NCBI GenBank assembly: GCA_964475215.1
Contig: CAYYVT010000187.1
Span: 72,334 to 136,333 of the forward strand
Source of the DNA: an uncultured Nitrososphaerales archaeon
GTDB taxonomy: Archaea > Thermoproteota > Nitrososphaeria > Conexivisphaerales > DTJL01
Reading direction: 5' to 3'
Length of the DNA stretch: 64,000 nucleotides
Shown here: piece by piece, positions 1 through 64,000 of the stretch
Numbering within the stretch: position 1 is the stretch's first letter
Layout: each line of letters opens with the position of its first letter
Notes under the pieces: generated by a model
What the model was told of the DNA's origin: nothing
Database searches by the model: none
The model's input: the letters and a program-made list of their open reading frames with translations, nothing else
Program-made: the position numbers and the translations under genes

Positions 1-596
1 ACGCCACCGCCAAAGTCCATCAAAGTAACGTCGTGCGTGCCGCCTCCGAAGCTGAACACCATGATTTTCATTTCCTTGTCCAGCTTGTCCAGGCCGTAGG
101 CAAGGCAGGCCGCCGTGGGTTCGTTTATGATGCGCATGACTTCGAAGCCGGCGATCTCCCCTGCGTCTTTTGTGGCCTGCCTCTGATTGTCATCAAAGTG
201 AGCCGGGACCGTTATAACGGCCTTCCTCAATGGGACTCCAAGGTAGGCTTCAGCGTCTCGCTTAATCTTCTGCAGGACGAATGCTGAGATTTGTTGCGGG
301 GTGTACTCCTTTCCATATATGCGAACCCTATAGTCCGTGCCCATCTTGCGCTTGATTTCGAAGATGGTTCCCTCCGGGTTACTGGCCATCTGCCTCTTTG
401 CAGGCTCCCCGACAAGCAGAGTGCCATCCGAGGTAAAGGAAACGACCGAGGGAAACATCTTACCCGCCATGGTGGGGCCTTCGGCGCTTGGAATCACCAC
501 TGGGTGGCCGGCCTCTAGTATAGCCGCCGCCGAATTCGTGGTGCCCAGATCGATTCCCAGAATCTTCTCCTTTTGTGCGGGCTTCGACTCACTCAA
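1..596 (-). CDS. dnaK: Chaperone DnaK (Hsp70), N-terminal part; runs off the window edge
   Basis: The minus-strand frame is open from TTG at 596-594 to position 1. It translates to [34 protein letters not shown]...[21 protein letters not shown], which carries the Hsp70 phosphate-1 motif and the NEPTAA motif. It is missing from the ORF track because no stop lies in the window. It sits directly downstream of grpE. Confidence 0.93.
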
Positions 597-599
597 ATA

Positions 600-1175
600 T
601 CAAACACCTTCCGATTCTCCATCTTTGGTTGCCTTTCGTGCTGCACCAACCTTCACCAGACTACTTCTTATCACTTTTCCTCTTAGCATGAACCCTTTTC
701 TCACTTCTCCGGTCACACACCCTTCTGATTCATCAGAATCCACCCACTCCACGACTTCATGAAGGTTAGGATCGAACTCCTTTCCGACCGCCTCGATGGG
801 CTTCATTCCTTGGCTGGCAAAGATAGCCTCGAGCTTCTTCAAAACCATCTCCAGCCCAGAAACGATAGTCTCCTTGTCGTCAGACTTCTTCGCCACTTCT
901 ATGGCGATGCTCATCTCGTCGAACACTTCCAGGAGGTCCACCAAAAGCCTGTCGGCGGCCGCCCGGCTCGCCTCACCCTTCTCCCTTTCGACACGTTTTC
1001 TATAGTTGTCGAATTCGGCCTGCAGATACTGTAGGCGCCTCAGATAGTCGTCGGCCCTCGCTCGCTCGAGCTCAAGTTCCTTCTCTAATTCGCCTGTCAT
1101 GTTATGGGATTTATCGTCTGGAGCCTTCTCTATTGAGGGAGTTTCACCGCCGTCGCCCTCTTTCGAACTGCTCAT
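600..1175 (-). CDS. grpE: Nucleotide exchange factor GrpE
   Basis: 191 aa with an acidic N-terminus, the coiled-coil segment RRLQYLQAEFDNYRKRVEREK, and a C-terminal beta domain (GMKPIEAVGKEFDPNLHE). It lies 3 nt upstream of dnaK. Confidence 0.92.
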   Translation of the reverse strand: MSSSKEGDGGETPSIEKAPDDKSHNMTGELEKELELERARADDYLRRLQYLQAEFDNYRKRVEREKGEASRAAADRLLVDLLEVFDEMSIAIEVAKKSDDKETIVSGLEMVLKKLEAIFASQGMKPIEAVGKEFDPNLHEVVEWVDSDESEGCVTGEVRKGFMLRGKVIRSSLVKVGAARKATKDGESEGV

Positions 1176-1361
1176 TTGAATTCACACTTTCGCTTCACGT
1201 TAGTGCAGCGTCAAAATGACTCAAAGACGACTTGCTATAAGTTTTGCGCGGAAGGAATCCTGCACATCGCCAAATGCCAGTCAACAGAGGAGGGCACCTT
1301 GTCGTTGTTCTAATGGCGAAATCAGCTTCTCGGTCGCCCAATACGGTGGGAGGCGTATGAA

Positions 1362-2156
1362 TCAATGGCCGTCCGTAAAGAATGCCTCTCTTAACGTCTT
1401 CACGGTGTCGGCGACTTCGGCTTCTTCATTGGTCAACTTCAAGAACACCTCTTCAAGAGTGGCATCCTTCCCTCCGGCCATGCCTCTGAGCTGCTCCAGT
1501 GTACCTTCCGCCAAGATTCTCCCTTGATAGATGATCCCAATTCTAGTGCAGACCCGTTCTGCCACTTCCATGATGTGGGTAGAGAAAAGGACAGCACCCC
1601 CGCCTTGAGTGTGAAACGATATCATGTCCTTCAAAATACGACTGCTTCTGGCATCAAGACCGTTCAACGGCTCGTCGAGAAGGAGTAGCTGAGGCTTGTG
1701 CAACAGGGAGGCTATGACGGCTACCTTCTGTTTAGTCCCCATCGAAAGGGTGGCGATAGGAGAGTCGAAGTAGCGACCCATATCGAACGCGCTAGCCAGT
1801 TGTCCGGCCATCTTGTTGGCAGGACCAGAATCAATCCTACGAACGGATGCGATGAATTCAAAGAAATCTCTCGGAGACAGAGACTCATACAAGGTCGGGT
1901 TTTCGGCGACATAACCAATCCGTGATTTGGCTTCAATCGGATTCCTCATGGGATCAAAGCCCACGACACTTATCGTCCCTGAGGTAGCTTCCAACAACCC
2001 AGCGGCTATCTTCATCATCGTGCTCTTGCCGGCGCCGTTTGGCCCGAGAAGGCCGTATGTTTCACCTTGGTGGACGCTCAGATTCAACCCGTCCAGCGCC
2101 CTAACCTCTCCGAACTTCTTCGCTAGGTTCGTCGCCTCCAAGAGCGTAGCGGGCAT
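1362..2156 (-). CDS. ABC transporter ATP-binding protein (no permease gene adjacent)
   Basis: Walker A is GPNGAGKST, the ABC signature is LSMGTKQKV, and Walker B is LLLLDEP; an H-loop (STH) is also present. Confidence 0.9.
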   Translation of the reverse strand: MPATLLEATNLAKKFGEVRALDGLNLSVHQGETYGLLGPNGAGKSTMMKIAAGLLEATSGTISVVGFDPMRNPIEAKSRIGYVAENPTLYESLSPRDFFEFIASVRRIDSGPANKMAGQLASAFDMGRYFDSPIATLSMGTKQKVAVIASLLHKPQLLLLDEPLNGLDARSSRILKDMISFHTQGGGAVLFSTHIMEVAERVCTRIGIIYQGRILAEGTLEQLRGMAGGKDATLEEVFLKLTNEEAEVADTVKTLREAFFTDGH

Positions 2157-2290
2157 ACGTTACCCATGTGAATTTGGCGATTTAACGTTTGAGCGGAGGA
2201 GTCGAATCGAAATCACCGCCGCGAGAGAGTGCTTCCTCAGCCGCCGGCCCAAGAAGTTAAGAGCTTCTACGAAGCTCCTCCAGCAGTCAT

Positions 2291-2989
2291 ATGGACACGT
2301 CGCCTATAGTCGAATGGCATAACTTGGTTGGAGGGAAATTCATAGCCAAGGTGAACAGATTCGCCGCCTATGTAGACGTTTCAGGTGTGCTCTACTACGT
2401 TCATGTCCCCAATCCGACGCCGGCCGCAGAGCTGCTTAGACCAGGAGCCGATGTGTTGATGACCGTGCTTCCTCCATCCCATAAAACCAAGTTTCGCCTA
2501 ATCGCGGCTAATACCGGTGACCTTTGGGCGACCCTTGATACCGCTATCCCGAACGTCGTCTTCAGAGAGGGGATCAGGCGCTCCCTGTTCGCCGAATTCA
2601 CTGGCAGGACCGTTTTGAAGGAGGGCGTCAGGTTGGGAAACAGTCTCATAGACTTCCTGCTTTCGGGGCTGCGGCCCTGCTATGTAGAGATCAAAAGCTG
2701 CACTTTGGTGAGAGACGGCACGGCCCTTTTCCCTGACGCAGTCACAGAACGGGGTCGACGGCACCTCCGCGAACTTGAGGGCGCAGTGAAGAGCGGGGCG
2801 GAATCCCATATGGTATGGATAGTGCAGCGACCGGACGCCGATGACCTGATGCCCTACAAGGAGAGGGACCCCCAGTTCGCGGCCGAAATGATTCGCGCAA
2901 GAGACATGGGGGTGGGTTTCCTAGCATATCGATGTTCTTTCGATGGCCAGTCCTTGAGACTGCAGGGGAGACTACCTGTTATCACCTAG
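2291..2989 (+). CDS. sfsA: SfsA-family nuclease (sugar fermentation stimulation protein homolog)
   Basis: 232 aa. The N-terminal OB-like segment (KVNRFAAYVDV) and the C-terminal core (CYVEIKSCTL...ALFPDAVTERGRRHLRELE) match the SfsA pattern as I recall it. Confidence 0.8.
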   Translation: MDTSPIVEWHNLVGGKFIAKVNRFAAYVDVSGVLYYVHVPNPTPAAELLRPGADVLMTVLPPSHKTKFRLIAANTGDLWATLDTAIPNVVFREGIRRSLFAEFTGRTVLKEGVRLGNSLIDFLLSGLRPCYVEIKSCTLVRDGTALFPDAVTERGRRHLRELEGAVKSGAESHMVWIVQRPDADDLMPYKERDPQFAAEMIRARDMGVGFLAYRCSFDGQSLRLQGRLPVIT

Positions 2990-3092
2990 TGAATCGACTA
3001 GCTCTATGAAAAAGGTGTCAATCGTTGCAACGAAAGAGTTAACAATAATAAACTTCAGAACTATTATACACTGTTCTCACACAAAGTGACGC

Positions 3093-4985
3093 TTGGCTAC
3101 CGAGAAGGAAGACGCCCTAATTCCATTCCTTCGTGGCGGAGGAGGGCCAACCGCCGACGAAAACGAGGAATATGCCCGAGTTTACTTGGAGGTACGTGGC
3201 CCCGGGAAACTCTTTTCGTCTGGGCCTTCAAAGGGAGTAGAGAGCATTAAGCGTGAGTTATATCCGTTCTACGTCGTACCCGTCCCCAACCGCGGAGGCC
3301 ATTGGATTATAGACGCCACAAAACCTATCGCCATTTCAGCCTTTGATAGCTTCGATCCAACCCTTCTGGTCGCACAGCTTGGCTACCTCGTCAGTAGGAG
3401 GAGAACTAACTTGGACTTTGCAGGAGAATCTAGCCAAACAATGTTCGAACACATGTCTGGAGCGCTACTAGATTACGCCAGACTTCAAAACGATTACAAT
3501 CGAGACCTGTCCTCGGCAATCAGCAGAGATTTCCTTGCCAAAGACTACATAGTCATGGTTGAAGCCGCAAAACAGGTGGTTGGGAGTTGCCGTGCGACCA
3601 TGCGTTACGGAATCAGAATCTCCGAGAAGATCACCCCGACGTTCACCTGGAACGAAGCCTTCGAATCTTCGGCATCGATTGAAAGACGCGTCAGCTTCAT
3701 CGTGGACCACCTACACAGATGTGGAGAATCGGTGGGATTGCTCGAAGCCAGGGTCGCAGAATTCGAGGACCATGTCAGGCGCTCCAAAGCAGCACTGGAG
3801 ACGGAGTTCGAAGATCTTAAGGTCCTCAAGGGAAGGGAAGAGGCCGACGCTACCGAAAGACGCGAAGCCGAGGGACAGAAGGCAGACAAGAACTACAAAC
3901 ATCTGATTAGCAAAGCGGAGAAACAACTCAAGGTATTCAAAGAAGCGAGCGAGGCAACCCAACTAGAGCTGATGCCCGTCCAGAGCGTCTACGACGACAT
4001 GCACCAAGCGGCATCGAAACTTGATGAGATGATGGTAGGGGCCAAGTCGGCCCACGATGAGGCGGTTCAGAAGGAGGCCGAGTTCAGGGCTAAGTACACC
4101 AAGCTTCAAGAGGACCAATCGAACCTTCAAGCTCGCTCAACGAAGGGAAAGGATTCAAATTCCTTCCCTGAAGACGCTCCTCTCGACGCCGAGATGGCGT
4201 ACCTCGAACACCAAGCTAACGACTACCAGAGTAGGCAGAAGCAGCTGGAAGAGGAACTGCAGCGGCTGTCCGCCGACCGGACGAAGTGTAGCTCAGAGAT
4301 GGAGAAGTTCGAAAAGACATACCGGCCCATGAAGGCGAAGGCAGATGAAGCAAAGGCCTCCCTAGATAGGTGTGTAGAGGAGCTGGAAACGCTCAATCGG
4401 CAGAAGAATGCAGAGCTACTCGCCTCCGAGGAGCGATATCAAGGAGAAATAAAACGAATCAAATCCGAGACAGAAGAGGCCAAAGGCGTGCTCGAACACA
4501 GGACCTCATCCCTTGATCAATCCTTGGAGGGGCTAGAATCTTCCCTGACTAGCCTTAAGGCGACCCTAGTCTCCGCTGGAAAATATGCCGACGAAGTCAT
4601 GCTGCCCGGCCTTGAAACGATAACCATCTCTGGCGAAGACATGTCGCGCGAGTTATACTACCCCTTTTACTTGGGCACAAGGCAAGATTCACCATCGCCA
4701 TCGCTCGTCGTTGGCCGCGAATGGATGGAGACCCAAGATAGCTCGGCTGGGACTCGAGAAGAACATTCATACAGACAGACGGCGATTGACTCATACGTCC
4801 AAAGCAGACTATCGTCAATTCAATGCAATAACTCCGCCGACGACTTCAACCTGTTCGCCCAGATTGAATTCAAAGGGCGCCTCCTTGTAGGGCTGAAGGA
4901 ATTGGCCGTCAAAGGGCTGATCGACGAAAGCAAGATGCTGAAGCTTGCCAAAGAGATAGCTGTCATCGACCTCAAACTCCCTTGA
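3093..4985 (+). CDS. Hypothetical 630-aa protein with a long central E/K/Q-rich coiled coil
   Basis: TTG start preceded by an AT-rich stretch (aacaataataaac...ctattatac). About 260 residues are heptad-like charged sequence between two globular ends. I recognised no catalytic motif. Confidence 0.7.
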   Translation: MATEKEDALIPFLRGGGGPTADENEEYARVYLEVRGPGKLFSSGPSKGVESIKRELYPFYVVPVPNRGGHWIIDATKPIAISAFDSFDPTLLVAQLGYLVSRRRTNLDFAGESSQTMFEHMSGALLDYARLQNDYNRDLSSAISRDFLAKDYIVMVEAAKQVVGSCRATMRYGIRISEKITPTFTWNEAFESSASIERRVSFIVDHLHRCGESVGLLEARVAEFEDHVRRSKAALETEFEDLKVLKGREEADATERREAEGQKADKNYKHLISKAEKQLKVFKEASEATQLELMPVQSVYDDMHQAASKLDEMMVGAKSAHDEAVQKEAEFRAKYTKLQEDQSNLQARSTKGKDSNSFPEDAPLDAEMAYLEHQANDYQSRQKQLEEELQRLSADRTKCSSEMEKFEKTYRPMKAKADEAKASLDRCVEELETLNRQKNAELLASEERYQGEIKRIKSETEEAKGVLEHRTSSLDQSLEGLESSLTSLKATLVSAGKYADEVMLPGLETITISGEDMSRELYYPFYLGTRQDSPSPSLVVGREWMETQDSSAGTREEHSYRQTAIDSYVQSRLSSIQCNNSADDFNLFAQIEFKGRLLVGLKELAVKGLIDESKMLKLAKEIAVIDLKLP

Positions 4986-5058
4986 TTCGACGGAGAAGCT
5001 CCCTTCTCTAGGGAGCCTAGCTGAATTAAGGGGAAAATGTTTTAGCATCTCCCTCTCC

Positions 5059-5361
5059 GTGCTGAGAGCCGTGAGCGAAGAGCAGTTCCGGAACTGGGCA
5101 AGCGGTCGTGGCCCGCATGTCCCATTGGCCGTCAAGGGGCATACCTTCCAGTTTGAGAAGGAGAACATCATCAAAGTCGACGGGGGCACCTTCGTATACG
5201 AGGAGGCCCTAGATTTGGTGAAGATGCTCAACTCGCGCAACCCCTTGGACTCGATCAATGCCAGCATAGTGATTTGGGAGAGGAATGGAGTCCTCAGGCT
5301 AATGGTCCTAGCCTTGGTGGCAATACTCCTAGTGGCCGTTATAGCCCTAGCTCGTCACTGA
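5059..5361 (+). CDS. Hypothetical small tail-anchored membrane protein
   Basis: 100 aa with a soluble N-terminal part and a single C-terminal hydrophobic helix (VLRLMVLALVAILLVAVIALARH). The competing antisense ORF 4815-5267 has a non-protein-like composition. Confidence 0.5.
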   Translation: MLRAVSEEQFRNWASGRGPHVPLAVKGHTFQFEKENIIKVDGGTFVYEEALDLVKMLNSRNPLDSINASIVIWERNGVLRLMVLALVAILLVAVIALARH

Positions 5362-5370
5362 GATTGTCTG

Positions 5371-8178
5371 CTACTGCGTGATTTCTACGTAAAACAGCTG
5401 AATTACTCCAGCACCTCCGGATTCAAGCGCACCTATGTAATAATTCTGAGAACTGTCTTCCCATACATAAATCGTTGATCCGATGCTGCTATGGCCGTAG
5501 GTAGTAAGGAAGGAGTTCACTTGGCTGAGGGTTGCATTCAGGCCCAGTCCCGAGAACGAAAGTACTCCTTGGCTTATCCAAACGGTTGGATTCATCGTGG
5601 TCACATTCAGAAACGAGTATCCCTCGGATGCCACCAGCGAGGCCACGTCGGACAGCAACGTGTGTATGTCGGCTGCTGGCTCTACAGTAGCGACTCCCGC
5701 CAAGCCGTAGTATGCGGTAGCCGCGTCAGCGCCTAAGCTAACGTTGCCTGTAGTGGGATTAATAGCCGTGATAAATGGAAGCTGCGTCACTACACCGCTC
5801 GCTCCAGGGTTGGTGTATACGGCCACAAAATAAGTGAGCTGCCCTCCTATCGAATAAAGGAGGTACGACCCAATCCTATAGTTGGGCAGAAGTGTGAGCT
5901 GAGTTCTCACTTGCCCGCTGGTCTGCAGGGCCTGCTCAGCAGCAGTAGGTCCTATGAAAGTCGTCGATGGGGACGGGTTCACATAAGCCTCGATTTGGCC
6001 TAACCTCGTGCCGCCGTACGCTACGTACATCGCCGCCAAGTTCCCACTTTCAGAATTCTCATATTCTACCAACTGTATTCCGACAAAGTAAGTCTGGTTC
6101 CCAATGGCCCACGGGATGTACTGGACAGACGTGTCATTAGGCCTTTCGTAGAACTGTGTCCCGGACCGCCAAACGAATGGGTCGGTCACATGAAAGACAA
6201 AATTGTAATCGAGCTGACCAGCGCTGGTCGGAGAGCCCAGGAGTTGCTCCGGGTACCTGAGCTGGGGGATGAGCCAGGATGGAGGCGCTCCCCACGTAGG
6301 GTAATAGTTTTGATAGAACTGGGTAAGGAAATCCGTGCTATTGCTGCCGATGAGGTTGGACACGGTATATCCCTGCATGGATCCGTCCGCGACGTTGACC
6401 AGCACGACTCCGAAGAATCTCAGGTACGGGCTCGCCGCAAAGCCCGACTGAAGCGGATAGTCGATGTAGACTTGTACCGCGTAATAGATGTTGGTACCAT
6501 CAGTGACAAGATATGCCGATGGGTCCTCCACGAGGCCCGGGATTAAGATGCTTTGGACCCGGTTGAAAACATCCCTGTTGAAGAGCATATCGATTGATTG
6601 ATATTGGGGTGAAAACGCGAAGCCCAACTGGCCCTCTGAGAAGGTCATCCACAAGGCCTTTTGCCATCCAGTCAGGACATAATCAGGCTGACCCTGGTAA
6701 GAGACATTCTGGACTTCGTCATACCCAGGGACGTGAACATAGACGCTCTGCAAGAACCCTCCAGCCGCTCCATTGAGTGGCTCCTCTCCATAGTAGATAG
6801 GAGGCTCCGTCGACACGCTGAAGGCCTGCTCTGTGGAGACCTGCTGGCCGGTGTAGGTGTTTATCACCATTATTTGCGAGCTGTGTGTATAAATCAGGTG
6901 CTCGCTGATCCAGTCGGTCGAAGGATAGAGCGGCGAGGTCGGGGCCACCCAATACTCCGTGTTGTTCAAGAACACTATTTGCGAACTAGCCAAGGTCATC
7001 CAATTGTACGCCCCAATCTCTTTAGTCATAGTCGTCGCGGCGGCGGTCTGGTCCCACTGTCGAACCAAGCTAAGTGTTGTGGTGGCGTTGCTGGTTGGCA
7101 GGCTGAGAAGGGATTCCTGCTGTACATTCCCCGTACCTGAGGCCCAGTCAGTTACAGTTATCTCCTTCTGCGTCTGGGGATCCCACTCATAACTGATGTA
7201 GCTATTATTCCAGTTCAAGTAGAGGAAGACCACCGCACCAACATTGATTACAAGGCCTATAGCTACCAACACAGCCAGACCCTTGAACAGGGTTCTCCTC
7301 GAGCTGGGTGTCTCGAAAACCCTCCTGCTGGTAGTCTTAAGGTACGCCCAGCCGACGGCGGCAGCTGCCAATATCGTCCATAGCGCGCCGTAGACGTACG
7401 GTGTACTGACGTTCATCAGCCAATAAGGCGCGCCCAAGACGGCCGATAGGACGATGACACCTATGAACACCAAGGCGTTACGCAGCCATATGTCACTAGT
7501 TCTAGTCCCCAAGTTGGCCAGAAGTCGCAGAATCATGCGAATGGCAACGATTGAAAGGACAGCCCAGGCAACGATATACAGTACTCGATACTGAATCTCC
7601 ATCGCAGGCATCAACGAAACAAGTTCAGTTCCAGAAGCAGGGAAGAGGGGTAGCATGAAGATGCGCAGCACCTTCGACCAATCACCCATCCCCATAGACA
7701 GCATCATTATGGGGTTCATCACATTACCCAAGAACATGAGCCCTCCCGTAAGCGCAAAATAGGCAAAACCAGCGGACCACTTGATGACCTGCCAAAGGAA
7801 CCACATCCACTTTCCTGGCCTCGGTAGCCTCATAGGCTCGTAAGCGGGAGCCTCCCCCTCATACTCTCTAGGCCTCCTGACCATCAGGGAACCCCTCAAA
7901 AAGGTGCCCACTAGCCTCCACAAGTCGCTATGTCCAACTACCGGGTTGATCAGTAGTAGGGAGAACAGCGCGGCGGCGATGAAGGTGTAATTATGATAGA
8001 AGACAATCTGGAACCAGTCGAGACCGGCTTTCAGCGAGTACATATGCTGGAATATCGACCATACGAGGTACGTCCAAGCAGCGAATAACACCACCACTAC
8101 AGCGATAAGCCCTATGAGCAACCAGGCGAGTAACGGACCCCGGCCAAACCTGCCAGGCCCACGTATCTCATCCTGCAT
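5371..8178 (-). CDS. Large integral membrane protein, UPF0182 (COG1615)-like
   Basis: 935 aa. The N-terminal ~330 aa contain about 7-8 TM helices, followed by ~600 aa of a Y/T/S/N-rich, probably extracytoplasmic region. The motif LRYPEQLL resembles the RYPEDLF motif I recall from UPF0182. The AglB motif WWDYG is absent. Confidence 0.55.
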   Translation of the reverse strand: MQDEIRGPGRFGRGPLLAWLLIGLIAVVVVLFAAWTYLVWSIFQHMYSLKAGLDWFQIVFYHNYTFIAAALFSLLLINPVVGHSDLWRLVGTFLRGSLMVRRPREYEGEAPAYEPMRLPRPGKWMWFLWQVIKWSAGFAYFALTGGLMFLGNVMNPIMMLSMGMGDWSKVLRIFMLPLFPASGTELVSLMPAMEIQYRVLYIVAWAVLSIVAIRMILRLLANLGTRTSDIWLRNALVFIGVIVLSAVLGAPYWLMNVSTPYVYGALWTILAAAAVGWAYLKTTSRRVFETPSSRRTLFKGLAVLVAIGLVINVGAVVFLYLNWNNSYISYEWDPQTQKEITVTDWASGTGNVQQESLLSLPTSNATTTLSLVRQWDQTAAATTMTKEIGAYNWMTLASSQIVFLNNTEYWVAPTSPLYPSTDWISEHLIYTHSSQIMVINTYTGQQVSTEQAFSVSTEPPIYYGEEPLNGAAGGFLQSVYVHVPGYDEVQNVSYQGQPDYVLTGWQKALWMTFSEGQLGFAFSPQYQSIDMLFNRDVFNRVQSILIPGLVEDPSAYLVTDGTNIYYAVQVYIDYPLQSGFAASPYLRFFGVVLVNVADGSMQGYTVSNLIGSNSTDFLTQFYQNYYPTWGAPPSWLIPQLRYPEQLLGSPTSAGQLDYNFVFHVTDPFVWRSGTQFYERPNDTSVQYIPWAIGNQTYFVGIQLVEYENSESGNLAAMYVAYGGTRLGQIEAYVNPSPSTTFIGPTAAEQALQTSGQVRTQLTLLPNYRIGSYLLYSIGGQLTYFVAVYTNPGASGVVTQLPFITAINPTTGNVSLGADAATAYYGLAGVATVEPAADIHTLLSDVASLVASEGYSFLNVTTMNPTVWISQGVLSFSGLGLNATLSQVNSFLTTYGHSSIGSTIYVWEDSSQNYYIGALESGGAGVIQLFYVEITQ

Positions 8179-8260
8179 TTAAATCAGCCGCTACTCAGTC
8201 GCATAAATACCTCTCCCATTTACCTCTTTCGCGAGCCGAGGCTCTTTTTTGTGACACCTG

Positions 8261-9517
8261 ATGAGCTTATCCAAACCCTTTAATGATGTCAGCGCAGAAT
8301 GCCCTGTTGCGATGAAGATCGCGCAAAAAGTGGCCGATATACCACCCTCCCCTCATCGCAAGGTCGTCGCTATTGCGGAGAGGAAGAAGAGGGAAGGCAA
8401 GACCGTCTACAACTTCTCACAAGGGCAGCCAGGCCTTCCTCCGGATTCTCAAGCCCTAGCGGCCTTTGCGGAAATGCTTTTGAAGCATCCTTTCGACCTG
8501 TCGAAGTACTCCGAGACCAAAGGTTTGCTCCAACTTCGGCAGGAGCTGAGCGCCGATATCAAGAGATATGGGTCCATCGACGTGGGAGCGGACCAATTCA
8601 TGATTACGGATGGCGCAGTCGAAGGCCTTAACCTTAGCCTGACTTGTCTGACCAAACCAGGAGACAAGGTGCTCCTCTTCGAGCCATGTTATAGCGTATA
8701 CTGGGACCTGCTTCAGCTGCATGAACTGAAGGCAGTCTCCGTCGGGGAGAGGCTTGAAGATGGTTTTCAGCCAAACCCCGAAGAGATCAAGGCCGCCCTG
8801 AATGCAAATGTCTCGGCAGTCATCCTCTGCAGCCCTGACAATCCCACAAGCAGAATCATATCCAGAGAGAGCGTGAATGTACTCTTGGATGGAGTAGTCG
8901 ACAGAGGCATTCCTCTGCTTTACGACGAGGCCTACAAACACATCCTTTACGAAGGGAGGCATGTATGGATTCACGATCACACGGGCCTCGCTGACCACTT
9001 GGTCAGCCTCAACTCCTTTTCCAAGGATCTCGCCCTGCCCGGCTTCAGGCTGGGCTACCTGTTTGGCCCGAAGGACTTCGTAGACGAAGCGGCCAAGCTT
9101 AAAGCGATGACCTCCATATGTAGCCCTACTCCCTCTCAATATCTAGCTTTGGCCTACTTCGAAGGGGGCAGAAAGGAACCCTACCTCAAAGAGGTATTGC
9201 CGGTCTATCGGAAAAGAAGGGACGCCCTGTACCATGCTGTCGCTACGCACCTTCCGCTCGCTCGTGCAATCGAGCCCCAAGCAGGGATGTATCTGTTTCC
9301 TGACCTTTCGGCATACCTCAATCAGATGCTTATCAACGACGTAGATTTCAGCTTAAAACTCGCCGAGGAAGCCGAAGTGATAACAGTGCCGGGATCAATA
9401 TCTGGTCCGAGTGGAGAAGGTCATCTTAGGATGTGCTTCGTGGGTGAGGACGAAGCCAAGCTTGAGGCAGGTGTCGTCAAGCTCTTCGACTACATCTCAA
9501 AGCGGAATATCGCCTGA
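8261..9517 (+). CDS. Class I/II PLP-dependent aminotransferase (aspartate aminotransferase family)
   Basis: 418 aa. The PLP-lysine motif is SFSKDLALPGFRLGY, with NPT and Y..AY elements upstream. Confidence 0.85.
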   Translation: MSLSKPFNDVSAECPVAMKIAQKVADIPPSPHRKVVAIAERKKREGKTVYNFSQGQPGLPPDSQALAAFAEMLLKHPFDLSKYSETKGLLQLRQELSADIKRYGSIDVGADQFMITDGAVEGLNLSLTCLTKPGDKVLLFEPCYSVYWDLLQLHELKAVSVGERLEDGFQPNPEEIKAALNANVSAVILCSPDNPTSRIISRESVNVLLDGVVDRGIPLLYDEAYKHILYEGRHVWIHDHTGLADHLVSLNSFSKDLALPGFRLGYLFGPKDFVDEAAKLKAMTSICSPTPSQYLALAYFEGGRKEPYLKEVLPVYRKRRDALYHAVATHLPLARAIEPQAGMYLFPDLSAYLNQMLINDVDFSLKLAEEAEVITVPGSISGPSGEGHLRMCFVGEDEAKLEAGVVKLFDYISKRNIA

Positions 9518-9610
9518 ATTAATCCGAGATTCTCGGGACGTGATTTCGCGACCAAGCTTAGCTTTCTCTGGGGGAGCCACAGTGCCGAAAGTCTTTCACC
9601 AATCATAATC

Positions 9611-11737
9611 CTACGCCACGACGGTCCTGACGTCCACGGCGACAAGCCTCTCTTCGGTGGCGATCAGCGGATTAATCTCGATCTCATCGATTGAAGGATT
9701 CTCTTCGAGCACGCTGGAGAAGGCCGACATTGCTTTGGCGATGCGGACCCTATCCACTTTGGGTCCTCCTCTATGACCATCCAAGACGCGGCCCATCCGT
9801 AGCTCCTGTATGAGTTCCATTGCTTTGCCTTCGTCGATCGCGCCCACGGCCACCGAGAAATCCTGCAGGATCTCGGTGTAAGTGCCTCCAATCCCGAAGG
9901 CCAAGACGGGACCGAAGGTCGGGTCTCTAGTGCTGCCGAGGATCAGCTCAATCCCCCTCTCTACCATCTCCTGCGCCAGCACACCTTCGAACGGAACGCC
10001 CAGACTCTTTGCTACTGCTCTTAGCTTCAAATAAGCTGATGCTGCGTCGGTGTCCTTCTTGACGTTGAGGATGACTCCACCCACGTCCGACTTGTGAGCG
10101 AGCCCACCCGAAACCAGCTTTACAGCAAGCGGGAATCGCAACTTCTGCCCGACTGAGTTCACATCTTTCCGGGTTCTCAACAAAACAGATTTCGCGCAGG
10201 GTATTCCATATGCCCGCAGCAACCTCTCATTCAATCGGGGACTAAGTAGACCTCTATGCCGGTCCAGCCAAGGCAGGCCCTTCTTCGCCGCGCACTTTGG
10301 GTTGGCCAACGACTTCAGTAACCTCCTTCGCTCCGCCAGTGCGCGTAGCGCCCTGACACACCTCTCAGGTGTTGCGTAGGCAGGGATGCCCTGGCTCTGA
10401 AATCCTGTTCGGAAGATCTCAGCAAGCTCGGACCGCCCCATCACTCCGACTACGACGGGCTTCTTGGCGTCTCTAGCTATGGAAGTCATTCTATCTACGA
10501 CTGCATAATCCATCGTAGCGGGTTGATGGGTAGGGAAGGCCAGAATCATATCATAGTCCTCTGAGGAGGCGAGAAGGTCGAAGGCCCGAATGAACTCGTC
10601 TGTCTTGGCGGTCGCGGTCAAGTCCAAGGGGTTGCTCATGCTGATGATTCCCGCAAAGCTAGACGCAGCGAACTCCTTGCCTAGGAGCCCGCCGAGCCGC
10701 TTCTCTAGAGGCCCTACATGGAGGCCAACTCTGGCACTCTCATCCGCAGACATTACGCCAGTCCCTCCAGCATTAGTGAGTATCGCGACCCTGTTTCCTC
10801 TAGCTTCGGGTTGCATCGCGAAAGCCGTGCAATCATCGACCAGTTCCTCTAGTGACTGAACTTCTACCAAGCCCGACTGTCTAAAGGCGGCTTGGTACAC
10901 CCTGTAGTCTCCCACCATGGATGCCGTGTGAGTTACTGCCGCCTTCGCACCAGCTTCGGTCTTACCAGTTTTGAAGACGATGATGGGCTTCTTCATAGCC
11001 GCGTGGGTGGCCTTTTGCAAGAACCTCAGGCCTTGCTTCACACCTTCTAGGTAGACGGCAATCACCTTAGTCTCCTTGTCATCAGAAAAATGCTCTAACA
11101 CGTCCTCTACTGAGACGTCGAGCTGGTTGCCGACGCCGACGATGGCCCTCACCCCTACGAAATTCGCACGAAGCTCTTCGGCCACGACCTCCCCTAGGTG
11201 TCCGCTCTGGGTCACAATCACGACTCCTCCTTTAAGAGGCGGTAGCAGAGATGCGATTTCCCTCCCATCTGGGAGCTTCTTTGTCTCCGGCAAGAACAGG
11301 GTGTCCATGCCGGATGAGGTATCCAGGAGGCCGATAGTGTTGGGCCCCAAAATCCTAATGCCTTCCTTCTTTGCCGCCTTCGCGATATCTTGTTCAAGGC
11401 CAGCTCGACCGGCTTCGCCGAACCCTCCGGCGATGATTACAATCGCTTTGACTCCTTTGCGAGCTGCTTCGTCCACAAGTCTGAGGGTAGAGGCCACGGG
11501 CACTGCTATTACCAGCAGCTCGGGTGCCTTCGGAAGTGAGGTGACGTTGGGGTAGCACGGCCTGCCGCCCACCTTGGAGTGATGAGGATTGATCGGAAAG
11601 ATCTCCGACTTTAGGTACCCTTCGTTCACGCCTCGCTGCAGCTTATCGTATATTATCGAGGCCACCTTGGTCAAGTCCTCTGATGCTCCTACGACTGCCA
11701 CGCTGCTAGGGGCGAAGAACGAAGAGAGGCCCGCCAT
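9611..11737 (-). CDS. Acetyl-CoA synthetase (ADP-forming), fused alpha/beta type (acetate--CoA ligase, NDP-forming)
   Basis: CoA-binding N-terminus (FFAPSSVAVVGAS), a succinyl-CoA-ligase-like flavodoxin domain, and a C-terminal ATP-grasp domain. I placed the start at Met34 (MAGLSS...). The upstream 33 codons in the ORF track are R/S-rich and unlikely to be coding. Confidence 0.85.
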   Translation of the reverse strand: MAGLSSFFAPSSVAVVGASEDLTKVASIIYDKLQRGVNEGYLKSEIFPINPHHSKVGGRPCYPNVTSLPKAPELLVIAVPVASTLRLVDEAARKGVKAIVIIAGGFGEAGRAGLEQDIAKAAKKEGIRILGPNTIGLLDTSSGMDTLFLPETKKLPDGREIASLLPPLKGGVVIVTQSGHLGEVVAEELRANFVGVRAIVGVGNQLDVSVEDVLEHFSDDKETKVIAVYLEGVKQGLRFLQKATHAAMKKPIIVFKTGKTEAGAKAAVTHTASMVGDYRVYQAAFRQSGLVEVQSLEELVDDCTAFAMQPEARGNRVAILTNAGGTGVMSADESARVGLHVGPLEKRLGGLLGKEFAASSFAGIISMSNPLDLTATAKTDEFIRAFDLLASSEDYDMILAFPTHQPATMDYAVVDRMTSIARDAKKPVVVGVMGRSELAEIFRTGFQSQGIPAYATPERCVRALRALAERRRLLKSLANPKCAAKKGLPWLDRHRGLLSPRLNERLLRAYGIPCAKSVLLRTRKDVNSVGQKLRFPLAVKLVSGGLAHKSDVGGVILNVKKDTDAASAYLKLRAVAKSLGVPFEGVLAQEMVERGIELILGSTRDPTFGPVLAFGIGGTYTEILQDFSVAVGAIDEGKAMELIQELRMGRVLDGHRGGPKVDRVRIAKAMSAFSSVLEENPSIDEIEINPLIATEERLVAVDVRTVVA

Positions 11738-11900
11738 CCGGCTTAATCTCTTCGAAGGGAGGCTTAAGTACCTTGAGCCTTGTGGGCGGACCTGTCCTTT
11801 GAACGATCCTCCAGCCCAGCTCCTTGAGGCCCCCAACGCTCCTGCGTGGTTGTATAGCTGCGCTTAATAGGAATTCGCGGGAGCTCGCTTTCGACCAAGT

Positions 11901-12377
11901 TTGGATCTCAAAGTGGGAGATAGTGCGCCAAAGATGGCCCTGCCCGACCAAGACAGGAAGGTAAGGACCCTTGACGAGTTCTTAGGAAAGGGCAACGTGG
12001 TGCTCGCTTTCTTCCCAGGTGCTTTCACGTCGGCCTGCATACGGGAGATGTGCGCCCTTCGGGACTCCCTGTCCAAGCTTTCATTCCGCAACGCCCAAGT
12101 CATCGGCATCAGCGTGAACGACCCTTGGACGTTGAAGGGTTTTGCCAACGCCAACTCGCTCACCTTTCCCCTCCTTAGTGACTACTCTCGAGACACAATC
12201 AAGACATATGGAGTGGAGCTTACGGATTTCGGGGGACTTAAGGGCTATGCCGTGGCCCAAAGAGCGGTATTCATATTGGACAAGGTCGGCAAGATAAAGT
12301 TCTCTTGGATAGCGCCTCAGCCCGGCGTTGAGCCCGACTACAAGCAGCTCGAGGATCTGGTAGGCAAGACCCAGTGA
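11901..12377 (+). CDS. Peroxiredoxin-like redoxin (AhpC/TSA family)
   Basis: 158 aa with a TTG start. The N-terminus LKVGDSAPKMALPD and the peroxidatic-Cys motif FPGAFTSAC are present. Confidence 0.8.
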   Translation: MDLKVGDSAPKMALPDQDRKVRTLDEFLGKGNVVLAFFPGAFTSACIREMCALRDSLSKLSFRNAQVIGISVNDPWTLKGFANANSLTFPLLSDYSRDTIKTYGVELTDFGGLKGYAVAQRAVFILDKVGKIKFSWIAPQPGVEPDYKQLEDLVGKTQ

Positions 12378-12850
12378 CCGACATGGCAGAAATCAAGGTC
12401 AAGGTAGGAGACACCCTCCCCGACATCAGCCTGGTAGCGTACCCCGGAGGAACTGAAGTGAACCTTTCGTCCTACTTTGGGCGTTGGCTCGTCCTATACT
12501 TCTATCCGAGGGACGACACCCCTGGTTGCACCAAGGAGGCCTGCAGCTTTCGCGACTCAATCAAGGCGATAAGGGAATTAGGCGCGGAAGTAGTAGGAGT
12601 CAGCACAGACGGCGTCGGCAGTCACGAACGGTTCGCCGGCAAGTATGGGCTCAACTTCACCCTGCTCAGTGACCCGAAGGGCCAGCTGGGCTCCAGCCTC
12701 GGCGTCCTCAAGGAAGGCGGTTCTTCCATGTACAGGGTAACGTTTCTGGTTGATCCCAAGGGACGGATAGCCAAGATATATCAAAAGGTCGACCCTTCCA
12801 TTCACTCCGAAGAAGTGCTGGGCGATCTGAGATCTATCAAACGCGGATAG
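12374..12850 (+). CDS. bcp: Thioredoxin-dependent peroxiredoxin Bcp/PrxQ
   Basis: Classic Bcp signature YFYPRDDTPGCTKEAC. The GTGA start/stop overlap with the upstream redoxin gene suggests co-translation. Confidence 0.88.
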   Translation: MTDMAEIKVKVGDTLPDISLVAYPGGTEVNLSSYFGRWLVLYFYPRDDTPGCTKEACSFRDSIKAIRELGAEVVGVSTDGVGSHERFAGKYGLNFTLLSDPKGQLGSSLGVLKEGGSSMYRVTFLVDPKGRIAKIYQKVDPSIHSEEVLGDLRSIKRG

Positions 12851-12925
12851 TTGCAGGCCGTCCGCCTCAACAGGCCCTAGCTTGGAAGAGATATTAATCA
12901 CACTTGTATACTCCCGCTGGAAACC

Positions 12926-13828
12926 GTGGTAAGCCTCCCGCTAACAGAAACGCGTCACGAAGTCTTCTTCAGGGACTCGCGCGATATGGGCTGTCTAAAG
13001 GATAGGTCCATCCAGCTGGTGGTCACTTCTCCACCGTATCCCATGATCGAAATGTGGGACCCCCTGTTTGAACGCATGGACGGCAGAATAGCTGAACTGA
13101 TGAGTGAAATCGCTTCGTCGGAGGGCGACGCGAGCTTCCAAGCGGCATCAGCATATGAGCTCATGCACAAGCAGTTGGCCAAAGTCTGGCGTGAGTGTTA
13201 TCGCGTCTTATGCCAGGGAGGCATAGCTTGCATCAACATCGGGGACGCCACTCGGACGCTGAACGGCAGGTTCAGGCTCTACCCCAACCATGCCAAGGTC
13301 ATAGAGCACTGCGAACGAATCGGATTCGTCACACTTCCGTTCATAGTCTGGAAGAAGCCGACGAATAAACCAAACGCGTTCCTTGGGTCCGGCTTCCTTC
13401 CGACTAACGGTTACGTGACCCAAGACTTTGAACACATACTTATCTTCAGAAAGGGAGACACACGAAGATTCCCTCCCAAGGATGCCGTTCGTTATTCGAG
13501 CTCGTTCACCAAGGCCCAGCGTGATGTGTGGTTCAGCCAAGCATGGTCCATTCATGGGGCCGCCCAAGCCCTTGGCAAAACGCGAAGGCGAAGCGCCGCC
13601 TTCCCGGAGGAGATTCCTAGACGGCTCATTCAGATGTTTTCCCTGATAGGGGACACAGTTTTGGATCCATTCCTGGGAACCGGCACTACAGCGAAGGTCG
13701 CGGGCGAGCTTACACGTAACTCCGTGGGTTTCGAGTTCGATAGCGCGCTTAGAGCAACTATCTGCGAAAAACTCGGGAGCCCAACCCTTGACTTGATGGA
13801 TCGGGTGGAGTTCACCAGAGCTTCATGA
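12926..13828 (+). CDS. DNA methyltransferase, beta-class (motif IV before motif I), SPPY type (probably N4-cytosine)
   Basis: Motif IV is VVTSPPYPM near the N-terminus. The AdoMet motif I, DPFLGTGTT, is near the C-terminus. Confidence 0.85.
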   Translation: MVSLPLTETRHEVFFRDSRDMGCLKDRSIQLVVTSPPYPMIEMWDPLFERMDGRIAELMSEIASSEGDASFQAASAYELMHKQLAKVWRECYRVLCQGGIACINIGDATRTLNGRFRLYPNHAKVIEHCERIGFVTLPFIVWKKPTNKPNAFLGSGFLPTNGYVTQDFEHILIFRKGDTRRFPPKDAVRYSSSFTKAQRDVWFSQAWSIHGAAQALGKTRRRSAAFPEEIPRRLIQMFSLIGDTVLDPFLGTGTTAKVAGELTRNSVGFEFDSALRATICEKLGSPTLDLMDRVEFTRAS

Positions 13829-13835
13829 GAGTCGA

Positions 13836-14234
13836 TCAGGAATTGGATTGACCCAATCCTGGCCCATCGAGAAAGCCCCTCTGGATTCGCTCCTTTAGCT
13901 GCATCATAGCTTCAAAGCGGTAGTTGATCCTCCCCACTCTGTCTCGCTCTTCCATCAAGAGGTTCCTATAGTATCCCGCTCCAAGCAAATGTAGAAGCTT
14001 GATGAGAGTTTTCATGCATGCCTCTAGCCGCCCATTTCCATCCGCTTCCACTCGCACCATTTCAAAGGCCTTCTTCAAGTCCTGGACGTCCAGAATCTCC
14101 ATCTGGCTCAAATTACCAAAATTGGAGTTCAGGAATTCCAGTATCACTTGGCCAGCACCGTCGGCCAAGTCGGAGTCGTCTATCCCTTCCAACAGGGCCG
14201 CACGATCCGAATCCGCGGCTGTAATGCCCAGCAC
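13836..14234 (-). CDS. Hypothetical protein (132 aa, acidic, helical)
   Basis: ORF with protein-like composition, convergent on the methyltransferase with a 7-nt gap. I recognised no motif. Confidence 0.45.
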   Translation of the reverse strand: MLGITAADSDRAALLEGIDDSDLADGAGQVILEFLNSNFGNLSQMEILDVQDLKKAFEMVRVEADGNGRLEACMKTLIKLLHLLGAGYYRNLLMEERDRVGRINYRFEAMMQLKERIQRGFLDGPGLGQSNS

Positions 14235-14381
14235 GGCTTGTTAGCCGCCAGCTCAATTTAAGGAGCCATAATTCCCATGGAATGATAAACCAGCCTCCAG
14301 AGGGCTCTGGAGGACGACGCCTGTATCTGGCTTGGACCCTCGCAAACCTTCAAAGCCGCGCTTCGCCACCAGTCGACCGGC

Positions 14382-14798
14382 ATGAAAGCATACCGGTATC
14401 GGACCCGTGTAACTTGGGTCGACACCGATGCGGCGCGCGTCGCTCACTTCTCGAACTATTTCAGGTATTTCGAAAGGGCGGAGCAGGAGTTTTACAATAA
14501 GCTCGGCGTAGACCCATTTGGGGGAGGCGATGACCGTAACATATGGCTGCCTCGCGTGGAGGCAAATTGCAGATACCTCTCTCCCTGCAAGTTAAACGAT
14601 ATGATCGAAGTGGAGCTCACGGCGTCGGCGATCGGGGCGAAGTCAATCAAGTACGAATTTGGGATAAGAAACCTTACCACGGAAAAGGATGCGGCCAAGG
14701 GCTACGTAGTCGTGGTATCAGCCAGCGCATCCGAAGGGCATTCCATCCCCCTGCCGGAGGACTTTTCCTCGCGTCTTAGGAAGTTTTTCCGTGTCTAG
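14382..14798 (+). CDS. Acyl-CoA thioesterase, 4HBT/YbgC hot-dog family
   Basis: 138 aa. The N-terminus YRYRTRVTWVDTDAARVAHFSNYFRYFERAEQEFY is typical of YbgC-like thioesterases, with the catalytic Asp in VDTD. Confidence 0.85.
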   Translation: MKAYRYRTRVTWVDTDAARVAHFSNYFRYFERAEQEFYNKLGVDPFGGGDDRNIWLPRVEANCRYLSPCKLNDMIEVELTASAIGAKSIKYEFGIRNLTTEKDAAKGYVVVVSASASEGHSIPLPEDFSSRLRKFFRV

Positions 14799-14881
14799 AA
14801 CCACTTGACCTGCTCCGTCATAGTTAATATTGAGCCTTCTCACATGGAGGCGCGCTTGAGGAGACCCCAACGCAAGACGTC

Positions 14882-15295
14882 TTGATTGATAGGAACCACT
14901 TCGTCAAATCGGTATCAGACAGAGTACGAAGCATGGCCTCGACACTGCGCTCTGAAGACATGGCCCCTTTGGATTTCCATAATACCTTGCAGAGGGACAT
15001 CGCAAACCTCGCCACCGAGTTCGGGTACAGGGGCGTGAGAGAGTATCCCGTTTACGGCCGAGAGGAGGGAGTGGAGGGATTAGCGGATGTCGCTTGGATC
15101 GCCAAGAGGCAACTCGTTTCCGTCTTCGAAATAGACTCTGCCCCCAAGGTCAAATCTGTCAGGAAGCTCTTGGCTTTGGATGCCCCGTTTCGCTTCTGGA
15201 TCTATTACGGTCACCAGCACTATCTTTCGATGGTCAGGTCCGTAGACAAAATCGGGACTGTGGAAGTGATCAGGCTACAGAACGTCTACTTTTGA
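14882..15295 (+). CDS. Hypothetical protein, possible PD-(D/E)xK-like nuclease fold
   Basis: 137 aa. LADVAWI followed 15 residues later by VFEIDSAPKVK could be a D...E-x-D...K nuclease core. This is weak motif-level inference only. Confidence 0.4.
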   Translation: MIDRNHFVKSVSDRVRSMASTLRSEDMAPLDFHNTLQRDIANLATEFGYRGVREYPVYGREEGVEGLADVAWIAKRQLVSVFEIDSAPKVKSVRKLLALDAPFRFWIYYGHQHYLSMVRSVDKIGTVEVIRLQNVYF

Positions 15296-15395
15296 GAAAC
15301 GGCCAACGGGGAGACATCAGGCGGCCTTCGTTGACACGCGAAAAGCACGTTTCACTAGGTAAGAGTTATCTGCAGCTGATCTGCAAGTCGTCCTG

Positions 15396-15746
15396 TTGTC
15401 GGGCCCTGATACCCGCACCAAGGCATTCATAGTCCATCTCATCCTATCTAAGGAGACTGAAAAGGCGCTCGAAGAGCTAAGCATCCTGAATCACATCGAT
15501 GTGCCTGGGCTCAAAGTGGGTGCGGTCAAAGGCAAGAAGAAGGCCCTCGCGGTCTACGTCAAGGGTGAAAAGACGATCTACGTAGCCAAAGGAGAAACGC
15601 TGTGGGATCCCTTCGTCATTCTACACGAATTCTATCATCATCTCAGGAGCAGAAGCGGCAAGCACAGGGGAACCGAAAAGCTTGCCGACGCCTACGCGGT
15701 GGATTTCATCAACTCTTACAAATCCCTTGCATTCTCAGGAGAATAG
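15396..15746 (+). CDS. Hypothetical small protein with an HExxH zinc-metallopeptidase motif
   Basis: 116 aa with a TTG start. The motif ILHEFYHHL is followed by GTEKLADAYA. Confidence 0.45.
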   Translation: MSGPDTRTKAFIVHLILSKETEKALEELSILNHIDVPGLKVGAVKGKKKALAVYVKGEKTIYVAKGETLWDPFVILHEFYHHLRSRSGKHRGTEKLADAYAVDFINSYKSLAFSGE

Positions 15747-15825
15747 CTTCCTCGGCCCTCCACGCTTTGTGGGCTTTGTTCCTCAGCTACGTTAAAACGG
15801 CTGGCGGAGCACCGCAACTACTCAA

Positions 15826-16653
15826 ATGGCCATCGGGGCGAAGCTCAGGGTAGGTTGCAGTGGTTGGGCTTACCAAGACTGGGTTGGCCCGTTTTATCCC
15901 AAGGACGCTCAAGCCAAGGATTACCTGCGGCTATATTCTTCGGTGTTCGACACCGTAGAGATCGACTCCAGTTTCTACAGGATGCCGAACCATTTCCTGA
16001 TCAACCTATGGAAGAACTCCACGCCCGACAGATTCATCTTCTCGGCCAAGGTGCCAAAGAAGATCACCCATGATGCCAAACTGAGAGATTCGTCGGAGCT
16101 CATGGCCCACCTGTATAGCGTATTGGGCGGCCTAGGCAACAGGATGGGACCACTAATCGTGCAGCTTCCACCTTCCTTCAAGTACGACAAAGACTTCGAA
16201 GCCCTGCGCCTGTTCTTGTCAGAGGTCGACACCAAGTTCAAGCTTTCCATCGAGTTCCGCCACAGATCGTGGTTCAGGGATGACATCTACGACCTGCTCA
16301 GGGCTAAGAATGTGGCTTTTTGCTGGGCCATTTCACAGTACGTCGAGACACCGCGTGTGAAGACGGCTGACTTCATCTATGCCAGAATGGTGGGAGACAG
16401 GAGCATCACCAACTTCGGCGTCATTCAGAAGGATAGGACCGCCCAGATGATCCAGATGAGAGACGACATAGAGAAGGCGATCGATGACGTCGATTCCGCG
16501 TTTCTGTTCTTCAACAACCACTTTGCTGGCTTTAGCCCAGAATCTGTGAACGAATTCAGGAGGCTTTCGGGCCTGATGGAGATGGACTGGAAGGGCCTAG
16601 TAGGTCGAGGCAACCAAGCTGAGATCTCCCAGAGAAGCCTGATGGACTTTTAA
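15826..16653 (+). CDS. DUF72 family protein
   Basis: 275 aa. The N-terminus RVGCSGWAYQDWVGPFYP and the later F.VEFRH.SW element match the DUF72 pattern. Confidence 0.85.
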   Translation: MAIGAKLRVGCSGWAYQDWVGPFYPKDAQAKDYLRLYSSVFDTVEIDSSFYRMPNHFLINLWKNSTPDRFIFSAKVPKKITHDAKLRDSSELMAHLYSVLGGLGNRMGPLIVQLPPSFKYDKDFEALRLFLSEVDTKFKLSIEFRHRSWFRDDIYDLLRAKNVAFCWAISQYVETPRVKTADFIYARMVGDRSITNFGVIQKDRTAQMIQMRDDIEKAIDDVDSAFLFFNNHFAGFSPESVNEFRRLSGLMEMDWKGLVGRGNQAEISQRSLMDF

Positions 16654-16691
16654 CAAGAGGCTGAGCGACTACGGCAGCGCCAAGGCCCAAG

Positions 16692-17765
16692 ATAATAATT
16701 CACGTCGACCTCGATGCATTCTATCCATCGGTAGAGATAAGGCGGAGGCCGGAACTCAGGGGCCTTCCCGTGGTCGTGGGTGCAGATCCGAAGGATGGCA
16801 AAGGACGCGGGGTCGTGCTCTCATGCTCTTATGAAGCGAGGCGCTTTGGGGTCCATTCGGGCCAGCCGATTTCCAAAGCGTTTAGGCTATGCTCCCAAGC
16901 GGTGTTCCTAAGGCCGGATTTCCACCTATACGGGACGACGTCCTCTCGCGTAATGAAGCTGTTGCGGGGTCACGGTGACAAGTTCGAGCAGACGAGCATC
17001 GACGAAGCCTTCCTCGACGTCACACACAGCGTTAGAGACAGTGACGAAGCGAGGGAGCTCGCAGGCCGGATAAAGGAAGAGATTTTCAAGACAGAAGGCC
17101 TGACCTGTTCCATCGGGATCGCGCATAACAAATCCATCGCAAAGATCGCTTCGGACCTGAAGAAGCCTGACGGCTTGGTCGTCGTAGATCCGAACGGAGT
17201 CGAGGAATTCTTGGCGCCACTTCCTGTTTCGGCCATAACCGGGGTTGGTGAGAAGACTAGAAGGTTCCTCAAGGAGAGGGGCGTCGAAACCATCGGCCAG
17301 CTCCAGATGGTGCCAGGCAAGGAGCTTGTGAAGTACTTCGGAAAGGGAGGCGTATGGCTTTGGGGGGTCGCTCATGGCCTGGAACAGGTCGAAGTCATCG
17401 ACAACAGGACGGTCAAGTCCCTCTCCGTCGAGCGCACCTTCGATGAAGACATTTCAGACAGAAGGGTCCTCTTGAAGACCATGAAGGAACTATCTTCCGA
17501 ACTTCGCAAGAGGACGGAGATGGGGAACTTCGAATTCAAGACCGTCGGAGTAAAGATTCGCTTCGAGCACTTCCAGACGTTCACCCGAGAAAGGACCCTG
17601 AGGACCCATGAATCGGGTGAGGTGGTCTTACTGGAACAATCCACCGCACTTCTCGAGGAATTCAGGGATGACACGAGGAAGGTCAGGCTCATCGGCTTGC
17701 GTGTGTCGAACCTCCGGAAGGTTGAGCAGAGGGGCTCCGGTCTTGAAGCTTGGATGAACTCCTAA
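16692..17765 (+). CDS. dinB: DNA polymerase IV (Y-family, Dpo4/Dbh-like), with a probable non-canonical start
   Basis: The Y-family core is GRGVVLSCSYEARRFGV...SIDEAFLDVT...SIGIAHNKSIAKIASD. The catalytic motif I (IIIHVDLDAFYPSVE) is in frame but upstream of the first canonical start, GTG 16770. The frame is open from 16665. I placed the start at ATA 16692. Confidence 0.85.
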   Translation: MIIHVDLDAFYPSVEIRRRPELRGLPVVVGADPKDGKGRGVVLSCSYEARRFGVHSGQPISKAFRLCSQAVFLRPDFHLYGTTSSRVMKLLRGHGDKFEQTSIDEAFLDVTHSVRDSDEARELAGRIKEEIFKTEGLTCSIGIAHNKSIAKIASDLKKPDGLVVVDPNGVEEFLAPLPVSAITGVGEKTRRFLKERGVETIGQLQMVPGKELVKYFGKGGVWLWGVAHGLEQVEVIDNRTVKSLSVERTFDEDISDRRVLLKTMKELSSELRKRTEMGNFEFKTVGVKIRFEHFQTFTRERTLRTHESGEVVLLEQSTALLEEFRDDTRKVRLIGLRVSNLRKVEQRGSGLEAWMNS

Positions 17766-17773
17766 ACCCATGC

Positions 17774-18625
17774 TCACCGACCCGTTGTCATGGACAGCGC
17801 GGAAATCTCCTCTTGGCCAAGCCGCCATCCGGTCGCACCGGCATCCTCAACAACATGCTCAATCCGTGACGCCCTTGGAATAGGAACCACATTGTCCCCT
17901 CTTGTGAGGAGCCAGTTAAGAGCTATCTGCGCGGGAGTCCTTCCTCCATGCTTCCTAGAGATGTCTTCAATCAATGACTTTAGGCCACCCTTCGGTTCGG
18001 CTAGTGCCCCATGGGCAACAGGGCGATAGGCTAAGAGGGCGATGTCGTTCTCCTTGCAAAATGGAAGAACTTCGGCTTCGATATTGCGCGCGATGAGGCT
18101 GTATTCCATCTGGTTCGACGCGAGGTCGCACTTAGAGAGAGCCTCCTGGGCCTCCTTCATCTGCGTTACAGAGAAATTGCTCACTCCGATTTGTCTCACT
18201 TTACCATCGTTCACCAGCTTCTCCATGGCCCCCATGGTTTCGCGAATCGGAATCTTGCTATTGGGCCAGTGAATCTGGTACAAATCGATGTACGTTGACC
18301 TCAGATTTGACAAGCTCGCGTCGGCTGATTTCAGGACGTCATCGCGGTGGAGGTGCGACGGCCAGACTTTCGTCGCTATGAACAAATCGTCCCGTTTTAA
18401 TCCCCGAATGGCTTCGGATACGATCCCCTCAGTCTGATACGCCTCCGCGGTATCGATGAGGTTCATCCCTAGTTCGATGCCCTTCTTCAAGGCGGCAACC
18501 CTGCCGTCGCTAGGCCGAGGACGATCCGCCGACGCTGGGAAGAACCTCGTGAGCACGCCGTAGTAGGTGCCCATCCCAACGGAAGACACCTTGTAGCCGG
18601 TCCTACCGAAGGTACGATACTCCAT
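17774..18625 (-). CDS. Aldo/keto reductase
   Basis: 283 aa containing MEYRTFGRTGYKVSSVGMGTYY, DTAEAY, and IDLYQIHWP. Confidence 0.9.
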   Translation of the reverse strand: MEYRTFGRTGYKVSSVGMGTYYGVLTRFFPASADRPRPSDGRVAALKKGIELGMNLIDTAEAYQTEGIVSEAIRGLKRDDLFIATKVWPSHLHRDDVLKSADASLSNLRSTYIDLYQIHWPNSKIPIRETMGAMEKLVNDGKVRQIGVSNFSVTQMKEAQEALSKCDLASNQMEYSLIARNIEAEVLPFCKENDIALLAYRPVAHGALAEPKGGLKSLIEDISRKHGGRTPAQIALNWLLTRGDNVVPIPRASRIEHVVEDAGATGWRLGQEEISALSMTTGR

Positions 18626-18913
18626 CTCCTTCGCCTTCGCTTCCGTTCGATGATAAACCAGCCGGCCTTTTCCTACCCTTCAGGATTATTGCTCGGCGCT
18701 TATATCTACGGAGGAAGCCGTGGGCGGGTTAGGGGGCGTAGTCAAAAGTGGGCGGTCGGTCCCGGGGCGGAGCCCATTTTACCGTCTTTGACGTGGGCGA
18801 TGTTTCGGGGGCCGTATCTTTGACGTTCCACCCACCCCCCACGCAGGCGGGTCCTAGTGGAACACATTAGAGTAGACAATTCCGAGATCTAAAATTACTT
18901 CTGGAGCGGCATC

Positions 18914-19963
18914 TCATCTGCCACGCGTCATGTCTTGAATGCGCTGCAGCGTCTTTTCGATGTCAGCCTTCTCGATTCCCCTGTGAGTGACCATCCTCAC
19001 CCTGAACGCGTCTACGGTGCCACACAGCACTCCCTTCTCTTTGGCTCTTGCGACGAACTGATCCGCCGTAATCTCCAGCCCCCGCACGCTGAACGCGACC
19101 ATGTTGGTCTGGACGGCTCCGAGATCGACCTCTATGCCATCCACCTTGGCCAACCCCAACGCAAGGAGCTTGGCGTTGTCATGATCATCGGCCAGCCTTC
19201 CGATCATCTTCTCGAGGGCCACAATCCCCGGAGCGGCTATTATTCCCGCCTGTCTCATACCTCCTCCCAGCATCTTGCGATACTTCCTCGCTCGGCCAAC
19301 GAAGTCTGCGTCTCCCACTACCAATGAACCGACAGGACAGCTCAACCCTTTCGAAAGGCAGAACATTAGATTATCCACGCTCTTAGTGAACTCCTTGACA
19401 TCAACGCCCAGTGCCACCGCTGCGTTGAAGATCCTAGCACCGTCCATGTAGAACTTAAGCCCATGGGAGTGGACCACTTCGCCTAATACCCCAATCTGGG
19501 CCGGGGTGATGACCGTCCCGCCCGCCCTGTTGTGGGTGTTCTCGATGCAAACCAGTGTAGCGTCGGGGAAGTGAATGTTCTTGGGCCTGATGGCAGCCTC
19601 CACATCCGCTGGGTCGAGCGCTCCCCTGTTTCCCCTTACTGGCCAAGGGAGCACGCCGCCTATCGTGGAGATTCCGCCTACCTCATACCAGTAGACATGC
19701 GATTCTGCTTCGAGTATGACTGAATCGCCACGCTTAGTGTTGCTCATGGTGGACACGAGGTTAGCCTGCGTCCCGCTTGTGACCAGCAGGGCTGCTTCCT
19801 TGCCCATCTTCTGGGCTGCCATTTCCTCCAACCTGAGGACCGTCGGATCCTCTCCATACACATCATCACCCAGTTTCGCTTGCTTGATGGCTTCGAGCAT
19901 CTCTTCGGTCGGGAGCGTGACCGTGTCGCTCCGCAAGTCGACCACGGCGTCTTCAGGAGTCAA
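18914..19963 (-). CDS. ltaE: Low-specificity L-threonine aldolase (beta-eliminating lyase family)
   Basis: 349 aa containing DLRSDTVTLPTEEM, GDDVYGEDPTV, and the PLP-Lys region CLSKGLSCPVGS. Confidence 0.88.
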   Translation of the reverse strand: MTPEDAVVDLRSDTVTLPTEEMLEAIKQAKLGDDVYGEDPTVLRLEEMAAQKMGKEAALLVTSGTQANLVSTMSNTKRGDSVILEAESHVYWYEVGGISTIGGVLPWPVRGNRGALDPADVEAAIRPKNIHFPDATLVCIENTHNRAGGTVITPAQIGVLGEVVHSHGLKFYMDGARIFNAAVALGVDVKEFTKSVDNLMFCLSKGLSCPVGSLVVGDADFVGRARKYRKMLGGGMRQAGIIAAPGIVALEKMIGRLADDHDNAKLLALGLAKVDGIEVDLGAVQTNMVAFSVRGLEITADQFVARAKEKGVLCGTVDAFRVRMVTHRGIEKADIEKTLQRIQDMTRGR

Positions 19964-20031
19964 TTTGTTCTCTCCAAGCAGCCGTGCAGACGTCCAAATG
20001 CTTATTTGAGCTTTTCAGAAGCCCCCCAGGG

Positions 20032-20619
20032 CTACGGAATGACTACCTTGAACCTATCTCTCAGGTAGAACGCGAGGACGATACCAAACGCCAGGCCAGC
20101 GATATGGGCGCCGTGAGCGATTCCGTCAGGGACGAAAAGGCCAAGGAAGTCCAAGACAGCGTAGAGCCCTGCGAAGACAACCATCGGCATGGGCACTATG
20201 AAATAGACATACACCATGGTCATGGGTGTCAGAACGGCGAGCATCCCGATGATGCCGTAGATGGCTCCCGACGCGCCAATCGCAGGAATAGTCGATCCTG
20301 GCGCCGTCATCATATATCCGAAGTTACCCACGATTCCAGCGATAAAGAAGACTAGCAGGAATAGCCTTGGGCCTACCATCCTCTCCAGATAGGTCCCGAA
20401 GAAGAACAGGGCAATCATGTTGAACAGTATATGCTCGATGCTGGCGTGGAGGAAGATTGACGTGACGAACATCCACGGATACTGGAACGCATATGCCGGA
20501 AAGAACGCAAAGTAGCCCCACCCCACCCAGTTAGCTGCCACGTTTTGAAGGATGAATACAGTGACGCAGACCCCTATCAAGAAGTATGTCCATCGGACGT
20601 GGTAAGGCTCGTACATCAT
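20032..20619 (-). CDS. Rhomboid-family intramembrane serine protease
   Basis: 195 aa with 6 TM helices. HASIEHILFNM gives the H..xxN motif, the catalytic serine is in GASGAIYGIIG, and a His lies in the last TM (AHGAHIAG). Confidence 0.9.
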   Translation of the reverse strand: MMYEPYHVRWTYFLIGVCVTVFILQNVAANWVGWGYFAFFPAYAFQYPWMFVTSIFLHASIEHILFNMIALFFFGTYLERMVGPRLFLLVFFIAGIVGNFGYMMTAPGSTIPAIGASGAIYGIIGMLAVLTPMTMVYVYFIVPMPMVVFAGLYAVLDFLGLFVPDGIAHGAHIAGLAFGIVLAFYLRDRFKVVIP

Positions 20620-20853
20620 GCTCTTTCGAATCCTCCGGGACGGGCGGTTGAAAAGAGTTCCGGAGACGGAGTACAGGCACGGCGGTCGGCAGCCCAGAGT
20701 AGAATAGAATCAACATAACAATCGAATTCTCCCAAGACTTAAATGCCGTGCCCAAGAGTTCAAATTACATGTTTACACCAAAATTCGAGCGTGGCTGCCG
20801 ATCTAGCCGCCTCCCAGTCGCTTCTGGCCTCAGTTGCCGAGGTGGAGGATAAG

Positions 20854-21909
20854 ATGGCATCCGTTTGGACGTACATACGCCGTTTCGCCCTTATCATGAT
20901 TGTAATAATCATCATCGTCAGCATCCTGAACTTCGCCTTTGGGACTCTATTGCCATCCGAGGCTGCCTTCCTAGGGCTGCAGATTACGACGCGGCAGGTG
21001 ATTCAATTATTACTTGTAGGCTTCGCGGGCGTCATCGTCTTGCTTCTGATAAGACGATTCGCCAAAGGGCTTAGACGCATAGTCGGCCCTTACATAGCGT
21101 CAGTCTTTTCCTACATTCTTGTCATGCTCGACGCCTTCGCAGTGGTCATCTCCATCCTCGAAATCATGAACGTTCCTGCCAGTTCGCTTCTGTTAGGGGG
21201 TAGCCTCGGCGCCATAATCATCGGCCTAGCCGTTTCCACCCTTTTTGGCAACATATTCTCGGGAGCACTGGTGCTCTTCGCCAAGCCGGTGGTGGTGGGG
21301 GACGAAGTGCTCGTCAACAACATCCCCGGCCGCATTGAGGAGATCTCTACACTATTCATGAAAATTGCCAATGAGTCAGGAACCGAGACGATTCTGCCGA
21401 ACTCGGCCCTAGTTTCGGGAGCGGTGACGCTCACAAGAGTAGCGTCCAAGTCCGGCTTCGTCAACAGGCTTCCCTTCGAAGCCGGAGACAGGATATACAC
21501 CTCCTACGTCGGTGGGGAAGGCATGATCAAACAGGTTGACCCCCTATACATGACCGTGGTTCTGGACGATGGGAGAGAGATCAAGATACCCAACAACGGT
21601 ATAATGACCGGCGCAATCTCCATCGCATTGGTCAACGCTATCTCTAGCCCCAAACTCAAGCTATCTGTCAAGATTAGCTGGGATGTCGAGAGGGCGATTA
21701 AGGCGATGCAGGCCGAGGCCATAACCGCCCCGGAATTATTTAAGTCGCCACTTCAGGTGCTTTACTCTTCTTTGGACGACGGGAGGGTCGGACTGGAAGT
21801 GACTGGAGAAGTTGACGCCAAGCGGGTAGCGGAGGCGAAAAGCCGATTGCTGCGGGCGGCTTACTTAGCCAAGGACAATCGCTCAAGTAATGATTTAAGC
21901 TCAGACTAA
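20854..21909 (+). CDS. Mechanosensitive ion channel (MscS family)
   Basis: TM helices are followed by the MscS beta-domain FAKPVVVGDEVLVNNIPGRIEEISTLFMKI. I placed the start at ATG 20854, which has a strong Shine-Dalgarno-like (SD-like) gaggtggagg 6 nt upstream. The ORF-track start 20743 overlaps a TATA-like cttaaat. Confidence 0.82.
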   Translation: MASVWTYIRRFALIMIVIIIIVSILNFAFGTLLPSEAAFLGLQITTRQVIQLLLVGFAGVIVLLLIRRFAKGLRRIVGPYIASVFSYILVMLDAFAVVISILEIMNVPASSLLLGGSLGAIIIGLAVSTLFGNIFSGALVLFAKPVVVGDEVLVNNIPGRIEEISTLFMKIANESGTETILPNSALVSGAVTLTRVASKSGFVNRLPFEAGDRIYTSYVGGEGMIKQVDPLYMTVVLDDGREIKIPNNGIMTGAISIALVNAISSPKLKLSVKISWDVERAIKAMQAEAITAPELFKSPLQVLYSSLDDGRVGLEVTGEVDAKRVAEAKSRLLRAAYLAKDNRSSNDLSSD

Positions 21910-21986
21910 CGCTCTGCAGTGAACGCTTTGATACCAATGTCTACAGCAGCTCAACCGTTATATCGCCATTTCGCCCCTGCCAGCCC

Positions 21987-22541
21987 ATGCGGCCGCTGAG
22001 GGCGCTTGGAATCGCTGCCGGGATCGTTCCATGGTTGTTCATCTCGGCGTCTATACTGCTTACGCCTTGGTTCAACCCGTTCAACGACGCCCTGAGCGAT
22101 CTAGGTAACACGGTGCTCAACTATCCTGTTGCATATGTGTTCGACGTTGGTCTTATCATCTCAGGTCTGATGGCGGCGACCTTTGGGGCGGTCCTGTCCG
22201 CGCGAAATCCCACCGCGAAGTTCCTCTGTTGGTCTGTACCACTGACACTCGGTTCCGCCGACCTCTCTCTTATCGGGGCCTTCAATGAGTCGATGGGAGG
22301 AATTCACTATATCGTGTCGGTAATATTCTTCCTTCTAATCATCATCAATATGGTAGTCTTAGGCGTCGTTTCGTTTTTTATAGCAGCTCCGCTGCTGGGT
22401 GGGGTGTCATTGGTCTTGGGACTTGTTTCTGCATTAGTCTGGCTGATTCATTGGTCTTGGCACGGGGTCGCCATTCAGGAGACCTTTTCGGCCATAGCCG
22501 TGGCCATAATCTTAATCTTGGTGGCCAGAAGGTTCGCTTGA
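21987..22541 (+). CDS. DUF998-like integral membrane protein
   Basis: 184 aa with about 6 TM helices. The element ALSDLG after TM1 resembles DUF998 as I recall it. Confidence 0.5.
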   Translation: MRPLRALGIAAGIVPWLFISASILLTPWFNPFNDALSDLGNTVLNYPVAYVFDVGLIISGLMAATFGAVLSARNPTAKFLCWSVPLTLGSADLSLIGAFNESMGGIHYIVSVIFFLLIIINMVVLGVVSFFIAAPLLGGVSLVLGLVSALVWLIHWSWHGVAIQETFSAIAVAIILILVARRFA

Positions 22542-23184
22542 CGGGCCTGTCGTTGTCGTGAGGAATGAGAATGCTACCTTCGTGGCCTCCGCCTCCGTTC
22601 TTAGCTGGGCGACTCACTGCATGAAAGGCGTTCCACCCTTTCCCCTTTAGCCCTCGAAGGGCGGGGAGCATCATGAAGCTTTCAGGTACAGTATTTATGT
22701 TGTCAACTCTTCCTATACCACCCCAATTAAAAACCCCCTGTCTGCACGAACTCGAGGATGTCCGCTCTAAGCTTTGACGAACTCGAGCGCATGAGGTTGA
22801 TGGCTCCGCAAGACGAAGAAACATTGGTCAAGAAGCTTAGCACGAGGGCGATAGAACCTCAGCCCAAGTGACATCGCGATTCTTTGGCCTTCTCTGTCAT
22901 ATAGCGGCAGGCATATCCGACCTAAGTGATTCAACTCTGTCCGGGAGAGACTTCGTTTATGTCTAGTGCAAAAGATGATATACCTGAGCCTCTTCAGTTG
23001 AGCCGATTCTCCTGGGAAGGCGCTGGGCGAGATGAGAGCATCGGACGTTCGACTTTGGCCAGCCGCGTCTGCCGTCCCAGCGGGACTTCTGATTCCGTTA
23101 AGGCGATTCTCTGCTTGCTTGTGGCGCCCATTGGCCACCGCCGATCTTATGGAGCCGAACTTCCTTGAGGATGGTCTCGGCTAG

Positions 23185-24390
23185 ATGCGATCGCTAGATG
23201 GAGTCGACCTCAGTTCGTCGTCTCTGTCGCCGAGATGTAACGAGATTCGCTACAACAGATTGACCAGGCTGCTTTACCCTTCTTTCATCCTTTCCTTCGT
23301 GCTCCTGACCTTTATTCTGGGAATTCTCCTCTCCTTCAGAATTCATCCATTTCCGACAGCGGATCGGCGCCTGTTTTGGCTGCCGTCCGTCTTCCTGGGG
23401 GGCGCCCTCGTCGTGGTTTCAGCCTCGTTCGGTTCCTCAAAGTTCGAAAGCTTCCGGACGTCCGCCTTGAATCCGGCCTTTTCGTGGGTAAAGCGGAGGA
23501 TTATCGCCCTCCGCCACGACGTTTACATCGTTATGTTGGTCGCCTACCTTGCCCTGCTCCTTGTGTCGTATTTCAGGTTCGGCATCCTATTTCAGTTCTC
23601 GCTGGGAATGTACGCCCTGATCTCCCTCCCACTCATCTTGGTGATAGGGAGGGGGAGGCTAGTCTTCCTGAAGAGCTGGATTCCCTTCCTCATAGTGTTC
23701 CTTTCATATGAAGCCCTCCAGGGGCTGGTGAGCGTCGTCGTCGCAAACAGTGGAATCATATCCCTGTACGCCATCGACTTCCCCATCTGGGGCTTCAACC
23801 TCACAGGAGCAGTGCAGGCGGCCCTCTACTCTAACACGATGACCTACGCCATGACCTTCTTCTACACTTTGCACCTCCCCCTCGTCGTCCTCGCTTCGAT
23901 ATACTTCTGGTACACCGACAAATCAGTCTACAGGGGATATACGTATGCCGTCCTCATTACTGCATACTGCGCGCTGGTGACCTTCCTGTTCTTCCCCACC
24001 GCTCCACCATGGTACGAAGGGGCTGCCAAGAACCTTCTACAGAGCGTGAACACCGTAGTCCCCGTGAAGGTCTACACCAACGTCCTGAACGCCATAGAAT
24101 CAGACAAATTCGCGGCCTTCCCCAGCCTCCACGGTGCCTTCGCAATCATCTTCTTGTACTACATGCGGAAGCGTGGAAGGCTGCACGGTCTACTGGCCTT
24201 GCCTATCACAGCTGGCATCCTGCTCTCGACCATATACCTCGGCCAGCACTACCTCATCGACCTCATCGGGGGCGCGGCGTACGCGTTGCCCGCCTGCTAT
24301 CTGGTCAATTGGTTCGCCACCCGCTCTCAGAAGAGGGCGATGGAGAGGCTCGCCTTGCCTACTGTGAACCAGCCGAAGACGGCGCTATAG
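23185..24390 (+). CDS. PAP2-superfamily membrane protein (phosphatidic acid phosphatase type 2 / inositol-phosphoceramide-synthase-like)
   Basis: 401 aa, polytopic. The C-terminal PAP2 motifs are FPSLHGAF (SxH) and GQHYLIDLIGGAAYA (HxxxD). Confidence 0.75.
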   Translation: MRSLDGVDLSSSSLSPRCNEIRYNRLTRLLYPSFILSFVLLTFILGILLSFRIHPFPTADRRLFWLPSVFLGGALVVVSASFGSSKFESFRTSALNPAFSWVKRRIIALRHDVYIVMLVAYLALLLVSYFRFGILFQFSLGMYALISLPLILVIGRGRLVFLKSWIPFLIVFLSYEALQGLVSVVVANSGIISLYAIDFPIWGFNLTGAVQAALYSNTMTYAMTFFYTLHLPLVVLASIYFWYTDKSVYRGYTYAVLITAYCALVTFLFFPTAPPWYEGAAKNLLQSVNTVVPVKVYTNVLNAIESDKFAAFPSLHGAFAIIFLYYMRKRGRLHGLLALPITAGILLSTIYLGQHYLIDLIGGAAYALPACYLVNWFATRSQKRAMERLALPTVNQPKTAL

Positions 24391-25446
24391 GTAGCCTTTT
24401 CGCAGCATCAGCTCCGCTGTGAGAATTGCGTTACCGGCGGCCCCCCTGATGGTGTTGTGTGAAAGCAGGGTCAGCCTAATGGAGCAATCATCCAACCCTG
24501 GCCTCACCCTGCCAACGACGACGCTCATGCCTGGGACGCTCCCCGCGAGCCTGTCAAGCCTGGGTTGGGGCCTGTCCTTCTGTCTGGTCACGATTATGGG
24601 GGCTTCCGGCGCCGTGTGTAGCCTGAGCTTCTGAGGCTCGCCTCTGAACCCACTCAGCTGGGACTCGGCCTCTGCCGGAGTTACGGTCCTGTCGAACTCG
24701 CAATAAAGCGTCTCCAGATGGCCATCCAAGGTCGACACCCTGTTGCATGACACAGCCATGGGGAGGGCGAAAGGTTTCACCGACCCGCCATTGACCGCCC
24801 CTAGGATTTTCTTGGATTCCCTCTCAACCTTCTCTTCTTCGTCCTTGATGTAAGGTATGACGTTTTCAAGAATCAGAAGAGAAGAGACTCCAGGATATCC
24901 GGCCCCGGACACGGCCTGCATAGTAGTGACCACCGCCTTTCTAATCGGAAAGCGATCAGCCAACGCCTTTAGCACCAAAGAGAGCCCCGTCACCGTGCAG
25001 TTTGGCGTAGTCGCCAGGCCCTTCTTCCATCCCCTATTCTTCCGCTGGAATTCGAGAAGTCGCAAGTGGTCTCCGTTCACTTCCGGCACTATCAAAGGCA
25101 CGTCGGGTTCCATCCTATGTGCGCTGACCTCACTGACGATGGCCTTCCCCATTTTTGCATAGAGGGGCTCAAGTTGAATCGCCGCCTCGGAAGGCAAAGC
25201 CGAGAAGATTACTGCGCATTCGTCGACCGAGGTCGGCCCCGCCTCCCTGACCACCATATCCGAAAACGCTTCCGGAATGGGAGTAGGGAGTAACCATTTT
25301 GCGGCCTCCCCATATCTCTTACCCGCTGAGGACTTCCCGACGAGCGCCACTAGCTCGAAATCTGGGTGAGACTCCAACATCTCGACATACCGTTGGCCCA
25401 CGACACCTGTTGCTCCCAGCAGTCCAACCTTGATCCTATCTTTCAT
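24385..25446 (-). CDS. asd: Aspartate-semialdehyde dehydrogenase
   Basis: 353 aa with an NAD(P) fold (VGLLGATGVVGQRY) and the active-site Cys in TTPNCTVTGL. It is the last gene of the DAP operon and overlaps dapL by 4 nt. Confidence 0.92.
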   Translation of the reverse strand: MKDRIKVGLLGATGVVGQRYVEMLESHPDFELVALVGKSSAGKRYGEAAKWLLPTPIPEAFSDMVVREAGPTSVDECAVIFSALPSEAAIQLEPLYAKMGKAIVSEVSAHRMEPDVPLIVPEVNGDHLRLLEFQRKNRGWKKGLATTPNCTVTGLSLVLKALADRFPIRKAVVTTMQAVSGAGYPGVSSLLILENVIPYIKDEEEKVERESKKILGAVNGGSVKPFALPMAVSCNRVSTLDGHLETLYCEFDRTVTPAEAESQLSGFRGEPQKLRLHTAPEAPIIVTRQKDRPQPRLDRLAGSVPGMSVVVGRVRPGLDDCSIRLTLLSHNTIRGAAGNAILTAELMLRKGYL

Positions 25447-26609
25447 TGTGACAGCCCTCGCATTGCGTCCAGCGCTTCTTTAATCACTTCGGTCGGTCTT
25501 GTAACTGACCACCTGACGTATCCCTCGCCACCTCTTCCGAAGGCAGTGCCTGGTGTAACGACTACCCCCACTCGGAGGAGCTTCGCGGCAAAGTCGGCGG
25601 AGCCTCCTCCAACACCCTGCCACAGATAGAACGTGGCCTCAGGCGGATGCGCCTCGAATCCTAGACGTTCTAGGCCCTGCGCCAGCACCTCGAGCCTCCT
25701 GCGGTAGATTTTCATCGACGCTTCCACCTCCTTGGGGCGTCGAGATGACGAATAGCTGTCGAGCGCGACCTTCGCCGCGCGCTGAATGAACTTCGGCGGG
25801 CCAGAGTCGACTTGGCTCTTGACGGCCTTCAGGCCTCGTATCGCGTCCCTGTTGCCGACGGCGAAGCCTATCCTGTAGCCTGTCATCGCGAATGTCTTTG
25901 AGCAGGAATGGACCTCCAACGAAACCTCCTTGTCGGCGTCAATCTGTAAGATGCTGGGCGCAATATAGGATCCGAAGGTCATTTCAGAGTACGCGTTGTC
26001 ATAGCAGATGAGAGTTCCCGATTCCTTAGCTGCTTCTACCATTGCTTCCAGATCCTTGCGGTTGGCCACAGCTCCGGTGGGGTTATGGGGGTAGTTGACG
26101 TAGAGCAGCTTGACTCCCTTGAGGTCCTCCGTCCTCAGGTTCATCCTGTATCCGTTTTTCCGCGTCAGAAGACGCGCCTTCGGTTTCGCTCCAAGGAGTA
26201 AAGACCCCCCAATCCCATAGACAGGGTAGCCGGGGTCGGGCACCATGACCTTCTCGCCCTCTTCTACAAATGCCCGTGCCACATTGATCAGGCCCTCCTT
26301 GGAACCCATGAGGGCGCAAACCTCGCTGTCTGGATCCAGCCGCACGTCGAACCTCTTTGAATACCAGCCCGCCACTGCCTCTCTGAACCACCCCTCGCCA
26401 TCGCTGCTAGAATACCCTTGGTACTCCGCGCTCCTGATTGCGGAGGCTAGTTCATCCACGATGAACGACGGCGTAGGAAGGTCGGGATCGCCTATGTTAA
26501 AGGCCAAGACCTTCTGACCTTTTTTCTTGCGAGCCCTTATGATTTCGTCCAGCCTAGCAAAGGGGTATTCGGGCAGAGACGTAATCCTGTTCGACGGAGC
26601 CCAGGTCAA
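25443..26609 (-). CDS. dapL: LL-diaminopimelate aminotransferase-like class I aminotransferase
   Basis: 388 aa. The N-terminus RITSLPEYPFARLDE...AFNIGDPDLPTP matches the PRK09276-type DapL pattern as I recall it. The PLP-Lys is in SCSKTFAMTGYRIGF. The gene is embedded between lysA and asd. Confidence 0.72.
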   Translation of the reverse strand: MTWAPSNRITSLPEYPFARLDEIIRARKKKGQKVLAFNIGDPDLPTPSFIVDELASAIRSAEYQGYSSSDGEGWFREAVAGWYSKRFDVRLDPDSEVCALMGSKEGLINVARAFVEEGEKVMVPDPGYPVYGIGGSLLLGAKPKARLLTRKNGYRMNLRTEDLKGVKLLYVNYPHNPTGAVANRKDLEAMVEAAKESGTLICYDNAYSEMTFGSYIAPSILQIDADKEVSLEVHSCSKTFAMTGYRIGFAVGNRDAIRGLKAVKSQVDSGPPKFIQRAAKVALDSYSSSRRPKEVEASMKIYRRRLEVLAQGLERLGFEAHPPEATFYLWQGVGGGSADFAAKLLRVGVVVTPGTAFGRGGEGYVRWSVTRPTEVIKEALDAMRGLSQ

Positions 26610-27904
26610 CCCAACAGCCTCGCTGGGATGGATTGTCCCGTCAGCAGGTCGGTATGCGTTTCCCTGCGTCTTATCAGCTCGGCTCGATTTCCACTTACTA
26701 GGACCTCTGCAGCTCGAGGCCTGTTGTTGTACTGGCTAGACATGGAGAATCCGTAGGCGCCCGCGTTAAAGATGGCGATCAAGTCCCCTTCCCCAAGGTT
26801 AGGGAAGGCCCTGTCCTTGGCTAGGATGTCGGTGTTCTCACATATCTGGCCGCATATGTTGACCACTTCTTGGTCACGCCGGTCGAGCTTCGTAGCTGCC
26901 AGCATCGGATGGTATGCCTTGTAGAGCGCGGGCCTGAGGAGCGTGTTCATGCCAGCGTCAATCCCCACGAACTTCTTTGGGCCCCTCTTGACATGACAGA
27001 CCTTGGCCAGAATTATCGTCGAATCTGCCACCAGGTACCTGCCTGGTTCCGCGGCCAACACGGGGTTGCCCATCTCATACTCTCTGACCTTCGCCTTGAA
27101 AACCTCCCCCACGGACTTTGCCACCTGTCCAATTGGGAGCTCCTCTTCGCTAGGCGAATAGGGGATACCGAAGCCCCCTCCCACGTTCACAAAATCGAAT
27201 TCGACTCCGACCTTTGCAGCTATCCTGCCAGCTATATCCATGAGCTTTTCAGTTATGGCTGGAAAATACCTCGAGTCAAGCACGTTGGACCCCGTCATCA
27301 TGTGTATCCCAAACCTCCTCACTCCCATCTTCTTCGCCTCCGCATATCCCTTGGCCGCCACGTCCTCCGGCGACCCGAACTTTGCGTCGGGGCCGGCGAA
27401 CACAAGGCCTTCGTTTCCGCCCTTTCCCATCCCCGGGTTTATCCTGAAGCACAAGGTTTCAGGGAGCGCTTTTGGCGGGAGTTTCTTCAGAAGGGTTGGG
27501 TCGTCTAGGTTGACGGGAACCCCTGCCTTGACCGCATAGTCAAGTTCCTCCTTTGTGTTGTAGTTCCCTGTGTATAGCATCTGGTTCGCCTTGAAACCGG
27601 CTACCGAGGCCGCGTAAATCTCCGCAGGGGAAGAGCAGTCAGCGCAGGCGCCTTCTCGCCGGAGCAGCGCGAGCAGGGCCAGATTTGTATTTGCCTTCAC
27701 CGCATAATACAGCCTGAACTTTGAGACCCTGCTGAAAGCAGAATGGAACCTCCCGAAGTTTTCGCGGATTCTCGCTTCGCTTGTCACGAACGTGGGCGTC
27801 CCAAACTTCGCCGCTATATCAGGGGCCGGCACGTCCTCGACGAGTAGGACTCCGTCCTTCTCGCCAAAGCTTCCCCTAAGCCTTTTCAGTATCCAGCTGT
27901 CCAA
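26606..27904 (-). CDS. lysA: Diaminopimelate decarboxylase
   Basis: 432 aa with a TTG start. It has the PLP-Lys motif YYAVKANTNLALL, the element GGGFGIPY, and EPGRYLVA. Confidence 0.92.
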   Translation of the reverse strand: MDSWILKRLRGSFGEKDGVLLVEDVPAPDIAAKFGTPTFVTSEARIRENFGRFHSAFSRVSKFRLYYAVKANTNLALLALLRREGACADCSSPAEIYAASVAGFKANQMLYTGNYNTKEELDYAVKAGVPVNLDDPTLLKKLPPKALPETLCFRINPGMGKGGNEGLVFAGPDAKFGSPEDVAAKGYAEAKKMGVRRFGIHMMTGSNVLDSRYFPAITEKLMDIAGRIAAKVGVEFDFVNVGGGFGIPYSPSEEELPIGQVAKSVGEVFKAKVREYEMGNPVLAAEPGRYLVADSTIILAKVCHVKRGPKKFVGIDAGMNTLLRPALYKAYHPMLAATKLDRRDQEVVNICGQICENTDILAKDRAFPNLGEGDLIAIFNAGAYGFSMSSQYNNRPRAAEVLVSGNRAELIRRRETHTDLLTGQSIPARLLG

Positions 27905-29072
27905 CTAAGAGATTCTCCTCCAACAGACTGTAAGCTTCGTCCAGCCGCCTTCCGTCGAGGAAGAACGTCATCGCCCCCTTGCTTGAGGTCACTTCGATGA
28001 TGTTGATTCCATGCATCGACAGTATGGTGGCCGCTTTCGCAACCACTCCGGGCTGATCCACCAAGTGAGGGTGCACGATTTCGATGTAGCCTATGCCCGC
28101 CCTTCCTGAGACGGCCTTCACCCCGTCTACTCCATGGACGCGTCTGCAGACTTCCTGCCATCCGTCGCCTTCTATGAAGAAAGTTATGGTCGTCCTCCCA
28201 GTCCCAATCCCCTTCACCTTTACACCCATCCGTTCCAAGACCCGGCCCAGCACGCCGATACCCAAGTCCGACACCACAGTGAGCTCACTCAGGCCTGAGC
28301 CCTTCGCGAAATATGGGTCGGTGGGCAGGATCGAGCCTGTGATCTCCGTCCCGTCCTCCCCTAGCGGCCTGCCGAACGGCACCACCCTCAGCCTCTGGTC
28401 AACGGACTTGTAGAACAACGCCTCTGGCCGGACGACCTTGGCCCCACCATGCGCGAGGGCGTACATCTCATCTATCGTGATCCTATTGACCGGCTTGGCC
28501 TCCGGCACGACAAGGGGATCCGCGCTCATCACGCCCGAGGTGTCCTTCACTAATATCACTTCGTCTGCCCGCAGGCAGTTCCCCAGCACGGTCGCCGTGA
28601 CATCGGATCCGCCCCTCCCTAGGACCGTGATCCTAGACTGGCACCTTCCCAAGAAGCCGGGGACGACCGCCACCGAGTCTTTGAGGATTGGCAGGAGCCC
28701 GGACTGGCACTTCTCCCTGGTCGCACTCAAATCTACCGTAGCGTTCAGGAAGTCCCCATTCGTGACCACAGGGAAACCTTCGTCCGTAGGGTCGAACTCC
28801 TTCACCTTGATGCCTTTGGCCCTCAGTGCCGAAGTCAGGACCTTGGCCGAAGTCCTCTCGCCCATGGAAAGTATCTCGGCGTAGGCGTTCCCCTCGATGC
28901 TTTCTTCGAAGGAGGACACCAGATTCAGCAGCTGGTCGGTGGTCCTGCCCGGCGCCGATACAACGACGACCTTCTCCTCATATGGGGCGTCGGCAACCAT
29001 TTGGGCGGCACGCTTCACCCGCTCCCCGTCCGCCAGGGTGGCGCCTCCGAACTTTATGACTGCCCTGCTCAC
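27876..29072 (-). CDS. lysC: Aspartate kinase with C-terminal ACT domains
   Basis: Kinase N-terminus AVIKFGGATLADGERV, the element GRGGSDVTA, and two ACT-like repeats at the C-terminus. I placed the start at GTG 29072, which forms a GTGA overlap with the dapB stop. The ORF-track extension to 29129 is not protein-like. Confidence 0.9.
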   Translation of the reverse strand: MSRAVIKFGGATLADGERVKRAAQMVADAPYEEKVVVVSAPGRTTDQLLNLVSSFEESIEGNAYAEILSMGERTSAKVLTSALRAKGIKVKEFDPTDEGFPVVTNGDFLNATVDLSATREKCQSGLLPILKDSVAVVPGFLGRCQSRITVLGRGGSDVTATVLGNCLRADEVILVKDTSGVMSADPLVVPEAKPVNRITIDEMYALAHGGAKVVRPEALFYKSVDQRLRVVPFGRPLGEDGTEITGSILPTDPYFAKGSGLSELTVVSDLGIGVLGRVLERMGVKVKGIGTGRTTITFFIEGDGWQEVCRRVHGVDGVKAVSGRAGIGYIEIVHPHLVDQPGVVAKAATILSMHGINIIEVTSSKGAMTFFLDGRRLDEAYSLLEENLLVGQLDTEKA

Positions 29073-29884
29073 TTTATGCCAAGCACTTCCTCCATGCCAT
29101 ACAGTCCAGGCCGTTGATGCAGCACCCACTTTGCCGCCAGCAGCGCTCCGGTTGCGAAAGCCGATCTCGAGAAGACCACATGCTCCAGCCTAATCGTTTC
29201 ATAAGCCCCCGCTGCCAACACGTCGTGCTGGCCCGGTATGCCTCCTCCCCTGATGGAGAGCACCTCCAGCTCCTCCGAGCCCCGCTGGGAAAGACCCTGG
29301 CGGCCGTGGACCGTCTTCGTATACTTCCTCTGCAGGTTCACGATGTCGGCGAGTTTGGAAGCCGTCCCGCTGGGGGCATCGACCTTTCGATTGTGATGGG
29401 CCTCAACGATGGAGAAGTCATAACTTGAGGGAAGCTGGCTGAGCAGCTTCGTGAGCGAGAATAGGAAGTTCGCCCCTACCGAGAAGTTGGGAGATATCAC
29501 AGCGGGAATCGATCTCACTATCGATTCAAGCAATGCCCTCTGCTCGACGGAGAATCCCGTCGTCCCCACCACCACAGGCTTGCGCAGTCCCGCGACCAAT
29601 GGCAAGTTGGAGAGTTCCGCCTGAGGGGTCGAAAACGAAACAAAGACATCGCATCTCTCCATGATATCCATCAATCCTGAAGGGGGGCTGACCACGACGT
29701 CGCTCTCCGCCACTGCGGCTTGCTTCAAGGTCACACCCAATCTCGGGTTCCCTTCAGATTCAATCGCCCCGCCGATGACAAAAGGGGCTGCGACCTCATG
29801 GGCCACCATCGATCCCATCCTTCCCAATGCTCCGGCGATGCAGACCCTGATCGGACCGGCTGAGCTCGATTCAGTAGCCTTCAT
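29069..29884 (-). CDS. dapB: 4-hydroxy-tetrahydrodipicolinate reductase
   Basis: 271 aa with an NAD(P) fold (RVCIAGALGRMG), the catalytic region IVEAHHNRKVDAPSGTA, and operon context. Confidence 0.9.
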   Translation of the reverse strand: MKATESSSAGPIRVCIAGALGRMGSMVAHEVAAPFVIGGAIESEGNPRLGVTLKQAAVAESDVVVSPPSGLMDIMERCDVFVSFSTPQAELSNLPLVAGLRKPVVVGTTGFSVEQRALLESIVRSIPAVISPNFSVGANFLFSLTKLLSQLPSSYDFSIVEAHHNRKVDAPSGTASKLADIVNLQRKYTKTVHGRQGLSQRGSEELEVLSIRGGGIPGQHDVLAAGAYETIRLEHVVFSRSAFATGALLAAKWVLHQRPGLYGMEEVLGIK

Positions 29885-30929
29885 AGCTGAGCCCAGCCAG
29901 GCTCGATGGAGACGAGATACGGTCGGCTATGCTAACGCCAAAGGCTCTTTCCAGAGGATCTAGGATTTCGGGGTTCTGGCTCCAAACCGTCTTCAACCCC
30001 GTCAGAACCTTGCTGAGACCGGCCTTGGTCATCTTCCCCAACGGGCCTCTACACTGTCCCGCAGGCATCCCCAATAGCGCGGCCATCGCCTTTACTGGCA
30101 CCGGGTTCCTCGCCTTCACGGTGATGCTGCGGCCGAGGGCTTGCTCATCGGTCTTCACCGTGACCAGCTCAAATAGAGGCTTCAGGGCCTTGGCGAGCGA
30201 GCCGGCGGTACCCACGTCGCCGCGAAGGGCCGCAGAAACCATGTCCGAAACGGCACGGGGGGCTATATTCGACATTACAGAGATGGTCCCGTTGGCCTTT
30301 ACACTAGGGTCGGTCATCAAGCCATACGTCCTCTCATCATCACCTGACAGTATGGAGAACGAAGCCCCGCAAAGTGATCTTATCATTGCGGCGTTCTCCG
30401 TGCTTCCGGTTGCCTCTTTGACTGCGACGAAGTTGGGGTATGACCTGGCTAGTATGGAGACGTCCTCCGGAGCAAGCTGAGTCCCTGTGCGTCCGGGAAT
30501 TATGTATGGAATCAACCACATCTCACTGACCTCCTTTGCTATGGGCTCATAGTATTCACGGCGCATCTCCAAGCTGCTGGGACCGTTATAGTAGGGGTCT
30601 ACCAGTAGGGCCGACTTGGCGCCCAACTCCCAGGCCTCCTTGGTCGTCTCGAGGGCCTTACGGGTGCTGTTGGCGCCCGTGTTGGCGATGCATAGTGCTT
30701 GTTTGCTCGTTCCATCGAGGACCATCGTTAGGGCCCTTACGAACTCCTGGTGCTCCAGGGTGGGGCCCTCACCCGTGGTCCCGGCCACGACCACTCCACT
30801 CACGCCGTTCTTCAGCTGAAACTCCAACAACTGGTTTAACCCGCTTACGTCCAAGCCGCCATCCTCCCTGAATGGAGTGATAATCGCCGTAATGCAGCCC
30901 TCCAACGTGCTCTTCAACACGGCAAGCAC
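29871..30929 (-). CDS. dapA: 4-hydroxy-tetrahydrodipicolinate synthase (with a C-terminal extension of about 45 aa)
   Basis: ITAIITPF, VVVAGTTGEGPTL, and the Schiff-base Lys region FVAVKEATG are present. GTG start. A TATA-like ttaatatgg lies only about 15 nt upstream, so the true start may be GTG/TTG 9-12 nt further in (leaderless). Confidence 0.9.
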   Translation of the reverse strand: MLAVLKSTLEGCITAIITPFREDGGLDVSGLNQLLEFQLKNGVSGVVVAGTTGEGPTLEHQEFVRALTMVLDGTSKQALCIANTGANSTRKALETTKEAWELGAKSALLVDPYYNGPSSLEMRREYYEPIAKEVSEMWLIPYIIPGRTGTQLAPEDVSILARSYPNFVAVKEATGSTENAAMIRSLCGASFSILSGDDERTYGLMTDPSVKANGTISVMSNIAPRAVSDMVSAALRGDVGTAGSLAKALKPLFELVTVKTDEQALGRSITVKARNPVPVKAMAALLGMPAGQCRGPLGKMTKAGLSKVLTGLKTVWSQNPEILDPLERAFGVSIADRISSPSSLAGLSYEGY

Positions 30930-31065
30930 TCTTCGTTGCCATATTAAACGTTTTCGCGGGTCATCCGATTTCAGTAGTTGGACGACGGTTTACCGCGGTC
31001 CCGAGGCCCAATTGCTACTCATTCCGGAGCTGCAGGTTCGCATGGTCACGGCTGACTGACGATAT

Positions 31066-32550
31066 TCATATGATTGCGTCGACTCTGGCGTGAAGCTCTC
31101 TTTTCGCGTCCAGAAGCCCTTTGCGTTTCTTCGAGTTTTCCACGTTGAGCTCTGCCATCTTCTTCCTTAGGACCGTGTAGTTGGCTAGGACCCTCTCCTT
31201 GGAAGGCCCTCCTTCGGTCTTCGTAGCCTTTAGCACGGCTTCCGGATGCAGATAGCGCCTCAACTCCGCCACTTGAGTGTTTGGCAGGTTCAGGTCAGGC
31301 TCGGCCTGCCGGATCAGAGCTGCCAGTTGTCCCTCGCCGAGATCGGCGAGCTTCTCCTTGTGGGCAGACAGTGTCCCAGATATCCTCCCGGCGATAGAGT
31401 GCGCCTGGCGAAAGGCGATCCCCTGCTTCCTGACCAGCCATTCAGCCAAGGGAAGGGCGAAGACATCGCTATCTTCCGCCTTCTTGCGCATTTCACTCAC
31501 GTCGAACTTCCCTCCTTCGAGACATCCTTTCAGAACCGATATGGCTTCCAGCGTCGTCGGGAAGGATCTCGCCAACACCGCTTTCACATTCTGGAGGTCC
31601 CTGTTGTATCCACTCGTCAAACCCTTCAACGTCGTCAGGGCTTGGACGAGCTCCGCAATCCCCAAGGCGGCATCTGCCCTCACTATCTCTAATACATCTG
31701 CGTTCTTCTTATGTGGCATAGCGCTTGAGGGCGACGCTAGTTCGTCGGGGAGCTCGAAGTAGGCGAACTCCGTGGTTGACCATACTATCAGGTCTTCCGC
31801 CATCCTGCTTAGCTCCACAAGGAGGAGGGTCTGCACGAAAATGGCTTCAACGGCGTAGTCCCTGCTCTCGACTGCGTCCTCACAATTGACCACCGGCGAG
31901 GAGAACCCGAGCAACTCGCTTGTCCTCCTCCTGTCGACCGCTATGGTGGAACCAGCTACAGCTGACGCGCCCAGGGGACATTCATTGGTCCGCCCAAAGC
32001 AGTCGGAAAGCCTCTCGACATCCCTGAGCAGTGGTTCTGCGTAGCTCTGCAGGTGGTGGCCTAACGTCTGCAGCTGTGCCTGCCCCAAGTGGGTATAGGC
32101 GAGCATGGGCGTTGACGAATAGCGACGCGACATCTGCAGAAGCACACTTACGAGCCCCTCCGTCTCATCGATAAGCTGTAGCAACCTGTCCCGGCAAAGC
32201 ATCCTTGTTATGGTGGCCACCTGATCATTCCGTGACCTGGCCGTGTGAAGGCGTCCACCCGTGTCCTTCGAGGTCAGCTGGGTTACGGACGTCTCAACGA
32301 ATTCGTGGATGTCTTCGAACCCTTCCAACGGGACTCCTGCCTCCGCCGTCTTCTTCAGGGCCTTGATAACATCCGCCGCCTGCCTTCTCGTCACCCATTT
32401 CTGCTCCTCCAACATCACGACATGAGCTAGGGAGCATTCGACTTCATATTGTAGGAACTCGGAGTCGACGTTCAACGAACCTATGAAACGCTGGGATCTT
32501 GGATCTATATCTTTGCTCAGCCTCGAACGGTAGAGCCCTCCTTTCATCAC
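31066..32550 (-). CDS. argH: Argininosuccinate lyase
   Basis: 494 aa with the fumarate-lyase motifs TARSRNDQVAT and the signature SSAMPHKKN. Confidence 0.93.
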   Translation of the reverse strand: MMKGGLYRSRLSKDIDPRSQRFIGSLNVDSEFLQYEVECSLAHVVMLEEQKWVTRRQAADVIKALKKTAEAGVPLEGFEDIHEFVETSVTQLTSKDTGGRLHTARSRNDQVATITRMLCRDRLLQLIDETEGLVSVLLQMSRRYSSTPMLAYTHLGQAQLQTLGHHLQSYAEPLLRDVERLSDCFGRTNECPLGASAVAGSTIAVDRRRTSELLGFSSPVVNCEDAVESRDYAVEAIFVQTLLLVELSRMAEDLIVWSTTEFAYFELPDELASPSSAMPHKKNADVLEIVRADAALGIAELVQALTTLKGLTSGYNRDLQNVKAVLARSFPTTLEAISVLKGCLEGGKFDVSEMRKKAEDSDVFALPLAEWLVRKQGIAFRQAHSIAGRISGTLSAHKEKLADLGEGQLAALIRQAEPDLNLPNTQVAELRRYLHPEAVLKATKTEGGPSKERVLANYTVLRKKMAELNVENSKKRKGLLDAKRELHARVDAII

Positions 32551-33236
32551 TGCCTGCCTCCTAGTCGCCGGGCCTCTGAGATCAAGTCGGTGACGGCCGT
32601 AAACGCCTTTACAACATCACCCATCTTGACCACTATTATGGTATCTGTGTAATCTGAAACCGTATCCACGACGTTAATGCCTCCCCTCCCGACGCGGTTG
32701 TAGACGGCCGCAACACAGCCGGGCGTTTCCATTATCTCCACAGGGCTGTGTATGATGAGGGCCGCCAGCTCCGTCCTCGCCTCCATCACCTCTTCGTCCT
32801 TGAAACGACCCCGGAGATATCCGTAGAGGCTCCTTTCGAACACCAACGTGTAAGCGTTTGAGGAGCTCGAAATCTGTAGGAAGGCGTCGTAGTTCTTGAA
32901 CGCGATGTCCTTGATCCTAGAGGACACCTCCTGGCTCACTTGAACCGAGACCATGGCGAGGTCGGTTCTCACCTCGAGGCTGCTCTTGGCGAGCACTTTG
33001 AGGTATCCAAGCGCTCCTCTCCTATACGAGCCCTTGATTCGCTTCAGAGATGTGATAATGGCCTCCTCTGACACGTTACGGCCCATGCTGGAGACGACCG
33101 CGGGCCTCAATAATCTGGCGGCCGCACTAACGTTAACAATCCCCCTAGCCAAGGCCTCCTGAAGCAACGAGTCGCCGTCCACCTGCTCCCTAACCGACTT
33201 CGAGATGGAGGCGGTGACCAATTTTGGTCTATTCAT
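32547..33236 (-). CDS. Putative amino-acid-responsive regulator: N-terminal HTH-like segment plus C-terminal ACT-like domain
   Basis: The N-terminal ARGIVNVSAAARLLR resembles an HTH recognition segment. The C-terminal ALIIHSPVEIMETPGCVAAVYNRVGRGGINVVDTVSDYTDTIIVVKMGDVVKAF resembles an ACT fold. I placed the start at Met23 (ATG 33236); the 33302 start would abut argG. There is a 4-nt overlap with the argH start. Confidence 0.6.
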   Translation of the reverse strand: MNRPKLVTASISKSVREQVDGDSLLQEALARGIVNVSAAARLLRPAVVSSMGRNVSEEAIITSLKRIKGSYRRGALGYLKVLAKSSLEVRTDLAMVSVQVSQEVSSRIKDIAFKNYDAFLQISSSSNAYTLVFERSLYGYLRGRFKDEEVMEARTELAALIIHSPVEIMETPGCVAAVYNRVGRGGINVVDTVSDYTDTIIVVKMGDVVKAFTAVTDLISEARRLGGRQ

Positions 33237-33262
33237 GGCTAATTCTGACCGGCGTCGTCCGA

Positions 33263-33275
33263 AATAATTAAATGT
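33263..33275. promoter_or_regulatory. Shared bidirectional AT-rich (TATA-like) element between the HTH-ACT/argH unit and argG
   Basis: aaataattaaatg is centred about 32 nt from both divergent start codons (33236 and 33301). It is the only AT-rich element in the 64-bp spacer. Confidence 0.5.
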
Positions 33276-33300
33276 TGCCCCCCGCAGGCCTGAATTATCC

Positions 33301-34512
33301 ATGGCCTCGAAGATCGTCCTAGGTTATTCCGGCGGCCTTGACACCACCACCGCGATACTGTGGTTGAAGGAGAAATATGGGTACGACGTCGTGACTATGA
33401 CCATTGACGTCGGCCAGGAGGAGGACTTCGCACCCATCGCAAAGCGGTCCCAGGAGCTGGGTGCCGTTAGGCATTATGAGCTTGACGCCAAAGAGGAGTT
33501 CGCAAATGCTTACATCGCCAAATCAATCAGGGCGAACGGCCTCTATCAAGGAAAGTACCCCCTCAGCACCGCTCTGGCGCGGCCACTCATAGCCGGAAAG
33601 CTCGTCGAGATTGCTGAGAAAGAAGGAGCAAGTGCAGTAGCTCATGGGTGCACTGGGAAGGGGAACGACCAAGTCAGGTTCGACCTATGCGTCAATGCTC
33701 TGAACCCCAACCTCAAGGTCATCGCGCCCGTCAGGGAGTGGAACCTCAGTAGGACCGAGGAAGTGGCATACCTGAAGTCCAAGGGCTTCGACGCGCCGAT
33801 CAAGCGGTCTGAGTTCAGCGTCGACCAGAATCTCTGGGGGAGGTCCGTGGAAGGCGGTGCGATAGAGAACCCTGCCGACGAGCCTCCACAGGAAGCGCTT
33901 GAATGGACCAAGCCACCGGAGTTCTGGCCTTCCGAACCCTCTTACGTCACCATAGGCTTCCAAGAAGGGGTCCCAGTCTCATTGAACGGCCAAGAAGCGA
34001 AGCTGTCCGACATCATCGTCAAGCTCAACCGCCTCGCGGGAACCCATGGAGTAGGCATCCTCGACCACATGGAGGACAGGTCCGTCGGGATCAAGTCCCA
34101 CGAGGTCTATGAATGCCCGGCCGCCACCGTTATAATCGAAGCCCATCGCGAACTCGAGAAGTTGGTCCTGACGAGGTCTGAGGCAGCGTTCAAGCCTATC
34201 GTTGAACAACAATGGTCTTGGCTGGTCTATTCGGGCCTCTGGATAGACCCTCTGCTCAAGGACCTTCAGAGCTTCATCGATTCGACCCAGGAGTTCGTGT
34301 CCGGCGAGACGAAGGTCAAACTCTTCAAGGGAGCATGCCGTGTCGTAGGGAGGTCATCCCCTTACGCCCTCTACCAGAAACAGCTCTCCACCTACGGAGT
34401 CGACTCCACCTTCGATCAGAAGGCGGCTGAAGGCTTCATCAAACTCTACGGCCTTCCGTCAGTGATGGCGGCAAGGCGAAGCCTGCTAAAGGCAAAGGAG
34501 GTGTTAGCATGA
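33301..34512 (+). CDS. argG: Argininosuccinate synthase
   Basis: 403 aa containing IVLGYSGGLDTT, AHGCTGKGNDQVRF, and the rest of the classic ArgG pattern. Confidence 0.95.
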   Translation: MASKIVLGYSGGLDTTTAILWLKEKYGYDVVTMTIDVGQEEDFAPIAKRSQELGAVRHYELDAKEEFANAYIAKSIRANGLYQGKYPLSTALARPLIAGKLVEIAEKEGASAVAHGCTGKGNDQVRFDLCVNALNPNLKVIAPVREWNLSRTEEVAYLKSKGFDAPIKRSEFSVDQNLWGRSVEGGAIENPADEPPQEALEWTKPPEFWPSEPSYVTIGFQEGVPVSLNGQEAKLSDIIVKLNRLAGTHGVGILDHMEDRSVGIKSHEVYECPAATVIIEAHRELEKLVLTRSEAAFKPIVEQQWSWLVYSGLWIDPLLKDLQSFIDSTQEFVSGETKVKLFKGACRVVGRSSPYALYQKQLSTYGVDSTFDQKAAEGFIKLYGLPSVMAARRSLLKAKEVLA

Positions 34513-34679
34513 ACGCAACTTGCGCAGAGTGCGGCGGCAGCATCCCAGTCCCTAACGACGCGTTGAAGGGCGAAATCGTCTCCTGCCCTGACTGCGGGAC
34601 GGAGTTCGAAGTCAAAGAGATGGGATCTACGGTTCAGTTGGTCGCCGCACCCAAGATCGAAGAAGATTGGGGAGAATAA
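34509..34679 (+). CDS. lysW: Amino-group carrier protein LysW/ArgW (zinc ribbon, C-terminal EDWGE)
   Basis: 56 aa, which is below the ORF-track cutoff: MNATCAECGGSIPVPNDALKGEIVSCPDCGTEFEVKEMGSTVQLVAAPKIEEDWGE. It has a CxxC...CxxC ribbon and the canonical EDWGE C-terminus. The ATGA overlap with the argG stop and the adjacent lysX support the call. Confidence 0.9.
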   Translation: MNATCAECGGSIPVPNDALKGEIVSCPDCGTEFEVKEMGSTVQLVAAPKIEEDWGE

Positions 34680-34688
34680 GCCAGCCAG

Positions 34689-35537
34689 ATGACGAAGATA
34701 ACCCTCTTCTACGACCGCGTTCGGTGGGAGGAGAAACAGCTCCACGATAGAGCATCTCAGAAGGGAATTCAGCTAGACTTCCTCGATGTGAGAGAGCTCC
34801 TCTATCCTATCCCGCGCGAAGGTAGGGCCATGGGCACCGTCCTGCAGAGGTGTGTCAGCCACTCGAGGGGGATTCGAGCCGCTCGATACTTCGAGGCTGA
34901 AGGGACGAAGGTCATCAACTCGAGCAAGACATCCGAACTCTGCAGCGACAAGTTCGCCACGGGCCTTCGGCTACAAGAGGCGGGAATACCCCACCCGAAG
35001 ACGATCATGACCTTGTCAATCGAATCCGCTCTAAAGGCGGCGGAGAGGCTGGGCTATCCGGTGGTCATGAAGCCTCTAAGCGGGTCATGGGGGAGGGAGG
35101 TGGCGGTGCTTTCTGACGAGCGATCTCTCAAATCCTACCTCGAACTGAAGGAGGGCTCAGAGAGCCCGGAGGACCACGTGTACTACCTGCAGGAATTCGT
35201 TCGGAATCCTGGCAGGGACATCAGGTCTGTGTGCGTCGGAGGTGAGATTGTGGCGTGCATATACCGATATGCTCCCGAGGGCGAATGGAGGTCGAATGTA
35301 GCGCTGGGCGGGATAGCGAAGCCCTGCCACCTTGATGCAGCAGACAGGGAGCTCGTAATCAGGGGGGCAGAGGTTGTGGGCGGCGAGGTAGTTGGAGTCG
35401 ATTCGATGGAATCTCCCCATGGCCTCGTCATCCATGAGGTCAATTCGAACGTCGAGTTCAGGGGAGCCGCCGGCGGAACGGGCGTCGACATAGCGGGCAA
35501 GATACTCGACTATGCGGTAGGGAGGTCCACCAAATGA
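34689..35537 (+). CDS. lysX: RimK-type ATP-grasp ligase LysX/ArgX (amino acid--LysW ligase)
   Basis: 282 aa with an ATP-grasp core (YPVVMKPLSGSWGREV, YLQEF, GVDSMES..GLVIHEVN). It lies immediately after lysW. Confidence 0.88.
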   Translation: MTKITLFYDRVRWEEKQLHDRASQKGIQLDFLDVRELLYPIPREGRAMGTVLQRCVSHSRGIRAARYFEAEGTKVINSSKTSELCSDKFATGLRLQEAGIPHPKTIMTLSIESALKAAERLGYPVVMKPLSGSWGREVAVLSDERSLKSYLELKEGSESPEDHVYYLQEFVRNPGRDIRSVCVGGEIVACIYRYAPEGEWRSNVALGGIAKPCHLDAADRELVIRGAEVVGGEVVGVDSMESPHGLVIHEVNSNVEFRGAAGGTGVDIAGKILDYAVGRSTK

Positions 35538-36583
35538 AGGTCGGCGTGCTCGGGGCGTCGGGGTTCGTTGGGGGAGAGCTCCTCAGGATTCTCCTGAGGC
35601 ACCCCTCGGTCGAGGTCACCAACATATCTTCGAGAGAGTACGCTGGCGAGTTCGTGCATCGGGCTCACCCGCACCTCAGAGGCGTGTCAAACCTCCAGTT
35701 CATATCGTATGACTTGGAAAAGGTGGTGGGCGCCAGCGACCTCGTCTTCACCTCCCTCCCCCTGAAGGCCTCGTTGGACTCCATCCCTAGGCTCGTGGCC
35801 GCAGGGGTGAAGGTCATAGACATGAGCCCGGCCTACAGGCTCCCGAAGGCAGAAGACTTCCAGCTCCACTACAACATGGTGCACCCGGACCAGCAACTCC
35901 TATCACGCTTCGCCTACGGCCTGCCAGAGCTATACCGTTCCGCCATTGCCTCCAGCAACTTGGTCGCCAATCCGGGATGCTCTGCGCTCACGGCCATACT
36001 CGCCCTCGCACCGTTCGCCGAGATAGTCGAGCCCCATTCGGACATCATCGTTGACGCCAAGGTGGGCTCTTCGGGCTCGGGCTCCAAGCCTTCCCCCGCT
36101 GGTATGCACGCGGTTAGGTACGGAACCATACGGCCTTACAAGCTGGGCAACCATCGCCATGGCTCCGAAGTCAAGGCATTCCTCAGGTCCCGCGGCAAAG
36201 AGGGGGTGGGAGTCCTGTTCTCCGCTCATGCCGTCAACATGGTCCGTGGAATCCTCGTAACGGAATACATCGCCACCAGCTCGCCCATCACCATCAAGGA
36301 CGTCTGGCAGCGCCTACGGGGCATGTACGGCCAGGAGCACTTCATCAGGCTGGTCAGGGACAAGATGGGGAGCTTCAAGCTCCCAGACCCGAAGATCTCT
36401 ATAGGCTCCAACTTCTGCGACATAGGCTTCGAGCTAGACCCAGACGGAAGACATTTGATGGTCGTGGCCGCGCTCGACAACCTAGTGAAGGGGGCGGCCG
36501 GCAACGCGGTGCAATGTATGAACGTCATGCAGGGCTATCCGGAAAGCACGGCCCTGGACCTCATTCCGATCTTCCCGGTGTAG
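35534..36583 (+). CDS. lysY: [LysW]-aminoacyl-phosphate reductase LysY/ArgC
   Basis: 349 aa containing KVGVLGASGFVGGELLR and the active-site Cys in VANPGCSALT. It overlaps lysX by 4 nt. Confidence 0.9.
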   Translation: MKVGVLGASGFVGGELLRILLRHPSVEVTNISSREYAGEFVHRAHPHLRGVSNLQFISYDLEKVVGASDLVFTSLPLKASLDSIPRLVAAGVKVIDMSPAYRLPKAEDFQLHYNMVHPDQQLLSRFAYGLPELYRSAIASSNLVANPGCSALTAILALAPFAEIVEPHSDIIVDAKVGSSGSGSKPSPAGMHAVRYGTIRPYKLGNHRHGSEVKAFLRSRGKEGVGVLFSAHAVNMVRGILVTEYIATSSPITIKDVWQRLRGMYGQEHFIRLVRDKMGSFKLPDPKISIGSNFCDIGFELDPDGRHLMVVAALDNLVKGAAGNAVQCMNVMQGYPESTALDLIPIFPV

Positions 36584-36589
36584 TCTCAA

Positions 36590-37390
36590 ATGACAACAGT
36601 TGTGAAGATAGGAGGCCGGCTCACGGAAGGACCATATCTGGATGAGATCGGAAACGACCTAGCGACAAACCATGACCTTTCACCCATCCTGATAGTCCAC
36701 GGAGGAGGAGACCTGGTCACCCGCTTCGGCGAGCGCATGGGGATAAAGCAGAAGTTCGTGACGGCGCCGTCGGGGGTCCGCAGCCGGTACACCGACGACG
36801 AAACCCTCCAGGTCTGCCTGATGGTCTTGGCAGGCCTCGTCAACACTCGGGTCGTCCAAGCCCTCGAGCGCCATGGCGTCCAGGCGCTGGGTTTAACGGG
36901 CGCCGACTGCGAGCTGGTCAAGGCCGAACGGCGTGAAAAGATCCTAGTCGTAGAAGGAAACAGGAAGATGGCCATCGATGGGGGCTATTCTGGCAAGCCC
37001 TTTGCCGTCAACTCCGGCCTCATCAAGAGCCTTTTCGATTTGAAGATCGTCCCGGTTGTTGCCCCCTTGGGCATCGATGGCAAGAGAGATCTGGTGAACA
37101 TGGACGGCGACTCCGCGGCCGCTGCGATCGCGTCGGGCTTGAAGGCAGACACGCTGCTCTTCCTCTCTGATGTAGACGGTCTGCTTGTAGAAGGCAAGGT
37201 CGTCTCCGAAGTTTCAGCCGCTGAGCTGGACGAGCTAGTCAAGTCCACCGGGGTGGGGATGAACCGGAAGTTGCTTTCTGCTCTCAGGGCGCTACAGGGG
37301 GGCGTTTCCAAAATCGTGATCTCCAACGGGAAGGTACAACGACCGATAAGCTCTGCGTTATCCGGAGACAGGGGGACGGTCATCCAGTGA
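36590..37390 (+). CDS. lysZ: [LysW]-aminoacyl kinase LysZ/ArgB (amino acid kinase family)
   Basis: 266 aa containing VVKIGG, ILIVHGGG, and NMDGDSAAAAIA. Confidence 0.9.
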   Translation: MTTVVKIGGRLTEGPYLDEIGNDLATNHDLSPILIVHGGGDLVTRFGERMGIKQKFVTAPSGVRSRYTDDETLQVCLMVLAGLVNTRVVQALERHGVQALGLTGADCELVKAERREKILVVEGNRKMAIDGGYSGKPFAVNSGLIKSLFDLKIVPVVAPLGIDGKRDLVNMDGDSAAAAIASGLKADTLLFLSDVDGLLVEGKVVSEVSAAELDELVKSTGVGMNRKLLSALRALQGGVSKIVISNGKVQRPISSALSGDRGTVIQ

Positions 37391-38559
37391 GCGGCGAAAT
37401 GATGAGCATCGAGGACCGTTGGCTCATCCCTGCGTACGCGAAACTTCCGGTCAAGGTCATTCGAGGAGAGGGCTCCTACGTCTGGGATGCAGATGGCAGG
37501 AGGCTCATAGATTTTGCCACTGGCTACGGGACGGCCATTTTAGGGCATTGCCCGCCACGCGTCACTGCGGCCATAGTCGAGCAGGTGAACAGGCTCATGG
37601 TCTGTCACGGCAGCCTCTACAGCGATGCTCGCGAGAGTTTCCTGAAGGCGTTGAGCACGGTTGCCCCAAAGGGCTTGGACAAGGCCTTCCTATGCAATAG
37701 CGGAGCTGAGGCCGTCGAGGCGGCCATAAAGCTAGCCGTCAAGAGATCAGGTAAGCAGGGCTTCATAGCCTTCCAGGGTGCCTACCATGGCAAGACCATC
37801 GGCGCCCTCTCCATGACCTGGGGATCGAAGTACAGGGAGCCATATCAGGGAATGCTCCTTCCAACCAAGTTCGCCAGGTTCGGAGAGGCATCAAGCGTCT
37901 CCCCCCTCATCGACGAGGATATGGCTGCCGTAATAGTTGAGCCGGTACAGGGGGAGGCAGGCGTCAGAGTCCCGCCCCTAGGCTTCCTGAAGGAGGTCGA
38001 AGAGATCTGCCGGAGCACAGGCGTCCTCCTGATAGTCGACGAAATCCAGTCTGGGATGGGAAGGACGGGTCTAATGTGGGCTCACGAACACTCCGGCGTT
38101 CATCCCGACATCATGTGCTTTGGGAAGGGCCTGGCTTCTGGCATTCCAATCGGCGCCGTCCTGACGACTCCCGAGATTGCCGCCGCATGGACCAAGGGGG
38201 AGCACACTACCACCTTTGGGGGGAACCCCATATCTTGCGCTGCAGCCGCGGCAACTCTTAACCAAGTGGTGTCGAGCAAGCTCTGGATCAACGCAGCAGT
38301 GCAGGGCGCCAGGCTGATGGAAGTCTTCAACCGCCTTCCCCGTTCGGTCGTAAGGGAGGCGCGAGGGATGGGGCTGATGCTCGCCGTGGAAACCCGGCAG
38401 CCCTCTACGCCAGTCGTCAAGAAGCTGCTTGCTGGAGGGCTCCTCTCTATCCCTACGGGGCTAAACGTCGTGCGGGCCCTCCCTCCCATCAACCTTGATT
38501 CCTCCGTGCTGGCGGAGGCCACGCCAATAATAGAATCTGCCTTCCAAGGGGACGCATGA
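37387..38559 (+). CDS. lysJ: Class III aminotransferase LysJ/ArgD
   Basis: 390 aa with a GTG start. CNSGAEAVEAAIKLA, DEIQSGMGRTG, and the PLP-Lys in FGKGLASG are present. Confidence 0.9.
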   Translation: MSGEMMSIEDRWLIPAYAKLPVKVIRGEGSYVWDADGRRLIDFATGYGTAILGHCPPRVTAAIVEQVNRLMVCHGSLYSDARESFLKALSTVAPKGLDKAFLCNSGAEAVEAAIKLAVKRSGKQGFIAFQGAYHGKTIGALSMTWGSKYREPYQGMLLPTKFARFGEASSVSPLIDEDMAAVIVEPVQGEAGVRVPPLGFLKEVEEICRSTGVLLIVDEIQSGMGRTGLMWAHEHSGVHPDIMCFGKGLASGIPIGAVLTTPEIAAAWTKGEHTTTFGGNPISCAAAAATLNQVVSSKLWINAAVQGARLMEVFNRLPRSVVREARGMGLMLAVETRQPSTPVVKKLLAGGLLSIPTGLNVVRALPPINLDSSVLAEATPIIESAFQGDA

Positions 38560-38560
38560 A

Positions 38561-39604
38561 ATGCCTCAAGAGCTGGGGGCCATCGGCCTCCTGAGAAGCC
38601 TTGTCCGGCTGTACTCGCCAAGCGGAAGGGAGAGGGAAGTAGCCTCAGTGATCCATCGGTGGCTAGTGGCCCAGTCGGCGTTTGACAACATCGAATTCGA
38701 TTCGGTCGGGAACGTCGTAGCGACAAAGGGCCCCGAGCCATACCTCCTGCTCTGCGGCCATATGGATACGGTGCCAGGTAGGCTCCCGGTTCTTTTCGAC
38801 GGCGGCATCATACGGGGTAGAGGTGCCGTGGACGCCAAGGGTGCCCTAGCGGGGATTTGCGTCGGTGCATCTGCGGCGGCTCGCGCTGGAGCGAAGGGCC
38901 TCATGCTAGCTGCCGTAGTGGGAGAGGAGACGGAGGGGAAGGGGATGAAGTCGATTTTGGCCAAGGGGTACCAGTACGTCGGGGGGGTGTTCGGAGAGCC
39001 TTCAGGAGGCGGAATCGTAGTCGCCTACAGGGGAAGGATGGGCCTAGAGCTCGAAGTCGAGGGAAAGGCAGCACACGCTTCAAGCGCGGTCCTGGGAGTT
39101 AACGCGGTGGAAATTGGCATGGAGACGGCACTCAGGCTGAAAGAGGAGCTCTGCTCCCTAGGTTGCGCCGCTTCGATAACGATTGTCAAAGGCGGAAAGG
39201 CGGAGAACATGATTCCGGCCAAGTGCAATATAGCGATGGACGTCCGAATCCCCATCACTGTGAACATGGAAGAGGTTCAGAGGGCCCTCCAGAAGTACGT
39301 CCGTCAAGGGATTAAGGCGAGGGTTTCCGATCTGACGCCTCCCATCAACGTAGGCAGGGCGAACCGAGTGTTTGGTTCGATGTCAGCGGCCATCACCGAA
39401 GCCGGGGTCCACCCTAGAGCCCTGGTTAAGGTGGGCACCAGCGACATGAACTCCTTCTTTCTAGCTACCAAGGCCCCATGCGTAGCCTACGGACCTGGCG
39501 ACGCCTCCCTTTCTCACACGGACAACGAGTGGGTAAGCGAGGGGGAATACCTCACCAGCGTCCGAGTCTACTCGTCGGCCATCAGGAGGGTGCTGCGAAC
39601 TTGA
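38561..39604 (+). CDS. lysK: [LysW]-lysine/ornithine hydrolase LysK/ArgE (M20 peptidase family)
   Basis: 347 aa with the metal ligands LLLCGHMDTV, RGAVDAKG, and VVGEETEG. It is the last gene of the cluster. Confidence 0.88.
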   Translation: MPQELGAIGLLRSLVRLYSPSGREREVASVIHRWLVAQSAFDNIEFDSVGNVVATKGPEPYLLLCGHMDTVPGRLPVLFDGGIIRGRGAVDAKGALAGICVGASAAARAGAKGLMLAAVVGEETEGKGMKSILAKGYQYVGGVFGEPSGGGIVVAYRGRMGLELEVEGKAAHASSAVLGVNAVEIGMETALRLKEELCSLGCAASITIVKGGKAENMIPAKCNIAMDVRIPITVNMEEVQRALQKYVRQGIKARVSDLTPPINVGRANRVFGSMSAAITEAGVHPRALVKVGTSDMNSFFLATKAPCVAYGPGDASLSHTDNEWVSEGEYLTSVRVYSSAIRRVLRT

Positions 39605-39698
39605 TTCGAGGAAGACGAAACAAGACTTCACCCAACCGATATCATTTAAATACGCTGGTCTGGTTGCGCGCAATGTGGGTTGACCAAGGCTGGCGGCG

Positions 39699-40673
39699 AT
39701 AGAGGTCAATAACCTGACCAAGCTTTATCCACCCGACCTGAAGGCAGTGGACGCGATTAGCTTCAAGGTGGAGGAGGGAGAGATATTTGGGCTGCTTGGA
39801 CCCAACGGCGCTGGCAAGACCACCGTAATCAAGATGATAATCGGGCTGACGAGGCCCACCGCTGGCACGATGCAAATCTGTGGAATCGACGCACTTTCGT
39901 CCTCCTCCCAGGTCCGCCAGATGATGGGTTACGTCCCCCAAGCCATCTCCGCTGACGGCGACCTTACGGGATACGAAAACCTCCTGATATTTTCAAAGCT
40001 CTTCTACGTTCAGCGGAAGGACCGCCAACCAAGGATAAAGGAAGCACTGCAGTGGATGGAGCTCACGGACAGGGCGGACGACCTCGTCAAACACTACTCG
40101 GGCGGCATGATGAGACGGCTCGAAATAGCCGAGGCCATCGTGAGCCGCCCAAGGGTCCTGTTCTTGGACGAGCCCAGCATCGGGTTGGATCCGGCATCCA
40201 AGAGACAGGTCTGGAAACACATCAAACGCCTGAACGGCGAGCTGAATATGACCGTCCTGATAACGACGCACGATATGGCCGAGGCAGATGAGCTCTGTAG
40301 CAGGATAGCCATCATGAACCACGGCAGGTTCGTTGCCTCAGGGACTCCCAGCGAGCTCAAGCATGGCATGGGTGGGGACGTTGTCACCGTACGGCTGTCA
40401 AGCAAGCCCGACCTGGCGTTGCCACTGGAACTGGGGAAGTCACTCCACGTGCTCGAAGATTCGATCGACATCCTGACCTCCGACGGAGAGACGGCCATCC
40501 CTAGAATCGCAAGTTTCTATAAAGAGAATGGCTTTCAAGTCCTTTCGATGTCGCTGAACAAGCCCACTCTAGACGACGTCTTCCTCAAGTATGCCAAGGT
40601 ACGTATCGAAGAGGAGGAGAGCTACTCGCAGGCGCGTCAGTCCCGTAGAAGTTTCATGAGGCATGCTCGATAA
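39699..40673 (+). CDS. ABC transporter ATP-binding protein (DrrA/ABC-2 type), with a probable non-canonical start
   Basis: Walker A is GPNGAGKTT, the signature is YSGGMMRRL, and Walker B is VLFLDEP. The conserved first strand AIEVNNLTKLY is in frame upstream of the first canonical start, GTG 39747. The only start candidates are CTG 39690 and ATA 39699; the in-frame stop is at 39681. Confidence 0.85.
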   Translation: MEVNNLTKLYPPDLKAVDAISFKVEEGEIFGLLGPNGAGKTTVIKMIIGLTRPTAGTMQICGIDALSSSSQVRQMMGYVPQAISADGDLTGYENLLIFSKLFYVQRKDRQPRIKEALQWMELTDRADDLVKHYSGGMMRRLEIAEAIVSRPRVLFLDEPSIGLDPASKRQVWKHIKRLNGELNMTVLITTHDMAEADELCSRIAIMNHGRFVASGTPSELKHGMGGDVVTVRLSSKPDLALPLELGKSLHVLEDSIDILTSDGETAIPRIASFYKENGFQVLSMSLNKPTLDDVFLKYAKVRIEEEESYSQARQSRRSFMRHAR

Positions 40674-41446
40674 TGAACTCCATTACTCGGTTCATCTCCA
40701 GCTCGCTCGCCGTCGCAGAGATGGAGGCGAGGAAGATTCGTCACGATTCGACGGAGCTCTGGACTAGGTTGGTTCAACCTGCCCTCTGGCTCCTGATCTT
40801 CGGCGAAGTCTTTACCGCCATTCGAGCGATATCGACAGGTCCCTACTCCTACATTCAGTTCATTACGCCGGGAGTGTTGGCGCAATCGGTTCTCTTCGTC
40901 GCGATTTTCTACGGCATCACCGTGGTCTGGGAAAGGGATGCCGGCTTGCTCCACAAGCTCCTTTCCACCCCGTCGCCGAGGGCTTCCATCATAGTCGGCA
41001 AGACGCTTGCTGCGGGCGTAAGAGGCATCTTTCAAGCCATCATGATATTTGCCCTGGCTCTAGTCATCGGGGTGAACTTGAGGTTCGACGTACTTGACGT
41101 GCTCGGGGTCTTCGTCACGATAGTCGTGTTCGCCATGTGCTTCTCGAGCCTATCCATGATCCTAGCCTCGTTCCTGAAGACGCGCGACAGGATGATGGGA
41201 ATCGGCCAGGCGATAACGATGCCGCTCTTCTTCGCCAGCAATGCCATCTATCCGATTTCCATGATGCCTGCCTGGTTGCAGAGCATCGCTGTGTACAATC
41301 CACTCAGCTACGGCGTAGACGCGGTCAGGGCCATGATCTTGACTGGCCAATACTCTAACCTCCCGTTGGACGCAGCCGTCCTCGGCGGCTTCACACTGCT
41401 GTTCCTATTTGTCGCATCGATCTCGATACGTGGAATGGTAGAGTAG
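40673..41446 (+). CDS. ABC-2 type transporter permease
   Basis: 257 aa with 6 TM helices. The ATG overlaps the ATPase stop (TAATG). Confidence 0.85.
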   Translation: MNSITRFISSSLAVAEMEARKIRHDSTELWTRLVQPALWLLIFGEVFTAIRAISTGPYSYIQFITPGVLAQSVLFVAIFYGITVVWERDAGLLHKLLSTPSPRASIIVGKTLAAGVRGIFQAIMIFALALVIGVNLRFDVLDVLGVFVTIVVFAMCFSSLSMILASFLKTRDRMMGIGQAITMPLFFASNAIYPISMMPAWLQSIAVYNPLSYGVDAVRAMILTGQYSNLPLDAAVLGGFTLLFLFVASISIRGMVE

Positions 41447-41519
41447 ACTGGAGCCTTGGGCTTGGCTGACGCTGCTTGAACGAGAGAGAAACTGAAACCG
41501 TCTAGGATGCTATGGCTGG

Positions 41520-41804
41520 CTAACCGAAGAGTGCGGCCAAGCCTTCGAGGGCCTCTTCTTCCTTCTTCTCTTCCTTCTTCGCCGGAGCGGCAGCGGCGGC
41601 AGGGGCAGGTTGCGATGCGGCCGGCATTGCCACCGACGTCTTCAGCGCTTCGTCGATGTTGATCTCGCCAAGGGCCGCCACGAGCGCCTTAACCTTAATT
41701 TCGTCGGGCTGGACGCCAGCGGCAGCAATTATCTTCTTTATGCTCTCCTCGTCGACTTTCTTTCCGAGCCTGTGAAGTATGAGAGCAGCGTAGACGTACT
41801 CCAT
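41520..41804 (-). CDS. rpl12: Ribosomal stalk protein P1 (aL12)
   Basis: [11 protein letters not shown]...[23 protein letters not shown] has the canonical archaeal P1 N-terminus, an Ala/Pro hinge, and the acidic LFG tail. Confidence 0.95.
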
Positions 41805-41831
41805 CTAATATCCCACGTCAGACAAGCACTA

Positions 41832-41882
41832 TTCTGAAGGTATTTAGACATTTCTGAAGTGGTCATTTGCATAAATTCTGAA
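41832..41882. repeat. Three copies of TTCTGAA spaced 20 and 24 bp apart, upstream of the P1 gene
   Basis: TTCTGAA occurs at 41832-38, 41852-58 and 41876-82. Each copy is a TTC-N-GAA mini-palindrome. A TATA-like TAAATA on the minus strand (41840-48) lies between copies 1 and 2. Confidence 0.4.
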
Positions 41883-42106
41883 CTGGAAAGGTGCCGCTTC
41901 TCGATGAAAGCAGGAGGGTCAAGACCAAGCTACTTTATTCCATCGTCCTCAATCGATTGCACAGATCAGCATGAGATTGCTCCAGACCTTCCTCAATGAG
42001 GTGAAAGCGCAAGATTATATCACATAAGCCAGGCACCTAACGTCACCCTAGTCGTATTGGTAGTTACTGGGCGGGGATGGTATCTGCCGAGGATATAATG
42101 AAAGCC

Positions 42107-42589
42107 CTATGTCCTTAGCTTCCTTTCGATGGCTAGCCCGAAGGATACTGCCAAGGCCACCGCGACCGCGATCATGAAGCCGGGGAATTCTGGCGTGGGA
42201 GATGGGTTCAATACCACCACCTGTCCATTCATGGGATATGGGTCAACGGTGCAGGTGTAGTTGTAGGTGCCAGGGATGGTGAACGTAAAGGCGAAGGACC
42301 CACCCTCCGGCACGAGGCCCGAAGACCACCACTCCGACTGGTTCGGAAGCGACACGGTTTCGGCGGAACCTAGGACAGCGGTCCAGTTCACCGTATCTCC
42401 AACGTTGATGGTAACCACAGCGGGGTCAAAATAATACGATTGGGTCATTCCGTCCGAGTACATCGTGACGTACCAAGTCTTTGAAGCATGAGCTGGAGCA
42501 GGGAAAAGCAGAGAAGGAAAACCTGCAAAGATCAAGATGATGAGGCAAATCAAGAATGAGAGACGCTTGCTCTTCGACAAAGGAAACAT
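42107..42589 (-). CDS. Secreted cupredoxin-fold protein with a PGF-CTERM archaeosortase signal
   Basis: I placed the start at Met90 of the track ORF (MFPLSKSKRLSFLICLIILIF...AHA signal peptide). The cupredoxin-like core is FDPAVVTINVGDTVNWT...GTYNYTCTVDPYPMNGQVVV. The C-terminus SPTPEFPGFMIAVAVALAVSFGLAIERKLRT has a PGF motif, a TM helix and a basic tail. Confidence 0.75.
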   Translation of the reverse strand: MFPLSKSKRLSFLICLIILIFAGFPSLLFPAPAHASKTWYVTMYSDGMTQSYYFDPAVVTINVGDTVNWTAVLGSAETVSLPNQSEWWSSGLVPEGGSFAFTFTIPGTYNYTCTVDPYPMNGQVVVLNPSPTPEFPGFMIAVAVALAVSFGLAIERKLRT

Positions 42590-42681
42590 GGGATGAATCG
42601 AACCATCATTCCATGAGCTACGCTTTTGATAAGCCTTACGATTGGAAGAATGACTCACTGATAGGTCGAGCAGAGGGCGGG

Positions 42682-43041
42682 TCAGCGCGTGGCGAGGTTC
42701 TCCCTGTCCCTGACTTCCCCGATCATCTGGACGATCATGGCAGGGTTTATCCTCTTGAGCTGCTTCCATTCCGTGAAGCCGTAGGTCCTCTCTCCCTCCC
42801 TGTCTGCCTTCCTTTCGTAGCGATTGCGGGCACAGTCCACCTCTGGGTGGGGGCATTGGGAGAAGATGAAGGTGTCAAGGCAGACCGGCTCCAGGATGCA
42901 CTTGAACTCTACATCTTCCAAGAAAGAAGTGGCAGATTTGGCCTTCGGGCCCGAAGGGTTGTCTTCCCTACCACGGAAGACCTCGCTGATTTCCGAGGCC
43001 GCCTCGCCTTCCAAACTATCAATCCCTTGGAGGCTTGACAT
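42682..43041 (-). CDS. Hypothetical Cys-containing protein (119 aa)
   Basis: Protein-like composition with four Cys in KCILEPVC...QCPHPEVDC. I did not recognise a family. Confidence 0.5.
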   Translation of the reverse strand: MSSLQGIDSLEGEAASEISEVFRGREDNPSGPKAKSATSFLEDVEFKCILEPVCLDTFIFSQCPHPEVDCARNRYERKADREGERTYGFTEWKQLKRINPAMIVQMIGEVRDRENLATR

Positions 43042-43351
43042 ATTAACGCGTTACGCCTTCAGAACATTACTGGAGGGATTGACCTCCAGAGGGCAATAAA
43101 CAGAAAGATTTCTGCTCTTGAGTTTCGAGCGGCCAAGGCCCAAAAGAGAGGTAAGGGGATGGGCCTAGTCCCTATTCAATTCCCGTCCGCGACGCCTGCG
43201 GGAAATTAGTGAAGGACCTTAGGAGACACAGGGCACGCAGCCGGGTCCTCTGATTGCTTCGTGGCCGTCCGGAAACCGTCTTATAGGCCGACGAGCCAGA
43301 CAAGATGGTTTTGAACCGCTTGCCCGACCGAAACAGGAGGGCGTCAGCCGC

Positions 43352-43849
43352 TTGAGCGGAGCAATGCCCAGCCTTCCAGACCCAGAGATTGACGCGATGG
43401 CCCAGAGGATTATGACCGAGATAGAACGCACCAATTCCAGGGAGCTGGCGAACTCCGACGAAATGATAAAGATCCTGCACCTGACTAACGCGCATCACGC
43501 AAGGGTGCTCCTCGAGCACGCCGATGAAGCTCCTACAGAACACGAAAGGGACATTGGAAAGAAGGCCGTGGTGCAGGCCTTGCTGGTTTCGACCTGGCAC
43601 ACTAGGCTTTACTTCATCATAAGGTCGTTCATCATGGGGATCCTCAGCGCCTGTCTTACACTGACCTTCGTGCTGATATTTCACGCCATAACCCTGAGCC
43701 TAGAGATTCCGCTCGGCATCTTCTCATTCGTATTCTCGCTGGCCGTGTCGCGGCTCCTGGACGTGGAGATAGTAAAAGCCACAAGAGACGTCGTGGAGTT
43801 CCTGAATGGCCATACCGGCTTAAGGGGCTTCATCCTCGGTCACTTCTAG
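43352..43849 (+). CDS. Hypothetical membrane protein (2-3 TM)
   Basis: 165 aa with a soluble helical N-terminus and then hydrophobic helices (FIMGILSACLTLTFVLIF, LGIFSFVFSLAV). The antisense ORF 43172-43684 looks like a shadow frame. Confidence 0.55.
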   Translation: MSGAMPSLPDPEIDAMAQRIMTEIERTNSRELANSDEMIKILHLTNAHHARVLLEHADEAPTEHERDIGKKAVVQALLVSTWHTRLYFIIRSFIMGILSACLTLTFVLIFHAITLSLEIPLGIFSFVFSLAVSRLLDVEIVKATRDVVEFLNGHTGLRGFILGHF

Positions 43850-44011
43850 GCTGGCAGCACCTGCAGCTATCCCTAGACACCTGTCTACGAATCATTGCTA
43901 TCTAAAGACGAGCTTTCCCGACAGGCCCGCTCCCGCTGCAGAACTCTTTTATGCCGCTAAATAGCTAAGAAGTTGTGCATTAAGCGATGCGTCTGACCCC
44001 TTTCGGTCGGT

Positions 44012-45892
44012 GTGGTCCGCATGGTTGATTCTACACTGATTTTGGACGGCGCCAAAGATCAGAAGCTCCTACTTCTGGGGAACGAGGCCGTGGTAAGAGG
44101 GGGACTTGAGTCCGGATTCTCCGTGTTCACATCCTACCCGGGCACGCCCGCCTCTGAGATACTTGACGTGGCCGCCACGATTTCGAAGGAAGCGGGGATC
44201 TACGCGGAATACTCGGTCAACGAGAAGGTCGCCATCGATACGGCCGCGGGCGCCGCGATGAGCGGGTTGAGGGCCATGACTTCCATGAAGCATGTCGGCC
44301 TGAACGTGGCCTCTGATACCTTCATGGCCCTCCCATACTTTTCCCCGAAGTCCGCGCTCGTCGTCGTTGTGGCGGACGATCCCTCAGCCTACAGCAGCCA
44401 GACCGAACAGGACTCCCGGAATTACGGTTACTTCGCTAACGTCCCCATGCTCGAACCTTCAGACCCTCAGGAGGCCAAGGACTGCATCGTAAGGTCCGCC
44501 GAGATATCCGAATCTGTCGAGCTTCCCGTCCTCGTGAGGCTCGACATACGGGTCAGCCACGTCAGGGGGCCTGTCGTGCTGGGAGAGCTGAGAGCCCCTC
44601 CTCCGAGGAAGGAGTTCGTCAAGGAGAGGGGGAGGTACTTGGCCATACCCCCCTACCCGGTCAAGGCCCACGAAGCCCTCTTGGAGAAGATGGAGCGGTG
44701 CAAGGGAATCAGCAACTCTCCTGAGTTCGTGAAGCTCATCGACCGAGGCTCCGATTACGGGGTCATCTGCTCCGGTTCAGCGGCCACATACGTCTTGGAC
44801 GCGGACGTTCCGGCGCCGCTGCGGCCCGACGTGCTCAAGATGCTGATGGTCAACCCGCTTCCGGAGGAAGCGATAGTAGAATTCCTCGCATCTCACAAGA
44901 AGGTCCTGGTGGTTGAGGAGCTGGACCCGGTCTTCGAGACGCGAATCAAGGAGCTCGCCTATGATAATGGTCTGAAGACCATGATACTCGGGAAGGGCGT
45001 CGGCATCCCCTCGGCCGGCGAGCTGGTGCCTGCTGACGTAAGCTGCGCCATATCCGCGCTGGTAGGAGTTCCTCAACCAAAGAAGGCTAGCCGCCCTGCG
45101 CCGTCGGGCCCCGCTCGGCCACCTGTGTTCTGCGCAGGATGCCCTCACCGGGCATCGATGTATCTGATTAAAACCCTCGCTGGCAAGAACAGGGTCGTCG
45201 TGACCGACATCGGATGTTACGGCATGGGCTCGCTGGCTCCGACGGAGGTCGGCGACGTCCTCCTTGACATGGGGTTCAGCATAGGTGCTGCAGGAGGCTT
45301 CGCCATAGGGAGCAAGCTCAAGCCCCTAGCGGTCATCGGGGACTCCACGTTTCTGCATGCCGGCATACCGGCACTCATAAACGCCGTATGGAACAGGCAC
45401 GACCTTGCCCTAATCATACTGGATAACTACATCACCGCCATGACCGGCCTTCAGCCCAACCCCTCCAGCGGCCTTGATTCCCAGCTTCAGCCCACAGATG
45501 GGGTCTCCTTGGAGGAACTCGTCAGAGCCTGCGGGGTCAAGAACCTCAGAATCCTCAGTCCAATGAACGTAAAGCAGTCCAAAAAGGAGATCCGCGAGAT
45601 GCTCGACGAGAAGGGCGTCTCCGTAATGATATTGAGACAGCCATGCGCCCTCCTGGCGAGTCAACAGCTGAAGGCCTCGGGCCAGGCTGCCACTCCCTAC
45701 GAGATAGTAGCGGAGAACTGCAACAACTGCAACGCCTGCTTGGTCCTCGCCAGCTGCCCCGCTCTCATCCCGGCGGGTGGCGTGACCGAAGGAGCTTCGG
45801 AAAAGGTCACGATCGACCCAGCCTCCTGCACTGGCTGCGGCTTCTGCGCGGAAATCTGTCCTTACGACGCCATTGTACGGGGAGGGGAGTGA
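44012..45892 (+). CDS. iorA: Indolepyruvate:ferredoxin oxidoreductase subunit alpha
   Basis: 626 aa. LLLGNEAVVRG, a TPP-binding region (GDSTFLHAG), and a C-terminal pair of [4Fe-4S] motifs (CNNCNAC...CP and CTGCGFCAEICP) are present. ATG 44021 is an alternative start. Confidence 0.9.
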   Translation: MVRMVDSTLILDGAKDQKLLLLGNEAVVRGGLESGFSVFTSYPGTPASEILDVAATISKEAGIYAEYSVNEKVAIDTAAGAAMSGLRAMTSMKHVGLNVASDTFMALPYFSPKSALVVVVADDPSAYSSQTEQDSRNYGYFANVPMLEPSDPQEAKDCIVRSAEISESVELPVLVRLDIRVSHVRGPVVLGELRAPPPRKEFVKERGRYLAIPPYPVKAHEALLEKMERCKGISNSPEFVKLIDRGSDYGVICSGSAATYVLDADVPAPLRPDVLKMLMVNPLPEEAIVEFLASHKKVLVVEELDPVFETRIKELAYDNGLKTMILGKGVGIPSAGELVPADVSCAISALVGVPQPKKASRPAPSGPARPPVFCAGCPHRASMYLIKTLAGKNRVVVTDIGCYGMGSLAPTEVGDVLLDMGFSIGAAGGFAIGSKLKPLAVIGDSTFLHAGIPALINAVWNRHDLALIILDNYITAMTGLQPNPSSGLDSQLQPTDGVSLEELVRACGVKNLRILSPMNVKQSKKEIREMLDEKGVSVMILRQPCALLASQQLKASGQAATPYEIVAENCNNCNACLVLASCPALIPAGGVTEGASEKVTIDPASCTGCGFCAEICPYDAIVRGGE

Positions 45893-46512
45893 AGCTGGAG
45901 AAGCCGCTTTCTGTAGTCGTGTCGGGTGTAGGGGGCCAGGGTGTCCTCCTTACCTCGGAGATCCTAGGGAACGCCGCCATGCTCTCCGGCCTCGACGTAA
46001 GGGTCACTGAGACTCACGGCCTCAGCCAGAGGGGAGGGTCGCTGGTGTCGTGCGTTCGGTTTGGCAAGGAGGTGCACTCGCCCCTCGTCGACTACAGAGG
46101 GGCCGACTACATCATCTCGATGGAGCTCCTCGAAGCTGCCAAGTGTTCGATTTACGCGGGAGAAGAGACCGTGCACATAGTAAGTACGCTCCAGATTCCA
46201 CCGGTGACTGTGCTCAGCGGCAAGGCGAAGTATCCGCCCTCCAAAGAGCTCATGTCGTCGGTGGCCGACAGCTGCAAGAAGGCCTATTTCGTCGACGCAG
46301 CGGGGATGGCTACGAAGGCCGGAAGGAGCCTCTATCAGAACGCTGTCCTTTTGGGGTTTTTCGCCGGGGTCACCGACGGTCTCATCGGGAGAGAGGACTA
46401 CGCCAAGGCCTTACAAATCCTGGTCCCGGCGAAATATGTGGCCCCGAACTTGAAGGCGTTCGACATGGGGCTCCAAGCCTTCCTCGGCGAATCGCCCGGC
46501 CAAAGGCTTTAA
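45889..46512 (+). CDS. iorB: Indolepyruvate:ferredoxin oxidoreductase subunit beta
   Basis: The GTG start forms a GTGA overlap with the iorA stop. VVVSGVGGQGVLLTSEILG and THGLSQRGGS are present. The ORF-track extension back to 45643 overlaps iorA out of frame. Confidence 0.88.
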   Translation: MKLEKPLSVVVSGVGGQGVLLTSEILGNAAMLSGLDVRVTETHGLSQRGGSLVSCVRFGKEVHSPLVDYRGADYIISMELLEAAKCSIYAGEETVHIVSTLQIPPVTVLSGKAKYPPSKELMSSVADSCKKAYFVDAAGMATKAGRSLYQNAVLLGFFAGVTDGLIGREDYAKALQILVPAKYVAPNLKAFDMGLQAFLGESPGQRL

Positions 46513-46536
46513 CGAAGATTGCCTACACGTGGCCCC

Positions 46537-47553
46537 ATGAAGCCCAAGGTACTGTTGACCTTTAGGTTGCCGCAGGCAGGGCTGAACAGGCTCGCCCTAA
46601 CGCTGGGCGAGGCCCCGGCCGTCCCAACACGCTTCCCCAGGATGGGGAGGGAGGAGATTCTCGAAGGCATCGGCGTTGCCGATGCCCTCCTATGCAACCC
46701 CTACTGCAAGGTTGACTCGGAGCTTCTCGCTAGGGCCGAGAAGCTCAAGGTGGTCTCGACCTTCAGCGTAGGCTATGACCACATCGACATCCCCGAAGCT
46801 ACGCGCTTGGGCGTCTATGTGACCCACACCCCCGACGTCCTGTCCGGAGCCGTCGCCGACGTGGCTTGGGGCCTGCTTTTGGCCGCTTCCAGGCACATGG
46901 TGGCGGGCGATAGGTACGTGAGAGATGGCCATTGGAAGACGGACAGCGACCTTGGCTTCATGATGGGCCATGACTTCTATGGGATGACCCTTGGGATTGT
47001 GGGAGCGGGGCGGATTGGGGCCGAGGTGGCCAAGAGGGGGAGAGGCTTCGGCATGAGAATACTGTACTACAGCAGGCACAGGAAGCATGCCCTCGAGGCC
47101 GAACTGGGAGCGGAGCGGGCAGACCTCTCTAAAGTATTATCCGGGTCAGACTACGTCTCCGTGAGCCTTTCGCTGAGCAAGGAAACGCATCACATGATTG
47201 GCCAGAAGGAGCTTTCCTTGATGAAGAGGAGCGCCGTCTTGGTGAACACCAGTAGGGGGGCTGTCATCGACGAAGCGGCGCTGATTGCTGCCCTGAAGGA
47301 GCGTAGGATCGCCGGCGCCGGCCTCGACGTCTTCGAGGTGGAACCCCTCCCTCTGGATTCGCCTTTTCTCTCACTAGACAACGTCGTCCTCCTCCCCCAT
47401 TCGGCCAGCGCCACCGCTGAGACAAGAGACAGGATGGCGGTGCTGGCGGCCCAGAACCTCATCGACGTGCTGAGGGGAAAGAGGCCAAAGGCGCTCCTTA
47501 ATGCTGGTGTCCTCTCTGTGAGACCATTGCGCAGTATCAAGATGCTCTCCTGA
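46537..47553 (+). CDS. gyaR: D-2-hydroxyacid dehydrogenase / glyoxylate-hydroxypyruvate reductase
   Basis: NAD fold GIVGAGRIGAEVAKR with the catalytic R...E...H elements (NTSRG, LDVFE.EP, PHSAS). I placed the start at ATG 46537 (MKPKVLLT). Confidence 0.88.
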   Translation: MKPKVLLTFRLPQAGLNRLALTLGEAPAVPTRFPRMGREEILEGIGVADALLCNPYCKVDSELLARAEKLKVVSTFSVGYDHIDIPEATRLGVYVTHTPDVLSGAVADVAWGLLLAASRHMVAGDRYVRDGHWKTDSDLGFMMGHDFYGMTLGIVGAGRIGAEVAKRGRGFGMRILYYSRHRKHALEAELGAERADLSKVLSGSDYVSVSLSLSKETHHMIGQKELSLMKRSAVLVNTSRGAVIDEAALIAALKERRIAGAGLDVFEVEPLPLDSPFLSLDNVVLLPHSASATAETRDRMAVLAAQNLIDVLRGKRPKALLNAGVLSVRPLRSIKMLS

Positions 47554-47559
47554 AGGGCC

Positions 47560-47912
47560 CAATGACCTCCGGTACGTCTGGGAGTGAGGATGTTTCCTGG
47601 CCATAGCCCTCCTTCTGTTCTAGGCGGGATTCAGCTGAGAGGTCTACCCGGGCTTACAGCAGTGAGCCTGTCATCAGCCCCATTTGACCTTGCTCCACGC
47701 GGGGTGGCCGTTTCATCCCTCATCCAGGACCTTCTCCGGCATTCCTGCCTTCATCGCGTTCCTGGCGCGGGTGTCGTTTCTGTTCCAGAGCCAGCGGTCT
47801 CCCGCTGCGTTTCTCAACGCCGCGTCTCCTGCACGGAGGGAGGAGCTTCCTCAGGGCTGTTCGCCCCGAACCTGCCCACCAGCTCACATCCTCGGGCTAG
47901 CTCCGCCGGTTC
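47560..47912 (-). ncRNA. rnpB: RNase P RNA (archaeal type A-like)
   Basis: The minus strand reads ...CUGAGGAAGCUCC (CR-I-like)...GGAACAGAAACGAC...GAGGGAUGAAACGGCCACCCC...GGAGCAAGGUCAAAUGGGG...GUAAGCCCGGGUA...AGCUGAAU (CR-IV)...AACAGAAGGAGGGCUAUGG (CR-V). The terminal helix GAGGAUGU/ACAUCCUC closes the molecule. TATA-like tttaatgtttaaat lies just upstream on the minus strand. The ends are approximate (about +/-10 nt). Confidence 0.85.
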
Positions 47913-47926
47913 CCACGATTTAAACA

Positions 47927-48487
47927 TTAAACGAGGCCTATTTCCTGCATGAACATCCTTTGGGCCTCCACCACCTGGGCGCTCGATTCGGCCTCCCCAT
48001 AGGCTTCGAGGTATCTCCTGTTAAGCTCGAAAAAAGAGTGCCCCCACCTAAACGAGCTCATAATCTCCTCAGCCTGCTCCCGAAGACCGATGATGAACAA
48101 AGCCGATGCCAGAGCTTCGGCGGTGGAGAGGTTCACCGGTATCCCATAGTTAGTCGGATTCGCTGCCACAAGGTACGGGAGAGCCCTGCGGCGGTCACCC
48201 CTCCAGCTCGCTCCCCTGAAGGACTCGAGCGCCTTCTTCCAGCTGGCGTCGATGGCGGTCAGCCCCTGTGAAAGCACAATCTCGCTGTCCGATCGGGATA
48301 TGGACCTACTGCAATACGGGTCGAGGAGGAGGCCGCGCCTGCTGTGTAGTGGAAGATATTCGACCATGCCCAGCCGCTTGAGCTTGGAAGCAGTGCACTT
48401 GGTCGGATCGTCCTGTCGCAGATGGAGCACGAACAGTTTAACGCTTGCCACCCTCTCATTGTTCAATTTTTTCTGCGTTTCTCCCAA
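47927..48487 (-). CDS. tsr3: 16S rRNA aminocarboxypropyltransferase Tsr3 (DUF367)
   Basis: 186 aa. KLFVLHLRQDDPTKCTASKL and IDASWKKA...YLVAANPTNYG match the Tsr3 pattern. Confidence 0.85.
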   Translation of the reverse strand: MGETQKKLNNERVASVKLFVLHLRQDDPTKCTASKLKRLGMVEYLPLHSRRGLLLDPYCSRSISRSDSEIVLSQGLTAIDASWKKALESFRGASWRGDRRRALPYLVAANPTNYGIPVNLSTAEALASALFIIGLREQAEEIMSSFRWGHSFFELNRRYLEAYGEAESSAQVVEAQRMFMQEIGLV

Positions 48488-48529
48488 ATGCTTAAAATCA
48501 ACTTCTATTAATGTGATTGGCTGATAAGT

Positions 48530-48763
48530 TTGCCGAAGGCTTTCGTTCTAATCAACGCCGACCTGGGTGCGGAGGAGGAGCTTGTCGCCGAGCTCAAGAA
48601 GATTACGAACGTGACCGAGGTCTATGTTGTCTATGGCGTATATGACTTGATCTCGAAGGTCGAAGCCGACACCATGGAGAAGGTCAAGGAGACCATCACT
48701 TGGCACATTAGGCGCCTCGAGAAGGTCCGCTCAACGCTCACGATGATAGTCGTGGAAGAGTAG
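48530..48763 (+). CDS. Stand-alone Lrp/AsnC ligand-binding (RAM) domain protein
   Basis: 77 aa with a TTG start. AFVLINADLGAEEELVAELKKITNVTEVYVVYGVYDLISKVEA has the typical beta-alpha-beta-beta-alpha-beta RAM pattern and no HTH. Confidence 0.8.
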   Translation: MPKAFVLINADLGAEEELVAELKKITNVTEVYVVYGVYDLISKVEADTMEKVKETITWHIRRLEKVRSTLTMIVVEE

Positions 48764-48794
48764 CTTTCTGGTCATCGACTAGCGCTGCTAGGCC

Positions 48795-50036
48795 CTAGGG
48801 CTTCCTCCGCTGGCTCGCCCTGAGCGCCCTGTCGAAATCTTCCTCTGTCAGCGAGTAGTCCTCTATGCCGACGGACACCCTGATCATCGTTTCCGTTATC
48901 CCCAGTTCCTTCCTCTGCGCCTCCGAGATGCGCCTGTGGGATGTCTTCCCCGGGTGGGAGATGGTCGTCCCCACGCCCCCCAGAGACGGCGTAAGGGTCA
49001 CCCTCTTCAGCGCCTTCACGAAGGAGTCTGCTTCCGCCAGCCTTCCTTTAAGTGTAAACGAAAGCATCCAGCCGTACATTCCATCAGAGAATATCCTCTT
49101 CGCGAGCGCGTGTTGGGGGTGCGATTCAAGGCCCGGGTAGAACACATGCTCCACCTCTTCTCTTCCCTCAAGGTACTTGGCGAGCCTCATTGCGTTCCTG
49201 CAACTCTCCTCGGTCCTCACCTTCCAAGTCAGCAAGCTCCTGTTCGCCAGCCAGCTATCGAAGGGCCCGGGGATCGCCCCAAGCACGATATTGAATTGGT
49301 AGGCCCTCTCGATCACCTTCGAGCCTCCGCAAAGTAGGCCTATCGTCAGGTCATGATGACCCCCTAGGGATTTCGTTCCGCTGTGCATCACGACGTCGGC
49401 CCCCAGGTCCAGAGGCCTGATGACGAAGGGGCTAGCGAACGTGTTGTCGACGATGAGCAGGGACCCCGCCTCCTCCGCAGCCCGTGCCAATTCCTTCAGG
49501 TCACACACCTTCATCGTTGGGTTCGAGATGGTCTCCACGAGGACGATTTTCGCCCCTTCCCTTTTCATGGCGTTTTCAAAGGTGGAAACGTCGGTGGAGT
49601 CCGAAAACGTCGTCTTTATGCCGAACCTTGGGAGTTCCCTGCCCAGCAGCAGGAGTGTCCCGCCATACAAATCAGGTGACGCCACGATGTGATCGCCCTT
49701 CCCAACGCTCGAAGCGATTGCCACGAAGAGGGAGGCCATCCCAGAAGAGCAAGCCATCCCTCTGTCCGCGTGCTCCAGTTCGGCGACCTTCTTGGCCAGC
49801 TCGTCAGAATTGGGGAGTCCGTCCCTGCCATAGACATAGCTACCTGGAGCTCTCCCCTCATAGTGGTCGTCGAGGCTACCCAAGTTGGGGAAATTGTACA
49901 CCGCTGTCTGCACAATCGGAGTTGACCAGGGAACAATCGCACCCACATCTCCGTGACTTCTCTTCCGTCGGGCCATGCCCAGAGCCGCAGGCGTTCTTTC
50001 TAATAAAGTGAGTTTCTGACCGGTCGACACGCTCAA
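48795..50036 (-). CDS. Cys/Met-metabolism PLP enzyme (cystathionine gamma-synthase / gamma-lyase / O-acylhomoserine sulfhydrylase family)
   Basis: 413 aa with the PLP-Lys motif HSGTKSLGGHHD. The N-terminal region PIVQTAVYNF and the C-terminal LIRVSVGIED are also present. Confidence 0.85.
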   Translation of the reverse strand: MSVSTGQKLTLLERTPAALGMARRKRSHGDVGAIVPWSTPIVQTAVYNFPNLGSLDDHYEGRAPGSYVYGRDGLPNSDELAKKVAELEHADRGMACSSGMASLFVAIASSVGKGDHIVASPDLYGGTLLLLGRELPRFGIKTTFSDSTDVSTFENAMKREGAKIVLVETISNPTMKVCDLKELARAAEEAGSLLIVDNTFASPFVIRPLDLGADVVMHSGTKSLGGHHDLTIGLLCGGSKVIERAYQFNIVLGAIPGPFDSWLANRSLLTWKVRTEESCRNAMRLAKYLEGREEVEHVFYPGLESHPQHALAKRIFSDGMYGWMLSFTLKGRLAEADSFVKALKRVTLTPSLGGVGTTISHPGKTSHRRISEAQRKELGITETMIRVSVGIEDYSLTEEDFDRALRASQRRKP

Positions 50037-50048
50037 ATAAGGAGAATC

Positions 50049-51356
50049 GTGGTTTTACCCTCCGTGCAGAGCCTCCCCCTTCTCCATATCGGGATCGACG
50101 ACACCGACTCCTCCGAGGGGATGTGCACGACCTACCTTGCGGCGGTGCTGATGGACGAGATAGAGGAGAGGCATGGATTGCAACTAGACGGCTTCCCAAG
50201 GCTCATCCGCTTAAACCCTAACTGCCCCTACAAAACGAGGGGCAACGCGGCCCTCTCCTTTCGGCTCCGAATCCCTCCCGAAGTCATCCCCATCATCCAG
50301 GAGCTTGTCCTGAAGAGGGTGGAAGAGATGGCCATGCTGGAGGACGAAGGGACGGAATCCGGTGTGGCCTTCTACGTCGGCGAAGAAGTGCCCGTCCTCC
50401 TGGGGGAGTTCTCATCCCGTGTCGTAAAGGAGATGGTCACCATGGAGGAGGCCGAAGAGGTAGCAGATGCTCTCCACATCGAACTCCACAAGTTCAAGTT
50501 CGGACGGGGTATCATAGGCGCCCTAGCTGCCATCGGTAATAGGCTCGAGTATGGGAGGACCTACGAGCTCATCGCCTATCGCACCCCCAAATTCATCGGG
50601 ACTCGAAGAGAGATGGAAAGGGGATCCGTCGAGGCCATGAACGAGGCGACATATCCCTTCACGTTCGACAACCTAGACGCGAACACCGGCGAAGTTAGAA
50701 TCATGCCGCACACCCCCTGCCCGGTTTACTTTGGCATCAGGGCATTCAAACCGGAGTATCTGGAGCGCGCCTATGGAATGGTCAGACCCCTCCAGCCCGT
50801 CGAGCGCTTTCGGATTTACGAAACGAACCAAGGCACCGATGCTCACATCTCGGACGCCGTCGCGGGGAAGGTAAGGCCCCTGACCTCAGTCAAGGTGTGC
50901 GGCACCGTCTGCTCGGCACCCAGGACTATCAGGGGCGGCCATGTGATATTCAGGATCGAGGACGGCAGTGGCTCTGTCGACTGCGCCATTTACGAGCCCA
51001 CCCGGGGCTTTCGGAACGTGGGAAAGGCTCTGGTCCAGGGGGACGTTGTAAGGGTCTACGGTGGTGCGAAGGAGAAGCCCGGTTCCCGACTTACCATCAA
51101 CGTCGAGAAGATGGAGGTGCTCTCCCTGGTTCCGTTGACCATGAAGAAGAACCCCGCCTGTCCGAAGTGTGGTAAGACGATGAAGTCGGAGGGAAGGGGG
51201 AAGGGGTATCAGTGCCCTGCCTGCAAGTTCAAATCGACAGAGCCCGAGCAGCAGAAGATCACGGTCGAAAGGGATGTGTCGGTAGGCCTCTACGCTGCCC
51301 CACCCCGTGCCCGCCGCCACCTGAGCAAGCCGACCACGGCGCCCTACGAAGTCTAG
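50049..51356 (+). CDS. tiaS: tRNA(Ile2) 2-agmatinylcytidine synthetase TiaS
   Basis: 435 aa with a GTG start. The N-terminus HIGIDDTDSSEGMCTTYL is present, followed by an OB-like region and a C-terminal zinc ribbon (CPKCG...CPACK). Confidence 0.88.
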   Translation: MVLPSVQSLPLLHIGIDDTDSSEGMCTTYLAAVLMDEIEERHGLQLDGFPRLIRLNPNCPYKTRGNAALSFRLRIPPEVIPIIQELVLKRVEEMAMLEDEGTESGVAFYVGEEVPVLLGEFSSRVVKEMVTMEEAEEVADALHIELHKFKFGRGIIGALAAIGNRLEYGRTYELIAYRTPKFIGTRREMERGSVEAMNEATYPFTFDNLDANTGEVRIMPHTPCPVYFGIRAFKPEYLERAYGMVRPLQPVERFRIYETNQGTDAHISDAVAGKVRPLTSVKVCGTVCSAPRTIRGGHVIFRIEDGSGSVDCAIYEPTRGFRNVGKALVQGDVVRVYGGAKEKPGSRLTINVEKMEVLSLVPLTMKKNPACPKCGKTMKSEGRGKGYQCPACKFKSTEPEQQKITVERDVSVGLYAAPPRARRHLSKPTTAPYEV

Positions 51357-51373
51357 AATTCGGCACACAAACC

Positions 51374-51380
51374 TTTAATA
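51374..51380 (+). promoter_or_regulatory. TATA-like box upstream of tRNA(CAU)
   Basis: tttaata is centred about 37 nt upstream of tRNA position 1. It is the only AT-rich block in the 57-nt spacer after tiaS. Confidence 0.45.
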
Positions 51381-51413
51381 CAGAACTGGCGACAAGCCCA
51401 GACGGACTTTCGT

Positions 51414-51508
51414 AGCGGGGTGGGGAAGCCAGGCCTATCCCGGCGGGCTCATAAGATGGTGTCATCTGAGGGACCCGCAGATCGGACGTCCAAATCGTCC
51501 CCCCGCTA
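51414..51508 (+). tRNA. tRNA-Met(CAU) with initiator hallmarks and a 19-nt canonical intron
   Basis: Hand-folded cloverleaf:
- Acceptor stem AGCGGGG/CCCCGCU, giving an A1:U72 pair.
- D arm GGGA-AGCCAGGCCUA-UCCC.
- Anticodon stem GCGGG/CCCGC, giving three G:C pairs at 29-31:39-41.
- Anticodon loop CUCAUAA, with the anticodon at 51450-52.
- Variable loop AGAUC.
- T arm GGACG-UCCAAAU-CGUCC.
- Discriminator A.
The mature length is 76 nt and no CCA is encoded. Confidence 0.9.
51454..51472 (+). other. tRNA intron at the canonical 37/38 position with a bulge-helix-bulge motif
   Basis: A central 4-bp helix CUCA(51448-51)/UGAG(51467-70) is flanked by 3-nt bulges, UAA (51452-54) and GGA (51471-73), on opposite strands. 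An outer hairpin GAUG-GUGU-CAUC completes the motif. Together these form a textbook hBHBh' substrate for the archaeal splicing endonuclease. Confidence 0.85.
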
Positions 51509-51616
51509 CTTCAACCATGACGCACTGTGTAGTGTACTTCAATCATCCAAATGTTCCGCTATGCTCTCCGTCGCCGCGTTCCTCTGGCTTCACTTCTGCA
51601 TTTGCGGAATCATTTG

Positions 51617-51775
51617 CTACCGGCCCCCGAAACGGCTGTACCGCGAGAGGGCTTCCTCCGGGCCTCCCGGCATGGGGCCAGCCTTCTTCTTGGCGCCCTT
51701 CTTCCCGCAGCGGCCCCTCTCCTTATGTTTCCGCAGGTTGCTCACCATCTTTCCACAGACGTCGCAGACTGGCAC
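51617..51775 (-). CDS. Candidate small basic Cys2-His-Cys protein (52 aa from GTG 51775)
   Basis: MPVCDVCGKMVSNLRKHKERGRCGKKGAKKKAGPMPG... has the pattern CxxC-x9-H-x5-C. On the minus strand, ttaatat lies about 25 nt upstream of the GTG, suggesting a leaderless start. The track ORF extends to 51838. Evidence is weak. Confidence 0.3.
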   Translation of the reverse strand: MPVCDVCGKMVSNLRKHKERGRCGKKGAKKKAGPMPGGPEEALSRYSRFGGR

Positions 51776-51911
51776 AATATAGAATCTTACTCGTGTCCAT
51801 ATTAACCATCGCTCAGCAACCTGCTCCGTCTGGTCCACGGCCCACAGGAAAGGGGTGGCTCCTTTGCGCGATAAGGTCTAAAGGGACGCGAGACACCCCG
51901 ATGCGTGGGCC

Positions 51912-52778
51912 ATGCCAGTCCCAAAACCCTTCGAGTACTACGCGCCGACCTCCATTGAAAACGCACTGAAGCTGCTAACCGAGAACGAAGAGAGCAAGTT
52001 CGTGGCAGGCGGCCAGAGCCTGATTCCGTTGATGAAGTTCAGGCTCGTAAACCCCCGTGTCGTCATCGACATCGGCAAGCACCTCCGAGGCGAAATGTCT
52101 TATGTCCGAGAGGGAAGTGAAGGGCTTTCCGTCGGCGCCCTGACTACACATTACGAAATCTCCTCGTCCGACCTGCTGAAGGCCAGATGCCCGATGCTCA
52201 CTAAGGCCGCCCAAGACATAGGCGACCTTCAAGTCCGAAACAGGGGTACGATCGGAGGAAGCCTTTGCCATGCAGATCCTGCAGCTCACTATCCTCCCGC
52301 GATGGTCGCCCTGGATGCCCTTTTGGTTGCTAGAAGTAGGGGTGGAACGAGGACCATTCATGCGGCGGACTTCTTCAAGGATATGTTCACCACTGCGCTC
52401 GCTCCGGATGAGATGCTAGTGGAGGTGAGGCTTCCTCGGCCTCTCGGGACCCGCTGGGGGTATGAGGTAGTACATGGTCAGGGAGGGAGCTTTGCTACCG
52501 CAATAGCTGCGGTCCAGCTGCACATGGATGGGCCGGTCTGCGAGTCTTGCACCATCGTAATCGGCGCCTGCTCCTCCAGCCCAGTGCGGCTCAATGAGGC
52601 AGAGGAGGCGCTCAGGGGGAAGACGCTCACAGAGGAGGTCATCGCCAAGGCTGCGTCGGCTGTCCGGTCCCACCTAAAGGAGCCGCTGGTGGACGCTCGA
52701 GTGCGGGCCAGCTATCGGCGTGAAATGGCGGCGTTGGCGGCTAGGCGTGCCCTGCTCGCAGCCGTCGGAGGCGCCTGA
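51912..52778 (+). CDS. FAD-binding medium subunit of a xanthine dehydrogenase/CO dehydrogenase-family molybdoenzyme (CoxM/CutB-like)
   Basis: 288 aa containing FEYYAPTSIENALKLL, FVAGGQSLIPLMKFRL, and RNRGTIGGSLCHADPAA. Confidence 0.88.
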   Translation: MPVPKPFEYYAPTSIENALKLLTENEESKFVAGGQSLIPLMKFRLVNPRVVIDIGKHLRGEMSYVREGSEGLSVGALTTHYEISSSDLLKARCPMLTKAAQDIGDLQVRNRGTIGGSLCHADPAAHYPPAMVALDALLVARSRGGTRTIHAADFFKDMFTTALAPDEMLVEVRLPRPLGTRWGYEVVHGQGGSFATAIAAVQLHMDGPVCESCTIVIGACSSSPVRLNEAEEALRGKTLTEEVIAKAASAVRSHLKEPLVDARVRASYRREMAALAARRALLAAVGGA

Positions 52779-52779
52779 T

Positions 52780-53286
52780 ATGCAGATCAAGCTTTTTGTA
52801 AATGGCAAGCCCTGTGAAGTCACCGTCGAGCCTAGGACTTTGCTCGTCGACCTGCTTAGACAGCTGGGCTTCCTCAGCGTCCATCAGGGATGCGACGAAG
52901 GGAGATGCGGCGCCTGCACCGTCTTCATGGATGGAGGGGCCGTCAAGTCTTGCATGCTCTTTGGCGTCCAAGCGGACGGGTCGTCCATACTTACCGCCGA
53001 CGGCCTCGCCACGGACAAAGGCTTCCATCCCCTGCAGACGGCGTTTTCTGAATGCCTTGCCGTGCAGTGTGGATACTGCACGCCAGGCCTGCTCATGACC
53101 TCATATGATCTCATCCGGAAATCCACCGATTTGGACGAGGCGGTGGTACGAAAGGCCATCTCGGGGAACATTTGTCGCTGCACGGGGTACTCGAGCATCG
53201 TGGAGGCCATCCTGCGAGCTTCGGCGTCGGGGGGCAAGAAACTCACAAATCCCGGAAGGAAGGCCTTAACCGAAGCTAGCCCGTGA
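52780..53286 (+). CDS. [2Fe-2S]-binding small subunit (CoxS/CutC-like)
   Basis: I placed the start at ATG 52780 (MQIKLFVNGK). Cluster I is GCDEGRCGACTV and cluster II is CGYCTPG...CRCTGY. Confidence 0.9.
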   Translation: MQIKLFVNGKPCEVTVEPRTLLVDLLRQLGFLSVHQGCDEGRCGACTVFMDGGAVKSCMLFGVQADGSSILTADGLATDKGFHPLQTAFSECLAVQCGYCTPGLLMTSYDLIRKSTDLDEAVVRKAISGNICRCTGYSSIVEAILRASASGGKKLTNPGRKALTEASP

Positions 53287-53737
53287 CGGGCTCAGGCCCC
53301 TGAGATTCGAGGGCCTTGTGTAGGTTCCCGAACACTTCCTTGACTAGCTTGTCAGCTACCCCTCCTAGGACCCTCTGCCCGAGCGAAGCGAGCATTCCAG
53401 AAACTGTGGCTGCTGATGACCATTCTAGGACCGTCTCCTTGGCGCCACCCTTCAGGTCGACTGTTATTTCGAGGTCAATGGCGCTGTTGGCGCCTAGACC
53501 ATGGCCGCGCAGCTTGACATGAGACGGAGGCACCCTTTCGGAAACGTCGAAGTTAATCGTGAAGCTGGTCTTGATCATTGAGATGCCGAGCTTAGCGACG
53601 ACTTGGAACCTGCCAGGTCCCAAGACCTTGACGTCTTGGATGTCGGGAATCCCTTTGGAGAAGTTCAGCGGATCGGTGAGGAAGTCAAACACCTTGCCTT
53701 GCCCCGCACGTACTATCTCGGATCCCTTGAATTCCAC
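53276..53737 (-). CDS. SRPBCC-fold CoxG-like protein
   Basis: 153 aa. MEFKGSEIVRAGQGKVFDFLTDP...KTSFTINFDV matches the CoxG/PF06240 pattern as I recall it. It is on the opposite strand, between the small and large subunit genes. Confidence 0.75.
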   Translation of the reverse strand: MEFKGSEIVRAGQGKVFDFLTDPLNFSKGIPDIQDVKVLGPGRFQVVAKLGISMIKTSFTINFDVSERVPPSHVKLRGHGLGANSAIDLEITVDLKGGAKETVLEWSSAATVSGMLASLGQRVLGGVADKLVKEVFGNLHKALESQGPEPVTG

Positions 53738-53888
53738 TTTGGGCCTTTCATTCCCGCGCGACGTCGATTAATACGGGTTTCCGATAGGCCCGCCCCGTGC
53801 TTTTGAAGAGTTTGAAGCCCAAGACCGCGTCAACGCTTAACTACCCTGCAAAGAAATGACGAGAGGACCTTGAGAGCAAAGCAATTCC

Positions 53889-55940
53889 GTGTTCCGCTCT
53901 CCAGTAGTCATGATGGGGTTCTCCGCCATGAGGGAGTCTGACAAGTTCCTTTCCGGGAAGGGGAGGTTCGTAGACGACGTCCGCCTAGAGGGGATGCTTC
54001 ACCTCAAGGTACTCCGAAGTCCATACGCGAGGGCGCGAATCGTGAAGCTGAGGGGTGGGATAACCGGATTCGAGCTCAAGGCCAACCTCGTCTCGGTGGG
54101 CGAAGGGGCGTGGGGAGGGCCCGTATCGGTTGCTTGCCCAGCCCTGCCTACAGATTACGTCAGCTACTGCGGCCAACCGGTGGCCGGGGTCCTTGGCAAG
54201 GATGCCTACGAAGCCGAGGACCTCCTTGAAGGGGTCGAGGTCGATTACGAGCCTCTCAAACCGCTCATAAACCCGGAGGAGGCAGCGACCTTCGAACCCA
54301 TACACCCAGGAGTCAAGTCGAACGTCGCCAGCTCCTTCCAGCTTGGCCAAGACTTCACCGACGACTCCCCCATCGTCCTCGAAGACGAGCTGACCAACGC
54401 GCGGATCTCGCCCAACCCCTTGGAGCCACGGGGCTGCGTCGCTTATTACGACGGCTCGAAGCTGACCGTCTGGGCTTCCACCCAGTCAGTCCATACATGG
54501 AAGGACGCGCTCGGTGGCGTTACTAACCTGCCGCCCGAGTCCGTAAGGATCGTCCAGATGGACACTGGGGGTGCCTTTGGGGCCAAGAGCTCGCTCTACC
54601 CCGAATACGCGATAGCATGCTACGCGTCAATGAAGGCCCGGAAGCCCGTCAAATGGCTTGAAACCAGGTCCGAGCACCTCCTCGCGACCAGCCAAGGGAG
54701 GGGGGTGAGGGGGAGGATGAGGATATTCTCCGACAGAGAGGGTCGGGTGAGCGGTTTAAAGGCTGACCTCTTGGTCGACACGGGGGCCTTTGCCTTTGGC
54801 ATGGGGTCTTCCGCGCCGCGATTTATCGGGTTCCTTCTCACCGGCCCCTATGCCATCAAGAGGGTCTACGTCAATTCATCATCGGTGTACACGAACAAGG
54901 TGCCCCTTGGGCCATACAGGGGGGCGGGAAGGCCCGAGGCAGCCTTCTTCATAGAGAGGATGATGGACCTCCTGGCAGACGAGGTCAAGCATGATCCACT
55001 GGAGGTCAGGCTCTTGAACGCTAGCCCAAAGCCCTTCACCTCTCCCTTGGGGCTAAGGGTTGATGCCCTGGAGCCGTTCCTACGCGCAGCCGCCGACCAG
55101 CTCGGATACAAGAGCATGGCCGGGCAGAGAGGCGTGGGTTTCTCCTGCTTCATTCTTCCCTCTGCCGTGCAGCCAGGCGACTCCGCCAGGGTCACCATCA
55201 AAGACGGCTCGGTGAGGATCTGGATAGGAGGTGGCCAGAGCGGGCAGCATCACATCGTAATCGCAAGGAGGGTGCTACACGACGAGTTGGGCATCCCTGA
55301 GGCAGCCGTGAAGCTCGAGCTCGGAGACACCAATGAGCTGGACGAGGGAGTGGGCTGCTGGGGAAGTAGGACGGCCATCGTGGCCGCTGGTGCGCTCTCC
55401 GAGGCGGCAGGAAAGATTCGTGACCAGGCCAAGGCGGCGGGCCTATCCTCAGCCGAGGACCTTCTGAAGCATGATTTCGACGTAACAGTGTTCCATAACA
55501 TGAACGAGTTCGTCATCTCCCTGGGGGCAAATTTGGTCAGGGCATCACTGGAAGAGACCGGGGAAGCGAAGGTGGAGGAGTGCCTAGCTTACTACGACAT
55601 AGGCAAGGTCCTCGACGAGGAGAACGTGGTGGCCCAGGTGGTGGGCGGCAGCGCCCAGGGCATCGGCCAGGCCCTATCGGAGGAATCGTGGTACGACAAG
55701 GACGGTCAGCTGATAACGGGGACCATCGCCGACACGGGCCTCCCAACGGCGACCTCCATCCCTCATGTCCTTGTCAAGCTCGCCCAGCATCCCCCCTCTG
55801 ACGGAGCCAGCGTCAAGGGCGTCGGAGAGGCAGCCACCGTAGGGGTACCTCCGGCCGTCGTCAGAGCTCTAGAAACGCTCTCTGGACGGAGGCTGAGAAG
55901 GACGCCAGTGCGGCCGGAGGAGCTCCTCCCTCACAGGTGA
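53889..55940 (+). CDS. Molybdopterin-binding large subunit (aldehyde oxidase/xanthine dehydrogenase family, CoxL form-II-like)
   Basis: 683 aa containing GKGRFVDDV, MDTGGAFGAKS, and the active-site loop GPYRGAGRPEA (an AYRGAGR-type loop, not VAYRCSFR). ATG 53910 is an alternative start. Confidence 0.88.
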   Translation: MFRSPVVMMGFSAMRESDKFLSGKGRFVDDVRLEGMLHLKVLRSPYARARIVKLRGGITGFELKANLVSVGEGAWGGPVSVACPALPTDYVSYCGQPVAGVLGKDAYEAEDLLEGVEVDYEPLKPLINPEEAATFEPIHPGVKSNVASSFQLGQDFTDDSPIVLEDELTNARISPNPLEPRGCVAYYDGSKLTVWASTQSVHTWKDALGGVTNLPPESVRIVQMDTGGAFGAKSSLYPEYAIACYASMKARKPVKWLETRSEHLLATSQGRGVRGRMRIFSDREGRVSGLKADLLVDTGAFAFGMGSSAPRFIGFLLTGPYAIKRVYVNSSSVYTNKVPLGPYRGAGRPEAAFFIERMMDLLADEVKHDPLEVRLLNASPKPFTSPLGLRVDALEPFLRAAADQLGYKSMAGQRGVGFSCFILPSAVQPGDSARVTIKDGSVRIWIGGGQSGQHHIVIARRVLHDELGIPEAAVKLELGDTNELDEGVGCWGSRTAIVAAGALSEAAGKIRDQAKAAGLSSAEDLLKHDFDVTVFHNMNEFVISLGANLVRASLEETGEAKVEECLAYYDIGKVLDEENVVAQVVGGSAQGIGQALSEESWYDKDGQLITGTIADTGLPTATSIPHVLVKLAQHPPSDGASVKGVGEAATVGVPPAVVRALETLSGRRLRRTPVRPEELLPHR

Positions 55941-56025
55941 ACTCTGCGGCCACGCAACTAGCTCTGCCCTGCGTTTATGCCCAACGTTTTTATTTTTCAC
56001 TTCCTCAGGTCCTTTTTGAACGATT

Positions 56026-56898
56026 TTGTCGGCCGACGTCTCCGTCGATCGCCTGAAGTCTCATGTTCTATCCCTTTCCTTCATACGCCATCCTGACGCC
56101 AACCCCAAGGGCCTAGAGACGGCAAGAATGACGATATGGAACAGGATGGTGGAGAGCGGCTGCTACATGGTTGACCAAAGCTGGAGGACAGGGAAGCTCG
56201 TCTTCCGCAACGTCCTAGGCGAGAAGGCTGCGGGGTTCAACTCGCCCCCCACCGTCGTGTTCATGGCCCATTATGATACCGTGGACAAATCCCCGGGAGC
56301 GGGGGACAACGCCAGCGGGCTTGCTGTCATGCTGGAGGCAAGTAGGCTCATCGGGGCCTCAGGCCTGCCCGTCCGAGTCTTCTTCGCTGCCCTTTCCATG
56401 AAGGAGACATGGGAGGGGACCAGCCTCAGGGGAGGCGAGGCGCTCTTGGCGAGCCTTAGATCGAGAGGAATCCCCGTCAACGCCGCCATCTGCCTCGATT
56501 CAGTTGGAGTTTCAGGCCAGATGAAGCAGGCCACCCCCGAAGGCCTGCCAGCACCACTCCCCACCAAGGGCGACTTCCTAGCCCTAGTGGGATGCGAAGA
56601 ATCAAAAGGGCTGGTGGATGCCTTCGCCAACTCATGCAAGGAGGCCGTCCCCTCACTGGCGACCTCCTCCATAGTCCTCCCTGGCAGAGGCGAATCCGCG
56701 CCAGATGCCTTCAGGGGGGACCAAGTGGTCTTCTGGGCCAACGGGTATCGGGCCCTCCTTCTCACCGACACAGGAGCCTTTCGCTATCCAAGTTACCATG
56801 CCGCCGGGGACACTCCCGACAGACTGAACTACAACTTCATGGCCGATGTCTGTCGGGGGATAGTAGCCTACGCAGGAAGCCTCTCCAACAAGGCTTAA
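56026..56898 (+). CDS. M28-family zinc aminopeptidase
   Basis: 290 aa with a TTG start. It has the metal-ligand motif VVFMAHYDTV...GAGDNASGLAVMLE. Confidence 0.8.
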   Translation: MSADVSVDRLKSHVLSLSFIRHPDANPKGLETARMTIWNRMVESGCYMVDQSWRTGKLVFRNVLGEKAAGFNSPPTVVFMAHYDTVDKSPGAGDNASGLAVMLEASRLIGASGLPVRVFFAALSMKETWEGTSLRGGEALLASLRSRGIPVNAAICLDSVGVSGQMKQATPEGLPAPLPTKGDFLALVGCEESKGLVDAFANSCKEAVPSLATSSIVLPGRGESAPDAFRGDQVVFWANGYRALLLTDTGAFRYPSYHAAGDTPDRLNYNFMADVCRGIVAYAGSLSNKA

Positions 56899-56925
56899 TG
56901 TCGGAAGTGGGTAGGCCTTCCTGAG

Positions 56926-57756
56926 TTGACCACGCTGGTTCAGCCCAGCCCAGCCCTTCTTCTAAGTGGCATCGGCATGATGCTCGTTGGCCTAGTACCT
57001 GTCATCTACTGGAGGCGGAGGACCGGTGTCTCCTGGAAGATTTTTGGGTTAGGCGCCGTTGCATGGCTGTCCACCGCCGTCCTCAAGGGTGCCGCGGATA
57101 TCTACGTCGAGCCTGCTCTGAGCGCAGCCGTCCAAGGGTCAGCGACTATGGTTACCGCACTAGTTTACGGGCTTTATGTAGGCTTGGAGACGGGCCTGTT
57201 CGAGACAGGGTTCACATGGATTTGGGCCCGACGTTTTCGCCTCTTCGAGGCATCCTTCGAAGATGCCGTGGGCTTCGGCTTGGGCTTTGCATGCGTAGAA
57301 GCTATGGCTCTGGGGTTCGACAGCTTCCTCGGAATCCTAGATATCCTGATGAATCCGGCCCTGCTCGGGACCCTAGCTCCATCGGTACAGCAGGCCCTAT
57401 CCATCCAATATTCAATGGGGCCGGCGTCAATCGGCGCACCCATCATCGAACGGGCTGCAAACCTCTTCATCGACTGCTTTGCCATAGTAATGGTCTTCAT
57501 GGCAATCAAGGGGGCCAAGGGGGTGTTCGTCCTTGCGGCCTTGTACGCGTCGCTGGCCGATTTTTCGATTCCGTTGCTGAGCGTCTATGTTTCAAGCAGC
57601 ACGCTGTTTGGAACCTATCTCCTGGAAACGCCGTACATTCTCTTGGGCTTGATCGGATGGCAGGGCCTCCTCAGGTCACGTATGGACCCGGTGTTTGCGG
57701 TCAGGCCCCAGCGGAGGAGCAAGCCCCACGCTCGCCAGAAAGGTCTCCAATCATGA
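56926..57756 (+). CDS. Polytopic membrane protein, YhfC (DUF2324)-like
   Basis: 276 aa with about 7 TM helices. VSWKIF follows TM1, and GLFETG and GFGLGFACVEAMALG resemble the YhfC elements (FEE.GR, G.GHGG.E) as I recall them. Low certainty. Confidence 0.45.
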   Translation: MTTLVQPSPALLLSGIGMMLVGLVPVIYWRRRTGVSWKIFGLGAVAWLSTAVLKGAADIYVEPALSAAVQGSATMVTALVYGLYVGLETGLFETGFTWIWARRFRLFEASFEDAVGFGLGFACVEAMALGFDSFLGILDILMNPALLGTLAPSVQQALSIQYSMGPASIGAPIIERAANLFIDCFAIVMVFMAIKGAKGVFVLAALYASLADFSIPLLSVYVSSSTLFGTYLLETPYILLGLIGWQGLLRSRMDPVFAVRPQRRSKPHARQKGLQS

Positions 57757-57774
57757 TTCCGGCGAGCTACGGAG

Positions 57775-58206
57775 TCATTCATTCCATCGGTTGACCAGGT
57801 AAGTTGCGGAGCCATGAGAGCCCCGCCTCTGGTCGGCCAGGATTTTCCCGCCTAGGACTGCGGGCCGCAAGTCCAACCCAATCGCTTCCTCCACGGAAAC
57901 TAAGGCTAAACCAGGACCCAAATCCTCCGGCCCTCTAATGGTGGGTGCGGACACGAGGAAGTAGATGCCGAGCTCACGTTCTCCCTCATCCTTGAAGGAT
58001 TCGATCACATAGGCCAGATCTCCCACAGCACACATGCATCCGGTGTCCTCCTTGAAGCCCTGCGAGGCGGCCATTTCCAGGGTTTCGTCATCCTCAAGAT
58101 ATTTCCCGGGGGGCAGATACCACTTCTTGGACCCTGATCCCGCCGCTTTTAGGAGCATCTTTCCTTGCCCTATCATCAGCCCTCCGGCATAGATTTTGGT
58201 CATCAA
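57775..58206 (-). CDS. Nudix-fold protein with a degenerate Nudix box
   Basis: 143 aa. PGKYLEDDETLEMAASQGFKEDTG aligns to GX5EX7REUXEEXGU, but the RE pair is replaced by QG. It lies 7 nt downstream of the gene at 58214-59296. Confidence 0.55.
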   Translation of the reverse strand: MMTKIYAGGLMIGQGKMLLKAAGSGSKKWYLPPGKYLEDDETLEMAASQGFKEDTGCMCAVGDLAYVIESFKDEGERELGIYFLVSAPTIRGPEDLGPGLALVSVEEAIGLDLRPAVLGGKILADQRRGSHGSATYLVNRWNE

Positions 58207-58213
58207 CGGGTAA

Positions 58214-59296
58214 TCACCTTGAGACCCCTTCGCGCCCGCCGCTAAGCTCGCTCAAGTACGCTATGATGGCCTCCTCGTCTTGGAAGACCCTTGTTGAGTA
58301 GTACTTGAAGAAGGGGGACTCCTGCCCCTTGAACACGGCGTAGACGTTCTTGTTGTTCGTGAAGCCATATGTCATCTCTGAGAGTACACCGGGGGACATC
58401 ACCGGCAGGAAGTAGTAGACGACTATCATGTCGCTTTGCTCTATGAGTTGATAGTCCCTCGCGACTATCTGATCGTCTACATCTTCGCTTACCTCCTCTG
58501 CCTCCTTCGCGTCGAAGGAGACGGTCGTCTTTCCCTTGGTGAATCTTACCCTGCTCTCGCCCTTGGCCCTTGCCTCGGACAGGAACTGCAAGAGCTCGGC
58601 ATCTCGAATTGAAATCGGGTCGAAGACGATCAATCCCACGCCGCGAAGGGCCTCCTTGAACGCGTCCTTCTTCTTGAGGCTCTCCTCGTCTCCGCCCGAG
58701 TGAGTCATCGGGTAGCTCAGGTAGGCCTTCGGCGCACGGGGGTAGTACAACAACCGGTAGAGCGTCTCCGGCGGTTCCTCTTGAGGGATCACGAGGAAGG
58801 GCCTCTTCTGGAAGTCCGCAACGGACTTCGTCACAAACACCTCTTCGTCCCGCCAGACCATTATGTCCTTCATCGACAGCTGGCCCCTCCACTGTGACAT
58901 ACCCTCCTGTCTGGCCCTGATTGAAGTGATTGAGTCGATTATGGAAACATAGACGTCGGGCCGGATCTGGTCGAGGTAATGAAAGTCGAAGGCCTGTATG
59001 ATGTGTTTCTTCCACCTGAAGCATGCGTGGGTGCTGATGATGATGTCGTCAAACTCTTCGGACTCTCTGATGATCTGCTCAAAAATCGTCGTCCGCAGAA
59101 AGCTCAGGGTGGAAGGCGATAGGTCAAGGATTTTGTCGGCCGGGATTTCGATCCCAAGCTTCTTGGCGGTTTCAAACATCATGTCCCCCGTCTGGAAGAC
59201 CCGGATCTTCCTTCCATCGGCCTTGGCCAGCTTCTCCACCCGAGCAAGGTACGATCCGCGACCGGCGCCGCTTATGCCCGTCGCTACGATCTTCAT
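58214..59296 (-). CDS. Fusion protein: archaeal-adenylate-kinase-like NTP-binding domain plus nucleoside 2-deoxyribosyltransferase-like domain
   Basis: The N-terminal P-loop is atypical (GISGAGRGS, with Arg in place of the Walker Lys). The segment STHACFRWKK...RPDVYVSIIDSITSIRARQ resembles archaeal adenylate kinase. The C-terminal AYLSYPMTH...SDMIVVYYF..SPGVLSEMTYGF..KNVYAV resembles the NDT/PF05014-like Rossmann pattern with a conserved Glu. Confidence 0.6.
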   Translation of the reverse strand: MKIVATGISGAGRGSYLARVEKLAKADGRKIRVFQTGDMMFETAKKLGIEIPADKILDLSPSTLSFLRTTIFEQIIRESEEFDDIIISTHACFRWKKHIIQAFDFHYLDQIRPDVYVSIIDSITSIRARQEGMSQWRGQLSMKDIMVWRDEEVFVTKSVADFQKRPFLVIPQEEPPETLYRLLYYPRAPKAYLSYPMTHSGGDEESLKKKDAFKEALRGVGLIVFDPISIRDAELLQFLSEARAKGESRVRFTKGKTTVSFDAKEAEEVSEDVDDQIVARDYQLIEQSDMIVVYYFLPVMSPGVLSEMTYGFTNNKNVYAVFKGQESPFFKYYSTRVFQDEEAIIAYLSELSGGREGVSR

Positions 59297-59411
59297 TCAT
59301 GTCCCCTATCTTCCTCACTTCTTTAAGTTATTACGTGGTCCCGAGCTCTTGGATGCTACAACCTTAAAAGCGCCGGCTCAAGTTGCCAGGGACAGGTAGC
59401 AGCTTCAGCGT

Positions 59412-59486
59412 GGGGCCGTGGGCTAGCTTGGTCACGCTACCAGCCTCGGGCGCTGGTGATCGGCGGTTCAAATCCGCCCGGCCCCA
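59412..59486 (+). tRNA. tRNA-Pro(CGG)
   Basis: Hand-folded cloverleaf:
- Acceptor stem GGGGCCG/CGGCCCC.
- D arm GGCU-AGCUUGGUCA-CGCU.
- Anticodon stem CCAGC/GCUGG with loop CUCGGGC.
- Variable loop UGAUC.
- T arm GGCGG-UUCAAAU-CCGCC.
- Discriminator A.
A T-run (ggttttt) follows about 40 nt downstream. Confidence 0.92.
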
Positions 59487-59561
59487 CCTACATTCAAGGT
59501 GGCCTACCGGTGGTAAAGGTTTTTAGACCCAGCCATAGCAAGTGATGTCAATAGTGGTTCT

Positions 59562-61598
59562 ATGAGCACCCAGGTCTCCATAAGAAGGGTGAAGACCATC
59601 TTCTCCGTCATCGCCTCCCCCAGCCGCCTTGAAATCTTGAAGATCCTCAACGCCAAGGGCCCGATGACATATTCGGAGCTCAAGACTCTGGCAGGCTTCA
59701 AGTCCAAGAAGGAATCTGGCAAGTTTGCGTACCACCTCCGGAAGCTGCTCAGGCAGAACCTAATCGCGCAGAACAGGGCCGAGCGCAAGTACATGCTAAC
59801 CACCCTCGGCCGCCTTGTCCTGAACGCTGCCAAGCAGATTGAGGAGCAGGCCCTTCTGGAAAGCGGCAGGCTCTTCGTGAGGAGCTCCCGCCACAGGATG
59901 GAGGAATTCACCACCGACAAAATCGTCCACTCGCTAGTCACAGAGGCTGGTATGCCGGTCGAGCTGGCACAGAGGGTTTCCAGCGAGGCCGAGTCAAGGA
60001 TTTACAAGTTCCAGACCGCCTACCTCACGGCCCCCCTGATCCGGGAGCTCGTCAATTCAATACTCATCGAAGAGGGGCTGGAAGAATACAGGCATCGGCT
60101 CAGCCGGCTGGGCATGCCCGTGTACGACGTGACAGAGAACCTGGAGAAGCTGGGAGAAGGCCCCTACGGGCTGGAAGCCGTCTTCAGCCAAACCGCCGGT
60201 TCCGTCCTGTCGGAGTACCTTATGCTCATACAGTTGCCGAGAGATGTCGTTGACTCCCACCTATCAGGCGACATCCACATAGCGAACGTCAACTACTGGG
60301 GGCTTCGTCCGGACGCGTTGTTCATCAACGTGGGAGACGAATCGCTCACGCTGGCCCGCCTGGGGGCGAAGTTCCCTCACACACCCAGGGAGGGATATGA
60401 AAACACCGACCAGCAGAAGCTCACCAAGCTGCTTTCCCTTAGCTACCTCCTGGCCCGCGAAGCCGGGAGGGAGGTCTATTTCGCCGGCTTTACCGAACTC
60501 GCCCAGAAGCTTGATTTCGACGCCAAGGGCTACTCCTCATTCTTCTACTTAATGGCCTATGCCTACCCAGAAGGGGCCGAACGTCCGAAGATTGAATTCG
60601 AGCTCGACGCTGCTAGGGTCGGAGGATCCTTCCTCAACTCTTTCCTGAGGGGGTATCTTGATTATGCCAGGGCAACCCCATCTCCATCCATTGGCCTTGC
60701 CATCATCAACTCCGAAAAGCTAGAGAAGTCCGCCTACAGGTCTCTGGCCGAAATCGCCCGCAACAATGGAATGCTTTCCATGGCTAGGGGAGCTGTTCGC
60801 CGGCGGACCTACCAGGGCCTGCGGGTTGACGACTTCAGGAAAGGAGGGCCCGTGGTCCTCGATTCGGTTTCCATAAACCTTCCTCGCATCGCCCTCGACG
60901 CCCACAACGATGATGTGTACTTTAGGGCTCGGGTAACTATGCAACTGGAGAATGCGGTCAATGCCCTAAGGGTCAGGCGTAGGCTCATACAGAACAACAT
61001 CAAGAATGGCCTCCTCCCAGCCTTGGCGGTGCTCAGCAACTTACTCTATTCAGAGTCACCGCTGTTGAGGGTCAATCTGACGGGGCTCGAAGACGCGCTC
61101 AAGCTCGTAAGCCCTGACTCGTCGACAAAGGAGCTGGGAGACCTTCAGATGAAGACCATTTCCTCCGCCAACCAGTATCTTGAGTCGGCCGGCAAGGAAG
61201 GGGATGAGAAGTTCTCATTGGTCCTCACCAGTGACGAGAGCTCCACCAGGTTTCCGCAGCTTGATGTAGAGAGGTTCGGCAGGGCCAAGATGAAGAGCAT
61301 GAACGTTTCGCAGTATAGCCAGGCCTTCGTGGTGGAGCCGAAGGACTTGGAGTTGGATGCTGCCGGAGCCCAATTGGCCGCTCTAGACGAGGAGATTGTA
61401 GGTGGCGTTCTAGCCCGGCTGACGTTGCCGGTCGCGGACCTGAACGAAGCGGCCAAGTTACTCGAAAGGGCGAACGCGAGGCTCCCCTTCTTCACAGTGA
61501 AGGCGTCCATCGCCCTCTGCAGGAAGTGTGGGAACAAGGAAGTAGCCGGGACGGAGCGCTGCGGCATCTGTGGAGGGGCCACAGCCCCAGTTCAGTAG
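59562..61598 (+). CDS. ArsR-type wHTH + ATP-cone + NrdD-like (class III RNR) pseudoenzyme domain + C-terminal zinc ribbon
   Basis: The protein is 678 aa, laid out as follows:
- Residues ~15-95: SPSRLEILKILNAKGPMTYSELK...KFAYHLRKLLRQNLI, an ArsR/HTH_20 pattern.
- Residues ~105-185: VRSSRHRMEEFTTDKIVHSL...IRELVNSILIEEGLEEYRHRL, an ATP-cone.
- Body: NrdD landmarks SGDIHIANVNY (compare G.IHIHDL) and DSVSINLPRIALDA.
- End: CRKCG-x10-CGICGG followed by 8 aa and the stop.
The only Cys residues in the whole protein are the four in the ribbon. Confidence 0.8.
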   Translation: MSTQVSIRRVKTIFSVIASPSRLEILKILNAKGPMTYSELKTLAGFKSKKESGKFAYHLRKLLRQNLIAQNRAERKYMLTTLGRLVLNAAKQIEEQALLESGRLFVRSSRHRMEEFTTDKIVHSLVTEAGMPVELAQRVSSEAESRIYKFQTAYLTAPLIRELVNSILIEEGLEEYRHRLSRLGMPVYDVTENLEKLGEGPYGLEAVFSQTAGSVLSEYLMLIQLPRDVVDSHLSGDIHIANVNYWGLRPDALFINVGDESLTLARLGAKFPHTPREGYENTDQQKLTKLLSLSYLLAREAGREVYFAGFTELAQKLDFDAKGYSSFFYLMAYAYPEGAERPKIEFELDAARVGGSFLNSFLRGYLDYARATPSPSIGLAIINSEKLEKSAYRSLAEIARNNGMLSMARGAVRRRTYQGLRVDDFRKGGPVVLDSVSINLPRIALDAHNDDVYFRARVTMQLENAVNALRVRRRLIQNNIKNGLLPALAVLSNLLYSESPLLRVNLTGLEDALKLVSPDSSTKELGDLQMKTISSANQYLESAGKEGDEKFSLVLTSDESSTRFPQLDVERFGRAKMKSMNVSQYSQAFVVEPKDLELDAAGAQLAALDEEIVGGVLARLTLPVADLNEAAKLLERANARLPFFTVKASIALCRKCGNKEVAGTERCGICGGATAPVQ

Positions 61599-61599
61599 A

Positions 61600-64000
61600 T
61601 TAGGCGCTGACGCAAAGGCTCCAGCCGCATCCAGGGCAGGAGGCGCAGCCCTCCTTGAACTCCAGCTTGGTGTTACACAGGGGGCAGCTCGTAAGGTCGC
61701 CTAGCTTGCCCTCTTGGTTCAATCTTGGACCGAAGATCTGAATGGGGGAGACCGCGGAGGCATGGACGGCCTGGGGGACCATGGTGTTCTTCTGGGCGGG
61801 CTGCACGGATGCTTTCTCGTCCTTGCCGCTTGGTGGCGAGCGCAGGACCTGGCTGGTGATGGACTTGTCCCTGTAAACGGTGACGTCCTTGCACCCTAGC
61901 TCATATGAGAGCATGTAGACCCTCTTCACATCCTCCACAGTCGCATCGGCAGGGAGGTTTGTGGTCTTGGAAATGCTCGAATCCACCCACTTTTGGAAGG
62001 CAGCTATGGCCTTGACATGGTCTTCCGGCATGATGTCCATCGCCGTAACGAAGACGCGCTTGGCCACTTCGGGAATGTAGGATACGCCCTGCACGCTGCC
62101 ATGGTTTTCGACGATTTGCTTCAGGAGGTCGTCGTCATAGAGGCCCTCCTTTTTCATAGCCCTTTCGAAGGCCGTGTCCACATAGTAGAAGTTCCCTATT
62201 GACACGTTCTTCTCGTACACCAAAGCGAAGACAGGCTCGATGCCGCTGCTGCAGCCGGCGATCATGGAGATGCTCCCGGTGGGGGCTATCACCGTGGTGT
62301 ACCCGTTCCTCACTCCATCTTTCATGATCTCCTCTGATAGCCCCTTCCAGTCGAAATGCCATGACGTCTGGTCCTCAAAGCCGCCGAAGGGGAGCTTCCC
62401 CTCCCTGTAGCTGCTCTCCCCGAACGAAGGAAGGACTCCTCGCTCCTTGGCCAGCTTGATTGAGGCTTTCTTGGAATGATAGTTCACGAACTCCATCAGC
62501 CTCTCCATGAACTTCAGTCCCTCTTCGCTGTTATAGGATATGCCCAATTCGAAGAACAGGTCGGCTACCCCCATGACCCCCAACCCTATCTTCCTCGTCT
62601 TCAGAGTCATCTCCTCAATGGATGGCAGCGGATATCGGTTGATGTCGATAACGTTGTCGAGGAACTTCGTAGTCATTTCGATGGTCGAACGTAGGCCTTC
62701 CCAGTCTAGGACGACGTTGCCATCATCATCCTCCTTTGCGAAGGCTGCCACATTGATGGAACCGAGGTTGCAGGATTCATTCGGGTAGAGCAGCACTTCG
62801 CCGCAGGGATTAGTGGTCACGATGGGCCCCAGCGACTTTACGAATGGATTGAACTCGTTCACCTTGTCTTCGAAGATCACGCCGGGCTCTGCACTTTCCC
62901 ATGCTTGGAAGGCGATCATCTCGAGGAGCTGTTTGGCGTTGACAAAGCGTGTCACCTCATGGGTACGGGGATTCACCAAGGGGTACGGCTCGTTCTTGTT
63001 GTAGTAATCCCAGAAGTCGCTCAGGATGAGAACCGAGATGTTGAAGTTTCTCAGGGCCCTGTTCCCCTCCTTGGCCTTGATGAAGTTCTCGATGTCGGGG
63101 TGGTTGCTGTTGAGGATCCCCATGTTAGCCCCTCTCCTAATCCCTCCTTGTTTGATCACCTCTGTCATGGTGTCGAAGAGGCGCATGAAGCTGACAGGGC
63201 CCGAAGCGATTCCAGAAGTGCTCTTGACGAAGTCGCCCTCAGGCCTCAACTTGGAGAAGTTGTAGCCGACCCCTCCACCGGCCTTGAATATTATCGCGGC
63301 GCTTCTCAAGGTCTCCATGATGTCGTCAATCGAATCGGCGATGTCCAGGACGAAGCAGGCCGAACCCATCCCCAACACGTTGCCGAAATTGGCCAGGGCG
63401 GGGGTGTTCGGCATGAAGTGCTTGCTGACCATGAGGTCCACATAGTCGTCCACCTCTCTATCATAAGATGAAAAGTCGCCCTTCCTGAACATCTCGACGA
63501 GCTCGAGCCACGAGACTTTGCAGCTCCCGTTGACGTTGAACCTCTTGTACACTCGCATAAGGGCTTCGAGGTGGAATTCGTTCAGCGCATACTTACCGAG
63601 AGACAGGTCTGCATAGTCCTTCAGGTTGACGTTATCGGGGACGTCCCTCCTCGGCTGACCGCCGGCGACATCAAAGACCCTCTGGTCGTAGAGTATGCTG
63701 GCCAAGGCGGTGTGGAGGGACACCCTGACGAACAGGTCCTTGGGAGACTCTAACACATGTCCATTCTCGTCCTTACGCAGGTAGCGCGCCCTGAGGACCT
63801 TGAGCGCGTTACTGTCAAAGCTTTTGTCGACGCTGTCGATGTCCTGTTTTTCAAGGATCTTCATCTTCTCCTCTCGAATTTCGGCCCTCCTTTGGCGGTA
63901 AAGGATGTACGCCTTCGCCGTCTTGGCGTAGCCTGCCTCGATCAGCGCATGCTCGACAGCGTCTTGGACATCTTCGACCGTGGGAACCGTTCCTTCGCCG
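61600..64000 (-). CDS. nrdJ: Adenosylcobalamin-dependent (class II) ribonucleotide reductase NrdJ with an N-terminal ATP-cone; 5' end lies outside the window
   Basis: NALKVLRARYL, the thiyl-Cys region TNPCGEVLLYPNESCNLGSIN, and a C-terminal zinc ribbon CPLCN...CASCPGCG are present. The frame stays open upstream of the track start (63864) to the window edge and encodes ...VEDVQDAVEHALIEAGYAKTAKAYILYRQRRAEIREEK, the end of an ATP-cone. The gene is therefore partial here. Confidence 0.92.
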   Translation of the reverse strand, partial: GEGTVPTVEDVQDAVEHALIEAGYAKTAKAYILYRQRRAEIREEKMKILEKQDIDSVDKSFDSNALKVLRARYLRKDENGHVLESPKDLFVRVSLHTALASILYDQRVFDVAGGQPRRDVPDNVNLKDYADLSLGKYALNEFHLEALMRVYKRFNVNGSCKVSWLELVEMFRKGDFSSYDREVDDYVDLMVSKHFMPNTPALANFGNVLGMGSACFVLDIADSIDDIMETLRSAAIIFKAGGGVGYNFSKLRPEGDFVKSTSGIASGPVSFMRLFDTMTEVIKQGGIRRGANMGILNSNHPDIENFIKAKEGNRALRNFNISVLILSDFWDYYNKNEPYPLVNPRTHEVTRFVNAKQLLEMIAFQAWESAEPGVIFEDKVNEFNPFVKSLGPIVTTNPCGEVLLYPNESCNLGSINVAAFAKEDDDGNVVLDWEGLRSTIEMTTKFLDNVIDINRYPLPSIEEMTLKTRKIGLGVMGVADLFFELGISYNSEEGLKFMERLMEFVNYHSKKASIKLAKERGVLPSFGESSYREGKLPFGGFEDQTSWHFDWKGLSEEIMKDGVRNGYTTVIAPTGSISMIAGCSSGIEPVFALVYEKNVSIGNFYYVDTAFERAMKKEGLYDDDLLKQIVENHGSVQGVSYIPEVAKRVFVTAMDIMPEDHVKAIAAFQKWVDSSISKTTNLPADATVEDVKRVYMLSYELGCKDVTVYRDKSITSQVLRSPPSGKDEKASVQPAQKNTMVPQAVHASAVSPIQIFGPRLNQEGKLGDLTSCPLCNTKLEFKEGCASCPGCGWSLCVSA

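Follow-up and report, generated by a model that had tools for sequence, protein, structure and literature searches.

An intron-containing initiator-type tRNA(CAU) gene downstream of archaeal tiaS with C in place of U at position 55

The tRNA(CAU) gene that lies directly downstream of tiaS in the window (the whole stretch of DNA analysed, 64 kb) carries a C at position 55 of its T loop. This is the only noteworthy departure of the gene, its initiator identity, its canonical intron and its synteny with tiaS being ordinary, and what is broken by it is a general rule for tRNAs and not a rule specific for initiators. C55 is recurrent, clustered in certain lineages and not strictly confined to initiators. 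The explanation that we regard as quite probable joins four elements: the gene encodes a functional initiator, its intron is spliced, the order with tiaS is inherited, and C55 is a genuine and heritable variant that is tolerated. This explanation builds on the observed structure of the gene, its orthology, the covariation of its stems, the conservation of its promoter and the recurrence of C55.

Gene structure, intron and initiator identity

The features of the locus, all on the forward strand, are the following.

50049–51356, forward strand: tiaS, the gene for tRNA(Ile2) agmatidine synthase (435 amino acids, GTG start; assigned by Pfam)
51364–51381, forward strand: promoter-like box CACACAAACCTTTAATAC with the TATA-like TTTAATA at 51374–51380 (conserved in relatives)
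51414–51508, forward strand: initiator-type tRNA(CAU) gene including its intron (ARAGORN with intron search; covariation in 18 distinct homologues)
51414–51453, forward strand: 5′ exon, positions 1–37, with the anticodon CAT at 51450–51452 (direct reading and ARAGORN; junctions match intron-less orthologues)
51454–51472, forward strand: 19-nt intron at the canonical position 37/38 with hBHBh′ motif (ARAGORN, fold evaluation)
51473–51508, forward strand: 3′ exon, positions 38–73 (direct reading, ARAGORN, intron-less orthologues)
51489–51495, forward strand: T loop TCCAAAT with C55 at 51490 (direct reading and the ARAGORN structure)

The gene reads AGCGGGG-TG-GGGA-AGCCAGGCCTA-TCCC-G-GCGGG-CTCATA/agatggtgtcatctgaggg/A-CCCGC-AGATC-GGACG-TCCAAAT-CGTCC-CCCCGCT-A, where the slashes enclose the intron. 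The acceptor stem AGCGGGG/CCCCGCT gives an A1:U72 pair, in which the A at 51414 pairs with the T at 51507, and is followed by the discriminator A73 (51508); CCA is not encoded. The anticodon stem GCGGG/CCCGC contains the pairs G29-C41, G30-C40 and G31-C39, and after removal of the intron the CAU anticodon is found in a loop of the standard 7 nt, CUCAUAA. GGACG-TCCAAAT-CGTCC forms the T arm. The initial annotation had pointed out the A1:U72 pair, the three G:C pairs 29–31:39–41 and the T loop UCCAAAU with C at position 55, and all of these are read directly in the sequence.

Finding the gene depends on allowing for the intron. With intron search, ARAGORN predicts a tRNA-Met(CAT) at 51414–51509 that contains the 19-nt intron AGATGGTGTCATCTGAGGG; without intron search it does not call the tRNA(CAU) of the window. 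The Rfam tRNA model never reported it, neither in the whole window at the gathering threshold and at E ≤ 1 nor in the segment 51300–51620 alone. Both default ARAGORN and the Rfam model miss the gene because of the intron, which breaks the model, and therefore the intron-less orthologue L001 (positions 7361–7436; loci in other genomes are given by such L numbers) was scored instead. It reached 55.6 bits against RF00005, for which the threshold is 29, so that a copy with C55 is accepted by the model. The E-value scan of the whole window with Rfam revealed no other intron-split tRNA, for example an Ile2 species. Since neither ARAGORN in its default mode nor the tRNA model of Rfam sees the gene, genomes of this kind may appear in annotation pipelines to have no initiator. 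The window also contains a tRNA-Pro(CGG) gene at 59412–59488 with a normal TTCAAAT loop.

The intron is located between A37 and A38, one nucleotide 3′ of the anticodon. In the evaluated fold a CUCA/UGAG helix of 4 bp is flanked by the 3-nt bulges UA/a and gg/A, which hold the splice sites (slashes), and an outer helix is formed by GAUG/CAUC. The energy of this hBHBh′ fold is −39.6 kcal/mol and that of the minimum free energy structure −44.3, the latter showing the same extended arm in another register, and the minimum free energy structure of the L002 pre-tRNA has the same 3-4-3 geometry. The 19-nt intron with a textbook bulge-helix-bulge motif at 37/38, as described in the initial annotation, is confirmed in its geometry. 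Among relatives the length of the intron at 37/38 is 0 in L001, L005, L007, L050 and others, 14 nt in L054, L063 and L067, 16 nt in L002, L056 and L059, and 19 nt in the window and in L003/L004, where the introns are clearly homologous. The mature tRNAs of L001, which has no intron, and of L003, which has one of 19 nt, are identical. Once the intron is taken out, what remains is exactly the sequence of intron-less orthologues, which gives indirect support to excision by the splicing endonuclease. Gain and loss among relatives is a known pattern for canonical archaeal introns (PMC4090602). With its 37/38 site, its two 3-nt bulges and 4-bp helix, its outer helices on both sides and its variable presence among relatives, the window intron resembles canonical archaeal bulge-helix-bulge introns without material difference, and by its sequence and predicted fold it appears to be an ordinary member of this class that comes and goes among relatives. 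With 19 nt it is too short for a guide RNA.

What kind of tRNA(CAU) does the gene encode? For this question 18 distinct archaeal orthologues or analogues were aligned after removal of the introns and scored against the cloverleaf. All 360 pair cells (20 pairs in 18 sequences) are occupied by standard pairs, 9 of the 20 pairs are changed on both sides, and covariation is found for four of the five T-stem pairs, at pairing values of 42–57% in the shifted-register controls. The A1:U72 pair is invariant (18/18), as are the three G:C pairs (columns 32–34/42–44). Moreover, the window gene shares its slot with the canonical U55 initiator-type genes of its relatives. A1:U72 and the three G:C pairs in the anticodon stem are features of archaeal initiators (PMC6412873), and in tRNAscan-SE 2.0 the A1:U72 pair separates eukaryotic iMet from elongator Met (PMC8450103). 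The hallmark positions and the orthology thus support the assignment of the window gene as an initiator tRNA. It is like archaeal tRNAiMet in the CAU anticodon, A1:U72, G29-C41, G30-C40 and G31-C39, A73, a T loop ending in AAAU and a full cloverleaf, but unlike it in having C55 instead of U55 and no encoded CCA. Position R11:Y24 was dropped as discriminator, since the tRNA-Pro of the window also has G11.

The tiaS neighbourhood and the promoter box

The TiaS protein matches all four of the Pfam families TiaS_TCKD, TiaS_FLD, OB fold and TiaS zinc ribbon above the curated cut-offs, the TiaS_TCKD match spanning only profile positions 2–59 of 156. Its homologues carry the name tRNA(Ile2)-agmatinylcytidine synthase. 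Conexivisphaerales is the closest source with a name among them, and by these homologues the window belongs to a Conexivisphaerales-like (Nitrososphaerota) lineage. A gap of 57 nt separates the tiaS stop (51356) from the start of the tRNA (51414), both genes being on the same strand; this distance, the orientation and the TATA-like box are all present as initially annotated. Among 24 ORFs of the window inspected with Pfam, which make up part of the 64 kb, no pseudouridine synthase, deaminase or other tRNA enzyme except TiaS was found.

Is the neighbourhood of tiaS and the tRNA gene of functional relevance, as the initial annotation had asked? DNA was fetched from the surroundings of genes for TiaS proteins with 100, 81, 79, 78, 71 and 68% identity to that of the window. 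An initiator-type tRNA(CAU) gene is located about 60 nt 3′ of tiaS on the same strand in L001–L005 and L007–L010. In L006 an insertion sequence with a DDE transposase ORF is found between tiaS and the tRNA gene, the tRNA and its promoter being undamaged, and L005 encodes the same TiaS protein as L006 and has no insertion sequence. When metagenomes were scanned for exact matches to the 5′ half of the tRNA, 19 more contigs were found, in which tiaS is located directly upstream wherever the flank suffices, down to a TiaS identity of about 48–54% (JGI contigs), indicating that the adjacency is old within the Conexivisphaerales-like clade. Outside this clade, three Hadarchaeales-type tiaS loci have argS beside tiaS and no CAU tRNA nearby, and none of the Micrarchaeota tRNA loci examined is accompanied by tiaS.

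The promoter-like box ends about 33 nt upstream of the mature tRNA 5′ end. The 18-nt motif CCACAAA(A/C)CTTTAATAC is found at a fixed distance in L001, L002, L003, L005, L006, L007 and L056, and in L006 it has stayed with the tRNA although the insertion sequence separates it from tiaS. The fixed distance and the retention with the tRNA in L006 suggest that the box is a BRE/TATA promoter belonging to the tRNA itself and that the linkage with tiaS would be inherited synteny. With respect to the question of a functional linkage, the adjacency itself is conserved in the clade, but the insertion sequence in L006 and the loci of Hadarchaeales and Micrarchaeota make it look like plain synteny and probably not like the pairing of an enzyme gene with the gene of its substrate.

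Position 55 in the clade and across species

The elbow residues U54, C56, G18 and G19 are present in the window tRNA, and it is at position 55 that the U54-U55-C56 rule is broken. The C55 loop TCCAAAT is common to the window, L010, L001 (identical to L014) and L003/L004 (identical to L021). L010 is an independent ENA assembly with an identical C55 tRNA, and altogether the assemblies with C55, taken from ENA, NCBI and Logan, represent different samples. C55 occurs in three related species, whose T stems, GGACG/CGTCC and GGTGG/CCACC, are two compensatory pairs apart; with C55 kept beside such compensatory T-stem differences, error and decay are excluded as its origin. The mature tRNA of L003, and likewise L001, differs from the U55 tRNA of L050, L051 and L064 at position 55 only, and comparison of L003 with L050 revealed no change that would compensate for C55 at G18, G19, A57/A58 or elsewhere. 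U55 was found in all 19 metagenome matches and in all more distant relatives. In a neighbour-joining tree of TiaS, constructed without support values, the C55 species are interleaved with the U55 group L002, L056 and L059, indicating at least two changes at position 55.

For a wider view, one genome per species from 185,579 species was scanned for an initiator-type anticodon arm combined with a TCCRAAT loop and U72-A73. As this pattern covers C55 only and leaves U55 initiators uncounted, the resulting counts give no frequency; the window's own genome is not among the species representatives matched. The scan returned 39 loci, which after inspection with ARAGORN correspond to 23 archaeal and about 11 bacterial genomes with a C55 initiator-type tRNA; four matches were false, the tRNAs having TTCAAAT according to ARAGORN. 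The genomes with a C55 initiator-type tRNA are distributed as follows.

Candidatus Micrarchaeota: 19 genomes
Labelled Marsarchaeota: 1 genome
Methanosarcinales: 1 genome (a MAG)
Nitrososphaerota/Conexivisphaerales: 2 genomes, already met in the TiaS look-ups
Bacteria of diverse phyla (1x72 mismatch type): about 11 genomes

In the Micrarchaeota C55 genes at least five different T stems surround the invariant TCCAAAT, and three of these genes contain introns. Non-initiator tRNAs beside the C55 loci mostly have U55, with C55 in a tRNA-Gly of L016, a tRNA-Lys of L022 and a tRNA-Gly of L025. In addition, a tRNA-Pro with C55 was seen in L005, but only in a single Logan assembly, that of a Conexivisphaerales relative. 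Look-ups through the neighbouring AAA_17 protein gave other species, all with U55, and since the C55 tRNA-Pro rests on a single assembly it is given no weight. A literature search for exceptions to U55 in archaeal or initiator tRNAs returned C55 of the Desulfitobacterium tRNA-Pyl only, and no paper describing C55 in archaeal or bacterial initiators was found in it.

Competing explanations and the meaning of C55

How is the deviation at position 55 to be explained? An error of sequencing or assembly is practically negligible as an explanation of C55: it would account for a single-base difference from the U55 orthologues, but the base recurs in the window, L010, L001/L014 and L003/L004/L021, in ENA, NCBI and Logan assemblies from different samples. 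It is also quite improbable that the window holds an additional copy that is a variant or in decay, and that a canonical U55 initiator encoded elsewhere in the genome serves in its place. In favour of this reading, position 55 deviates from a near-universal residue, and the window copy has no encoded CCA, which is encoded in most relatives. However, the gene occupies the orthologous slot and is the sole initiator-type gene at the locus in every relative examined, and L001 and L003 differ from their U55 orthologue L050 at nothing but position 55. Decay of the copy was rejected since the cloverleaf is 100% paired (20/20 pairs intact, with compensatory changes, 9 of the pairs being changed on both sides), the promoter box is conserved and C55 is kept in three species. 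A very improbable reading, finally, is that of a tRNA-Ile2 or a dual-use CAU tRNA that is agmatinylated by TiaS, the adjacent genes forming an enzyme-substrate pair. A tRNA-Ile2(CAU), the substrate of TiaS, would have the CAU anticodon in the gene, here 57 nt 3′ of tiaS on the same strand, and tiaS as a neighbour would make sense for it, the more so as the adjacency is conserved over a deep divergence of TiaS, down to about 48% identity. In contrast to tRNA-Ile2, however, the window tRNA has A1:U72 and three G:C pairs, initiator hallmarks that are invariant, and Ile2 identity was rejected on account of this acceptor end, which is not of elongator type, and of the initiator-type anticodon stem. 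Moreover, a tRNA with agmatidine at C34 bears an antideterminant for MetRS and is blocked in reading AUG (PMC9976931), which is incompatible with an initiator, so that an initiator cannot be a substrate of TiaS. The linkage is also confined to this clade, being absent from Hadarchaeales-type and Micrarchaeota loci, and the insertion sequence splits the pair in L006. Of the three readings that the initial annotation had left open, the initiator thus stands, with hallmarks invariant in 18/18 sequences and an orthologous slot, and the Ile2 species and the variant copy find no support.

A different kind of explanation concerns not the gene but its product. C55 could be a genomic spelling only, a cytidine deaminase making U55, which then might be converted to pseudouridine, so that the mature initiator would be canonical. 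There is a precedent for such a process, as in Methanopyrus kandleri the enzyme CDAT8 edits C8 of tRNAs to U8, C8 being near-global in this organism. The situation at position 55 is like the CDAT8 system in that a C is encoded where a structurally essential U is near-universal in archaeal tRNAs, but unlike it in that C55 is found in a minority of tRNAs, only a few being affected. Editing would be in line with the alternation of U and C at position 55 among close relatives, in tRNAs that are otherwise unchanged, and with the occurrence of C55 in a few tRNAs other than initiators in the C55 lineages (the Gly, Lys and Gly tRNAs of L016, L022 and L025 and the Pro tRNA of L005). In addition, among modified nucleotides of tRNAs, U55 or pseudouridine 55 is described as showing the most universal conservation, and U55 stacks on U54 and pairs with G18 in the tRNA elbow (PMC7912444). 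On the other hand, no candidate for a deaminase is present among the scanned ORFs, which cover part of one 64-kb window, and the very small genomes of Micrarchaeota would make a dedicated editing enzyme less likely. Altogether, editing appears rather unlikely. Toggling between C and U at position 55 without any other change fits tolerance as well as editing.

The preferred explanation, a functional initiator with a tolerated C55, entails a series of steps which, like the chemical fate of C55, we infer. The tRNA would be transcribed from its own BRE/TATA-type promoter about 35 nt upstream, and RNase P together with a 3′ nuclease would trim the transcript, whereupon CCA would be added post-transcriptionally, because the gene encodes none. 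The archaeal splicing endonuclease would remove the intron by cutting in both 3-nt bulges of the bulge-helix-bulge motif, and the halves would be ligated. MetRS would then charge the mature tRNA of 76 nt through its CAU anticodon, aIF2 would bind it by way of A1:U72, and the three G:C pairs would hold it in the P site. TiaS would not act on this tRNA, and co-expression with tiaS would not be expected. Most likely C55 stays C in the mature tRNA and is tolerated by the lineage; if C stays C, pseudouridine 55 cannot be made, and the elbow contact between G18 and position 55 would be altered. An initiator, reaching the P site together with aIF2 and not by way of the A site, may tolerate C55 more readily.

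Eukaryotic initiators provide a partial parallel, as they have A54 (PMC7912444). Similar to the deviations A54 and A60 in the T loop of eukaryotic initiators, C55 is a deviation of an initiator from the consensus of elongators at a position that is conserved otherwise. Unlike these, the deviation of the window tRNA is at position 55 and is found in scattered lineages and not domain-wide; C55 is not known to serve the discrimination between initiator and elongator, and it also occurs in a few elongators of the same lineages.

The far-reaching proposition that the C55 lineages, namely the Conexivisphaerales-like clade, many Micrarchaeota and the Methanosarcinales MAG, which are unrelated to one another, either run a new C55-to-U55 editing activity or translate with a C55 elbow devoid of pseudouridine is put forward only tentatively, and we consider it unlikely. 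Pseudouridine 55 and the contact that it makes with G18 count as textbook invariants of the elbow (PMC7912444). In at least 23 genomes of archaeal species, however, an essential tRNA of single-copy type has C55, with compensatory evolution around it, so that the invariant is breakable in nature. The matched natural pair of L003 with C55 and L050 with U55 could show what U55 or pseudouridine 55 contributes to folding, to recognition by Pus10 or Cbf5 and to initiation. If the C55 elbow is indeed free of pseudouridine, these natural tRNAs would offer a ready test of what the 'universal' pseudouridine 55 does.

Genes around tiaS and the initiator tRNA

On the upstream side of tiaS in the window lies a pair of features, the RNase P RNA being at a distance of about 2.2 kb from tiaS:
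47592-47887 (-), archaeal RNase P RNA (Rfam RF00373, 183.6 bits, full length)
about 47927-48487 (-), Tsr3-like gene (Ribo_biogen_C)

The Tsr3-like gene stands directly upstream of the RNase P RNA, which is its downstream neighbor. Within this short stretch, tiaS and the initiator tRNA therefore share their surroundings with RNase P RNA and a gene for rRNA modification. Elsewhere in the window, the two long ORFs 3093-4985 (+; 630 aa) and 5371-8178 (-; 935 aa) had no Pfam match at E≤1e-5.

In one relative an insert of about 1.1 kb with a DDE_Tnp_1 transposase ORF separates tiaS from the initiator tRNA (L006:7314-8457), and this insert has damaged neither the tRNA nor its promoter box. A second assembly, L005, lacks the insert, though both encode an identical TiaS. 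The 3′ CCA is not encoded in the initiator tRNAs of the window (51508-51511) and of the relative L001 (7436-7440), where the gene ends in GCTA and the next bases are CTT or TTT; GCTACCA is encoded in most relatives, C55 and U55 alike.

In Hadarchaeales-type genomes (L069-L073) the arginyl-tRNA synthetase gene divergently adjoins tiaS. This pairing is curious because agmatine is made from arginine.

A second tRNA(CAU) in a distant lineage

Three loci of a lineage with TiaS identity of about 50% contain a second tRNA(CAU), some 3.8 kb from tiaS:
L055:4741-4858 (-), second tRNA(CAU)
L058:1186-1303, second tRNA(CAU)
L062:3572-3686, second tRNA(CAU)

These tRNAs are of the elongator type (GCCGGGG...CCCCGGCA), probably elongator Met, and appear to be interrupted by introns at two places, within the anticodon stem close to 30/31 and again after position 43.

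C55 in bacterial initiator-type tRNAs and in archaeal elongator tRNAs

Initiator-type tRNAs with C55 were also found in bacteria, namely in Anaerolineae, Actinomycetota, Spirochaetaceae, Cytophagia, Dehalococcoidia and Bacilli (L011, L013, L027, L029, L030, L033, L037, L039, L040, L044, L045). They have the three G:C pairs, a mismatched 1×72 with U72, and a T loop reading TCCGAAT or TCCAAAT; as the scan pattern demanded U72, this sample comprises no bacterial initiators with the usual A72.

Among elongators, a tRNA-Pro(CGG) with C55 (L005:12433-12510; T arm GGCGG-TCCAAAT-CCGCC) was observed in one Logan assembly only. Its orthologs carry U55, both in the window and in L007, L009, L054, L057, L063, L066 and L067, and likewise in L074/75, L080-82 and L085/86.

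In Micrarchaeota, three elongators with C55 are encoded beside C55 initiators:
L016:6911-6999 (-), tRNA-Gly(CCC)
L022:2898-2972, tRNA-Lys(CTT)
L025:1314-1386 (-), tRNA-Gly(CCC)

About two dozen other tRNAs neighboring the C55 initiators of Micrarchaeota have U55. The occurrence of C55 in some elongators of Micrarchaeota suggests that position 55 has loosened across the whole lineage.
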